DNA of 63,583 nt, the filler included, from Ministeria vibrans ATCC 50519 (taxonomy: Eukaryota > Protista > Filasterea), in the NCBI GenBank assembly GCA_943704425.1. It is 7 parts of 7 records of this genome, joined end to end, with 100 filler letters (N's around TTAATTAATTAA, not from the genome) between each part and the next. Parts side by side here need not be neighbours in the genome. Positions count along the whole stretch, not along the records: positions 1 to 29,700 come from CALSCP010002235.1; 6 more parts are not named here. One strand, given 5' to 3'. Of the stretch, positions 1-63,583 are shown piece by piece; positions within the stretch are counted from its first letter, which is position 1, and the number at the start of each line of letters is the position of its first letter. The notes beneath the pieces were generated by a model. That model ran no database searches. It was not told the DNA's origin and saw only the letters and a list, made by a program, of their open reading frames with translations. The position numbers and the translations under genes were made by a program.

Positions 1-277
1 GGGGCGGGGGCAGGGCAGGCAGGCGGGCGGCTGCAGGAGGGGCTGGAGAGTCGCGGTTGGGATGGAGAAGCAAAGGGAACTCAACGCTCAGAGCACATAC
101 CGGTTGCATCGGGATGTCAGCCTCCGTGTCTGGTGTTGCCCCGGAGCCTCTACTAATCATCGACCGCGGCGGCGCTTGTAGATTCAGCGACGCTTGTCGA
201 TTAATCTTGGACGGATTCTTGACGGGCTGGGCGCGCTCCTGCTGCGTAGTATCTTCCTTCGATCCACATCCTCCCAT
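1..277 (-). CDS. 5' end of a gene running off the window edge; N-terminally acylated Pro-rich protein (MGGCGSKEDTTQQ...)
   Basis: ATG at 277, frame open to base 1; MGxCxSK myristoylation/palmitoylation-type start, RQAS basophilic site, RLPALPPP. Not in ORF track because it has no stop in window. Confidence 0.6.
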   Translation of the reverse strand, partial: MGGCGSKEDTTQQERAQPVKNPSKINRQASLNLQAPPRSMISRGSGATPDTEADIPMQPVCALSVEFPLLLHPNRDSPAPPAAARLPALPPP

Positions 278-1107
278 TGTCGAGCGATGTCCCTATCACT
301 TTCCCGTGAGACTTGAAATTAAGTGCTAGTTTTTTCAACTTTTATTTTAATCTTTTTAAACTTTCGATCGCTACTTCTTATTTCTTTTTCTTTTCACTTT
401 GAACACGATGGTCTGATCATGACATCATGTAGTCAGTAGTTATCGTTAATTCGTGATCTGTCCCCTGTGCCTGGATTACGTGTGTGTTGTGACTTGTGAC
501 ATAGACAGAGAAGGAGGAATTTTTCGGAATTAAAACGATGATGATAAGAGTACTGTTGACATTGGGCTGAATGCACCCACAGGTGAGTAAGTGGCAGGCT
601 TGAGAAGCAAATAGTCTAACTTGAACGGTGTAATGTCACACTCTGCCCTCCTTGCAGTGGAGTTGATTGGATTGTCTGTAGCGAAGGGGGACATTTCTTG
701 TTTGTTTGTTTACCCTGCAAAAAATGGATTGCGCCCGAACTCAACGCTTATATTGTATGCCCCTGCCCGGACCATTAGAACATCGCGTGTGTGTCATTCA
801 ACGTGTGACCGCCCGCCCCCTCATGTCGCGGGTGCAGGTAACGACCAGCACTGTGCCCCCATACACACATACACACACACATTGGTCTGTACACTGTCTT
901 TCTTGTTGGATTCACCCATATGGATTATGGTGGGAATTGGGATATTCACGCATATACAATCGTACGCATACTACCAAGTTGCAAAGTACTCGTTTCCCCA
1001 ACGTACTATTACGGAACGACCTTTTAATCATGTATCCCTCTTTCTCCTCCTCCTCCTCCCCCATCGGGGTTTTCCCCTATCTCTGCCTCTCTTTTGTAAC
1101 ACATGTA

Positions 1108-1885
1108 TCATCTGGGGTGTGCCGTTGAAGTTGACTCTCCACTAGGCTCCTCGTCGGGCAGACCGTCGCCGGGCACGAGACGGCCCACTCGCGGGTACTT
1201 GTACGATAGAGAACGTTCCCACTCCCGCAACGACGTCATCTCTTCATCCGTAAGGCTGTCCAGTGGATCAGGTCCGTCGACAAGGGGCTTCACGTCGACC
1301 GGATCAGTGCTGACCTTGGCAAGTGCGCGACTGGCGTCGTGACCCGCAAAAATGTGGTATGGACCGCCCGGTCCATAAAATGCTCGACCGTTGCTCACAT
1401 CAAAGACATTGCCATCGATCGCCATGAGCAGTGGCTTTTCCTCGTCACGGCCGTCAAACTCAATCAGCTACAAAGAGAGTGCAGAGAATGAGACAAAATA
1501 TCATCTTATAATACAAAGGGACGACAGAAAACTGGCACCAACTCCGCAGGTGCTGTTAGTAGTGACATGTTACATCGCTTGCACGGTATGATGCTCCGAT
1601 GTGAAGAAGGATCCCTCTCCGAGAGAGGGACGGTGTGTCATGACACAGAACAAAAAAAAAAAAAACTCTTAGTCGCACCTCCTTCAACGTGTAATTCCTC
1701 GGCTCGGGCGGTGGTCGCCGAGTGACACTCTGACTGGGATGAATGGCCGGCGCGGGCGACAGGAGTTTCTTCAGCAAGTACAGGCAGAGAACCGACAGAC
1801 CAATGTTCACAGGTGACGAGGCGATCTCCCAAAATGCCCCCTTGGCGGTCTCCAAAATGCCATTGACGGAGTTCAGCGAGCTCAT
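1108..1885 (-). CDS. PGRMC: Membrane-associated progesterone receptor (PGRMC/Dap1 family, cytochrome b5-like heme/steroid-binding protein), 2 exons
   Basis: Exons 1885-1679 and 1467-1108 joined by GT-AG intron; N-terminal TM then YTLKE|LIEFDG...LMAIDGNVFDVSNGRAFYGPGGPYHIFAGHDASRALA...EWE...KYPRVGRL. Confidence 0.92.
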
Positions 1886-2128
1886 CCCCTCTCCCAACTG
1901 TAAGTCTCAAAGCAAATTGTGTGACTTTGGACTTAGGATTGGAATTGCCGATCTCAATACAGATTGCGATTTATTCATCTTCAAAGTTCACAAAGTACAA
2001 ACACAATAACACATTTTTGTATCTTCTGTTTTGTCGCATGTCCATGTTGAGAATAGCCGGCGTTTCATGCAATTAGATTGAAAGACCAGACCACCAAGAA
2101 TACCACCTGAGAAAACAAGAAAGACAAA
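1886..2128. promoter_or_regulatory. Probable bidirectional promoter between PGRMC and eIF5
   Basis: Divergent start codons only 243 bp apart. Confidence 0.55.
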
Positions 2129-3832
2129 ATGCTCAACGTCAACCGAAGCGTCGACGACCCGTTCTACCGGTACAAGATGCCGCGTGTCATGGCAAAAGTA
2201 GAGGGGCGCGGAAATGGAATCAAAACCGGTACGGTCGCGTGTGGGAGAGAGAGATGACACAAGTGCAAAAAAAAAGTTGTCCACGCGTTCACGCATCTTA
2301 TCAACATCCTCTTCGCCCCTCTGGATCGCGCTTAGCATCCATCGCACTCGATTGTCTTCTTAAACTCCTCTCTACTTTCCCAGCGTGCATTTCGTATTTT
2401 TGATGAGCGCGTCAAAAAAAGGTTTCTGCTTCTTCTTTCTCCTCACTCATTCCCTTGTCTTGCCGTAGTTTTGCCCAACATTGTGGACGTCTGCAAGGCT
2501 CTCTCTCGCTCGCCAGCCTACGCCACCAAGTACTTTGGCTACGAATTGGGTGCACAGACGATCCTTGACACGCGAAACGACGTACTAATATTATTAAAAT
2601 TAATAATAGTAATAATAATAATAATAATAAACTTGATTTTCTTTTAGAAATATGTTGTCAACGGCAGGCATGAGGCGGATCGATTGCAGGAGATTCTCGA
2701 CGGCTTTATCAAGTCGTATGTGCTGTGCAACGAGTGCTCCAACCCCGAGACGGTGCTCTCGGTGCGTCACGAAAAGATCAAGGCAGCCTGCAAAGCATGT
2801 GGCGCCACGAGCGAAGTGAACATGCGCCACAAACTGTCGACGTACATTCTACGCTTCCCTCCCGGCACCGACCCATCCTCCGTGGCGAGTGGCGGTCCAA
2901 AGAAAGAGCGACGTGGCAAGAAGGAGAAGGAACAGGCTGCGTTGGCGGCCGAGGCGGACGCTGCAGCTGCCGCCGTGCAACAGGCCTCGAACAAGCACGT
3001 GAAGAGCAAGGGCAAGAAGGCGGCCGAGGCCGAGGACGAAGACGACGGTGGAGACTGGTCGCTGGACACGAGTGCCGAGGCGGTGAGCAAGCGCAAGGCA
3101 GCCCTTGAGGCTGGTTTGGGCGCTGCCGCACGTCTCGCTGCCTCTGACGACCTGTCTCTCAGCGAGAACGAACGCATGGAGAAACTGTTCAACTTTGCGA
3201 AGCGTTCTCTCTCACCCGACGGCGGTGGCTTCTCGTCGCTGAAGGTCCACGCCGAGGCGCAGCGCCTCGACGTTGTCGACAAGGGGGCAGGTGTCTTGCT
3301 CGGCGCCATTTTCACGGCAGATATTCGCAAGGAGGTGCCACGCTTTCGCAAGCTTCTTTTGCGCTTTACACAAGCGAATGAAAAGAGTCAGCGCTACTTC
3401 ATCGGCTGCCTCGAACGCTTCTTGGTGGCGCACAAACTCACAGGCAAGACCCACCTTGTGCTCAAGGCCTTCTACGACGCCGACGTGCTCACGGAGGAAG
3501 TCCTTCTCGCCTGGTCCGACAAACACTCCAAGAAGTACGTCGACGCCGCCGACGCCAATCGCATTCACGAAGCGTCCAAGCCTTTCATCGATTGGCTGCG
3601 CGAGGCCGATGAAGAGGATGACGACGACGACGACGACGACGACGACGATGTCGTGCAGTTCACGACTGCCCCCACGAGCGAGCCCACGTCCACCTCGGCC
3701 ACCACTACCAGTGGCAGCATGCCGAGCGTGCCCTCCTCCAATGCTGCGACAGCGCCGCCAACCACCACAGTTGTGTCTGAGGCAGTGGCTGCCGTTGCGG
3801 ACGACGATGACTTTGACATTGATGACATTTAA
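2129..3832 (+). CDS. EIF5: Eukaryotic translation initiation factor 5, 3 exons
   Basis: [33 protein letters not shown]; [11 protein letters not shown]; CNECSNPET...CKACG zinc ribbon; W2 domain ([25 protein letters not shown]); ends DFDIDDI. Confidence 0.97.
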
Positions 3833-5936
3833 ACGTTTTCATTTTTTACTTTTATTAATTTTATTTTTTGTCGTCGTTTATTTTTTTTCTGAAGATTCCG
3901 CAAAAAAATTAGTCGCATACGTTGTTGCCAGTCGAAAGACAGACGTAAGTATATGAGTAGTGTAGTGATCAATCAAGTAGCTAATATAGTTGCGCACCTG
4001 TGTGTCACTCAAGGTTAGTTTGTTTTCACATAATTATAATTAATAATTAATAATAATAATAAGAATAATAATGCAAAAGTTGAAAGCAGTCACCACCGAC
4101 GCGCATGGGCACGTGTGTACTGTGTGGCGTGTGCATTGACTACAGAGTACTTTAAACGGTAGAGCGTGTCCGTCGTAGTTTATACATGCAAAGGTGCTCG
4201 AATCGAAGTCGGATCCTATAATTTCCCTAAATACTCTCCAAAGATTCTACCTTATTATCTAAAAAATTAAAAGAATAAATTTTATTTCATTTTTCTCTCT
4301 CTCTCTCTGCTCCGGATCCAGGCTATCTCTGACATCAAAGCCTCTCATTGTCATTGGTATGCACAGTTTGACCGTTCTCCAGGCAGTCGCAGCACGTCAA
4401 TCACCTTCCTTTGTCGAATGACCCTTTGCACGTCTGGAATGCCAACTTTTTGTGTCCACAGCGCTGCTGTCGTCTCTGCGACCCTTTCTCCTCACGCCCG
4501 CGCCCCCTCCTCTCTTTAAATCTTTTGCATACCCCATCCTACTGGTCACGAACCTGCGCATACCCTCTTGTCGTCCTGTTTCATCAAAGAACTCACAATG
4601 TTCTCCCAATCGCCCGAACTGTTCAAAGACACCCTCACCTACTTGCCATTGCCTCTGCTCTCCCGACATTGCTCACACAACATGACTTTGAGTTGTTTTG
4701 CATTGCGTGGCGTGCAAATCTCTCAACCGTTCACTAACCCTTGGCGTCTTGTCCATTTTAAAAAAAAAAAAAAAAACGAAGCCAAATTCCTACGCCCGCC
4801 GTGCGACTCCACGCCGCATGCGCCTCTTCCCATCCCATCACATCACCCCACGCTCTATTTACACACATTCGACGCTCCTCTTCTTGCTTTAAATCCTTTA
4901 CCAGCTCGCACGGATCGTCTGCGTCAGATTTTTACAAATTCCACAACGCGACGAAATTCCACACAAAAAATCTCTTCCCAAAAACATCCTGCGTCGCTTT
5001 GGCCAACTCCCTGTGCGTCAATGGTCCTCTAGCGTTCCATCGTATAGCCCACGCTTGACCTATCCGGGAAAGTCTCGGTCGTTTATGCTTCCATTGCGAA
5101 ACAACGACTTTTTGCTCTTTTTGAATACCTGAGGTGGATTGACGTACAACATTGAGCTCACCATTGCATGTTGTTTCCTTTCTCTTTTCTTCCGCATCAC
5201 AGACTTCCTGCTGGTTTGAGACTGCTACAGAGGGCGTACGGATCATTTAAGCGAGTCCGTAAGTTCTTTTTTCAACAAAGACACGATGACATATCGAAGA
5301 CATATCGCAGCTTCGCTCGCACACTCCCCATCGCGTTTGGCCCCTTTTCCACTCTCTTTTCACTGGAATATATGCTCTTGTTGCCCATCATCGTGCATAC
5401 CCCTGCCTTCCCGCATGATTGTCATCGTCGTTGTGTTTTTCATCAACTCAAAACACCTTTCGTGTAAATTTCTCGAGACATTCCGGAGATTCCGGAGCGC
5501 ATCTCGTTGTCCTCCGTTTACCTCGCTTCATATCTACCATTGTTTTGCTTTTAATATCTCTTTCAACACTCTATCCCCGCTGGAACAGTCGCAAAATCTC
5601 GATGTTGAGTGACAACTTGTTCTTTTTTTTTTCCTTTTTTTTCCTTTTTTCATTCCGTCTGACAATAATAATAATAATAATGAATTATTAATAATTATTA
5701 TAGTATTAATAATAATAATAATTATAAATTGCTCCTCCACCACTCCTCACAATAATAACTAGCACTACAGCTTCATTCCAAAAGGCTCTACACTCCCTTC
5801 CTTTAATTAAAATTTTTCCTCTCATCAAACAGACGTCGAGCTTTGAGCATTCAGAATAAGAGAAAATAATTAACTTTATTCTCTATAGGGACGACGAAGA
5901 AAAAAAAGAAACTTTTTGTTTTCCCTGTGAAGCGAC

Positions 5937-8900
5937 ATGATCAAAGCTGTGGTCATTGCAATGGTCCTTCTGGGACTGGCCGGCTCAAGCATGGCGGGCG
6001 AGTACGACTGCGCTTCAATGCCCTGCGTCAACGGTGCCACTTGCGTTGTTGACGTGTCCAATGTCGGCTACACCTGCGCCTGTCTGCCGGGCTTCACTGG
6101 TACCCACTGCGAGCAGGACATTGACGAGTGTCTCTCGACGCCCTGCTTAAATGGTGCCACCTGCGTCGATGGCCCAACCCCCGACACATACTCATGCACG
6201 TGTCAGGCCGGGTACACGGGAAACAACTGCCAGACGGACATCGACGATTGTGCCACGGGCCCTTGTGTCTTCGGCACGTGCGTCGATCAGGTCAATGACT
6301 TTCTGTGCACATGTTCCCCTGGCTACACGGGTACCACTTGTGCAGACAACATTGACGACTGCGCATGCAACCCGTGCGCCAACGACGGTACCTGTCTCGA
6401 CGGCATCGTCTCGTACGGCTGCCTCTGCGTCTCAGGTACCACTGGTACTCATTGCGAGACCAACGTGGACGACTGCGCCTCCAACCCATGTACACCGAGT
6501 CAGACTGAGTCGTGCGTCGACGGCCTCAACTCCTACGTGTGCCGCTGTCTGCCTGGCTTCACAGGCGTCCACTGCGAGTCTCACATCCTCGAGTGTGCCT
6601 CAAACCCGTGTATGCATGACTCCACCTGCGTCGACGGTCTCGACTCCTGGAGCTGCCTTTGTGGTCCCGGCTACGAGGGTCCCATTTGCGAGACCGAAAT
6701 CGACGAGTGCGCCTCCTCACCCTGTACCAACGGCGGTACTTGCACCGACGGTATCGCCTCCTACACCTGTTCATGCATTACAGGCTACGCTGGTGACGAG
6801 TGTGAGACCGAAATCAACGAGGTATATTTTTTCAAAAAAAATAATAAGAGATCAATAATACAAACTTGTCACTACTCTTTTTTTTTNNNNNNNNNNTTTT
6901 TTTTTAGTGCGCTTCAAGCCCGTGCAGCAACGGCGGCACTTGCAGCGAAGGATTCAACTCGTTTTCTTGCACTTGCCTCTCAGGTACTACCGGCGTCAAC
7001 TGTGAGGAAGACATCGACGAGTGTGACTCGAGCCCGTGCACCAACGGTGGTAGCTGCGTCGAGTCGGGTACCTTTGACAGCTACTCCTGTCTGTGCCATC
7101 TCGCCTACACTGGTACACACTGCGAGAACGAAATCATCGAATGCGATTCGTCGCCCTGCGTTGTCAGTCAAACTGAGTCGTGCGTCGAGAACCTGGGCTC
7201 GTTCACGTGCCGCTGCCTTCCCGGCTACACGGGCACCCAGTGCGAGTCTGAGATTGACGAATGTGCCTCGGCGCCATGCACAAATGGCGGTACCTGCACA
7301 GACGACATTGACCAGTACTCGTGTACTTGCGTCGCCGGTTTCCAGGGTACGCACTGCCAGGAGGACGTCGACGAGTGTGCGTCCAACCCATGTCAGAACG
7401 GTGGTACCTGCTCCGAAGGTTCCATGGCCAACTTTTGGGAGTGCACTTGCGCCGCTGGCTGGACCGGCACTACTTGCAGCATCGATATTGACCACTGTAC
7501 GTCGCTTCCATGCCAGCATGCCGGTACGTGCCTCAACAACCCCTGGGGCGATGGCTACGCGTGCGTCTGTGCCGCCGGCTACACCGGTTTGCACTGCGAG
7601 ACCAACATTGACGAGTGTACCTCCAACCCGTGCCACAATGGTGCAGGCTGCAACGACGGTGTCGCCTCGTACACATGCACTTGCACCACCGGCTGGACGG
7701 GCACCCACTGTGAAACTGACATTCCCACATGCATGATGTCCGACTGCCTCAACGGCGGCACTTGCGTCGAGGGAATCGGTGCAATGCCCAACTCGTGCAA
7801 TTGCGCCGCCGGCTACACCGGTGAAATGTGTGAATCGCTCATTGACGAATGTGCCTCGTCACCTTGTGCCTACGGTGCCGACTGCGATGAGGGTGTCTTC
7901 CGTCCCAACGTGCCCCAGCCCAACACCGTATTCAATCCCGTCGAGCTGTCCACGCCAGGCCCCGCTCGCATTGTCGGCTGGAATTTTACCGTTGCTCATC
8001 CCATGACACTCACGCATCTTGGTACTTACGATCACGACAGCGACGGCCTTGCCCACGATCACATTGTGACCCTTTGGCACTCCAACTCGTCCCTCATCAC
8101 CTCGGCAACCATCGGCATGTCGACCAGCATGATCCACAATGGCTTCCGCTTTGAGTCCATTCCGCCTCTCTCCCTCGAGGTTGGCGCCACTTACGTGCTC
8201 ACATCGCTCTACCCGACGGTCGCCTCAACCAACGACCTCTACGTTCGATACGGCAACCCTTTCCCCGCCACGACACGTTTCACCTTCCACTCGCGCCTCC
8301 TGTGCGTCAGCTATGGCGGCCCCATCTCCAACACCTTCCCCGCGTGCGACGACAGCGACGAGGCACTCGGTCGCTTCGGTCCCATGTTCATCGAGGGCAC
8401 CCCCGAACTGCCCATCGACTACTACCGTTGCAACTGCCCCGCTGGCCTCACTGGCATCAACTGTCAGATCAACCTCGACGACTGCACCTCGTCGCCCTGC
8501 ACCAACAGCGGTACTTGCGTTGACGGCATTGTCTCCTACACTTGCACCTGCCCCGTTGGCTATACCGGTATTCATTGCGAGGAGGACATGGACGAGTGCA
8601 TCTCCATGCCCTGCCAGAACGGCGCCACATGTTCGCCAGGCACCGCCTCCTTTTCGTGCATGTGCATGCCCGGCTACGCCGGCACGCTCTGCGACCAGGA
8701 CATTGACGAGTGTGCCTCGGACCCCTGCCAGTATGGCGCTACCTGCCACGACTTTGTGAACGGCTACACGTGCACCTGTCAGAGCGGCTACACCGGCACC
8801 ACGTGCCAGAACGACATCAACGAGTGCACCTCGTTGCCCTGTGCCAACGGCGGCACCTGCACCGAAGGTGACTCATTTGCCGTCGAAGTTGACGGCACCT

Positions 8901-11900
8901 CGGATGTGGTCGCGACGGGACACCCGCGCATGATTGGATGGACATTCACCACGGTCACTGACTTTACGCCTCGTCGCTTGTGCGTCTACGACAGCGGCCA
9001 AGACGGTCTCGCCGGGTCGCACACAGTCGGTCTGTGGACCGTCACCGGCGACGAAATTGCCTCAGTCACTGTCACCACCTCGTCACCGCTCTTTGGTCAG
9101 TTCCGCTGCGAGACCATTCCCAACTTGCCTGTCCTCGCCGCCGGCGAGCACTGCATTCTCGGAGCCTACTACAGCGGTGCAGGCCTGGGCGATGCCTACA
9201 TTCACGACGACTCACCCATCCCCCCGGTGGGCTCCGTCTTTACTTTTGTCGAGAGCTACGTGTGCCTCGATCTCAGCGCCAGCGGCTACGGTTTCCCGCT
9301 CTGCTCCGACTTTGAGACGACCGAGGGCAACTTTGGGCCGTACATTGAGTACACCATTGGAGCCGGCAATGCCGACCAGTTTGTCTGCGATTGCCCGCCT
9401 GGCTATTCCGACGCACAGTGCGCGACCAACACTGACGAGTGCTCGTCGGACCCCTGCATGAATGGCGCCACATGCCACGACGGCATCAACAGCTACACCT
9501 GCTCGTGTACACCCGGCTTTGTTGGCACCCATTGCGAGAGCGACATCATTGAGTGTGCCTCCACACCCTGCCAGAACGGCGCCACCTGCAACGAAATCAC
9601 ACCCGGCTCGTTCACGTGCTTGTGCAGCGCTGGCTACACTGGTGCTCAGTGTCAGGTGGACATCAACGAGTGCGCTTCGTCGCCCTGTCTTAACGGCGCC
9701 CCGTGCAGTCAGGGAACTGCCGCCAACTATTGGGAGTGTACATGCTTGCCGGGCTACACCGGCACCCAGTGCGAGACGGACATTGACGATTGCGCAGGGT
9801 CGCCCTGTCAAAACGGCGGTACCTGCAGCGATGGTGTCTTCACTTTTACATGCGCTTGCGTTCCTGGCTACACTGGCCCTACGTGCGCAACGGACATTAA
9901 CGAGTGCTCGTCGACCCCCTGCGCAAATGGTGGCAGCTGTTCCACTCCCATTGTGAATGCGTTCGAGTGCAGCTGCCCCCCAGGATACACTGGTAATGTC
10001 TGCCAGACGGACATCAACGAGTGTAGCTCGTTTCCCTGCCTCAACGGTGCCACGTGCAGCACTCCTCAAGCGGCAGCCTTCTCGTGTGCCTGCGCTCCCG
10101 GCTACACTGGCAACCAGTGCCAGACGGACATCAACGAGTGCGCGTCAAACCCGTGTCATAACGCGGGCACGTGCAGTCAGCCTGTGCCGGGCCAGCACAG
10201 CTGTACCTGTGTTGCGGGCTACACCGGCACTCTGTGCGATATTGACATTAACGAGTGCTCCTCATCCCCGTGCACCAACGGTGGCACTTGCAGCCAAGGC
10301 ACTTCCGTTGATTTCTGGGAGTGCACTTGCGTCGCCGGTTTCACCGGCACTCAGTGTGAGGTCGACATCGACGAGTGTGCGTCGTCGCCCTGCACCAACG
10401 GCGGTACTTGCGACGAGGGTAGCATGGCCAACTTCTGGCAGTGCACCTGTGTCGCCGGTTTCACTGGCACCCAATGCGAGAGCGACATTGACGAGTGTGC
10501 GTCGTCGCCCTGCACCAACGGCGGTACTTGTAACGAGGGTAACATGGCCAACTTCTGGCAGTGCACCTGTGTCGCCGGTTTTACTGGCACCCAATGCGAG
10601 AGCGACATTGACGAGTGTGCTTCTTCCCCGTGCACCAACGGCGGCACTTGCGACGAAGGTAACATGGCGGACTTTTGGCAGTGTACCTGCAGCGCAGGCA
10701 CCACCGGACAAAACTGTGAGACGGACGTGGTTGAGTGCGCGAGCACGCCATGCCAAAACGGCGGTTCTTGTCATGAGGACGCGGGCCTGGGCAGCTTTTA
10801 CTGTGTTTGCATCCCGGGCTTTACTGGGGTCGACTGTGCCATCAACATCAACGACTGTCTGTCGCACCCTTGCCGCAACGGTGGCACTTGTGTCGACCTT
10901 GTCAATTCCTTCCATTGCCAGTGCACCAGCCCTTGGGAAGGTGTCCTGTGCGAAAGCGAGGTTGACGAGTGCAACTCGAACCCGTGCGCCAACGGCGGAA
11001 CCTGTACCGATCTCTTTGATGCCTTCTCGTGTGCCTGCGTCAACGGTTGGGAGGGTGTGCAGTGCGAGTCGCAAGTCAACGAGTGCTCGTCGTCCCCCTG
11101 CTCCAACGGCGCCACTTGTACCGACTACTCGGTTGTGCCGCCCAACATGGACACGGGTTACTGGGTAGGCTACAGCTGTACCTGTGCCAGCGGCTTTTCG
11201 GGTGTCCATTGCGAGACAGAGCTTGACGAGTGCGAATCGTCGCCGTGTGTCAACGGTGCCACTTGCATTGACATGGTTGACGCTTTCTTCTGCTCGTGCG
11301 TCGCCGGCTTCACCGGTGCCCAGTGCGAATCAATCCACGACGAATGCTCGTCGTCGCCATGCGAGAACGGCGCCACGTGTCTCAATGCCAATGCGCCTTT
11401 CCTCTCCGACATGTTCTCCACCGAAGGCTACAACACCATTGCGATCCAATCGACAGGCGTCGTCAACCCCATGGGCGCACCGGTTCTCTGGGGCTGGGAC
11501 CACTTTGGCATGCGCACACTCTTCCCGACCACCGCCAACTACTGGCGTCATGTGCGCTCCGGCAACACCTTCACCTGTGGCATCACCAAGGCGAACGGCA
11601 CCGTCGAGTGCTACGGCAACCCGGTTGTGACCGGTGCGGTGCCCAGCGGTGTCTTCACCCAGTTGGACGCCGACTGGACTCACGTGTGCGGTCTGAAGAC
11701 GGACGGCAAAGTCGAATGCTGGGGTGAGGCGGGTCGCATCACGCCCTTTGAAAGCTTCAGCAACTTTAAGCAGATTTGCACGGGCGAGACCCTCTCATGC
11801 GGCATCCGTGAAGACGGCACCTCCTTCTGCGGACGCCGTCCCGACCTCATTGGCATGTCGGGTCTGCCTGACATCACACCGCCGGTCAACTCGGAGTACT

Positions 11901-14900
11901 CGAGCATCACCTGCGGCAAGTACCACGCCTGCGGCCTGCGCATCGACACGCAACGTGTCGAGTGCTGGGGCGAGGACTACTTTGGGGTTGTGTCGGGCGC
12001 TCCCGCCACCACCCTTTTCAGCAATGTCGATGCGGGCGCACGTGTTACGTGCGGTGTCGAAGTGGGCTCGGGCAACGTCAAGTGCTGGGGTGAGACCTCG
12101 TATGGTGTCACCGGTGCGTGGCCGGATGCTCCCTACGAATATGTGCAGGCTGGCGAGCGCCACGGGTGTGCCGTGCACACCAATGGCTCGGTGACGTGCA
12201 TTGGCAAGGACGGTGTGGGCATTCCCTCGACGGTTGTGCCCGCCGGCCTCGTAGTTGCCGGCTACGGTGGCGAGACACGTCTCGACTTCTACGACTGTGT
12301 CTGCCCCATCGGCTACACGGGGGTCAACTGTGAGACCAATCTGGACGATTGTGACTCGTCGCCGTGCACCAACGGTGGCCAGTGCGTCGATGGTATCTGG
12401 TCGTACCATTGCGACTGCCCCAGCGGTTTCACTGGATCTCATTGCGAGTCGGATATTGACGAGTGTAGTTCGTCGCCCTGCTCCAATGGCGCCACCTGTA
12501 CCGATGGCGTCGACGGCTTTTTCTGCACGTGCGCCTCGGGCTTCACCGATGTGATCTGCTCGATGGAGATTGACGAGTGCGCCTCATCACCATGCACCAA
12601 CGCCGGCACGTGTAGCGACGCTCTTGATGGATTTGCCTGCGCCTGCCACTCGGGTTTCACCGGTGCTAGCTGCCAGACCGACATCAACGAGTGCGGATCG
12701 TTCCCGTGTGTCAACGGCGCCACCTGCCAGGACATGGTCGACGGCTTCAACTGCGACTGTGTGCCAGGCTATACTGGCATTCGCTGCGAGACAAACATCA
12801 ACGAGTGTGCGTCGCAGCCGTGCGTTAACGGCGCCACGTGCGACGACCAGATCAACCAGTTTGTGTGCATGTGCGTGCCCGGCTACACAGGCGTCCACTG
12901 CGAGACAGACATCAACGAGTGCGCCTCGAGCCCATGCTCCAATGGTGGCACCTGCGACGACCGCCTCAACCACTTCGTCTGCATTTGCGCCTCGGGCTTC
13001 ACCGGCTCGAGGTGCCAGACGGACATCAATGAGTGCGCCTCAGTACCCTGCCAGAATGGTGCAACCTGCACGGACGGCGTCGACGGCTACAGTTGTTTGT
13101 GTGTTCCTGGCTTCACCGGCATTGAGTGTGCCTGGCAAATTCAAGAGTGTGCCTCGTCGCCTTGCGTCAACGGTGGCTTCTGCATCGACAAACTCGATGC
13201 CTTTGAGTGCACCTGTCCCAACGGCTACTCGGGTGCTCACTGCGAGATTGACATTGACGAGTGCGCCTCGTCACCTTGCTACGCCGGGCAGGGATACTGC
13301 CACGACCTGCTCGACGGCTACAACTGTGCGTGCCACGACGGATTTGTTGGTGTGCACTGCGAGACGGACGTGGACGAGTGCGCCTCGTCGCCGTGCGACT
13401 CGATTGGTACGGACGGCTGCGAAAACCGCGTGCCATACTGGCACTGCCGTTGCAAGGCTGGCTTTTACGGCGTCCGTTGCGAGACCAACATTAACGAGTG
13501 TGCCTCAAACCCGTGCCGCAACGGTGGTGTTTGCAACGACGCTGTGGACGGCTACCATTGCACTTGTCCGCCCAACCATACTGGTTTTAACTGCGACAGC
13601 GATCTTACAGCCGTCTCGCCCATTCTCGACCATCCCACATCGTGCTCGTTCGAGACCGACCCGTCCCTCGGCTACGACATGTGCCGCACCATCTGGGGCT
13701 GGATTAACCGCGCCTCGTACGCCATCACCTACTCGGCCAGCACGCCCGAAAACGAATTCTCACCCGCTCCCACCTACCGCGGCCAGCCAGCAACCTTCTC
13801 GCCCGGTCGCGTCTTCTCGGCTCTCATTGTCGACGAGCCGTGCACCACGGACATTGTGCGCTGGACCATTGGCATGGAAACCACCACGGCTGGTGTTAAA
13901 CACATCAGCATGGAGTGCGGCGTGTGCGGCGGTTGCCGCAACGGCGGCTACTGCGACCAGTACACGCCGACCTGCATCTGTGCGCCCGGCTACACAGGCG
14001 GCGCCTGCGAGACAGACATTGACGAGTGCGCGTCGGAGCCGTGCCAGCATGCCTCCACCTGTGTCGATGGTGTCGACGGCTACCAATGCATCTGCTCCGC
14101 CGGCTTCACCGGCCCCAATTGCGAGTCGGACATTGATGAGTGCGCTTCGTCCCCTTGCTCGCTCATTGGCACGGCCACGTGCAACGACAACATCAACTAC
14201 TTCACGTGCACCTGCAAGCCGGGTTATGAGGGTGCTCTTTGCGAACTGAACACCAACGAGTGTGCCTCAGACCCATGCGACCCGCGTGGTACCATCGCCA
14301 ACGGCTGCGTCGACCTTGTGGCGCGCTGGCAATGTCAGTGCAAGACGGGCTACACGGGCTACCGTTGCCAGACGGACATCAACGAGTGCGCGTCGCAGCC
14401 TTGCCAACACGGCGGCTACTGTGGCGACGAGGAGGGACGCTTCCGCTGCTACTGTCTCCTCGGCTACACGGGCACTCGCTGCGAGACGGACATTAACGAG
14501 TGCGACTCGTCGCCATGCCGCAACGGTGCCACTTGTCATGACGTGCTCGCCGCCTTCCACTGTAACTGCGCGCCGGGCTTCACTGGTGTCCAATGTGAGC
14601 AGGAGATCAACGAGTGCGCCTCAAACCCCTGCTCACTCTTTGGCACCTGCTTCGACCTCATCAACGCATATGTGTGCCAGTGCGATGCGGGCCACGAGGG
14701 TGACCACTGCGAGATCAATCTGTGCTACCACACCGTGTGCAAGAATGGCGGTACCTGCTCAAACCCACTCGGCCGCGATGTGTTCTGCCAGTGTCTGCCC
14801 GGTTTCACCGGCGAGTTGTGCCAGACGGACATTGATGAGTGCGCGTCGTCGCCGTGCGATGCGCCTGGCACACACTTCTGCTACGACGAGGTGGACCGCT

Positions 14901-17900
14901 TCCGTTGCATCTGCAACCCCGGGTACACCGGCAACCGCTGTGAGGTTGAAATCAACGAGTGCGCCTCAAACCCGTGCCACAATGGTGCCACGTGCCTCGA
15001 TGCCATCGACTCGTACCTGTGCTACTGCGTGCCCGGCTACACCGGCACCCACTGCGAGACAAACATTCCCGAGTGTCTCAGCTCGCCGTGTCAGAATGGT
15101 GCCACGTGCAACGACCACGTCAACTCGTTCTCCTGCTCGTGCTCCATTGGCTACGCCGGCGACCTGTGCGAGACGCTCGTGGACGAGTGCGCCTCCAACC
15201 CGTGCATCAACCACCGCATGTGCTGGGACCGCCTTGGCTACTACGACTGCGAGTGCTTGCCCGGCTGGCGTGGCCAGCAGTGTGAGATCAACGTCGATGA
15301 GTGTGCCTCGAACCCCTGCAAGTATGGCGCGACGTGCATCGACCTTGTCAACGCCTACCGCTGCACATGCCCTCCAGGTCTCACCGGCACCAATTGCGAC
15401 GTTGAGATTGACGAGTGCCAGTCGTCGCCGTGCCTCGGCGGCTTTTGCACCGACGTCTTCAATGGATTCCTGTGCACGTGCCTCTCCGGATACACCGGTG
15501 TGTTGTGCGACGAGAATGCCAACGAGTGCGCGTCGAACCCTTGCCTTAACGGCGGCCAGTGCGTCGACCACTTCAACTTCTTCTCGTGCAGCTGCGCCAG
15601 TGGCTGGCAGGGACACTTGTGCCAGATCAACGTCAACGAATGCGACTCGTCGCCTTGTCAGCACTACGGCACCTGTACCGACCAAATTGACGGCTATACG
15701 TGCGCCTGCCACCCGGGCTTCACCGGTCCCAACTGCGACCTTGACTTTGACGAGTGCATTTCGAACCCGTGTCATAACGGCGGATCGTGCCGCAACGGCA
15801 TCGTCTCCTTCTCGTGCGACTGCCCCAGCGGCTGGACCGGCAATCTTTGCCTCGAGATTGACGAGTGTGCTTCGTCGCCGTGTCAAAACACAGGCACATG
15901 CGTCGACCAGCTTGGCGGTTTCTATTGTAACTGCCCTCTGGGCACTGCCGGACCTCTGTGCCAGATCAACTTCCCCGACTGTGTCAGCGCACCTTGCCTC
16001 AACGGCGCTACCTGCGTCGACGGCCTGACCACCTACTCGTGTGCGTGCGCCCCCGGCTTTACCGGCACCCATTGCGAGGAGGACATCAATGAGTGTGCCT
16101 CGAATCCATGCGAAAATGGCGCGACGTGCAACAACAACATTGGCGAGTTTGTGTGCGACTGTGCGCCCGGCTGGGAGGGTGTCCAGTGCAACGTTGACAC
16201 GGACGAGTGTCTGTCGGCCCCGTGTCTCTTCGGCGCGTCATGTGTCGACCACCTCAATGGATTCTCGTGCGAGTGCAGCGCAGGCTACACCGGCGCCGTG
16301 TGCCAGACTGACATTGACGAGTGTGCCTCGTACCCGTGTGTCCACGGAGGAACCTGCCACGATCACATTGACGGCTATGTTTGCTCGTGCCCCAACGGCT
16401 TCCTGGGCATTCACTGCGAGACGGACATTGACGAGTGTGCCTCGGCTCCGTGCCAGAATGGCGCCGCCTGCATTGACCTCGCCAACAGCTACTCGTGCAC
16501 GTGCCTCGCCGGCTTTGAGGGCACGCACTGCGAGACCAACATTAACGAGTGTGCTTCGGCACCGTGCGAGAATGGCGCCACATGCCACGACCAGATCAAT
16601 GGCTACACGTGCGCCTGTGTGCCAGGCTACACGGGCGCCGAATGCCAGACGGACATCAACGAGTGTGCTTCGTTCCCGTGCCAGAACGCTGCCACATGCA
16701 TCGATCAGGTGAACGGCTACTCGTGTGTGTGCGCGCCCGGATGGAACGGCGTCCACTGCGAGATCAACATCAACGAGTGCGCTTCGGTGCCGTGCCAGAA
16801 CGGCGCCACCTGCAACGACCGTGTCAACAACTACGTCTGTGTGTGCGCCGCCGGCTACACTGGCACGCACTGCGACGCAGACATCAACGAGTGTGCATCA
16901 AACCCCTGCGTACACGGCAGCTGCAGCAACCTGCTTGATCATTTTGTGTGCACATGTGAGCCTGGCTGGATGGGCAGCCGCTGTGACTCAGACACGGATG
17001 AGTGTGCGTCCGACCCGTGCCACGCCGACAATACGGCCATGTGTGACAATAGCCTCAATGCCTTCAAGTGCGTGTGCAAGCCGGGCTTTGAGGGTACCTT
17101 GTGCCAAACGGAGATCAACGAGTGCGCCACCTACCCGTGCGCCAACGGTGGCATCTGCTTCGACGGAGTGGCCGAGTACCGATGCGTGTGTCAGCCCGGC
17201 TGGACTGGCACTCAGTGCAAGATTGACGTGCTCGAGTGCGCGTCGCAGCCCTGCCAGAATGGAGCAACATGCGTCGAGGGACAGAACGTCTTTGGATGCG
17301 AATGTGTCGCGGGCTACACGGGCGCCACGTGTGCCGTCGACATTAACGAGTGTGCGTCGCAGCCTTGTCAGAATGGCGCCACCTGCGTCGATCACCTCGA
17401 CGGCTACTCGTGCCAGTGCCGCCCGGGCTGGACCGGTGTCACCTGTGGCGATGATGTCCCCGAGTGCCAAAGCTCGCCGTGCCAGAACTTTGCGACATGT
17501 TTTGAGGGCACCAACGAGTTTGCTTGCGCCTGCGCCACTGGCTTTACGGGCACTCTCTGCGAGATCAATATCGACGAGTGTGCCCCGCAGCCCTGCGCCA
17601 ACGGCGGTACCTGCCTCGACGTCGTCAACGGCTACAACTGTGTGTGTGTTGCGGGTTTCATTGGCTCATGGTGCAAGATCAACATTGACGAGTGCGCCTC
17701 TCAGCCGTGCACCAACGGAGGCCACTGCTACGACCGTGTCAATGGCTACGACTGTGAATGCCCGCTTGGCTATACGGGCGCCCAGTGCGAGAGCGAGATC
17801 CAAGAGTGCGCATCGATGCCGTGCCAGAACACGGGCACGTGCCACGACCTTGTCGATGGCTACTCGTGCGAGTGTCCGCTCGGTGTGGTCGGTGTGCACT

Positions 17901-19627
17901 GTCAGACGGACATTGACGAGTGTGCGTCGTCGCCGTGTGCCAATGGCCAGTGCAACGATCACTTTGGCAGCTTTACCTGCACTTGCAACGCCGGTTGGAC
18001 TGGCTTCACCTGTGCTTTTGACATTATGGAATGCCAGTCGTCACCGTGCCAGAACGGCGCCACATGTGTCGAGGGCACCGACGCCTACCGCTGTCTCTGC
18101 CTCGACGGCTTTGACGGCGACTACTGCCAGTTCAACCGCGACGACTGTGCTTCGCAGCCGTGTGCCAATGGCGCCACCTGCGAGGACCACTTTGGCTACT
18201 ACACGTGCACGTGTGCGCTTGGGTTTGTCGGCACCGAGTGTTTGGTGAACGTTGATGAGTGCGCTTCGCAGCCGTGTGTGCACGGTGCATGTGTCGACGG
18301 TGTCAACGGTTTCACTTGCTCGTGCGACCTTGGCTACTACGGACTGCTGTGCGACTCGCTTATCGACTACTGTCTGTCGAATCCGTGTTCGTCGCACGGC
18401 ACCTGCGACTCTCGCACCGGTGGCTACGTGTGTGTGTGCGCAACGGGCTTTTCGGGCCACGATTGCTCGACTCTGACAAGCTCGTGCTCGCCCAACCCGT
18501 GTGCCAACTCGGGCCATTGCTCCGACACGGGTCCCGGTACCTTCTCGTGTCTGTGCGTCAAGGGCTTTGCGGGGCCCACGTGTCAAGTGAACATTGACGA
18601 GTGCGCGTCGCAGCCGTGCCTCAACGGCGCCTCGTGCGTCGACGGTGTCAACGGCTACACGTGCACCTGTGCGCCCGGCTATGAGGGCACGTTGTGCGAG
18701 CAGGAGACGAATGAGTGTGCGTCGCAGCCGTGCCAGCACCAAGGCACGTGCTCGGACCATCTCAACGGCTACTCGTGTCTGTGCCGCTCGGGCTTCTACG
18801 GTGCCCACTGCGAAAACGACATTGACGAGTGTGCGTCGAAGCCGTGCCAGAATGGCGCCACCTGCCAGAACCGTGACAACAGTTTTGTGTGTGATTGCGT
18901 GCCGGGCTACGGTGGCAGTACGTGCGCCGTCGATATCAACGAGTGTGCGTCGTCGCCCTGTGGCTTCCACGGTGTCTGCAGCGACCACATCAATAGCTTC
19001 TCGTGTGCCTGCTACGTGGGCCATTCGGGAGATTTGTGCGAGATTGACTTATCGCTGCAGACGGGTGGCAGCGTGGGCGCCACGACGGCTGCTTCATCGG
19101 CGGGCGTCACTGCCGGCATTGTTGTCGGTGTGCTCATTGCTCTGCTTGTCGTCCTGGTGCTTGTAAGGCGTCGCCAAAAATCGCGCGACCAGGTTGGCGA
19201 AGTGTCGCTGCCGTCCACGCCGGCAGCGCGCGACGAGGGAGTTGACACTCTCTTTTCGGCCTGGACCGCTCCTAATGCCGCTGCCGCGCGTCGTCCGCGA
19301 TCCGCTGACAGTGACTTGTCGTCGGGTGCAAGCAGCGATGTGTTGTCGGACACGCAGTCGTCTGTGTACGGCGCGGCGCTGGGCGCAGCAGTGTTGCCCT
19401 CGTCAAGAGGTAGCTCGAGAAGATCATCGGTGGCGTCCACCAAGATGGCCGTGTCTCCCAGCGTCACCGACACCATTGACAATGATGCCGAGAACCTGTG
19501 GAGCTCGCCCGAGCGCAAGGCCAAGTCCAACGGCTCGCGCGAGCCCGCCATGCTCTTTGGTGCCATCGACTATGACGACTACGAGCAGGACAGTGATTTC
19601 GACGCGTCAGAGGAGACGCGTCTGTGA
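5937..19627 (+). CDS. Giant type I membrane protein, ~4,534 aa, ~93 Notch/fibropellin-type Ca-binding EGF repeats plus four non-EGF domains, TM helix, Ser-rich tail
   Basis: Signal peptide [20 protein letters not shown]; exon 1 5937-6821, phase-0 GT-AG intron (contains N gap), exon 2 6908-19627 in frame with the 4067-aa ORF; repeats D(I/V)(D/N)ECxSxPCxNG(G/A)TC...CxCxxG(Y/F)TGxxC counted by eye; TM ~19112-19165 followed by RRRQK. Confidence 0.93.
10250..10730 (+). repeat. About four near-identical 120-bp tandem units, each one 40-aa EGF repeat
   Basis: Sequence at 10381-10500 and 10501-10620 nearly identical; flanking units slightly more diverged. Confidence 0.9.
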
Positions 19628-19939
19628 GCCCATAACGCCTTTTTATGTTTGTTATTCCTTTTGAGAGGAGACACGAGTGTGTGTGAGTGAGAGGGGGAGA
19701 TGGAGAGAGAGAGCGATCACGACTATTTTGAATGAAAATCAGAAACACCAATCATTTTGAAACTTTTGCGAAATGACTCGTGAGTCGTGAGTAAATTGAG
19801 TTATTAATATTCCCGTCAGTGAAGCAAAAGTTTACTTCGCTTCATTGATCGTTTATTATGAAAATTCAATTAATTAGGAAAATGTATTCATTCATCACTG
19901 TAGTATCACTACTATAATTTGTTTGTTTTGTCATCAAGG

Positions 19940-20987
19940 ATGGAGGTGAAACGATTCGATGGGCAAGTGGCTGTGGTGACGGGGGGCGCACAGGGGCTGG
20001 GCAATGCGATTGCAGAACGGCTGTGGCGCGAAGGGGCTGTGGTTTCGCTGTGGGACATCGACGAGGCGCTGCTGGCCAAGGCATCCTTTGGCGCCAAATG
20101 TTCAACTACAAAGGTGGCGCGTACTGTTGGGAGAACGCGCGACCTGATAGGTTTTTTTTTGGGGGGGCGGGCTTTGTTTTTATTATAGGTTGATGTGTCG
20201 GACGAGACGAGTGTTGAAGCGGCCTTTGCCAAGTGCGTGGAGGTGCATGGACGCGTCGACGTTGTGGTGAACGCTGCCGGCATTGTGGGGCCGAATGGAA
20301 TCAAGACGGCGGAGCTGGACGCAGGCGCGTTCGACAAGGTAGTGTGGGGGGGACGAGGATGTGTCTCAGGCGGATGAGAGCTGCTCTGCTCTGTAGGTGT
20401 TCGCGGTGAACGGAAAGGGCTCCTTTCTCATGACCAAACATGCGCTGAAGCACATGGTGCCGCAGGACTACGGACGCATTCTCATGATTGCATCGATTGC
20501 GGGCAAAGAGGGAAACGCCGGTAGGGTGTAGTGGGTGCAAACACACGAACACACTGACTCTTGTCGACAATGTACCAGGCATGTGTGCGTATAGTACGAG
20601 CAAGGCCGCTGTGATTGGCATGGTGAAGGCAACCGGCAAAGAATACGCTGAGACAGGTGTGTCCCAGAAAGTGACACGGGATAATTATGTGTGAACTCTG
20701 TAAATTTGCGCAGGAATCACTGTCAATGCGATTGCGCCTGCCGTGGTCAAGACTGCCATGGTTGCCGCGATGGACCCCGTGCAAGTCAAGTACATGACGG
20801 ACAAGGTGAAGAGAAACAACGAAGAATCGAAGAGATGCGAATTGATAGCTTTTTGTCGCAGATCCCAAAGAAGCGCTGTGCAGAACTGACCGAGGTTGCG
20901 TCGCTGGCAACCTGGATTGTGTCCAAAGAGGCGTCATTCAACACCGGGTTTACTTTTGACTTGACTGGCGGAAGAGCAGTGTATTGA
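19940..20987 (+). CDS. Classical short-chain dehydrogenase/reductase (FabG-like; resembles 2-keto-3-deoxy-sugar-acid dehydrogenases), multi-exon
   Basis: VAVVTGGAQGLG, VVNAAGI, IASIAGKEGN, YSTSK catalytic motif, ITVNAIAP, C-terminal FNTGFTFDLTGGRAVY. Confidence 0.88.
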
Positions 20988-21145
20988 TTGATTATACAGA
21001 ATGCGTCGTATACGACGCAGTGCCCATGCTGATCAACAGTATCCAGCCACGTACAATTTACATTTACAGTTCAAAGTTCAAAGTGATCAAACGTCATAAT
21101 TTGTTATTTTTGCGTTCTTCTTCAATTATTTAGTCCGACTACACG

Positions 21146-22769
21146 ATGGCTTTAAGAGGTCGGGGTCAAATTGACGCTGTCATGGTGACTGGAGCTCCTG
21201 GCGTCGACATTCATGCGCTGGTCGAAGGTATTGTGAGTTTTGTGCGCTCGTCGCTGACTCACGCTCGCGGGTCTGCTGGCCAGGCATCAAGGGCGAGCCG
21301 GTCCCTGAACGATCAGACGACGGGTCTGTCGACACGTATGGCTGGACAATTGACAATCGCTACTACGTCGCACCTCTCGACATTCACTGCACCGACCGAT
21401 TTCTGAGCGACGACGACGAGCGCGAACTGTGGGGCCGGGTGGACGCGCTGGTCGTCGCCTTCAATGCACACGAGGTAGGGGTGTGGAGGCGAGGTGTGTG
21501 CGTGTGTGGAGTGTGCTGACGGGGATGGTAGGAGGCGACGTTTGAGCATGTGCAGCTGTGGCACAAGTGGATTGGCGAGCGGCGAGAGCCGGCCGTGCTG
21601 ATTTGCGCTGTAATGCGACAGCCGAATGCCCCCTTTGACACAACGGCGACGCTTCAGTGGTGTGTGGAGGCTGGGTTTGAGATGGTGGAGGTAGGGCTAC
21701 TGCTGTCTGTGCTTGATTATGGACAGCGGACGTTTTGTATAGGTGATTGTTGGGCGACACGGTCGAGCGGGACAGGTTGGGCTGCTGGGACGCAGCTTAG
21801 AAGGCAGTGCGGCACCAGTGCGGCATGAGATACAAGCGAATGGCGAAGAGGCGGAGGTGGAGGAGGGTCGAGGGAGAAGGGGCGACGCAGAGGAGGACAT
21901 GGAGGATGGGATCCAGCGCATGGTCGCCGCACTGCATGCGAATATGTGGCGTGGGATGGAGCGCAAAGGGGGCGCAAGTGCGGGTGCGAGAGCAGCAGCA
22001 ATAGTTGCAGCAGTAGCGCCGGAGAAAGACAGCGACAGCGACGGCGACAGTGACAGTGACAGTGAGCGGGAGGAGAGCACCATTGCGTACGCCGCAATGG
22101 CCGACGACAGTGGCGATGAGCACGATGGGAATGCTACTAGCGACGCCAGTAGTCATGGCGATGAGCACGACGGACCCAGTGCAGTTGCGTCTGCCCACGC
22201 CGCATCACACTCTGAGCCCGAGCCTGCGAGGCCCTCCCTCACCGGCGAACCACAACAGCCAGGTCCGCCCTGCCCCTTTGCTCTTTCTTCCTTCTCTCAC
22301 ACGCCTTTACTTTTTGTTTTTCTCTCTCTTTCTCTGTCCTTGCCCCTGTGCATCTGTTGGTGTCTAGGCGGTGCCTTCTTTGCCGCTGAGCAGATTCGAG
22401 TGCTCGAGAGTCTTTTTGGCGAAGACCCCGCTGCGACTGAAGAGCAGTCAATGGACACCTTTGAACGCGCCTTTTCCACCATGGCTCTGCTCAAGCGTAC
22501 GCCTCTCCGCACATTGTTGATTTATTAAATTTTGCTTTTTTTTTTGCTTTGTTGTGTGTCGTGTTCTCACTTGTTTCTTAACCCTTTCAGAGCGCGCGGA
22601 TGAACTTGCGCCCGAAGAACGACGGAAAATGGCCGAGTCTGTGGCGCTTTCCTTCTACCGCGCCATGGGCGGGGGGGACGAGGACGACGAGGATGACCTT
22701 GACCTTGCCGAGATGGGGCTGGACGAGGACGACGAGCACGCCGACTCGCTTTTGAGTGCCGACCAATAA
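21146..22769 (+). CDS. AAGAB: Alpha- and gamma-adaptin-binding protein p34, multi-exon
   Basis: WTIDNRYYVA, QWCVEAGFEMVE, GIQRMVAALHANMW, FERAFSTM, ERRKMAESVALSFYRAMGG - characteristic p34 motifs. Confidence 0.88.
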
Positions 22770-22867
22770 AATGCGCGCTCGATTTCTTGTGTTTTTGATT
22801 TTAATCTCGTGATCTCCCAAGAAACCAACGCTCAGTTTTTCTTCTCTCTGCACCTACCCACTACGTC

Positions 22868-24407
22868 ATGATCACCAGACTGGCGCTGGCGAGAGCGTGT
22901 GGGTTGACGCGTTGGCAATCGGCTGCAAACGTGATGCAACATCCGGCATCGAATATGCGCGCATTTCGTCGAGCCTTTATCTCGCTTGCCCGCGAGCCGG
23001 TGGCCGTCACCTCTGCCGTAGACAGTCGTGAAATCCAAGTGGCAGCTGCCCGCGCCGCCGCTGCGTCCGCCGTGGCGCGAATGCAGCAGACAGAGAGTGC
23101 GGCGCCTTCCGTCGACATGCCGCTGTCGTCAACGAGCGAGCCACGCGCCTCGCCGTCGACTGCCCTGGAGAACAGCACATTCATGGGCATGTCTCCCGAC
23201 TTCCCGTGTCTTCAGCGCGAGCAGCTGCGCAACAACGTCGTCGCCGAGCCAACGGTAACCCCTCACTCACACACACACACACACACACAAACACACACTC
23301 AAGGTGTCTGTGTCGCATCCTCTCACCCGCCATGCTTGTTTGTGTGCAGTATGACAATGTTGTGAGTGGCTATGAGATATTCCAGTCCAACGAACCGTTT
23401 CAGTGTGAATGGGGAGGGGTACTCCCCGAAGTGTCCGTGGCGTATGAGACGTGGGGCGAACTGAATGCGTAAGATGCATTAATTGGTCTAGTCAATATTA
23501 ATTTTTTTTTGTCATTCTTCAGAGACAAATCCAATGCTATTCTGATCCACACGGGACTGTCGGCGAGCTCTCATGCGAAGAGCCACGCAAAGAACCCGCG
23601 GGCGGGCTGGTGGGAGAAGTTTATCGGACCGGGGCTGGCAGTGGACACGGACAAGTTCTTTGTGGTGTGCACCAATGTGCTCGGGGGCTGCTATGGCACG
23701 ACAGGTCCCGCCTCGGTGAACCCAACGACGGGCGACGCGTATGCCATGACCTTTCCGTTGATCACCGTGCGCGACATGATTGACGTGCAGCTGCGACTGC
23801 TTGACTCGCTGGGCATCGCGACCCTCCATGCATCCGTCGGCGCCTCATTGGGCGGCATGCAGTCCCTCCAGCTTGCCGCACGCGCGCCCCATCGGACCCG
23901 TCGCCTTGTCAGCATCTCTGCCGCCGCACGCTCACACCCTCTCAGCATTGCTGTGCGCCATCTGCAGCGCAAGTCGCTTATGACCGACCCCAAGTGGAAC
24001 CACGGCAACTATTACGGTCAGGCACATCCCCACGCAGGTACACGTACATAGAGAAAGGAGGGAGAAAGAAACAGTGATAGAGAGAGAGAGAGAAGCTATA
24101 GAGAAATCAAAGGATGCAGAACAGACTAATAGATCATCTCTAACATGCCTCTTTCTACACCAGGTATGAAGCTTGCGCGGCAACTGGCAACCATCTATTA
24201 CAGATCGGGTCCAGAGTGGGAGATGCGCTTTGCAAACGACCGCATCAACCCCTCCGCCGCCCCCTCCTTCTGCCCCGACTTTCTTATCGAGTCTTACATT
24301 GACCATCAGGGCGAGCAGTTTTGTCTCCAATACGACCCCAACAGTCTGCTCTACATCAGCAAGGCAATGGACATATTTGATCTCGGAAAGTCGTCCGCCG
24401 ACCCTCA
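22868..24407 (+). CDS. MetX-family alpha/beta-hydrolase acyltransferase, closest to fungal Cys2-type serine O-acyltransferase; C-terminus not visible
   Basis: Arg/Ala-rich mitochondrial-type leader; [44 protein letters not shown], nucleophile [29 protein letters not shown]; segment with catalytic Asp/His absent. Confidence 0.85.
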
Positions 24408-24501
24408 GTACGTCCAAATTCCACTCACAATTTTCTTTTCTATCACTTTGTTTCTTTCGTTCTTCTCTCACACACACTCTCTCTTTATCACTTTGTTTCT
24501 T

Positions 24502-24562
<61 letters not shown>

Positions 24563-24680
24563 CTTTGTTTTTTTTCCTCCCTCCCTCCTTTCTCTCTCTC
24601 TCTATCACTTTGTTTCTTTTTCCCTCCCTCCCTCCTTTCTCTCTCTCTATCACTTTGTTTCTTTCGTTCTTCTCACTCAC

Positions 24681-24784
<104 letters not shown>

Positions 24785-24846
24785 TCTCCTATTCTCCTAT
24801 TCTCCTAATTACATTAACACCACCCTCCTTCTCTCAACTTTATCAG

Positions 24847-25563
24847 GTGTTTGGGTTCGCTGGGGACAGCAACATCGGGCGCATTGCGTTTCCTGCAGTG
24901 CAAGCAGTCCCTTCCTTTGCCACTTCCTTTGGTGATATGTTTGGTGATGATCCTGAGACTGTTGCGCAGATGGCCTGTCTCATTCCTTGTGCTGTTGATC
25001 AGGATCCGTAAGTCGACTCATCTTTACTCAGCAGCCAATCACAATAACTCCAACTCAAATTCACACACACAGTCGATAATTCTATCACCCACAGCCAATG
25101 ACCCCTTTTTTTTCTCCAGCTACTTCCGCCTCACTCGTGACGTGGCTCCTGCCTTGGGCTATGTCAAACCCTCTCTCCTTCACAGGTTTATACGTTTCCA
25201 CTCACTTTTCACCTCTCTCACTCACTCTCTTTCGATCTCGGTTTTGTAATAGCAAATTCTTCCCAGCTCTTCAGGGCAGTCAGAGCAAGATGAGTTCTTC
25301 TGACGGCACTTCGTCCATTTTCCTGACAGACTCTCCCGATGAGATCAAACAAAAGGTACCGTCTCAAATCACACCAATTCTAGAGCTTTACATTTTTTTT
25401 CTTTTCTCTTTGTTACTCTCTTCTTTTTCGTCTTTCTCACTTTGTTTCTCCCACGTTGTTTATTTCTCCTTTCTTGTCTTTCTCACTTTGTTTCTCTCAT
25501 TTTCTTTCTCCTTTCTCCGTTCTCGCCTTTCTTTCTCACACACTTTGACTCTTTCTCCTCTCT

Positions 25564-25656
<93 letters not shown>

Positions 25657-26108
25657 GATTCATACGCATGCATTCAGTGGAGGAGGTGTGACGAAGAAGG
25701 AGCACGAAAGACTGGGCGGAGACTGTGAGCGAGACGTGTCGTTTCAGGTGAGAAGAAGGCAAACCGTGTTAGGGGTGATAGGATTGTCGTTAGGGTTAGG
25801 GTGAGGGGATTTTAATGACACGGAAGCTGATCTTTTTTTTCTTCTTTGTTTGTTTGTAGTACTTGCGCTTCTTCCTTGATGATGATGATGAACTTGAGCG
25901 CATTCGTCAGGAATACTCATCGGGTCGTATGACAACATTTGAGCTCAAAGGTACATTTGTTTGTTGTGTCACTTTGGAGAATTAATACTCTGCCGTAGAA
26001 ATTCTGGTGGGAGTTCTGCAGAAGCTAGTTGGAGAGCACCAGGCACGCCGGGCGGTTGTGACGGATGAGGAAGTGCGCTATTTCATGACTCATCGCAAGA
26101 TGATTTGA
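24847..26108 (+). CDS. WARS: Cytosolic-type tryptophanyl-tRNA synthetase, C-terminal half only
   Basis: [54 protein letters not shown]; HIGH-motif N-terminal half missing. Confidence 0.9.
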
Positions 26109-26385
26109 TTACGTGTGTTTTCAATTCTGATCTGTGGGGGGGTGGAATGCAAATGTCAAACGTTTACAACAGGTGAAGCAGAACTGAAGATACACAATAG
26201 CCTGATCGCGTAAATTGTCTCGCATTGTGATCTAAACGTCGACCTATGGATATTCCGCAAAACTTTAAACTCCCCACAATACTCAACTTATAAAAGCTTT
26301 AATTAAAGAGGAGAGGGTGAGCCTCAAACGTGAAACAACTCAAACAAGTTCAAGTGATCAAGTCACTTCAAGTCAAACCATTTCC

Positions 26386-27897
26386 ATGTCTCGTCCGCCA
26401 CTCCCCTCCCGGCCCACCGGCACGGGCCCGCCTCCCCTTGCCGGCAAGCCAAACGCCCCTCCACCCGTGCTCTCTAAGAAGCCCGGTGCGCCTCCGCCCG
26501 TCTCCGCACGACCGAAAGTGAGCACAAAGAAAGAGAGAGAGAGAGAATGAGAGGCAAAAAAAAAAAGAAAGACAAAAACTGAAGGAAAGGAGTGAAATTT
26601 GCTAACGGCCATCGCCTGTGTGTCTCGCTCAAGGCCACTTCCAAGCCAGGTGGAGCTGCCCCGCCAACGCAGGCGTCCGCTGCGGCTGCCTTGGGACCGC
26701 CGCCGTCGCTGAAGCCCAGACCGGCAGTTGCCTCTGCGCCCGTTGCCTCTCCCGCGCCTGCGCCCAACCCCCTCCCCGCGCAGAGGCCGCCGCCCAAGCC
26801 CAAGCCTGCAGCACCCGCCGCACCGCAGCCAAGCGCCACTGTCATGTACGACTTTGCAGCGGAAGCCGATGACGAACTCAGCGCCGCGACAGGGGCCACA
26901 GTGCGCCTCTTGGGCCAGCCCGACGACGACTGGTTCGAGGCTGAGTTAGACGGAGTGCGCGGGCGCATTCCCATCAGCTTTGTCGAAGTGACAGTGCCTC
27001 TCGAGGCTCAAACAGCAGGCGCACCAGCTGCACAAGCAGAAGCAGCACAAGCGCCTGCCTCCAGCACAGCACCCAAAGCGAACAGCCTCGCCGCCATCCT
27101 TGCCGCTGCCAACCGTCCTTCTCAGGCAGCAGCTGAATCACCAGCAGCTGCAGAAGTAGCGTCCGACGGTCCTCCATCTCTGCCTCCACTCCCGGGCCCA
27201 TACCACCCACTGTACCACTACGTTTTTGCGCGCCACAAACCACGCGCAGTGTGCACTCAGCCATTCCAGGCAGAGGCTGAAGACGAGCTTAACCTACATG
27301 TCGGCGACACCGTGCTGCTAGTGGGACGCATCAGCGACGCATGGCTCAAGGTAACGTCACAACATCCAGCGAAACGAGACATCTGATCCCACCTTCACTC
27401 TCTAATAATATTAGGGGAAAGTCGCGTCGGGTTCCTGTGGAATGTTTCCTCAAGGTACCCAAGTGAAGTGAACTGACGAACCACCACCCACTTACACACG
27501 CGCATACAGAATTTGTGACCATTCATCAAGCCCTGCCCAACGACGACGGCACAACTCCCTTCACAACCGACGATGACGACGAAGCCACCTCCACCACCAC
27601 TCCCGCCGCAACAACTACCACTGCCACTGCGCCCCCTCCCGCCTCTGCCAACGATCCTCCGCCCAGTACGTCTTTTCTCACGCCATATTCACATGCACTC
27701 ACTGCTCTGTAGTGCCTGGCATCGGATTTGCAGTGCTGGAGAACTCAGTGTTTGGCAGTGACTCGCAAGGAACTCTCACAGCGCAGAGAGGGGAAATGCT
27801 GACTGTGCTGCGTGAGAACGGCAACTGGTACGAGTGCGAGCAGGATGGTATTGTCGGTCACGTTCCAAAGGCCCAGTGTGAGTTTATTCCACACTGA
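26386..27897 (+). CDS. Proline-rich adaptor with three SH3 domains (SH3D19-like architecture)
   Basis: Pro-rich N-terminus; SH3-1 ATVMYDFAAEADDELS...DWFEAELDGVRGRIPISFV; SH3-2 FQAEAEDELNL...AWLKG...GMFPQEFV; SH3-3 GEMLTVLRENGNWYEC...GHVP. Confidence 0.85.
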
Positions 27898-27949
27898 TGA
27901 ATCCATGTATGTGGAACGAGATCAACAAAAAATAATAATAATAAAAATA

Positions 27950-27995
<46 letters not shown>

Positions 27996-28098
27996 GTATT
28001 TTTGACACTGTGTTGCTTTTCGTATGTGAATTGTGATCAATTGTCATTTGTGTTAGAAAAATCTCTTTAGTCTCAGTCTTTTTTCAGTTATTATAACA

Positions 28099-28788
28099 AT
28101 GAACGCTCGTAGTCTCGCTGGAACGCTCTGGATATCCATTGCTCTGTTCGAGGTTGACTTGAGCGCAATCTGAGTCAAAGAAAAGTGAAAGTGAAACCAA
28201 AAAAAACGTTTCTTTCTTTCAGTTCGTCGTGTTTACCTTCGACATCCCTTTCCCCATGTCCAACGGCCTCTACCTGTCGCACCACTCGAGCATGTGGGCG
28301 CGCCTGGCCGCACTCGACCTGGGAGCGCTGATCGTCGTCATGCGACTGATGCCACTGCTCCCGCTCGCCCTGGGCCTCGTCACGCTCACCGTCCGCGCGC
28401 CTGCCGTCCGTGCCCTTTCACTCGTGCTCGGCCTGCCCATGCTTGCCGGGCCCATCTACAATTTCTGGAGTATGTTCCGATCAATCGCAAACCGCAATCT
28501 CTGACTCCCCCATTGCTCTCTCGCTCCATCCCACACTCTCTAGTCGGGTACTTCTTCAACTGCTGCAGCTTCTGGCACACGGGCGCCGGCGAGGGGCTCT
28601 CGGAGGCCGAGGGGCTCGCCAAGTTCACATCCAACTTCGCACTCAATCATCACGTCCTGCCCAAAGTACCAGGCCACGCCGTCTTTGTCGACACCGAGCA
28701 CACCATCCTCATGGCTCTTGCGCTTCCCGCGATGCTTCTCTCTATTCTTGCTCTGTGTATGAGTGAGCCCAAGAAGAAGTTACAATAA
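28099..28788 (+). CDS. Small unassigned multi-pass membrane protein with C-terminal dilysine (KKKLQ) ER-retrieval signal, 3 exons
   Basis: Three exons joined by GT-AG introns; several hydrophobic segments; ends SEPKKKLQ*. Confidence 0.65.
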
Positions 28789-29049
28789 GAGTCACAACAT
28801 AAATAATTCATACATGTCACTGACGTTTTAACGGTAAACCCTTTCCCGAAGCCCAACCTGAGTATTCAACAATATCTCAGCTGATCTCAGTCAGTACTTT
28901 GATAAATTCGTTTTCGCACCGTTTTATTACACGATCTAGATTTTCCTATTCAAAAAAAAAATCAACCCAATCAAACTTTTTTATATCTAATTGTGACTGC
29001 GCAGCCGTCCAGTCGCCTCCCGCCCGCCCTGCGCCTTCCGCCCCCAGCC

Positions 29050-29201
29050 ATGGCCTACCGTCCCCTCCCCGGTGCTCCTGATGACACCGCAATCGCCCAT
29101 CAGTCCCAACAGCATCCGCCCAACGTCGAAGAGGTCTACGTGGGTGGCTATGTCCCCACCTATCCCCGCACCCGCAAGTCTGCCCTCGAATTGGTCATTT
29201 G
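29050..29201 (+). CDS. Probable first coding exon of an unidentified gene, truncated by contig end
   Basis: gccATGg context, GC-rich, MAYRPLPGAP...ALELVIW then GTATGA donor. Confidence 0.45.
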
Positions 29202-29651
29202 GTATGATTGTTTTTGTTTTTTTTTGCGACATGTTAAAATTGTTAGGGATTTTACCAGAGTGTCTGTTTTTTCCTGTTTGCACCAACGAACGTTGCACGC
29301 CTCACAGCTCTCTGCCGGTGTAATAAAACACATGACAGCGTATCCCTGTGCGAGTGCGTCGCCGAGGATTGCTCCCGCGTTCTCTCGCTGTGCCCCAATG
29401 GCTCACTCGCATGCGCATTTCAAACACGCGCCGGTTTCGCATCTGCGCTTCCCTCGCGCCCTTCTGTTGCGTATCCCCCACCCTCGCGTTGACGATGTGT
29501 GTGTGCGTGTGTTTGGTGTGTTTGCCATGCTTTCTTGTGCGCTCTTTTGGATTTGGCTCTGTGAATTCGCTCTTCTCTCTCTATCACTTTGCTCTGTCAC
29601 ACACACGTTGTTTCTCTCTCACACTTTGTTCCTTTCTCCCTTCTCTCTCTC

Positions 29652-29700
<49 letters not shown>

Positions 29701-29800
29701 NNNNNNNNNNNNNNNNNNNNNNNNNNNNNNNNNNNNNNNNNNNNTTAATTAATTAANNNNNNNNNNNNNNNNNNNNNNNNNNNNNNNNNNNNNNNNNNNN
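29701..29800. other. Artificial contig spacer (Ns around TTAATTAATTAA); same at 49680-49779, 51824-51923, 53533-53632, 60251-60350, 62159-62258
   Basis: Identical 100-bp N/six-frame-stop linker at six positions, mostly flanked by microsatellite or homopolymer. Confidence 0.97.
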
Positions 29801-29904
<104 letters not shown>

Positions 29905-29909
29905 CGTAG

Positions 29910-32186
29910 ACAATCGAGTTGACGGCAGCCGTGACTCAGCTGGAGGAGTCGTTGAAGGCGGAAGAGAGCGAGTCGAAGCTTCGTTTGGCAGGCATCATGC
30001 AAGACTTACGACGGCTGCGCGACGCCATTGACACATCGCTGGGTCAAGAGCGCGAGATGTCGGCGGAAATGAAATCGACCGGCCATGAGGTTGGCGAGAT
30101 CAAGATGGAACTGAAGAAGTTGGAAGATGTGCGTCAAAAGCGTCTTGAATTCCTTCAGCAACGTGGCTATCGTGACAACCTTGCTCGCGACACCCTCGAG
30201 GTGATCCACTGGCTGCGCTCCAACCAGCACGAGCTGCGGGGCGTCGTGCACGAACCCATTCTGACGCTGTTGCACGTCAAGAACCCCGCGCACGCCAAGC
30301 CCATCGAACAACTTATTGCTGGCAAGGACTTTATGGCGTTCATGTGTGAAGAAGTAGCCGATCAGGATTACCTTGTTGGCAAGTTTGTCAAGGGCAAAGG
30401 CAAGCGCATCAACGTCCACTGTGCCCCGCGTCAGTTCAACATGCTTCCCAAGCGACCCATCGACGCGTTTCCTTCCGAATGGGGCTTTACTCACTACGCC
30501 ATCGATGCCATCGACGCTCCCGAACCCGTCAAGCGGTGGCTCTGCCTCAACGGTGGTCTCCACGAGGTCCCCATCGGCACGCACAACGTCAATGTCAACC
30601 TCAACAACATCATCAATAGTGGCATGCTGTCGGGTCGCTTTCTCTCGAACGACACTCTCTACTTCACGCGCAAATCCAACTATGGCTCCAAGTCCGACTT
30701 CACCAACACGCAGCCACTCAAAAACCCACAAATCTTGCACCTCAGCGTCGACATGACTTACGTCGAGACGCAGCGCGCGAAACAGTCGGTGCTTGAGCAT
30801 GAGCTCGAAGAAATGGACGAACGTCTCAAAGTGGTCAAGGCGAACGAAATGCGCATGCGAAACGACTACAACACGGCCGATCAGGAGCGCCAGGATTTGA
30901 TCAAGAAGAAGAAGGAGCTCTCGGCGGCACGCAACAAACTTGGTGTACATCAGCGCAGTATTGAACAGGAGCGTCAGCGACTCAAGGGACTCAAGGGGAA
31001 AATGCAGCAGTCGTTGGTACAGGTGCGCAAGCTTAGCGACCGTCGTGTCACGGGTGTACTCAAGGTGAAGGAGCCGCTGCTGGAGGCGGTCGCACTGCAG
31101 CAGCAGCTGATGCGTCTCCTCGTCGTCGACACAGCTCTGTTGGCTAAACTGCGCGAACTGGAGTCGGAGCAAAAGCAAGAGGAGTCGACGCTGACCGACC
31201 TGCGCGGCGCCGTCGAACTCGCCAGAAGGTCGCTCAAAGAGATCAAGGAAAAGGCGCGCCTTCAGCAGAAAAAGGCCAACGGGCTTTGCTCAATCGAAGC
31301 AGTGCCTAAGCTCCAGGATAGCCTCAAGCCGTACATTCCCGACGTCCACTGCTCCAGTGACGAGCTTGAGGCGCACATCAACTCGGTGCAGGCGCGCATT
31401 GACAACCTCGCGCCCGTCAACAGCGCTCACCTTGGCGAGTACAAGAAGGTGTGCGAGGAGGTGGATGATCTCGATCGCAAAATGGAAACGGTGCGCCACG
31501 ATCGACTCGAACGACAGAACCGCATGGAGCTTCTGCGCGACCGCTGGCTGCCCCATCTTGTGACCACTGTCCAGGCCATTAACAAGGCATTCGCCGCCAA
31601 TTTTGGACGACTTGGGTGCGACGGCGAGGTCGAGCTGGTGCGCGACGCCGACTACGCAAAATATCGCATTGTGATCAAGGTCAAGTTTACCGCACGCGAG
31701 GCCCTTCAACCCCTCACCGCCACGTTCCAATCGGGCGGCGAGCGCGCCGTTTCCACCATCTCCTATCTCATGGCCTTGCAGGACCTTACCCCTTGCCCCT
31801 TTCGCGTCGTCGACGAGGTCAACCAGGGAATGGACGCCGAGTATGAGCGCCAGGTGCGTTCTTCTTGATCACAATAGCCCTCCTCGAGTGGCTTTTTTTT
31901 TTCTTTTTTTTTTCTGACTGCTTCCCGACTGCACTTCCTTGTAGATGTTCAACACCATTGTGGGTGCTGCGTGCAAGAAGGACACCCCCCAGTATTTTAT
32001 GATCACTCCAAAGGTAATGAATGTCATCTGCTTGTCCACCCACAGAGACGTTCTCACGCACTTCTACGCTGCACGACTTAATAGCTTCTTCCTGCCCTCG
32101 AGTACACTCCGGCCATGTCAATCTTGTGCGTCTTTAATGGCCCTCATCTCACACCAAACGCCATTGATCTTCGTCGCTACGTTTAG
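29910..32186 (+). CDS. SMC5: Structural maintenance of chromosomes protein 5, C-terminal part (hinge, coiled coil, ATPase head)
   Basis: QSGGERAVSTISYLMALQDLTPCPFRVVDEVNQGMD, QYFMITPKLLPALEY...CVFNG. Confidence 0.95.
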
Positions 32187-32233
32187 TACACCATTTTTAA
32201 TATTATTTTTGTCGATCATATTACACACATAAT

Positions 32234-33322
32234 TCACATAAAGACACCGCAACAGGGACAGGCATAGCCACAGGCAGGCAGACAGAACGGACAGCACACA
32301 CAATTGTCGAGCGAGTCGCGCGCAACTGTCGCAAACACACTCTCGTCGTAGGGAAACGAATGTTGTCGCAGAGCCGTCAGTGTGGCACTCCATAGCGACT
32401 CTTGCACCAGTGTGTCACACATCTCGGGTGCGGGGGCAACGGGAAGGGTAGCCAGTGCACAGCAACAGCCTTGGTAGTACGAACCGCTATCGTGACCATG
32501 GCATGGCCCGTCCGCTGTGTACCCCACCGTACTGCCCCCACACGTCACTGGCTTGCACGCACAGCATGCTACAAAGCACTGAGTAAAGCCGTCACCAAGA
32601 GGATTGCTGCGCCACAAGGACGTGCGCATTACACCTGGATGGACACACACAGCAGAGATGTGTGCAGGAAGCCGTCGTGCAAGCGCCTTGGTGAACAGAA
32701 TATTCGCAGCTTTGGAGCGCGAATAGGCAGACCACGGGTCTCCCGATAGCGTCTCATCGCCCGTCGGTGTCACGTCCTGGGACCAGTCGCGTGAGCTCAC
32801 GCCAGCCGCCAAGTGCGCAATTGAAGCGACCGTCACAATGCGCCCTCCCTCCTCCAACATCAACGGAAGAAGACTCAGCGTCATCGCCATCGCTCCAACG
32901 TGGTTCACTCCAAAGCACAGCTCCATGCCGTCGACGGTGCACGCCTGCGCCCCTCCCACGATGGCCGCGTTGTTCACAAGCAACGCCAGTCGGTGATGCT
33001 CAAGTCCGTCAAGCGCACAAAATCGATCACGAAAACCCGCAACGCTCGCCAGCGACGCCAGATCAAGCTCGACAACAAACACTCGGTGGTTGCCTGTCAC
33101 GCGGCGGATGTGCGAGGCCGCCCGTTCGCCGCTCTCGAGCGACCGCACCGCGAGAACAACCGCATATCCTCGATTCGCTACAACTTGAGCCACAGAGCGT
33201 CCTACGCCGCGATTTCCACCAGTCACAATCGCGACCTTGTTACGATCACCAGAGTGTGTCCAGCGAGGCGAGGGAAGCCACGCGTCCCACATCCCAAACG
33301 CGAATGATCCCAACCATTGCAT
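32234..33322 (-). CDS. Intronless retinol-dehydrogenase/WWOX-like SDR with Cys-rich C-terminus
   Basis: IVTGGNRGVG, LDLASLASV, LVNNAA, FGVNHVG, YSRSK, VHPGV. Confidence 0.9.
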   Translation of the reverse strand: MQWLGSFAFGMWDAWLPSPRWTHSGDRNKVAIVTGGNRGVGRSVAQVVANRGYAVVLAVRSLESGERAASHIRRVTGNHRVFVVELDLASLASVAGFRDRFCALDGLEHHRLALLVNNAAIVGGAQACTVDGMELCFGVNHVGAMAMTLSLLPLMLEEGGRIVTVASIAHLAAGVSSRDWSQDVTPTGDETLSGDPWSAYSRSKAANILFTKALARRLPAHISAVCVHPGVMRTSLWRSNPLGDGFTQCFVACCACKPVTCGGSTVGYTADGPCHGHDSGSYYQGCCCALATLPVAPAPEMCDTLVQESLWSATLTALRQHSFPYDESVFATVARDSLDNCVCCPFCLPACGYACPCCGVFM

Positions 33323-33538
33323 TAGAAATAAATGAGTAAGATGTCAGATGAACACAAGTACGACGAGTAATTAAATATGATCGACATTATTTCACAAATA
33401 ATTTTCAATGAAAGGCATATAGATAAGTTGTTTATGCAATTATGTAGTTTACAAGAATGGTTTTTACAGTGCAACATCATAAATGCACACACACACACAC
33501 TAAGTGCACTAAGCACATCCACGAAATACACACAGTCT

Positions 33539-40686
<7,148 letters not shown>

Positions 40687-41858
40687 GGTTTAGCAAAGCT
40701 CTTTGGAGTGATACTGGCGTCTTGGCTCAAGAAGAACACGCCGCGATGGTCCAAACACACACTCAACTATGAAACCTTAAGAGGTTCCCCTTATGAATCA
40801 AAGGACAAAATAATTATGAATCTGTATTCTGTTTCAGTGACCGATCAGTGGTTTTTCGGCAATTTTGGGTCTATACGGAGCTGGTTCAAAGAGCAGCCTG
40901 CTCGACAGGATTCACCGGACGTATTTTGAGGTACTGTGTGACTTGAGATGAAGGACGGGGAGTCGATAATGTCTCAGTTGATAATCGAGTGAGTAAACTT
41001 CTCGCGAACCGCTCTTAAAAAAAAATTGCCGAAAAAGTTGAAGTTAGCAAAGTGATGTCTTGAAAATGCCACTGTAGGTTAGTATGTGAATGGAAGACTG
41101 TGTTGGCGCAAAAGATGAAGCGATTCTCAAGGAGTTCGTTTAAGTCTGTCTGGGCAAAAATTTGACTGTACCATCAAAATATAATTATTATCGGTTATAT
41201 TCTTCTTCAAAATGTGCGTCTATGAATGCTCCATCTAACATTCCTCTATTATTATTGAATCTTGAGGCTACCCTGATGAGCATATGGCGAAGGCATTGTA
41301 TTACTCTTCACTGTATTGTACTTTAATTTTATCTCTTTCGAGTAAACTTTTTCACTTCATTAATTCCTCATTGAAAGAGCCAACAGGTATCTCCAAACCC
41401 AGAGACCGAAGGTAAATACAGTAAAGAAGTGTTTGCCGAACGACGTATCGCGTAAAAGCATATAGTTGGCATTACACAATGTATTAATTTTACAATAGAA
41501 GTTTACACTTTACTCGACATTTACTCAAGTTTCATAAGAATTAAGAGGAGGATAGCAAATACAAAAAGATTCTTAGGACGTATAATGCTTTTGCCACAAA
41601 CTAGCCGCGGAATTGACTATGAATAAAAATATGTTATAATTCCAACTACTCATAACAAAACCACTTTCGTATAAATATATACGCCCATCTACACTCAGGT
41701 AACAAACTTCACTTTACACTCAGTCTATCAAAGGAGGGTCTGTCTGGAGGGAGGGCCTGCCAAGGTACAGAGGCGTCTCGAATGCTTAAAATATTTTGAT
41801 CTTTAATAATTATTCATCTTTCTTTTTACTTTTTAGTAAAAACAGTTATCTTTCCGCC

Positions 41859-43368
41859 ATGTCGAGCCAGAGTGACAGCGGTGTCACTTTGAGCAGCTCA
41901 CAACGAAAGAGGAGAAACCGCAAGGCAGCTGCTGCTGCTGCGACTGCTCTTGTGACTCACTCAAACACACTCCCTCGCGATCAAGATCAGCCCCAGCGCC
42001 TCTCTGCGCCCTCTCCCGCCGCCGCTGCCCGCCCACCGCCGTCCCCAGCGTCCTCCGCGCCCTCCCCGTTGACACACACCCCCAACAACATCCCACCGCC
42101 CGACAGAATAGCATCGCTGAATGTCCTTCCCGCCGCACCGCCTCGCTCGGCGCTCCCCCTGCGCCAAACCGACCCAATTCCACTCCCTACCGCGCCTGCG
42201 TGTGCCTCCCGGCCACACATCGAGCGAGCGCCCGTCGCAGGCCTTGTTGCGGCCGCATCAGCGGGAAACGCAAACGCCGCGGCCCTTCCCAGCACACATC
42301 CCACGAAAGCGGCGCCACGGCCTCTGCCCCCGTCAATGGAAGACGTCGTCGACGAGATGGTGCTGCCCTCCGACAACGAGATCATGTCGCCGCCGTCCAT
42401 TGCCGAGCATCTCGATGCCATCACAACGTCGCTGTCGACGCCCGTGTGCTACTTTGAGCATCCCCTCTCGCGCATGATGAACTACCTCCTGCTCCAGGCT
42501 GCCCACGAGTTCACCAGCCGCCCTGCCGCACCCCCATCGTCCGCTTCTTCGCAGAGCGACCGTGTCCGTCAAGCGTCACCGCTACCACCCTACATCACAC
42601 TGAAACTGGCTCGCCGCGGTTCTCTTGTCTCATGCGAACCTGTCGCTGTACGCTTCGAAGCGAGCCTCCTTCCAGACGTATCGGGCCTTGCGCGCATGGC
42701 AGGGGACACCGAGACTGCAGCTCACTCGTCCTCGTCGTCGTCGTCGTCGTCGCCCGCTGCCAATCTTGACGATGTTGGTCTTGTCACGGCAACCATAAGC
42801 GCAGGTCCCCACATTGGCGACTGTCCCGTTGTCCGCATGTACGACAGCCAAGGGGCATGTGATCGCGCATCACAGTCGACAGTTCCGCCACCCGTGCGCC
42901 CTTGGGCCCGACTCTCACACCGCTGGTCGTTCAAACTTGCCCTGCTCGCGTCCATTCCCGACACGGACCCCAGACTTTTGCGCGCTGGCCCTCTTGTCTA
43001 CTGTCTCGACTCAGACTTTGTTGTTTCCATTGACACTTCCTCAGACTACGCGAGCACCGTACGAAACAACCCAACAATACCAAACGTTAAACGTCGTTTG
43101 CCTTACTCTCTTGTCTCTCCTCTCAATATGTTGTTTCGATTCCCTCCAATAATATCTCTACCATTTGTTTTTGCTCTCCCCTTTTTCTCTGTTTTCTTTC
43201 TTTTTCCCTCCCTCTCTCTCTTTCTCTTTTCACTTTGTTTCTTTCTCCTCTTTCTCTCTCTCTCTCTCTTTCTCTTTTCACTTTGTTTCTTTCTCCTCTT
43301 TCTCTCTCTCTCTCTTTCCCTTTTCACTTTGTTTCTCTCTCTATCACTTTGTTTCTTTCTCCCTCCTT

Positions 43369-43442
<74 letters not shown>

Positions 43443-45229
43443 TCTCTCTTTCTCTCTTTCAGATGTATGTGGGTCTGCTAAACGATGGCACTGAGGTGGG
43501 TGTTCGAGTGTTTCAGACGGAGAGTGCGCGAGGCTTGGCCGAGCGTGAACAGCTGATCACAGCACGACTTGCTAGTGCTGCCTATGTGCCGCGCATCTAC
43601 AGTCGCATCGACAGCTGTCTCGACGACACGAGCGACGAGAGTAGTGGCGGTCCGTCGACCGGCACTGATGCGTGGTCGCGTGTGCGTGCCCACACACGCT
43701 CGCAACTCTTTGGCTTTGTCATGAGTCTTCCTGAGCTCTCACTTGAGGAACTGGTCATGCTTTGTGGGTGGACGCGCAACTTTGAGGCACGATCGCGCGA
43801 GCTCACATACGACCTGTTGTGCGCCGTCGACACCCTCCACAGCCACGAAGTGCTCTGTGGCGACCTGCGCCCCACGTCTGTCATGATTGACGCGTACGAC
43901 AGCATTCTCATATGGAACCTGGGGCGTGCGAGTGTGTTTGATCGCGACCGTGCCATCAGTGTGTGTTCGCGCGTGTGTGACGAGGACAAGTACTTTACGA
44001 CGGCCGTCGAAGATGCCGCTCTCGAGGTTTACGAGTCGGCCATCTCGCTCGCCGCCCATGCCGCCCGCATTGCCTCCCGCTTCCACGGTACCCTCCGAGG
44101 CGAAATTTTCTCTCGTCTCTGGACCCTCGAGCGTGACTACCTTTTCAAATTCGACTCCATGGTATGCAGTGAGAGAGAAGATAGGAGAGATGAAGAACAA
44201 AAAACACGAAGCAAAAAAAAAATATATTATATATATATATAATTATATAACTCGTTCCTCCTTCATTGTTTCATTTGTGTGGCTCAGTTGGTGGGCTCGC
44301 TGGTCTTCTATTTGATGACGGGCGGAGTGCATGCGTTTAAGAACGTGACGTGTCTGCCGTCGGATCGGCTGGCTGAGTTTCAGCCGCATCCCGAAGACGC
44401 CAAGGCCATGTACTTTACGATGGCCACGTCGGTGACGTCGGCCGCCGATGGCCACGCAGTCCACGAGGGCCTCACCTTTAATGCATTGGCCGAGGCTGCT
44501 GCTGCGCGGGACGGAAATACCACCTTTGATGCGCGCAATCGATGGACGAGTTCGGCCGAACAGCAACTTGAGGCGTTTCGGCGATGCGATCCGCAATGGC
44601 ACGAGCATGTGGACGTCTCAAGCGAAGCACAAAACTTTGTGTGTTGGATGCTGACGGACAATGCAGAGGTGCGCCCGACCCTCGAGCACGCGCTCACGCA
44701 CCCGCTTACCTGGTGCGATGAGGATCACTTGGATTTTCTCTTGGGCGTGACGCACTATCTGGCGCAGGGTGAGCCCTTTGAAGACCTTGACAACATGTGT
44801 GTGGGCTGGATGTGCTCACCGCCTGTCGAGGAAACCGACTGGAGCAGACTGGTTGCACCCTGTGTGCTTGAGTATGCCCGTCGCGCGGAGTGTGCCCACT
44901 TCCAACGCACGTCTGGTATTCTCATTCTTGCTGCTCTCCTCATCAACTACGACGCACGTCTCGACCCGCAAGGCGACGTTGCTCGTCTTCTTGCGAGCTA
45001 CAGTCCTGCCACCAGACGCAACAGCATCTCCACCACCACCACCACCACCACCACCACCACCACGAGCAGCACGGCAGATCCGTCCTTGCCCGTCGTCATG
45101 AACCTCGCTGCACTCGCCTACTTTCGCCGTGAGTTCCCTTGGCTGCTCGTGCAAGTCTGGTGGTGCGTCAATCGCTCTTCCGAGTGGCACGCCAAACTTG
45201 AGGCGCTCTTTCCCGCAATGGTTGTGTAA
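41859..45229 (+). CDS. IRE1/RNase L-like pseudokinase + KEN-like domain protein, ~946 aa, 3 exons, no TM/luminal or ankyrin domain
   Basis: Exons 41859-43058, 43463-44161, 44288-45229, both introns phase 0; YVGLLNDGTEVGVR, LHSHEVLCGDLRPTSVMI, LVFYLMTGGVHAF, RPTLEHALTHPLTW...LDFL, DWSRLV, YFRREFPWLL. Confidence 0.78.
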
Positions 45230-45307
45230 AGAAGAGAGAGAAATGGAAATAAAATGAAAGATTGTGTATAACTATTGGTTGATGGAATCGTTTGTATGTG
45301 AGAGAGT

Positions 45308-46452
45308 TTACAAAAAAAGACCAGCTTGTCGAAAGGCACGGGCAAAGGACGACATGTTGGACTGCTGGGAGTCAGGCGCGGCAATATCATCGTCGCTGCT
45401 TTCGTTCGGGTCCCGGTACGTCCATAGACGCGCAGTACAGTCCCAGGACGAGCTCATAATCTTGCTCTGGTACGGGTGCCAACTGAGAGAGGGAGAGAAG
45501 GTAAAAAAGTGAAATATATATATATATATGGTGCATGAAAGGAGATGGATGGAGAAGGGGGGGTTTTTTTTTTGTTTCTTGCTTTTTATTTTAATTTATT
45601 TGGGAGGGAAGGGAGGAAGGGAGGTGGAATTACCTGACATCGCGAACGAGTCCCTCGTGCCCTTCCAGTCGCGACGTAACCTCACCCGTGAGCACGTCGT
45701 AAATGTAGATACGGCCGTCCTGACTGCCTGTGACAATGCTACCTTGGCCAGTCGACGCAGATGGCGAGAAGCGGCAGCGGATGAGCGTTTGTAATACACG
45801 GTGTCCGCGGTAGGTCATGAGACTGGTGTCGGAGGGCAGAGGAGCAGCACTGCGCGACTGGGCCAGCTGCTCGTACCGATAGTCAAAGCGCGACGCCCGC
45901 GACGCACCCGCCCGCAACTGCCCGCTTGCCATCTTGCGAAGATCCCACAGCTAAAACGACACGTAATGAATGAACAATGATACCAAAAGTGTAAGTTGAA
46001 AAAATACACAACAGCACAAGAGGATATGGTAAAAATGCACAACGACACACAAGAGGGTATATTAAAAATGCACAACGGCATACAAGGGGGTATGTTAAAA
46101 ATGCACAACGACAGTCTTGCTTTTCCTCCTTTCGTACTTTAATACACTGGTCCTTTCCGTTGGAAATAAGAAACCGTCCGTCCATTTTAGAGTCAATAAA
46201 AGTAATGCCCTGTCGATGGCCCAGAAAGCGACCGACCGGCTCGGGCCGTCGTGCGTTAAGTGTTCTGCGATCCCACACCGCAATGGTAGAGTCATCACTG
46301 CCCGAATAGAACACATGGCCATTCTTGTCTGCATACGCCACCTAGCAATCCACAACATGAGTCGTTACTAACATCAAACTTTTTTCTCTCTCTCTCTCTC
46401 TCTATCACTGTTTCTTTTCTCTCTCTATCACTGTTTCTTTTTCCTTTCTTAA

Positions 46453-46536
<84 letters not shown>

Positions 46537-47976
46537 GCTGGCTCGTTTTATGATATGTACCGCATTGACGTCGTCGTCGTGTGCCCGTGCCCGCACCACA
46601 CGGTCGCGCCGTGCCAAGTCGTACACATACACGTGTGCGTCATTGCTACCCGACAGAATCTCAGTGCTATCCGCATTCCACTTCAGTGAGAAGGGACAAA
46701 AGTGCGTCTGGCGAGACGGACGAAAGTCCAATGCTTCGTGAACTACAATGCAATAAAAAAAGAATAAAAAAGATAAAAACATTAAAACCGAAGCAATAGT
46801 TATAATAAAAATCATTTGCTTGATTGCCTTTGTAGTCGCCAAAAATGTTACACATGTGAACGCAATCGGACCAGCTCGAATAGATAATGTGTGCGGAATC
46901 CGGACTACAAATGGCACATGCACGCATAATACAATGATGTATGTGTGAGTTTTAAGGGTGATTGCGCGAATCAAAAAAGCGTACCTGTACGCAGTGTCGA
47001 TAATGGACCAGCCAACATCGCGCGCATTAATGGCTTTGATCAGCCGGAAGTTGTCGTCCGCAGCGTACAGGCACACCGACTGGTCCTGGCTCGCGCTCAT
47101 GTAGATGGAGCCGTCCTCGTTGTACGAGCCGCAAAAGACCTTGGCCTGGAAGTCGTCGAGCACTTGTGTGTTGGTGTTGGGGACAAAGTGCGACGCCAGA
47201 CGAATGCGAATTGGATTATTAGGACGCGATGACAAGGCGCGCTGCATCAGGCCCAGCTCGCGCATGCGTAATAGCTGCGACACATTGCCATTGGCCCGCA
47301 CCGAATTGGCTCCGCCGTAGGCAAACTGGCAGCTCAGCGAGGTGGTGGCGGCGTCGCTGCTTGTAGGTGATAAGGAGGAGGAGGACGGTGTGGCTGTGGG
47401 TGTCGTGGGTTCGGGTGCTTCGCCCCCGCCACAGCATGTTGCGGTCGATGCAGCTGCTGCCGCTGCCGCTGGGTCTCTTACACTGTCCATTACCTGTCCC
47501 GAGAGTCTTCGTTTGAGCTTGGCGGCGGCTGCAGAGAGCGCCGCGGCGCATTGTCGGATCGGACATTCCTGTTTCGCACCCGAACTTGCGGAGGCGCTGA
47601 CGCCTTTTGAGGGATCCACGGGAGCGCACACGCCGCCGTAGATGCACCCACGATAAATGTGGGGCAGGGTGCAGGTGGACATGCGCACCTGCGCATGGAA
47701 TGACTCCAACTCAATTGCGGCGTTTACGGCTGATGTGCTGCGCAACGAACTCTCGTCGCCCATCTCCTCATCCTCATCCTCCTCGTCCTCGTCGTCGTCC
47801 TCGTCGTCCTCGTCGTCATCCTCCGCCCCATACGCATGCCCGTCGTCGTCCTCGTCGTCGCTGCCGTCGTCGTCCGATCCGACTGGTTCAATCACCGCAA
47901 TTTGCTGCCCGTCTTCGTCCGTGCGCATCACAAGGCGCACATTGGCGCCAAGGATCGCTCGTAGGTATCGTTCCAT
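45308..47976 (-). CDS. DCAF11: DDB1- and CUL4-associated factor 11 (WDR23/LEC14B), multi-exon WD40 protein
   Basis: KVFCGSY...SASQD, ARDVGWSIIDT, AHDDDVNAV, SGSDD...WDRR, GH..GITFIDSKMDGRFLISNGKDQCIKLWDLRKM, MTYRGHRVLQTLIRCRFSP..STGQ, VRDVSWHPY. Confidence 0.95.
45999..46111. repeat. Intronic minisatellite, ~33-bp unit, ~3.5 copies
   Basis: AAAAATGCACAACGACACACAAGAGGGTATATT and variants in tandem. Confidence 0.8.
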
Positions 47977-48239
47977 GTAATGATACTCGCAGCGATAATA
48001 TTATTATTTGATTTGATTTGATATGATTTTGGATTTGGTGGGAACGAAGTGGGAACTCCGAATGAAAAAAATGTGCTTGACGATTAACACCAGTGACTCA
48101 TCACTCCACACTGAGTGTCAAGTGATAAAGTACTTGTTAACTTGTACACGGTGGCAGACGCATTTGTAATAGTCCAATAACAAGTTTAGGTCAACTTATT
48201 GGATAACAGTTTAATTTATTTACTCATTCTTTTATTCTC

Positions 48240-49567
48240 ATGAGCTGCAATCACCCTAGCGAATTTGTGCTCCAGCTTGAAGGAAACGGACCTACACAAG
48301 ATGTGTGTCTTGCGTGCTCGCTTCAGGCGCTGCAGACGGAGCCGTCGTCGCCGTCGTCGAGACGCGTTCTCGACGCGTTTCTGCTCGCACTGGCTTCGAC
48401 CGACGCGCACCACACTAGCCGCCTGGCTTTGCTCTTTCACAGTCGTCCCCAGGTGTGGTCTGTGCTTCTGGACACGCTCATTCGTACGATATACAAAAGT
48501 GCAACAAAGAGAAGAAAGAAAGAAAAAATAGAATAGGAGAAGGAGAGAAACTTTGCGCACTCAGAAACACTTTGTGGGAAAAAAACGTTCACCGAGGCGC
48601 TTTATCGCAGACCAATTGCGCAACCGTGACGTCCCAACCAGTCAAAAGAATGCAGTGACAAACCACGAACATGAAACGTCGACGCTTCTCATCGATTGGC
48701 TTGCCGATCCAAAGTCGCTTCCAACGTGTCTGACGCGCGAAGTGTATTTCGACCGCGTCTCAAATCTCGTTCTCGCAGAGGTACTCACCCATCTGCCCAT
48801 CGCTTACCCTGCTTACTCTTAATGCGTATCTCTTTGTGGTTTGACAGTTTCTGCAAGTGCAGAGCCCCGCAGCGACAGCTCTGCTCGGCAAATTGCTGAA
48901 ACAGCCCGAATCGGCACACATCGCTTTTGACCTCATCCAAGCACATGGCGCACACGTCTTGCCCGCTCTTGCCGACCTTGTTGAAACGCACGCGCAAGAG
49001 TCTGCTCTCTTCACACTCGTCTGCTTCTTTTCTGGACTGGTGTGTCGACCACATATCAAAAACAGAATAATACCTTGATAATAATATTATTGATTTTTTC
49101 TGCTGTTTGTTTGTTGTTGTTGTTGTAGAACAATGCCGTTGTTCCGAGGTCGCTTATCCATGTGTGCTTTAATGTTCTTCAAGGACGTCTTACTGGATCA
49201 TCGACAGGCGTTTCCGCGAACAACGCTCTTGGTAAGACTGTGTGAACGACAAAAACTTACCTCAACGATGATTCAAATAATTATTAGTATTATTTTCATT
49301 GATAATTATTAATATTTTTTACTACTGTCATTAAGCGACAACTCAAAAATAACTATAGTTAATAATAATGAATTATTTATTATTATTATGGTTGATTTTA
49401 TGCAGCACTTTTGAAACTGGCTATCAAATCAGAAAAGGGTCTCGAAAATCTTCTGGCGTCCCGTAAACAAAAAAACGCAGAACTTTTATCACAATAATGA
49501 TTATGTTGTTATATGATAATCATTTTAGCGGATCTGGAGGGAAGTCTATTGTTCTCGCTTCAGCAGG
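48240..49567 (+). CDS. 5' part of a helical (ARM-like) protein, possibly meiotic MEI1/PRD1 homolog; truncated by contig end
   Basis: MSCNH...VCLACSLQAL start; several short Leu-rich exons with GT-AG boundaries. Confidence 0.5.
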
Positions 49568-49584
49568 TAATACGACGCCAATAC

Positions 49585-49679
<95 letters not shown>

Positions 49680-49779
49680 NNNNNNNNNNNNNNNNNNNNN
49701 NNNNNNNNNNNNNNNNNNNNNNNTTAATTAATTAANNNNNNNNNNNNNNNNNNNNNNNNNNNNNNNNNNNNNNNNNNNN

Positions 49780-49908
<129 letters not shown>

Positions 49909-49919
49909 CGTATCATTCA

Positions 49920-51594
49920 TACGTCGATGAGCATGTCCAATGCCAGGAAGTGGCGCAGTTGCTTCTGACGGCGCTTCGTCGCAATGCCTTCGACAAAGCA
50001 AAAGTCCTCGAAAGCCGTCAAAGTGCGTGTGAGGGCCGTCACGGTGATTTTGTCTTCGCTGACGGGACGGCCCGCCTTGCGATTGACAATGTATGTGTTG
50101 AGAGTGTCGAGCGAGCCCTCGACAAAGTTGGCTTCTAGCTGATCGCGCTCGCTCACCGACTGGATGATGAAGGCATCGTCGTACTTGGATCTTGAAGTAG
50201 AAGAGAACCGAGGATTAGGCGGCGAAGAAAAAAAGCGTAAAATTAAAATGAATACTCTTGGGAGAGTGAGAGCTGCTGGAGAAGCGCGTCGTCCCATGGG
50301 AGCTCCGTTAGGAAGGTATGAGTAAGTGAAGCGCTACCCTTGAAAGAAGCTGACGTCGTGCGTTGGCGAGGGTGGACGTGGTGCGTGGCGTGAAGCCAGG
50401 TGCGAGAGAGCTACGTCGAGAAGATCAATATCCCAGCAAGCGCTTTGCTGCTTTGGGGTAAGCTTACGACGTTCTCGATGCGAGCGTACTCCTCAAACTG
50501 AATCTCTCGGGCGCTGTCGAGAACAGGGTGGAGCTGAAAGACCGAGCCGGGCGCATCTCGATCGGCCGTGAGTGTCAGCGAGAATTCCATGGTGCTGTTC
50601 TCGGGAATGATGGAGCTGGAGCGAAAGATACGCTCCTGTGTCTGCGACTCTCGTCCAATCAGCGCCTTGGAGGATGCCTGGTCGTTGTTCTTGACAACCG
50701 TGAGGTATTGCTTGGTGGGGAAATGGCGCAAGCGACAGAGGGAGAGCCAGTGGACCGGCTACAAACAAACAAGGGAGGTAAGATCTAAAGCGGATATCCC
50801 AGACTGAGTTTGTACCTCGCCGCTGAAACGCGCCTGGTCGAGTTCGAGCTGCCTAAAAGCGTTATTTACGTTAAGACCAATACAAGAGAGAGTATACACT
50901 CATGGTGTTATTGTTGGCCATGACACCAAGGAGGGAGAAAAGAATATGAAAATAATTATTAAAAATAATAATAATAATAATTATTATAATTTTAATTTTA
51001 TTATTCTTATTAATTTAATATCAGCTCTATTCTATTAATTATTATTCTATTATAATAATAATAATACTCATTCACAATTTTCACATTCACACACAAGTAA
51101 CAAGATCCAACTCAGGGAATCCACGCGCAACATCGTATTACGTATATCCGTCGTGTAGTTGACGAGGATGACTTTTCAATGATGCATTTGCCTTACCAGT
51201 AGGTGGATGCGCTGGTGGGGGGTCGGGTAGAGCGCGGGTTGGATGCAACCGGTGGACGCACTCGGAGATGGACATCTTCGCACACGCCCAGGTGGCGATT
51301 GCCCTCGGCGGTGACATAAGCCGATGCTTCCTTGTGGAACAGGCGAAGAGCGTCGCCGGCGTAGACGGTCATTTGCTGCTGAGGTGATTTGGACGCGGAG
51401 TGACGGAAGGACAGAAGCGTGAAGGAGCTCTTGTGAACGGAGAGATTCACCTCAAACTGTCCCTCGCCAATCTCTCGTCCGCCACCAGACGTCACTATCA
51501 CATCGGCGGCAGTGTGCAAGAAGGAACTTGTAGACTTGACTGATTCAAAGCAAATTTTGTCGTGGTAGCGCACACTGTCACCCGGAGCGCGCAC
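49920..51594 (-). CDS. ITPR: Inositol 1,4,5-trisphosphate receptor, internal N-terminal fragment (beta-trefoil/MIR to RIH)
   Basis: GDSVRYHDKICF, EVNLS, GDALRLFHKE, VHLR...TSASTYW, W.SLCRLRHFPTKQYL, RRQKQLR; truncated on both sides. Confidence 0.85.
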
Positions 51595-51713
51595 CTATTC
51601 GAAAATGCGTCCATGTACATGGGTGTGAGGGAGGTGTGAGTTCCTCGTAATAAAATAAATAATAATAATAATAAGACGTAATATTAATTTTTATTATAAT
51701 AATTATTTTTATT

Positions 51714-51823
<110 letters not shown>

Positions 51824-51989
51824 NNNNNNNNNNNNNNNNNNNNNNNNNNNNNNNNNNNNNNNNNNNNTTAATTAATTAANNNNNNNNNNNNNNNNNNNNN
51901 NNNNNNNNNNNNNNNNNNNNNNNAAAAAAAAAAAAAAAAAAAAAAAAAAAAGGTGAACCTTCGAAAGTGGGAGTTTGTGGTTCGGAGTG

Positions 51990-52595
51990 ACTCGTACAGC
52001 AGATCGCCGTCAGCGTAGCCGCCGTGGCTCGTCAGCCATGCGTTGAGCGTGCCTGGGGTGTAGTGGTGTCCCCGGCCGGTGATGAACATGGCAACCGAGG
52101 ACATGGCACAGCCCGCCTGGCAAATGGTGTTCGAGGACGTTCCCAGTTTGTGTGAGCCTGCACAACATAACAAACAAACCAAAGTATGTAATAAGTTTTT
52201 TTTTTTTGTCACACACAAAAAAGGGTATTTATTTGCACGGCACTGCAACACGGTTGTCCTTTACTCCGCTGGGAGTGTGTCGAAAGAAGCTGCAGTGCGC
52301 GCAGTTTTGCGTTGATTTCAAGAAATGTGAACTTTGACAGAAATGATAAAGAAAAAAAAACATTTTCATACCCCACTCCGAGTCACACTGCTTGTACAGC
52401 GGGCCAAAGTTGCAGTTTGCCGTGGCGTTGAAGGGCGCAGCGGTGGCGTTGAAGGGACGTGCGTCGCTCAGCGCAACAGCAGAAAGCGCAACGAAAAGAA
52501 CAACCAACTAACACACAAACACACTGATTAGCACTCCAACGCAGATGCTGGACCACTCCGGCGGGGTCGCGGCGTGCAGGCGAGCACCTTACCAT
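51990..52595 (-). CDS. Secreted papain-fold peptidase C39-like protein, 5' part
   Basis: ATG-only exon, signal peptide LVVLFVALSAVALS, PLYKQCDSEWG...TICQAGCAMSSVAM...PGTLNAWL..HGGY. Confidence 0.72.
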
Positions 52596-52844
52596 GTTGC
52601 TTGCTTCAGAAGTTGGAGAAAATTTGACTTTCTAGTTTCTACTTTCTCGAACAGACTGAACAGAGAATGATTTTGCCATAAGAAGTAGACCGTCGTCTGT
52701 CCGAGTGTCTGTAGACGTATCAAGTAGAATGATAGAATGATACATTGATACACACTGTTGACTGTTGAGAAAAGCGGTTTGATCGAGGTGTGATCGAGTT
52801 GATGATCGAGTTGATCGTTGATTAATTTTTACTTTTTTTCGTGT

Positions 52845-53438
52845 ATGAGAGCATCCGTCCGTCTCTCATCGCGTCTTCTCAACTCCATTCGAATCTTGTC
52901 TTACGGTCTAAACCCTTGCCGCATGTCGCAGTCAACGGACGCTGTCCACGCCATGCGCGTCAACTATGTCGCCAATGACCCACTCGACACGGACGCCATG
53001 CCCGCCGACCCCTTTGCCGTCTTCGACCTCTGGCTCAACGCCGCCATTGCGTCCGGGGGCCACGAGCCCAATGCAATGTGTCTGAGCACCGCAACACCGT
53101 ATCAAATGCGTTGGATCGTTCATGTCATCCCAAACCTCCTTCTCTCTCCTCCTAACGCAGTGACGGGTTTCCTTCGTCGCGCATGGTCCTGCTCAAGTCC
53201 TACGACGCCTCTGGGTTCAAGTTCTACACGAGCCACCTGAGCACGAAGGTAGGAGTGCGCAACAAGGCCAAACGCACTGCACTCAACAGCACTCTCTTTG
53301 CTTGCGACAGGCACAAGAGATTGCCGCCAATCCCAAGGCCTCTCTGTGTTTCTGGTGGCCCGACACCCAACGCCAGGTGCGTATTCAGGGACTGGTGGAG
53401 CGTGTCAGCGAAGAAGAGTCTGAGAAGTACTTTCGCAG
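52845..53438 (+). CDS. PNPO: Pyridoxine/pyridoxamine 5'-phosphate oxidase, 5' part
   Basis: DPFAVFDLW, EPNAMCLSTAT, PSSRMVLLK, F.FYT, NPKASLCFWW...RQVRIQG. Confidence 0.93.
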
Positions 53439-53479
53439 GTGAGGACGTGTCAGATAGCGCTCTCTTCTCCCTCTCCCTC

Positions 53480-53532
<53 letters not shown>

Positions 53533-53632
53533 NNNNNNNNNNNNNNNNNNNNNNNNNNNNNNNNNNNNNNNNNNNNTTAATTAATTAANNNNNNNNNNNN
53601 NNNNNNNNNNNNNNNNNNNNNNNNNNNNNNNN

Positions 53633-55925
53633 GTGCCCACTTGGAGATGTGCTCGTACTGTCGTGCTGCGGTGATGGTGTCGCGCATGACGGAAAGATCA
53701 AAGACGATGACATAGAGAGATTCGGAGCCCATGAAGAGTGCAGGGAGAGAGTCGTACATAGATTCGCCTACACCGAGACCAGAAAGTAAGTTCAACATAA
53801 ATTCAAAAAGTTAGTCAATTTTTCTAACCGGCAAAGTCGAAGGTGTCCATGTCAACAAACCCTGTACGCGGCGCGTTGGTCTCAAAAAGACTTCGCACAT
53901 ACTCCATGGCCTCTTTCTTGTTCATGCACGTGGTCGCGTCAGTAGTGGCGTCACTGATGGGGCTGGAGCTGGCGGGCGACAAGGAAGAACTTGAAAGCAC
54001 TAGATCGGAAATAATATTGAAACCGTCCTCCACCGATTGCCGCATTGAAAAAGCTGATGGCCACAGTATAGGTTGATCCATGTCAAACTGTTCTTCCTCT
54101 TCGACATCTGTCTCTTCTTCGTACTCTTCTCTCTCTTCTTCCTCCTCTTCTTCTTCTTCTTCCATCTCTCCGCTCATCGCTCCTGCCAAGCGAGATTCGT
54201 CCAATGGCACCGTCTCAAACTTGCCCTTTCCCTTATCAAACGTCATTCGCAATTTGTGCATGCGAGTCGCCAATGAGCGGTCCTCCTCAGCCGGAAGCTC
54301 TTCGCCTCGCAGTGCGGCCACAAGAGCAGTCTTGCCTGCTCTTGTTGCGCCCAGGAACAGCACTTTGATCGAGCGTGGTATCACCGAGCCGCGAGCCATC
54401 GCAGAAGCAAATGCGTTCAGGAAGGCTGGATTCCTGAGAGACGAGACGGTTCAGAGACAGCTGTTTAATACACACACATTATGGAGCGAGTTGAATTAGT
54501 ACGGAAGATTAAGGTCACTAATGCACCACGTGCACTTAGCACAATCATGGCCGCAGACAGCACTAAAGCTAGCTCCATCCTTAGATACCTCAATCATGCA
54601 AACCGGTCTGCAAGGGGAGAAACTTAGGCTGTTTTATCACTCTTTGATCATTTTGATACCCAGATGTCTTGAGGGTCTTCAGGGGTGTTCCACGCACGCG
54701 ACCCCACTCAAACACAGAGTTACAGTCACTACTGAAAATAGTCTTGCCATCACGAGAGACACACACCCGACGGACATAGCTGAAAAGGATACAATCATGT
54801 CAAATCACATCAGACACACTGAGTTATTTATTACTCTTTATGCCCCGCAAAGGTACGCACACACTTTTCCGTTTGTATATTCCACTCTTTCGCTGTGTTG
54901 TCGTTTGAGCAACTGATCACAAGTGTCTCGTCAGGCGAGAAGACTGCTGATATGACGCCCCTAAACCATATCGAGTGGTCAATTGTCATTTCACACAAAG
55001 AGAATATATTCTCGTTCTCACAATGAATGGCCAGTCAGTGTTTTTGTACACTCTCCATTTTGAGACGACCATAGTTTAACAGTTTTATCTGCTGAAGCAG
55101 TCAGAATGGTCGTTCCATCGAGTGAGAATCGGACAGAGTAAACAGTCCTGAAGGCAAATTTTCAGTACATCATTTGCCTTCTGTTTGACTTACCCTTCGT
55201 GCCCCACAAATGTCATTTGGCACTCTTTCGCCTCAATGTCCCACAATTTTACAGTCTTGTCATCTGAGCAGCTCAGAATTTTCTTTCCATCCGATGAGAA
55301 TTGGACATCCCAGACAGCACTAACACAAGCAGAATTTAGTCACTAAAATGAGCCACACAGAATCGTGTACCCTTTGTGTCCCTCAAATGTAACTTTGCAC
55401 TGTCTTCTGCCAATGTCCCACAGTTTCACGCTGTGGTCCGCTGAACCACTCAGAGCCTTTTTGCCACAAGGAGAGAAAACGCCACAGATTACATGTCTAA
55501 GAACACAAAACGTCAAAGGAGCAAAACTCAGTTGCACAGCTTATACACTCATAATAGTGATGTTACCCTTTGTGACGTCCTTTCAGAGTGTGTAGTACTT
55601 TTTGACTCTCCCACTCCCGCACAAGAAGACCATAATCGCTGACTGTGGTACTCAGCACAAGCCCATCGCGACACGCCAAATCCAAATCCAACGGAACTGG
55701 TGAATGAGCTGGCGTCGAATCTAGGACTGATGATCCTCCCCTGATAATCCACTGTTCGTCGGGAGTCAGGAGGAACCCAGCTACACCCTCGCGCTGTCCC
55801 AGGGGAGACCTAACGGGAGTTTTAAGCTGAAAAGCGCCGTTGCTGTTTTCGCCGAAAACAACAATGGAATCGCTGTCTGGCTCCGTGTACACAATCAGAG
55901 AATCACTGATTCGAGTCAAAGGCAT
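53633..55925 (-). CDS. Roco-type protein: N-terminal WD40 propeller followed by ROC GTPase domain; truncated before expected COR
   Basis: WD40 exons 55496-55371, 55319-55194, 55147-55022, 54960-54835 (126 nt each), 54779-54660, 54607-54503; then AMARGSVIPRSIKVLFLGATRAGKTALVAALRG, DFAGESMY, LYVIVFDLS. Confidence 0.8.
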
Positions 55926-56483
55926 TCTACGCAGAGAGCACAAGAAGATTGGGGTCAGGAAAGTAAAAGGGTGTGCCACAAATTGAGGGTGAAGAGACAA
56001 AACAACCCTCAAACATGAAACGGAAATGAGACCAGATTTCGTCTCACACCACCACGAAACAGTCCCACAACACAAAAAATTACTTCATAATAGTGCCTGT
56101 ACGACGAGTGTGTCGTTCAGATAGTGGACATAAGGAAGGAAAGGACGTTTTGGTTCGTTTTTTTTTTTCTCGCTTCTCACCAAAAATACAACGGGTCTTA
56201 GATCAGTCAAATGGTGAAAATAGTCTTGGTAGCTAATAGTGGCACGATGAGTATAACCAGCGTAAGAAAAAATAAAGACCGAAGACGTGAAAAAATTACT
56301 CAAAAGTAATTGAGCCTGAATTAAACGAATAAATAGAAACGAAAGAATACTTTCCAGTATGGCATACACCGTGATGCGATCTCTTTCTTCATTGACGCTT
56401 AAAGTGTCTTCGCCCTTGTCAATTGCATCATCCATCATAAAAAAAAAAAAAAAAACAAACAAACCACCGTCTCATATATATTT

Positions 56484-59368
56484 TTACAACATTCTCCCGC
56501 GCCGAAAGTCCCTCTCGCCCCCACCGCTGGCACCCTCGGGATTCTGCGTCGCACGCGCCACCTCGGCATTGTCAAGCGAATGAAACTCGTTGAAGTCGAG
56601 ACGCACCGCCAACAGACGCATATTGGGGTCGGCATGCGTCGTCAGCTGTACCAAGAAACGCGACACGAGCGACCGGTAGTTGTGCTGGATCACATCAATT
56701 TGCTGCAACTGCGCACGCACCGTCTCCTTCATGAGCACACTCTCGCGCTCGGCGGCCGCATCACTTTCAGCCTGCGTCACCCCCCATGCACCCGCCAGAG
56801 TGCGCTCATACGCTCTCCCTTGCTGCGCCCGTTGCTCACTCACCACTTCAAGGCCTGCCGAAAACAGAGCATCCTACGAAAACAATATAAAAAAAACAGT
56901 TCAGGAATACCCCTCCCCCTCATGTTTCATATAAGTTTTTTCCGTCGCACCTGGCGTTCGCGAAAGGCGGAGATAAAGGAGAAGATGGAACGGACGTTGG
57001 CGTGCATGTCGCGCGAGGACTCACCGAGAAGCGCCCGTTCGCACACGGACTCGAGGAAGCGCGTGTGTGCCGCAATGGCTTCGTCAAGGTCGCGTGCAGC
57101 AGCAATTTGACGGAGGAGGGAGGCAAAGGCGCACTCGAGGACCTCACACACAATGTAGTATTGGAAGTTGTTGATAAAGTGAAGCATTTCGGCGACGATG
57201 ATGCTGCAGTGGTTGAGGGCCGGGCGCATGGAGGGCAGTGCGCGACCAATGACACGATGGTGGGAGGCAAGGGACTTCCAGACAGACGAGAGGCAGTATT
57301 CCATACGCTTAAGACGCCAGAGAAAGTTGAAGATGCGCAGGTATTGCGTCATGGCGGGTGGGGAGAGGATGGCATTGATGGGCGCGTCAACGTGGTAGTC
57401 CAAGGTGAACACATCCCAGCCCTGATCGAGCGGGGAGGACTCGAGCAGACGTACGTCAAGACGCGCAATGATGTCGGGTTCTTCGTACTGCGCCATGGTG
57501 GCGCGTACGGCACCTTCGAGGGCCGCCGTGAGATTGTGCAGGTAGAGATTTTCGGCGGGTTTCGACAGGTCGTCGTTGAGCACGTCCATGAGATGCTGGT
57601 GGAAGTCCCCCTGGCCAATGAGCAGGTAGCGACGCAGCGCACCCAGATGCTCGACCAGTTTGAAGCGATTGCGTAGGATGTCCAGGAGACGAGTGGAGGT
57701 GGCACGGTAGGCTGTTTCAATGGCGGCCAAGAGTGCCGTGGACGAATGTGAAGTAGTAGAAGCAGTCGAAGTGCCTGTGACCACTTGACTTGACTGTAGT
57801 TCGGTGTTGAGGGCAATCTCGTCGTCGAGCAGGTCTTCGGTGCGATCAAAGTAGTTGCCAGTGCTCTCGCGGATGGTGGCCGCGTCAAAAATGTCGGCAC
57901 GGTCGTTACAGACGTGACGGATGAAATCGATCGATTTGCCAATGAGAAGAATCTTACTGGCAAGCTTACGACTCACAAAGGAGGGAATCATCTCTTCGCG
58001 CAGCGTGTACTTGGTCGTCCACCAATCATCGACAGAGACGTCCGCAGCACACGCGACGAAGAACTCGGCAAAGCGGTCGTCCAGCTCACCGGCAAACACC
58101 CAGCGACGCACCATGGCGTAGATGGGACGCGCCACTTGCTTAAGAATGTGGACGACAGCCGCACGTACGGCGGGATCGCCGTGCTTGGCGTACGCGTGCA
58201 CTGCGGTTGCTAGTGCGCCGCCGCGTGTGTTGCCCACCTGGTCAACAAGTGCGGCAAGCACACGCAGACGCAACAGGGGCTGTTGTGTCCACACAATAAG
58301 GCGACGTAGAGTCAGTTGAGCTGCAGGTGGAGCGGGTGTATCACCGTCGTGTGCGTGAGCTTGCTCTGCTGCAGGCGCTGTGTTGACGTGTCCTTCGAGG
58401 ACCGCCACGAGACGGTAGTATTCGCCAAGCTCGTGTTGGAGGGCGGCACAAAACGCCTGGCCTACCAGACCCAGTGGCTCGTCGCCGCCGTTGTCGTCGA
58501 TAAAGGTACTGATGCGACGATAGAGCCAGCCCAGTTCGGCAAGTCGCCCGACTAGATCACGGACGGGGGGCGCGACAGAGACGGTGCGGACCACGACAAA
58601 TGCATCGACAGCCTCGTCGAAACGCACATAGCGACCGTCGATGCCTTGCATGACAAAGACGAGGTCGCGCAAGAGCAGCTGCTCGGAAATCTCTTGGAGA
58701 CTGTTCGTTCCATTTGGGGTACCTTGGGCGCGGTACGAGGCGAGGAGCGCACGTCGGCGTGCGAGTTCGGGAGCACTGGCTGTCAAGTGCGGACCCTGAC
58801 CGCCAATGGAGAGTGCCGAGACGAGTGTTGGTCCAGCACACACGGCGGCCGGGGGCGGGGCAAGTGCTGCTGTGTGCTGGAGTCGGTTGGAGGCGGACGA
58901 GGGCTGTGCTGCGGGGCTGGAGGGCTCACACTGACGACGGTTGCGGACGGTTGACGGTTGACGGGGCGAATTTCGCAGAGCCACCATCAACGCAAGCGGC
59001 CCATGCTTGTTGCGCGGCAGCGGGTAGGCTGACAGCCGACGAAAGAGCTCGGCAAAGCGCAAGGCGTCGTCGTCACGACCCGACTTGAGAGAGAAGAGAG
59101 AAGAGAGAGAGAGAGAGAGGCATAAAAGAAAAAAGAAAAATCAAAATTCGCGCGCGAACGAAAAGAAGACATTTGGAGAGGTCGAAGGGACACCGCTCTC
59201 ACATACCTGTTCTAATCTTCGCTTGGCACACTCAACGGCATGGAGGGCGTCCTGCGTTTCGCTCTCGGGGATGGCACTTCCAAGAATTCGCATTGCCAAC
59301 GACAGCGTCTGCGCGGACGGCGAGCCGAGGCGCGCGCACAGTGCGCCGACAGTGTCCTCGATGCGCAT
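56484..59368 (-). CDS. TUBGCP3: Gamma-tubulin complex component 3
   Basis: LLRDLVFVMQGIDG, LAELGWL, GLVGQAFCAALQHELGEYYRL, LTLRRL.VW, ALRRYLLIGQGDF, GWDVFTLDY, YLRIFNFLWR.KRME, RLDFNEF. Confidence 0.95.
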
Positions 59369-59924
59369 GGTGGTACGGTGCAGACGAATAGTAACTGAAT
59401 GAATGATCAGAATGAGACTTCAGACTTAATGAGTTCACTGAGTTGAATACGAATCAATAGAGTTTGTGGAATGTTGCTGTCTTTGAATGAAGGTGCAATG
59501 GTGCATTTATGCCATGCGATTGTAATGATGATGTGAGTGTGATGTTTGTTGCCTTGTCACAGGCTCACAGCCTTAATACATGATTAATAAGAAAGAAGTC
59601 AAGAAGAAGAAGAAGACATTTCCAAAAATCAATCAAAATTCACTTCCAAGATTTGAAATATGAGATTTCAGAATAAAAACTCAAAACTAAACTTTTTTTC
59701 TACAAAACGCATTTAGAGGCGCCAGGCTACTCCCTTAGGTCTGGGCACTACTTGATGACTGTCGTTAGTACTGTGAATGAGTGGAGGCAAGTCAGGCAAC
59801 CTTAATTTTCCAATGGGACAGAGAGAAACGTTTTAGTTTAATGATTAAGGTTGTAATCGATTACTTTTCACTTCAATGAGTTCAATCTTCATTTCTTTTT
59901 CTCTTCCTCCTTCAGTTGTGTTTC

Positions 59925-60146
59925 ATGTCTGATAGAAAGGCACAGGCGCACTACTTCCCGCCCGACTGGGACCCGTCCAAGGGCGGCCTCAACAAGTACC
60001 ATGGCCAGCATCACTTGCGCGAGCGCGCGCGAAAACTCGACCAGGGCATCCTTATTATCCGCTTTGAGCTGCCGTACAACATCTGGTGCGGTGGCTGTGA
60101 ACGTCACCTGGGCGTGGGTGTGCGTTTCAATGCCGAAAAGAAGAAG
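59925..60146 (+). CDS. YJU2B: Splicing factor YJU2B/CCDC130 (Saf4), first exon
   Basis: YFPPDWDP..GGLN...LRERARKL.QGILIIRFELPYNIWCGGC..H...GVRFNAEKKK. Confidence 0.92.
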
Positions 60147-60190
60147 GTACGAGTGTTATTGGGGGATGTTGTGCATCGTCGTTTTGACGA

Positions 60191-60250
<60 letters not shown>

Positions 60251-60629
60251 NNNNNNNNNNNNNNNNNNNNNNNNNNNNNNNNNNNNNNNNNNNNTTAATT
60301 AATTAANNNNNNNNNNNNNNNNNNNNNNNNNNNNNNNNNNNNNNNNNNNNTCTCCCATGTTACCTCTAGAGTTTCGGTCGAGTTTGCAAGGCGGTCTGGC
60401 TGTGTCTTCGCGTGGTGACTGTATCATTAATAAATGGGTTGTATTCTTCTTCTACTAATTTATTATTATTATATTTTTATAATTATAATTGCTATTGACT
60501 TTGCGACAGGAAAAAATGAAAACTGAACTGAAAAGTCTTGATTTGTTTTGTTTGAAATGTAAATTCAATTTTCACTCTCACAGTAGCATTCTCTCACAGA
60601 ACAACAGAAAAAAAAAACACAAGAGCGGA

Positions 60630-61769
<1,140 letters not shown>

Positions 61770-62258
61770 CTGCGGCATGGTGAGAATAGAGAGAGAGAGT
61801 GGGATGAGAAGGGAAAAAAAATGAAGGAAATGGAAATTCGGACGAAAAAAGTGAGTGACGCAAGTCAACAGTGGCCTTGAAATTGATCGCAATAGCAAAG
61901 GTGTGCTAAAGGAAGAGCATGTGACAAGCGAGCACGGCAAAAACAAGCCACAAAGAGCGGAACGGGAACGATGAAGGAAAAAAAAAAATCCCAGTGGGAA
62001 CACTTTCTTGGTTTAAACACTGTCGCAAACGACAACGAGGGAAATAAGGCAGGGCAGGGCAGCAGCGGTGCGGCGCGTCGTGGAGTCGCGCCACACGGGC
62101 GACGCTCCCTCAAGGGAGTAAAGCAATGCGAATGGCTTTTTTTTTTTTTTTTTTTTTTNNNNNNNNNNNNNNNNNNNNNNNNNNNNNNNNNNNNNNNNNN
62201 NNTTAATTAATTAANNNNNNNNNNNNNNNNNNNNNNNNNNNNNNNNNNNNNNNNNNNN

Positions 62259-62305
<47 letters not shown>

Positions 62306-62347
62306 GAGTGTGTGTGAGAGATAACAACTAGGCATGAAAATAATTAT

Positions 62348-62414
<67 letters not shown>

Positions 62415-62521
62415 TGTATGTGTGTGTGTATGTGTGTGTGTTTTTTTTTTAAATGATTGTAGGGGGGGGGAGGAGGACGTGAAAGAAACAAACAACAACT
62501 ATGTGACTTTTCTATTGCTAG

Positions 62522-63511
62522 GTGGCCCTCGTATAATGCTGGCGGCCGGTGGTGCTCTCGAACCCTTCTGGGCGATGTATGCGGCTCATAAGAAGCCTAA
62601 TGTGCTCGAGTTGCTAGCTCAGTATCGTATTGGGCGATTGTCGCCCGAAGATGCGCAAGCAAATGCCAGCCCCTCCGGCGACGATCCGTACGCCAACGAA
62701 CCGTTCCGTCACCCGGCGCTCATTGTCGTCAGCGACAAGCCTTTCAACGCCGAGACTCCTGCATCCCTCTTGACCGACCATGTGATTACGCCCAACGAGC
62801 TCTTTTTTGTTCGTAAGGCGGAAACGAATATTTTTGTATGTGTTGAAGTGTGTGCCTTCTCGAATAGGAAACCATTTGCCGGTGCCCGTAGTGGACGAGA
62901 AGACGTATCGGTTGACGGTGAGTGGCGAGGCGGCGTCGGGAATTAAGACGGTGGAGCTGTCTCTGGATGATTTGCGGACCAAGTTTGCACAGTACACGGT
63001 AACGTCGACGATTCAGTGTGCGGGAAACCGACGGGACGAGCAGAACAAAGTGAAGCAGGTGAAAGGATTGGAGTGGGGTGGAGGAGCAATTTCGAATGCT
63101 TCGTGGACGGGAGTGCGTCTGCGGGATGTGCTGCAGTACGCGGGGATGAAGGAGATTGCAACGGACGACGACGGTACGCAGGCTGCATCGTCACCGCACG
63201 CGCGCACCGTCGCTGACGGAGGTCCCGGCTGCGACACGTGCGGACGCCGCGACCCGCACGTCCACCACATACAGTTTGAAGGTCTTGACCGTGACTTTGA
63301 GCGCAACTATGGTGCATCGATCCCCGTCGAGAAAGCTATGGACCCGCGAGGGGATGTTCTGCTTGCGCTCGAGATGAATGGTGCGCCTATTCCGCGCGAT
63401 CATGGATTCCCTGTGCGAGCCATTGTGCCGGGTGTGGTGGGCGCGCGCAATGTCAAGTGGGTGTCACGCGTGCATGCCAGTGTCGAGGAAAGCCATTCGC
63501 ATTGGCAAAGG
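62522..63511 (+). CDS. SUOX: Sulfite oxidase (cytochrome b5 + Moco domain), internal fragment
   Basis: [59 protein letters not shown]. Confidence 0.95.
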
Positions 63512-63532
63512 GTAACACCACGATTAATACTA

Positions 63533-63583
<51 letters not shown>

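Follow-up and report, generated by a model that had tools for sequence, protein, structure and literature searches.

In the usual beads-on-a-string view of EGF repeat arrays, further domains are located between the beads. The locus analyzed here, which lies in a window of 63,583 nucleotides (the whole stretch of DNA analyzed, filler included) from Ministeria vibrans ATCC 50519, raises the question whether entire domains can be accommodated inside individual EGF repeats and, if so, whether the split (host) repeat can close around the base of the inserted (guest) domain such that the array continues as a rod. The organism is a unicellular eukaryote that possesses integrin and T-box.

A giant EGF-repeat surface protein

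The open reading frame at 7424 remains open in the 5' direction, in frame, to position 6908 and is spliced to an exon that starts with ATG at 5937. The translation of this first exon ends with the residues EINE directly before the GT at 6822, and the frame restarts after the intron, at 6908, with CASSPC. The gene (5937-19627, + strand) contains this single AT-rich intron (6822-6907) and yields a type I membrane protein of 4534 aa, with the following features:

5937..6821, + strand: exon 1, with the start codon, signal peptide and first EGF repeats (from translation)
6822..6907, + strand: intron, phase 0, GT-AG, 17% GC, with an assembly N gap inside
6908..19627, + strand: exon 2, with all further parts of the protein up to the stop codon: remaining ectodomain (93 EGFs in total), TM helix, cytoplasmic tail
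13595..13915, + strand: 108-aa non-EGF domain between repeats 48 and 49, an ordinary arrangement
19112..19165, + strand: TM helix (weak TM-segment Pfam matches), followed by RRRQK and a 153-aa tail

A regular expression walk over the joined product, which served for the repeat count alone while the database searches used the two exons separately, counts 93 EGF repeats, in 89 of which the Cys3-Cys4 spacing is 8-12 residues. All the remaining long Cys-Cys gaps fall within three inserts or within the 108-aa domain, for which a Pfam search found no family; the ectodomain as a whole consists of the EGF repeats, the three inserts and this one domain. The cytoplasmic tail is Ser-rich and acidic. Its product is a giant type I surface protein made up of a signal peptide, 93 Notch-type EGF repeats, a TM helix and a short tail.

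Three EGF repeats are split at the same site

Repeats 16, 20 and 37 each contain six Cys residues (C1-x4-C2-x5-C3 ... C4-x-C5-x8-C6) and a G-x-x-G/aromatic signature distributed across two halves that are separated by 172, 167 and 296 residues, respectively:

7850..8464, + strand: split EGF no. 16 (Cys1-Cys6), host of insert 1; Cys3-Cys4 spacing 181; matched by profile positions 3-21 and 21-37
7898..8413, + strand: insert 1, a divergent 172-aa DUF4082-type beta-sandwich with a PHR-like fold (Pfam DUF4082 E 6e-5, profile search, VIA)
8825..9421, + strand: split EGF no. 20, host of insert 2; Cys3-Cys4 spacing 175; matched by EGF profile halves
8870..9370, + strand: insert 2, a 167-aa paralogue of insert 1 (~29-34% identity; Pfam DUF4082 E 7e-4)
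11084..11212, + strand: EGF no. 35, host of a mini-insert; Cys3-Cys4 spacing 19; matched by profile positions 2-20 and 22-37
11129..11164, + strand: 12-aa mini-insert in the same hairpin as in repeats 16, 20 and 37 (spacing 19 as opposed to 8-12 in ordinary repeats)
11345..12331, + strand: split EGF no. 37, host of insert 3; Cys3-Cys4 spacing 305; matched by EGF profile halves
11390..12277, + strand: insert 3, a 296-aa disulfide-rich RCC1-like (CRINKLY4-like) beta-propeller (Pfam RCC1_2, Foldseek, Cys-pair motifs)

A profile HMM trained on the protein's own 89 ordinary repeats matches each split repeat as a pair of complementary pieces (positions 2-4 to 20-21, then 20-22 to 37), which places the break after C3-x-x-G. 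The insertion point in the three hosts lies between this motif and D-x-(F/Y)-x-C4, at the tip of the main beta-hairpin. The summed scores of the halves amount to 41-43 bits, compared with 25-73 bits for ordinary repeats, and the Pfam EGF model likewise aligns in two parts, with positions 1-14/15 on the N-halves and 16/20-31 on the C-halves. Chance is excluded: the same flanks surround some 20 of the 28 insert-1 paralogues found by homology at other places in the genome; the nested arrangement in the Cys3-Cys4 hairpin is confirmed as real. An earlier note on this DNA had assigned the inserts to repeats numbered about 16, 20 and 37, described them as 170-300 aa long and always located in the Cys3-Cys4 loop, and mentioned a mini-insert near 11125-11170. 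Our repeat count yields the same numbers, all three inserts occupy that loop, their limits differ by a few bases from the coordinates given there, and the mini-insert is the one found in repeat 35.

Identity of the nested domains

The scores of inserts 1 and 2 against DUF4082 (PF13313), 22.9 and 20 bits, are under the Pfam gathering threshold of 28.4; 11 of 18 insert paralogues match this family, with a best E-value of 8e-12. A search with the paralogue profile retrieves 8265 representatives; bona fide DUF4082 proteins (e.g., P0080) and bacterial PEP-CTERM members of DUF4082 are among them. Among the best 150 of these 8265 representatives (259 domains), almost all are bacterial, and the domains are stand-alone, tandem or adjoining other domains, with no case of nesting in an EGF repeat outside M. 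vibrans; nested copies from other eukaryotes may rank below these 150. The protein atlas gives sub-threshold leads to DUF4082 and PHR for insert 1, and structural comparison with VIA aligns it with the PHR domains of MYCBP2 and BTBD2 (Z 10.6 and 9.5, rmsd 3.0 A, 130-139 residues); a PDB sequence search with the insert profiles produced no match. We classify inserts 1 and 2 as divergent members or near relatives of DUF4082 with a PHR-like fold. The same holds for the family membership of their paralogues; the DUF4082 proteins are mostly bacterial secreted or PEP-CTERM proteins. With the PHR domains of MYCBP2 (PAM/Highwire/RPM-1) and BTBD1/2 insert 1 shares a beta-sandwich fold only: the identity is 12-13%, there is no Pfam PHR match, and PHR proteins are cytoplasmic.

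For insert 3, Pfam RCC1_2 matches three stretches (E 1.3e-13, 50.7 bits with a cut-off of 22), and Foldseek ranks the CR4/ACR4 ectodomain first (E 1e-15, 23-26% identity), followed by UVR8 and RCC1. Six Cys-pair blade motifs are recognizable in addition to an N-terminal segment, and the propeller probably has seven blades; confidence in the model is low outside the blades. By profile matches and the model, insert 3 is an extracellular RCC1/CRINKLY4-like propeller. CRINKLY4/ACR4, its closest structural match, likewise has a Cys pair per blade in an extracellular propeller of the RCC1 type, but the CR4 propeller lies at the N-terminus, ahead of a TNFR-like region and a kinase, whereas insert 3 is nested in an EGF repeat. 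Judging by fold only, the guests are putative sugar- or protein-binding modules.

Recurrence of the nested module in the genome

Homology searches detected these 28 paralogues; the ~20 nested ones are flanked by C.S.PC.NGG.C on the upstream side and by (F/Y)xCxCxxGxxGxxC on the downstream side, and both EGF halves retain the full canonical sequence, including the aromatic residue at C4-2, in all copies. A second nested propeller, with 25% identity to insert 3, is encoded in another gene. A third insert family (type B) of ~200 aa has no Pfam match and no lead in the protein atlas; it has at least 21 genomic copies, of which 8 are confirmed at the Cys3-Cys4 site, and is unrelated to DUF4082 (hhalign probability 1.5%). 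One further regular expression match, L041:6079-6864, was rejected as a nested copy given that the domain, the sequence of which reads as LamG-like, is located between repeats. The composite unit, half-EGF/guest/half-EGF, is duplicated many times in the genome, and the hairpin tip, used by at least three to four guest families that are unrelated to one another, looks like a permissive, reused grafting point.

Word-index protein searches with the isolated module, with the whole ORF restricted to the module region and with an 18-sequence module alignment did not find the nested module in other organisms; these searches are insensitive and may omit close relatives or near-identical records. They also missed P0014, a metagenome gene call that represents a fragment from the same organism, so that the null results reflect the filter or the omitted near-identical records rather than absence. 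A single-protein metagenome scan found no relative.

The inserts as coding sequence

The earlier note had named removal of the inserts as introns as an outcome that would overturn its reading; in that case, the inserts would be unrecognized introns or otherwise untranslated, and the mature protein would be an uninterrupted EGF array. Introns do exist in this genome, and the paralogue L024 has one immediately 3' of the N-half. The sole verified intron, however, is 86 nt long with 17% GC, whereas the inserts span 500-890 nt with 60-62% GC and resemble exons: their GC3 (0.73-0.77) matches that of the EGF exons (0.72-0.78), the favoured codon is identical for 16 of 17 amino acids, and across each insert the only open frame is that of the EGF repeats. 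Furthermore, the inserts belong to protein families with strong profile matches, paralogues at 25-40% protein identity all remain open, and P0014 spans one nested module without a break. We consider removal by splicing very improbable; by the sequence criteria, the inserts are in-frame coding regions and not introns. Even less credible is an assembly or scaffolding artefact in which unrelated coding sequence was pasted into an EGF array. The assembly, at 2860 contigs, is indeed fragmented, and one of its N gaps falls within the intron of the EGF gene, but the insert junctions and their surroundings are N-free, the identical type of junction recurs at more than 30 places on many contigs in diverged sequence, and it is present also on an independent metagenome contig.

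Predicted closure of the host repeat and continuity of the rod

In the EGF fold, the Cys1-Cys3 disulfide lies entirely in the N-half and Cys5-Cys6 entirely in the C-half, whereas Cys2-Cys4 joins the two. With this bond alone connecting the halves, the host repeat is predicted to be capable of closing around the base of a guest. The AlphaFold model of EGF15-17 with insert 1 has a pLDDT of 74.5 (67-77 in the split-EGF halves); it is one model, from an alignment of 12 paralogues, by a method that is inclined to join EGF-like halves anyway. Strands 54-57 and 235-238 are located where the strands of a normal hairpin sit, and EGF15, split EGF16 and EGF17 superpose on the contiguous Notch triplets EGF11-13 and EGF21-23 (Foldseek: target-normalised TM 0.75, rmsd 3.0 A; VIA: Z 11, 113 of 113 residues aligned, 36-43% identity). 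From this superposition, closure of the split EGF16 and an uninterrupted rod are predicted.

The structure prediction that the earlier note had suggested as a check is favorable for the host of insert 1; the model of EGF36-38 with the propeller, from a two-sequence alignment, is too poor to be informative (pLDDT 49.7, with the EGF parts below 50). The note had further proposed the EGF hairpin as a display site from which ligand-binding modules branch off an unbroken, Ca-stiffened rod. The nesting of folded domains in the Cys3-Cys4 hairpin holds, with closure of the host and rod continuity predicted for insert 1. The calcium part is partly backed: 39 of the 93 repeats carry the strict cbEGF consensus ((D/N)-x-(D/N)-(E/Q)-C1, D/N at C3+2, aromatic at C4-2), and the split repeats are incomplete. 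The aromatic residue at C4-2 is present in all three, while EGF20 has Glu at C3+2, EGF37 lacks the first D/N, and EGF16 deviates at one or two positions.

Alternatively, the inserts could be translated with the halves remaining separate disulfide-stapled stubs, the guest interrupting or hinging the rod. Closure is a prediction, the residues right after Cys3 and right before the C-half have a pLDDT of 43-68, the propeller model says nothing of its host repeat, and in low-resolution data the short arm of laminin gamma1 is bent where L4 is presumed to lie (PMC5338690). Against this, the N-half would leave Cys2, and the C-half Cys4, without a partner unless the two bonded to one another, the canonical sequence of both halves is intact in every copy, and the model superposes on the Notch triplets over all three repeats. 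In laminin beta2, moreover, the LE domains that flank LF (between LE5 and LE6) pack as if contiguous, and the same is predicted for L4 (PMC5338690). We regard this alternative as improbable, albeit less so than the intron and artefact scenarios.

Proposed mechanism and implications

Under the closing-host reading, the host repeat would close around the base of its guest, the guest would project sideways while EGF(n-1), EGF(n) and EGF(n+1) retained their usual head-to-tail packing, and the guests would be displayed at fixed heights on an adhesion or recognition stalk. Taken as a whole, a giant EGF protein with nested guests, closing hosts, sideways display and a reused grafting site is very probably the best explanation of the data. 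The broader proposition, that 6-Cys EGF repeats possess a general grafting site that was colonised independently by at least three to four families (the DUF4082/PHR-like sandwich, the CRINKLY-like propeller, the Pfam-less family of ~200 aa and a singleton), with at least 50 copies in many giant surface proteins, we consider an even chance. If true, this would be an architectural principle undescribed for 6-Cys EGFs, which could be convergent with the laminin LE/L4 arrangement or related to how that arrangement arose.

In this protein, the EGF bead is itself the scaffold. The 40-residue disulfide-knotted module offers a natural, reused and apparently permissive insertion point that could be used to mount binders on rigid stalks. 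For genome annotation, domain callers report two EGF fragments at such sites and overlook the host repeat. The origin of the guests is in question, with DUF4082 being mostly bacterial among the best 150 of the 8265 representatives and the propeller being CRINKLY-like. Given that M. vibrans is a unicellular relative of animals and that laminin uses the equal site, these findings bear on the assembly of laminin- and Notch-type architectures before or alongside the origin of animals.

Comparison with laminin and Notch

As background, the earlier note had cited Notch, Crumbs and fibropellins, in which extra domains lie between repeats; this account is incomplete, lacking the laminin precedent, in which an LE domain takes up an L4 domain between its Cys3 and Cys4 (PMC5338690). 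Given this precedent, the nesting principle itself is not new. The L4 domain of laminin and perlecan (laminin IV type A, Pfam Laminin_B) is a globular beta-sandwich of ~180-200 aa that likewise occupies the Cys3-Cys4 interval of an EGF-like module, and the LE host has the 1-3, 2-4 and 5-6 disulfides that are predicted for the EGF hosts, belongs to a long tandem array and has flanks that are thought to be regular (PMC5338690). The differences are that the laminin host is an 8-Cys LE module whereas the Ministeria hosts are of the 6-Cys Notch/cbEGF type with EGF/hEGF spacing; that the Ministeria guests come from several unrelated families, including a propeller of the seven-blade type; and that the composite module has been amplified to dozens of copies in Ministeria. 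Laminin_B (PF00052) has no match in the guests at E<=1 or E<=0.1, and none was found in the genome, although no control genome gave a signal either.

With Notch, Crumbs and fibropellin-type proteins, the M. vibrans protein shares long hEGF/cbEGF arrays on a type I membrane protein. The Notch receptor has an LNR/NRR module and a cytoplasmic RAM-ANK region; here, LNR gave no match in the ectodomain and ANK none in the 153-aa tail. In Notch, Crumbs and fibropellins, the extra domains sit between the repeats, whereas here the repeat itself hosts the nested domains.

Gene structure and split EGF repeats

The open frame at 7424-19627 extends in frame upstream as far as 6908, and a second frame, running from an ATG at 5937 to ...EINE at 6821, codes for a signal peptide as well as EGF repeats. 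The segment between the two frames starts with GT and ends with AG, has a GC content of 17%, and contains a T-run and an N gap; it is a phase-0 intron. The product, a giant type I membrane protein of 4534 aa, comprises a signal peptide, 93 EGF repeats (counted with a local script on the joined protein, whereas database searches were run with each exon separately), a TM helix, the sequence RRRQK and an acidic, Ser-rich tail of 153 aa.

Features of the gene (positions in the window)
6822-6907, phase-0 intron
7898-8413, insert 1, in repeat 16
8870-9370, insert 2, in repeat 20
11390-12277, insert 3, in repeat 37
13595-13915, 108-aa Cys-containing non-EGF domain between repeats 48 and 49
19112-19165, TM helix, followed by RRRQK and the tail

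In a regex walk over the product, the Cys3-Cys4 spacing is 8-12 residues in 89 repeats, and 181, 175, 305 and 19 residues in repeats 16, 20, 37 and 35, respectively; the remaining long Cys-Cys gaps all lie within the inserts or the 108-aa domain. With a profile HMM built on the 89 ordinary repeats, each split repeat is recovered as two complementary pieces (positions 2-4 to 20-21 before the insert, 20-22 to 37 after it), with summed scores of 41-43 bits compared to 25-73.5 bits for ordinary repeats, indicating that exactly one repeat is split each time; the Pfam EGF model behaves in the same two-piece manner. The earlier note had placed whole domains within the Cys3-Cys4 loop of approximately these three repeats and a mini insert at the same site; the repeat numbers prove exact, the spacings and complementary halves confirm the location, and repeat 35 carries the mini insert. 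Judging by the sequence, the break falls between C3-x-x-G and D-x-(F/Y)-x-C4, at the tip of the main hairpin. The strict cbEGF consensus is matched by 39 of the 93 repeats, and each split repeat deviates from it in at least one position.

Splicing of the inserts as introns, which the earlier note had named as one of two outcomes that would overturn its claim, was rejected on composition, codon usage and reading frames. The inserts have 60-62% GC, compared to 17% in the verified intron, and their GC3 (0.73-0.77) is like that of the EGF-coding DNA (0.72-0.78), with which they share the preferred codon for 16 of 17 amino acids; across each insert, the EGF frame is the sole open frame. The inserts thus read as coding sequence, and the nested arrangement is real. 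The best Pfam match of the 108-aa domain is weak and below the threshold (S_locus_glycop, E 0.003); given this domain between repeats and the nested inserts, the gene uses both ordinary and nested arrangements.

Predicted closure of the host repeat

The earlier note proposed that the inserts branch sideways from an unbroken, Ca-stiffened rod. This requires closure of the split repeat, which is backed by the chemistry because Cys2-Cys4 is the sole bond to span the insertion point. An AlphaFold model of EGF15, split EGF16 and EGF17, built on a 12-paralogue alignment, has a mean pLDDT of 74.5 (67-77 for the EGF16 halves), with strands 54-57 and 235-238 at the normal hairpin-strand positions. In Foldseek searches, the whole model aligns to three-repeat Notch fragments with one long gap (target-normalised TM-score 0.75 and rmsd 3.0 A for EGF11-13 of 7alj). 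In VIA-align, residues 3-288 of the model cover all 113 residues of Notch-1 EGF21-23 (Z 11.2), and the alignment to EGF11-13 includes 114 of its 120 residues (Z 11.0, 39% identity). Closure of EGF16 and continuation of the rod are thus predicted, and the superposition of the modelled repeats on contiguous Notch triplets makes sideways display plausible and lends it partial support. The model of the propeller insert, based on a 2-sequence alignment, has pLDDT below 50 in its EGF parts and is uninformative on its host repeat.

Guest domains

Inserts 1 and 2 are paralogous to each other and match Pfam DUF4082 only weakly, but this family is hit by 11 of 18 genomic paralogues (best E 8e-12). A profile built from the 18 paralogues matched 8265 representative proteins at E<=1e-3; those inspected are bacterial in character, being either secreted proteins of ~210 aa that end in PEP-CTERM-like tails or proteins that carry Cys-rich repeats of myxobacterial type. 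In the AlphaFold model, the fold of insert 1 is closest to the PHR domains of MYCBP2 and BTBD2 (rmsd 3.0 A, Z 10.6); the next-ranked folds are lectin-like, CBM and phage baseplate sandwiches. Insert 3 exceeds the Pfam threshold for RCC1_2 (E 1.3e-13) and contains six blade motifs with one Cys pair apiece; its confidently predicted core best matches the propeller of CRINKLY4/ACR4, an extracellular domain (E 1e-15, 23-26% identity), with UVR8, RCC1 and BLIP-II ranked lower. An apparently bacterial protein from the representative library (P0065, 1567 aa) carries EGF, RCC1_2 repeats and DUF4082 one after another instead of nested, and thus combines the same three domain types as our product, which may hint at the source of the guests or at a shared function.

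Recurrence of nested modules in the genome

In the 29.7 Mb genome (2860 contigs), insert 1 has 28 six-frame matches, about 20 of which show the same flanks (C.S.PC.NGG.C, 175-195 aa, (F/Y)xCxCxxGxxGxxC), and a few lie at a protein start or adjoin an intron. A second propeller of ~345 aa, with 25% identity to insert 3, is nested between CSSTPCQHGGSC and CMCPAGFSGLQC in another giant gene. Across 170 kb of further EGF-rich loci, a scan detected 368 ordinary repeats as well as additional split repeats, eight of which carry, at the Cys3-Cys4 site, a distinct insert of 196-209 aa (type B; motifs DFSPFKRS, GFVD, GW, WDG.S, CH and RPV) with at least 21 genomic copies. Pfam and PDB sequence searches gave no match for type B, and in hhalign its profile did not resemble that of the DUF4082-type inserts (probability 1.5%). 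A singleton insert likewise has no Pfam match, and the A2 profile shows no relationship between it and the other insert families.

Nested modules at other loci
L029:1375-2409 (G000:C2236), minus strand, RCC1/CRINKLY-like propeller in split EGF, inside a 5664-aa open frame
L035:7408-8073, minus strand, type B
L036:5709-6368, minus strand, type B
L038:938-1597, minus strand, type B
L038:2081-2740, minus strand, type B
L038:3104-3769, minus strand, type B
L041:4753-5451, plus strand, type B
L045:5349-6032, minus strand, type B
L045:7545-8228, minus strand, type B
L040:5004-5702, plus strand, singleton 209-aa insert in split EGF

Because paralogues share ancestry, a careful count is that the same site was colonised independently at least three or four times, the composite module being then duplicated. 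At locus L009 (G000:C2236:59583-63047), an in-frame stop (VAGY*SASC) interrupts an otherwise intact EGF just downstream of a nested module; this may reflect either an error in sequencing or recent pseudogenisation.

Genomic and environmental surroundings

The neighbouring genes in the window are ordinary eukaryotic ones. Long (CT)n-type microsatellites, translated as LSLSLS, occupy 24300-25700 and 29500-29700 and fill apparent introns and intergenic DNA of these genes. Three integrin-beta domains or genes and T-box matches at two loci were detected in the genome, which gave no chlorophyll a/b-binding (light-harvesting), ApiAP2 or Laminin_B match. This gene content suggests a unicellular holozoan, a relative of animals at the level of filastereans or ichthyosporeans.

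Neighbouring-gene domains (window) and other loci
2684-3829, eIF5 (W2 + eIF-5_eIF-2B)
23509-24048, alpha/beta hydrolase
25098-25400, class I W/Y tRNA synthetase fragment
26592-27383, SH3-domain protein
G000:C749:7094-7843, integrin-beta
G000:C376:53094-53858, integrin-beta
G000:C2390:41136-41972, integrin-beta
G000:C1301:12448-13469, T-box match
G000:C1244:34326-35432, T-box match

A protein (P0014) on a 2332 bp metagenome contig (L030; ENA ERZ23497376, scaffold_4724) is near-identical to one nested module of the genome (L005), with two substitutions seen; Ministeria vibrans or a very close strain is present in that sample.

Comparison with known systems

The protein lacks LNR and ANK modules, on which ground its identity as a Notch receptor was rejected. 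Cross-species searches, all of them insensitive, identified no nested module outside Ministeria vibrans. The background in the earlier note, with extra domains lying between repeats, was incomplete in that it missed the key precedent, laminin, whose L4 domains interrupt LE domains between Cys3 and Cys4; the LE array stays regular around the LF domain, as has been shown, and is predicted to do so around L4 (PMC5338690). The laminin nested module shares the insertion site and the logic; in Ministeria vibrans, however, a Notch-type EGF with six cysteines serves as host, the guests are different and do not match Laminin_B, and the copy number of nested modules is far larger. The split repeats are a laminin-type nested EGF module in a new form.

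Follow-up and report, generated by a model that had tools for sequence, protein, structure and literature searches.

A WD40-Roco gene with one propeller blade per exon, from a family with a predicted C-terminal caspase-like domain

Introduction

Roco proteins such as LRRK2 and DAPK1 are medically important, and the ligands of their repeat domains and the output of the ROC-COR switch are still unclear. Roco proteins bearing WD40 repeats and many other domains have roles in cytoskeletal and developmental signalling, and the activation of caspases by induced proximity is well understood. The domain composition of Roco proteins has been listed (PMC11378527), and in the multi-copy LRR-ROCO genes of brown algae (Ectocarpus) each LRR is encoded by an exon of 72 bp, while some SAR ROCO proteins carry a C-terminal peptidase, IPR009003 (PMC3341825, PMC11378527). 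In bacteria, AP-GTPase (ROC)-COR conflict proteins carry variable C-terminal effectors that include a caspase, and several paralogs are found per genome (Kaur et al. 2021, PMC8195603).

The window analyzed here is a stretch of 63,583 nucleotides, filler included, from the Ministeria vibrans ATCC 50519 assembly (GCA_943704425.1), and it contains the 5′ part of a gene in which WD40 repeats precede a ROC GTPase. We estimate a probability of about 0.7 that this gene is the 5′ part of a large Roco-family protein, in which a WD40 propeller and ROC would be followed, by homology, by COR and a caspase-like protease, and that it works by the mechanism proposed below. What is newly noted, from sequence comparison, is a putative WD40-ROC-COR family with a C-terminal caspase-like domain behind a conserved phase-1 intron. 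The literature that was searched describes neither a eukaryotic WD40-ROC-COR-caspase architecture nor blade-per-exon WD40 genes, which is not proof of novelty.

Results

The window gene lies on the minus strand, from an ATG at 55925 to the cut at 53633, and was modelled as nine exons:

55567..55925, minus strand, exon 1: 359 nt, with the ATG and the propeller's degenerate N-terminal blades
55371..55496, minus strand, exon 2: 126 nt, a single WD40 blade (strands a-d), both ends in phase 2
55194..55319, minus strand, exon 3: 126 nt, a single WD40 blade
55022..55147, minus strand, exon 4: 126 nt, a single WD40 blade
54835..54960, minus strand, exon 5: 126 nt, a single WD40 blade
54660..54779, minus strand, exon 6: 120 nt, a degenerate blade, position 2 counted from the end
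54503..54607, minus strand, exon 7: 105 nt, a short final blade with strands a-c only
53829..54433, minus strand, exon 8: 605 nt, the ROC GTPase from G1 to G3 (its first half) and low-complexity insert
53633..53767, minus strand, exon 9: ROC switch II region, cut by the edge of the piece and running past it

Exons were searched singly, each by itself, and were joined only to verify the reading frame; all nine are open with canonical splice sites, and the start codon is backed by a homologous N-terminus in exon 1 of the related locus L004. Introns 1 to 7 (70, 51, 46, 61, 55, 52, and 69 nt) are each GT-AG and in phase 2, and intron 8 (61 nt) is in phase 1; by simple arithmetic, a single phase for seven introns would occur by chance with a probability of about (1/3)^6 = 0.0014. 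The phase-2 introns fall in the loop that links strand d to strand a, and five of the seven sit 1-2 residues after a GH dipeptide. The genes neighbouring the window gene are housekeeping genes.

Ten related loci, all of them on metagenome contigs, were found: sample SAMN09406036 contains seven distinct ones, and SAMN09406010 contains three. They are likely to be paralogs within one genome. A second sample also holds a copy of the window gene itself, at 99.1% identity, with 11 substitutions and with all exons and frames kept. Blade exons of the 126-nt type, symmetric in phase 2-2, are present in the window gene and in L002, L004, L005, L006, and L007, and their length ranges slightly between copies (120-132 nt). 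Because this layout is common to all paralogs with blades visible, it is old. The preliminary description had portrayed a WD40 array cut by GT-AG introns of about 46-70 nt in phase 2, mostly just after a GH-x motif, with four consecutive exons of 126 nt followed by exons of 120 and 105 nt, a symmetric one-repeat-per-exon layout, and a ROC domain with GATRAGKT and DFAG behind the array; the exon model and the motifs located in exon 8 bear this portrait out. Two scans of metagenome contigs for relatives confirmed none and did not find the 3′ continuation of the window gene, an exact look-up of the 191-aa exon-8 ORF gave no match, and neither did PADLOC.

The Pfam WD40 profile PF00400 matched exons 2, 3, 4, and 5 at 29.9, 39.7, 37.7, and 31.9 bits (gathering cutoff, 27), by which these four exons are assigned to the WD40 repeats. 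A Pfam search of exons 1 and 6 gave no match, and exons 1, 6, and 7 lack the WD40 signature. Exon 1 matched the family blade HMM weakly at residues 96-116, and its N-terminus has homologous sequence in L004 exon 1 and L005 exon 1, both with a clear blade; exon 6, without a WD dipeptide, joins the position-2 blades of all paralogs (support 100/99); and exon 7 has counterparts in the short last exons of L004 (99 nt) and L002 (108 nt). The propeller would have about seven or eight blades, six of which occupy one exon apiece, and is probably closed by an N-terminal strand at the short exon-7 blade. Since several blades (exons 1, 6, and 7) are degenerate, the propeller of the window gene may be impaired.

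The ROC features of the window gene are as follows:

54328-54351, minus strand, G1 (P-loop) motif GATRAGKT, in exon 8
54259-54282, minus strand, switch-I-like motif DRSLATRM, in exon 8
53899..54225, minus strand, variable acidic Ser/Pro-rich insert between ROC strands beta2 and beta3, from an 8-locus alignment
53830-53847, minus strand, G3 motif DTFDFA(G), in exon 8

The insert, 100-170 residues long, disordered, and of low complexity, differs in length and sequence in each of the eight aligned loci, and its flanks alone are conserved. The G4 motif, VGTH[LIV]D, which would lie beyond the cut at 53633, was seen only in relatives, in their next exon. Exon 9 shares 70-77% identity with the first part of the ROC-COR exon in L002, L004, L005, and L006 and also aligns in A1, and the closest relative of the window gene over this exon is 84% identical. 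Pfam Roc was a recurrent match below its cutoff, with exons scored separately (E = 0.034 in the window and 0.00029 at best in the family). When the second half of ROC from relatives was compared with PDB sequences, the best matches were to the ROC domain of LRRK2 (six of seven, E = 0.1-1.1); the G1 half, searched alone or as a profile, gave non-specific small-GTPase and low-complexity matches only.

The window gene is cut in exon 9, and for this reason its COR and caspase-like domains are predicted from paralogs only. Pfam COR profiles gave no match, and the COR assignment is therefore based on fold. The AlphaFold model of P0007, an ORF of L004, has a pLDDT of 78, and all 21 of its Foldseek matches at E <= 0.001 are Roco proteins, among them LRRK1 (8fac, 2e-7), the RocCOR of C. 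tepidum (3dpu), and LRRK2. The same model aligned to the COR domain of C. tepidum (3dpt_B; VIA) with Z = 13.0 over 274 of 299 residues, and every one of the nearest ESM Atlas clusters has Roc/COR-A/COR-B. On this paralog's model, a predicted COR domain lies directly C-terminal to ROC in the family. The proposed HMM search for Roc, COR, and WD40 succeeded for WD40, which scored above the cutoff, and failed at the Pfam level for Roc (below the cutoff) and COR (no match); the ROC/COR match anticipated for a Roco gene came instead from the COR fold of relatives, and because COR is present there the name Roco holds for the family. Like LRRK2, LRRK1, DAPK1, and the Chlorobium tepidum Roco protein, members have a P-loop GTPase, with a THxD-type G4 as in LRRK2, and COR directly after it, and the fold matches of their ROC-COR are exclusive to Roco proteins. 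Unlike these proteins, the family has a WD40 propeller rather than LRRs as its N-terminal sensor, a caspase-like protease and no kinase as its C-terminal output, and a ROC that contains the disordered beta2/beta3 insert and whose similarity falls below Pfam thresholds.

In seven of the eight loci with that region visible, a caspase-like domain lies behind a conserved phase-1 intron, which is of the GT-AG type at the COR-to-caspase junction of L004-L008; the JGI ORF P0015 reads through this intron uninterrupted. PF00656 matched 8 of 14 members (best E = 1.5e-7). The motifs HLxGHG and DFCxSG are invariant among members and align with HYSGHG and DSCHSG of metacaspase-4, at its catalytic His and Cys, and a model of the domain (pLDDT 84.5) matched the folds of caspase-9, Yca1, MALT1, and GSU0716 at about 1e-7. 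By motif and model, the relatives carry a caspase-haemoglobinase fold with a His/Cys dyad (clan CD, Peptidase_C14) and a predicted protease. The named caspase family nearest to the domain is of a bacterial conflict-system type, NCBIfam NF047832 ('caspase, EACC1-associated type'), which matched at 1e-8 to 4e-10 over nearly the whole profile; scores of 31.8-39.5 bits fall short of its curated 140-bit cutoff, which makes the domain a relative of that family rather than a member. The preliminary description had not included the C-terminal caspase-like domain. The architecture is not universal in the family, since L010 has a Cullin-like segment upstream, where blades are expected, and the 350 nt that follow downstream contain no caspase ORF.

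Divergence among the copies is uneven along the gene. The top-face hotspot columns R1-2, R1, and D-1, defined by a published rule (PMC3419727), are three of the four most variable among the 41 blade columns. Between L004 and L005, identity at four-fold silent sites is 58/77 in the blades and 114/273 in ROC-COR plus caspase (Fisher p = 1.7e-7), so that, judged by silent sites, ROC-COR-caspase is much older than the WD40 segments. L003 appears to be a mosaic of the window gene: from 55017 to about 54400 the two are identical, and beyond that they diverge; it is either a recombinant or an assembly chimera. The dN/dS of the blades is 0.49 (0.33-0.78), raised against 0.28 (0.22-0.35); all values are below 1, so that selection is purifying overall, and strict positive selection (dN/dS > 1) is rejected.

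This purifying selection, the housekeeping neighbours, and the roles of Roco proteins bearing WD40 and many further domains in cytoskeletal and developmental signalling would fit an ordinary, Dictyostelium-like Roco signalling protein with no immune or death role, whose propeller is a constant scaffold and whose caspase-like domain is a processing or regulatory protease. We consider this explanation unlikely, because a single sample holds seven diverged copies, variability peaks at ligand-binding hotspot positions, and the nearest named caspase family is of the bacterial conflict-system type, with bacterial proteins that combine ROC-COR and a C-terminal caspase having been described as conflict systems (PMC8195603).

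A receptor family in which single WD40 exons are still being shuffled, duplicated, skipped, or swapped to generate diversity, on the model put forward for brown-algal LRR-ROCO genes, is also improbable. Several features are those such a process would use or leave: blade exons that are all symmetric (phase 2-2, a multiple of 3) in the window gene and five paralogs, a family that is indeed multi-copy, as had been suggested, an adjacent pair of blades within L002 that is 68% identical, and the slight differences in exon length among copies. In the blade tree, however, which was built from 41 columns and has limited resolution, blades cluster by position and not by gene, with 7 label changes by position compared to 25 by gene and 21.1 with shuffled labels (0 of 200 shuffles were as low), and for that reason ongoing exon re-ordering is not supported. 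The single exception is in the window/L002 lineage, where the blade at position 6 falls with the position-5 blades (support 89/94) and indicates one old blade replacement. Blade order is collinear even between copies with a GTPase exon just 37-47% identical, blade number appears constant where it can be counted, and the blades of the window gene and L002 match one to one, exon 2 being collinear with L002 65-190. Within the window gene, blades are 29-51% identical to each other, and a DNA-level repeat search of the WD40 region found no meaningful similarity among exons or introns. The preliminary description had favored diversification by exon shuffling or alternative splicing and proposed a test for exon trees in conflict with gene trees. 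Its interpretation is supported only in part: apart from the one old exception, neither such a conflict nor shuffling, taken as a changed order or a recent duplication of repeat exons, is supported; its caveat that the repeats are diverged from each other is confirmed, and a fixed repeat order between samples, which it had named as evidence against shuffling, is seen in the identical structure of the second-sample copy. As in the brown-algal genes, these are multi-copy Roco genes in which each N-terminal repeat is encoded by a symmetric phase-2 exon of constant length; they differ in that the repeat is a 126-nt WD40 blade and in that blades keep their order across paralogs, whereas algal LRR exons are reported to be strongly shuffled, and the other Ectocarpus-type feature, a conflict of exon and gene genealogies or a variable repeat order or number, was not found.

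It is highly improbable that the gene copy in the window is decaying or truncated, an incipient pseudogene whose regular exon pattern is a relic without present function. The WD40 signature is lost in exons 1, 6, and 7, exon 6 has no WD dipeptide, and none of the nine recovered ROC-COR ORFs continues exon 9. Against this, every one of the nine exons has an open frame and canonical splice sites, neither G1 nor G3 is damaged, L002 as the nearest paralog shares the layout, and the copy in the other sample keeps every exon and frame.

Discussion

The preferred reading, a propeller-ROC-COR protein ending in a caspase-like protease, has the appearance of a sensor, a switch, and an executioner, because the relatives run on into COR and the caspase-like domain. 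The simplest origin of the blade-per-exon layout would be the building of the propeller by tandem duplication of a blade exon plus its intron. A ligand may bind the top face of the propeller and shift a GTP-dependent monomer/dimer switch of ROC-COR; dimerisation or oligomerisation would then unite the caspase-like domains and switch them on, and the output could be proteolytic signalling or cell death. Such a protein would be analogous, within one polypeptide, to an apoptosome or to the bacterial conflict proteins of the ROC-COR-effector type.

Several known systems share parts of this design. The bacterial ROC-COR conflict proteins have the same order of sensor repeats, ROC, COR, and effector, and the caspase domain of the family is nearest to bacterial types; the family differs in being encoded by a eukaryotic gene with spliceosomal introns, in having WD40 instead of an LRR sensor, and in that all copies seen here bear one and the same effector. 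The C-terminal peptidase of SAR ROCO proteins presumably has a trypsin-like fold, not a caspase-like one. The Apaf-1 apoptosome and other STAND NTPase-WD40 proteins resemble the family in pairing a WD40 sensor with a nucleotide switch and in activating caspases through induced proximity (the last a prediction here), whereas the switch here is a Ras-like GTPase with COR where those proteins have an AP-ATPase or NACHT, the domains run the other way round, with WD40 at the N-terminus, and the protease lies within the same polypeptide. In fungal HET-E/NWD proteins, WD40 repeats of about 42 residues are likewise the presumed recognition module of a multi-copy family; those repeats are not known to be split by introns. 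The window gene is not of the HET-E/NWD type (NACHT with highly similar tandem WD40 repeats): its NTPase is Ras-like, and its repeats are not near-identical to one another, either as protein or as DNA, so that there is no concerted evolution within the gene. Caspase-like and WD40 domains are also combined in cyanobacterial metacaspase-WD40 proteins (PMC2853523).

A further step is tentative and in our estimate possible rather than probable: the family may comprise protist innate-immunity or cell-death receptors of a novel construction, with a WD40 sensor, a Roco GTP switch, and a caspase-like executioner united in a single polypeptide, whose diversity would arise not from a changed exon order but by exchange of entire WD40 sensor cassettes between paralogs, helped by the uniform phase-2 grid, and then by fast change at the top-face hotspots. 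By analogy, such receptors would correspond in eukaryotes to the ROC-COR-caspase conflict proteins of bacteria and would be a GTPase-using analogue of the apoptosome. Variable hotspots, younger WD40 segments, and one mosaic locus are possible signs of sensor diversification.

By joining ROC-COR directly to a caspase-like protease, the family would offer a simple readout of the Roco switch, and it would tie eukaryotic Roco proteins to bacterial ROC-COR-effector conflict systems and to the logic of the apoptosome. The blade-per-exon gene is a clean case of exons matching the blades of a beta-propeller, and is relevant to the way in which propellers arise and diversify. Silent sites diverge in a mosaic pattern, which suggests that sensor modules pass from one paralog to another, a testable path to receptor diversity in a unicellular eukaryote; through recombination or gene conversion, paralogs appear to swap WD40 segments as a whole and not exon by exon, with blade order kept. 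This exchange of whole segments is a point that the preliminary description did not contain.

Structure of the WD40-ROC gene

The sequence analysed was the piece at 53633-60250, a short, gene-dense, non-human eukaryotic contig with introns of 46-120 nt, on which three genes are visible:

55925 to the piece edge at 53633, minus strand: WD40-ROC gene, front part of the gene
~59368-56484, minus strand, upstream of the WD40-ROC gene: gamma-tubulin complex component gene (GCP_N 1.4e-84, GCP_C 1.9e-71)
59925-60148, plus strand: N-terminus of a Saf4/Yju2 (CWC16-type) splicing-factor gene (3.3e-23)

The gamma-tubulin complex component gene contains two short introns (~59209-59090 and 56926-56870), the first of which holds a (GA)n tract. 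After the Saf4/Yju2 start come a probable donor site and, where the piece ends, a long (CT)n microsatellite (feature span 59925-60250); (GA)n or (CT)n tracts also terminate related contigs.

The WD40-ROC gene was modelled by three-frame minus-strand translation and splice-site location, with the reading frame checked on the joined exons; domain and similarity searches were run on one exon at a time. The model comprises nine exons. Exons 2-5 share a length of exactly 126 nt, and the next two measure 120 nt (exon 6) and 105 nt (exon 7); the first seven introns are all phase-2 GT-AG introns of 46-70 nt, and intron 8 is in phase 1. Each of exons 2-5 passed the Pfam WD40 threshold. The preliminary description had reported these exon lengths, the short phase-2 introns and the motifs GATRAGKT and DFAG, and every detail was confirmed. 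The repeat exons start one base ahead of the first codon after GH-x, and their last two bases belong to the codon that follows the next GH-x. With the standard strand assignment (PMC3419727), these borders indicate that one exon encodes strands a, b, c and d; the exon unit corresponds to a structural blade and differs from the sequence repeat, whose unit is d-a-b-c. In the last blade exon (105 nt) only strands a-c are encoded, which fits a ring closed by an N-terminal strand, and two related loci (L004 and L005) carry a strand-d motif ahead of the first blade, of the kind expected for ring closure.

A family of related loci

A word-based protein search with exon 8 matched three ORF fragments, and the contigs of these fragments, together with the contigs of nine ORFs homologous to the next exon, make up the related loci L001-L011. 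In L001, the window's gene recurs in another sample with the same exons and 11 substitutions (99.1% identity). Seven distinct family members (L001, L004, L005, L007, L008, L009 and L010) come from sample SAMN09406036 and three (L002, L006 and L011) from SAMN09406010, while L003 derives from Logan run SRR23272272; there are no named proteins among these relatives. The blade-per-exon layout recurs as five 126-nt exons in L002, six in L004, and runs of 120-132-nt exons in L005, L006 and L007, all phase 2-2 with AG/GT borders. The blade-per-exon grid is a family trait.

Beyond the propeller, exon 8 encodes the P-loop GATRAGKT and DFAG some 160 residues apart, with an acidic Ser/Pro-rich stretch between them. 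Pfam Roc was a recurrent match on family pieces, below its cutoff, and the G1 half of the domain matched small GTPases in general. In the second half, VGTH[LIV]D is present in all relatives at the place of LRRK2's VGTHLD, and LRRK2 ROC accounted for six of the seven best matches of the family profile to PDB sequences (E 0.1-1.1). From sequence alone, the Roco assignment is weak. The question was decided by fold, with an AlphaFold model of P0007, a 546-residue ORF from L004 (nine-sequence alignment, pLDDT 78). All 21 Foldseek matches of this model at E <= 0.001 were Roco proteins, including LRRK1, C. tepidum Roc-COR, LRRK2 and an isolated COR domain. VIA-align placed the COR domain 3dpt_B first (Z 13.0, 274 of 299 residues aligned) and gave the Roc-COR tandem Z 12.9, both well above unrelated rows, and all ESM Atlas look-alikes of the model carried Roc/COR-A/COR-B. 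These predicted-fold matches indicate that the family has the defining ROC-COR tandem, and the Roco membership claimed in the preliminary description holds at the level of the family. The window's own gene probably encodes the tandem as well, judging from its truncated exon 9, which is 70-77% identical to the start of the relatives' ROC-COR ORFs and about 84% identical to the related ORF P0006 (counted from the alignment).

The insert between beta2 and beta3 of ROC (window 53899-54225, and its homologues in L002-L008) differs wholly in length and sequence from copy to copy, being acidic in the window and Thr/Ser/Pro-rich in other copies, with conserved flanks. One may speculate that this disordered, variable insert is a regulatory or cleavage loop.

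A caspase-like domain follows ROC-COR in related loci

In seven loci (L004, L005, L006, L007, L008, L009 and L011), a further same-strand ORF begins ~15-200 nt after the ROC-COR exon, and in L004-L008 the two are connected by an identically placed phase-1 GT-AG intron of roughly 50-70 nt; the JGI ORF P0015 is an in-frame readthrough of this intron. The downstream ORF matched PF00656 in 8 of 14 members (best E 1.5e-7), and the NCBIfam profile 'caspase, EACC1-associated type' was matched over nearly its whole length at 1e-8 to 4e-10, far below its cutoff. The best PDB sequence match of the family profile was Arabidopsis metacaspase-4; HLxGHG and DFCxSG, both invariant in the family, align with the motifs of its catalytic His and Cys. 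The structural model (pLDDT 84.5, pTM 0.88) matched caspase-9, yeast metacaspase, MALT1 and GSU0716 at ~1e-7, among 294 matches at E <= 0.001, and its Atlas look-alikes were bacterial Peptidase_C14 clusters. The ORF after the ROC-COR exon is a caspase-like domain, which gives the family the domain order WD40 propeller, ROC, COR, caspase-like protease. The preliminary description could not see this domain, which, with the mosaic evolution of the family, raises the interest of the find.

The exception is L010, where a Cullin-like N-terminal segment (PF00888, E 6e-6; L010:298-1185) takes the place of blades; it immediately precedes the ROC P-loop region and shares its open frame. No caspase ORF was found in the 350 nt remaining downstream. 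The Cullin-like segment may be explained by a swapped domain, by read-through from an adjacent gene, or by an error in scaffolding. About 150 nt past the stop of the L004 caspase-like exon is an ORF with a CAP-Gly domain (L004:5217-5537, E 6e-22), indicating a very compact genome; this neighbourhood differs from the window's, which means that the family's copies are dispersed.

For the mechanism, the observations are the order of the domains and their intact motifs. Work on other proteins has established ROC-COR as a dimerisation switch dependent on GTP, induced proximity as the trigger of caspase-type proteases, and the top faces of WD40 propellers as ligand-binding surfaces. A ligand bound at the propeller would shift the ROC-COR cycle, and oligomerisation would render the C-terminal protease active, with signalling or cell death as the outcome. 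The closest described system is that of the bacterial LRR-AP-GTPase(ROC)-COR proteins, in which the C-terminal slot is filled by effectors including caspase and several paralogs occur per genome (PMC8195603). Next closest are the brown-algal LRR-ROCO genes, with 72-bp phase-2 LRR exons (PMC11378527, PMC3341825). The occurrence of Roco proteins with WD40 repeats N-terminal to ROC has been mentioned (PMC11378527); in a non-exhaustive literature search, neither a eukaryotic WD40-ROC-COR-caspase protein nor a blade-per-exon WD40 gene was found described.

Signs of diversification in the WD40 region

The preliminary description had proposed that exon shuffling diversifies the family, to be checked by comparing exon trees with gene trees. 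For this comparison, 32 blade exons drawn from seven loci were placed in a maximum-likelihood tree, and the blades sorted by propeller position, not by gene. The position label required 7 changes, where the minimum is 5 and shuffled labels averaged 21.1, and none of 200 shuffles came as low; the gene label required 25. The 41 columns leave many forks open, which makes this a coarse but clear result. Position-2 blades formed a single clade (100/99), blades of the window and L002 matched one-to-one at 51-73% identity, and no DNA-level repeats were found among the window's exons or introns. Taken together, these data argue that re-ordering or recent duplication of single exons is not a current diversifying process, and the proposal was mostly not borne out. 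One exception was observed, in that the position-6 blades of the window and L002 cluster with their own position-5 blades (89/94), not with position 6 of L004 and L005, which suggests that a blade was replaced or duplicated once, long ago, in the window/L002 lineage. The blade-exon grid is best read as a trace of the propeller's first building; repeated intron gain at AG/G of the codons after GH is the weaker alternative.

The family shows signs of a different kind of diversification. In 14 pairs of collinear blades, variability peaked at alignment columns 20 (0.9) and 2, 4 and 22 (0.8). By the sequence rule of Wu et al., columns 2, 4 and 20 are R1-2, R1 and D-1, the three top-face hotspot positions for partner binding in WD40 proteins (PMC3419727); by our own arithmetic, the chance of three pre-defined columns falling in the top four of 41 is ~4e-4.

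Divergence along the gene forms a mosaic. Between L004 and L005, four-fold silent sites were identical at 58/77 in the blades and 114/273 in ROC-COR plus caspase (Fisher p = 1.7e-7), a comparison to be read with the caution that short exons may constrain silent sites and that GC3 differs (0.47 in the blades, 0.62-0.70 elsewhere). In the window and L004, GC3 is clearly lower in the WD40 exons (0.47-0.49) than in the ROC, COR and caspase exons (0.57-0.70). A separate history of the WD40 exons, or constraint acting on short exons, could account for this low GC3, which compares with 0.66 in both the GCP and CAP-Gly neighbours. In blades 7, 6 and 4, 47 of 52 silent sites were identical, with amino-acid identity of only 71-78%; NG86 dS was 0.26 for these blades versus 1.1-1.4 for the 3' domains. 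The dN/dS was 0.49 (0.33-0.78) for blades versus 0.28 (0.22-0.35) for ROC-COR, and three of the four intervening blade introns were 67-80% identical, versus 44% for shuffled sequence.

A second mosaic was observed in L003, in which L003:1-1474 aligned with window 55017-53633 with 2 differences over ~620 nt (55017 to ~54400), a tract that takes in three blades with their introns and extends into the beginning of exon 8; beyond ~54400 it diverged steadily down to 78% identity, with a longer insert unrelated to the window's. Either L003 is a paralog altered by recombination or conversion, or its assembly is chimeric. With the caution that the loci come from metagenomes, the hotspot variability and the L004/L005 and L003 mosaics together suggest exchange or conversion of entire WD40 segments among copies, followed by change at the binding face.
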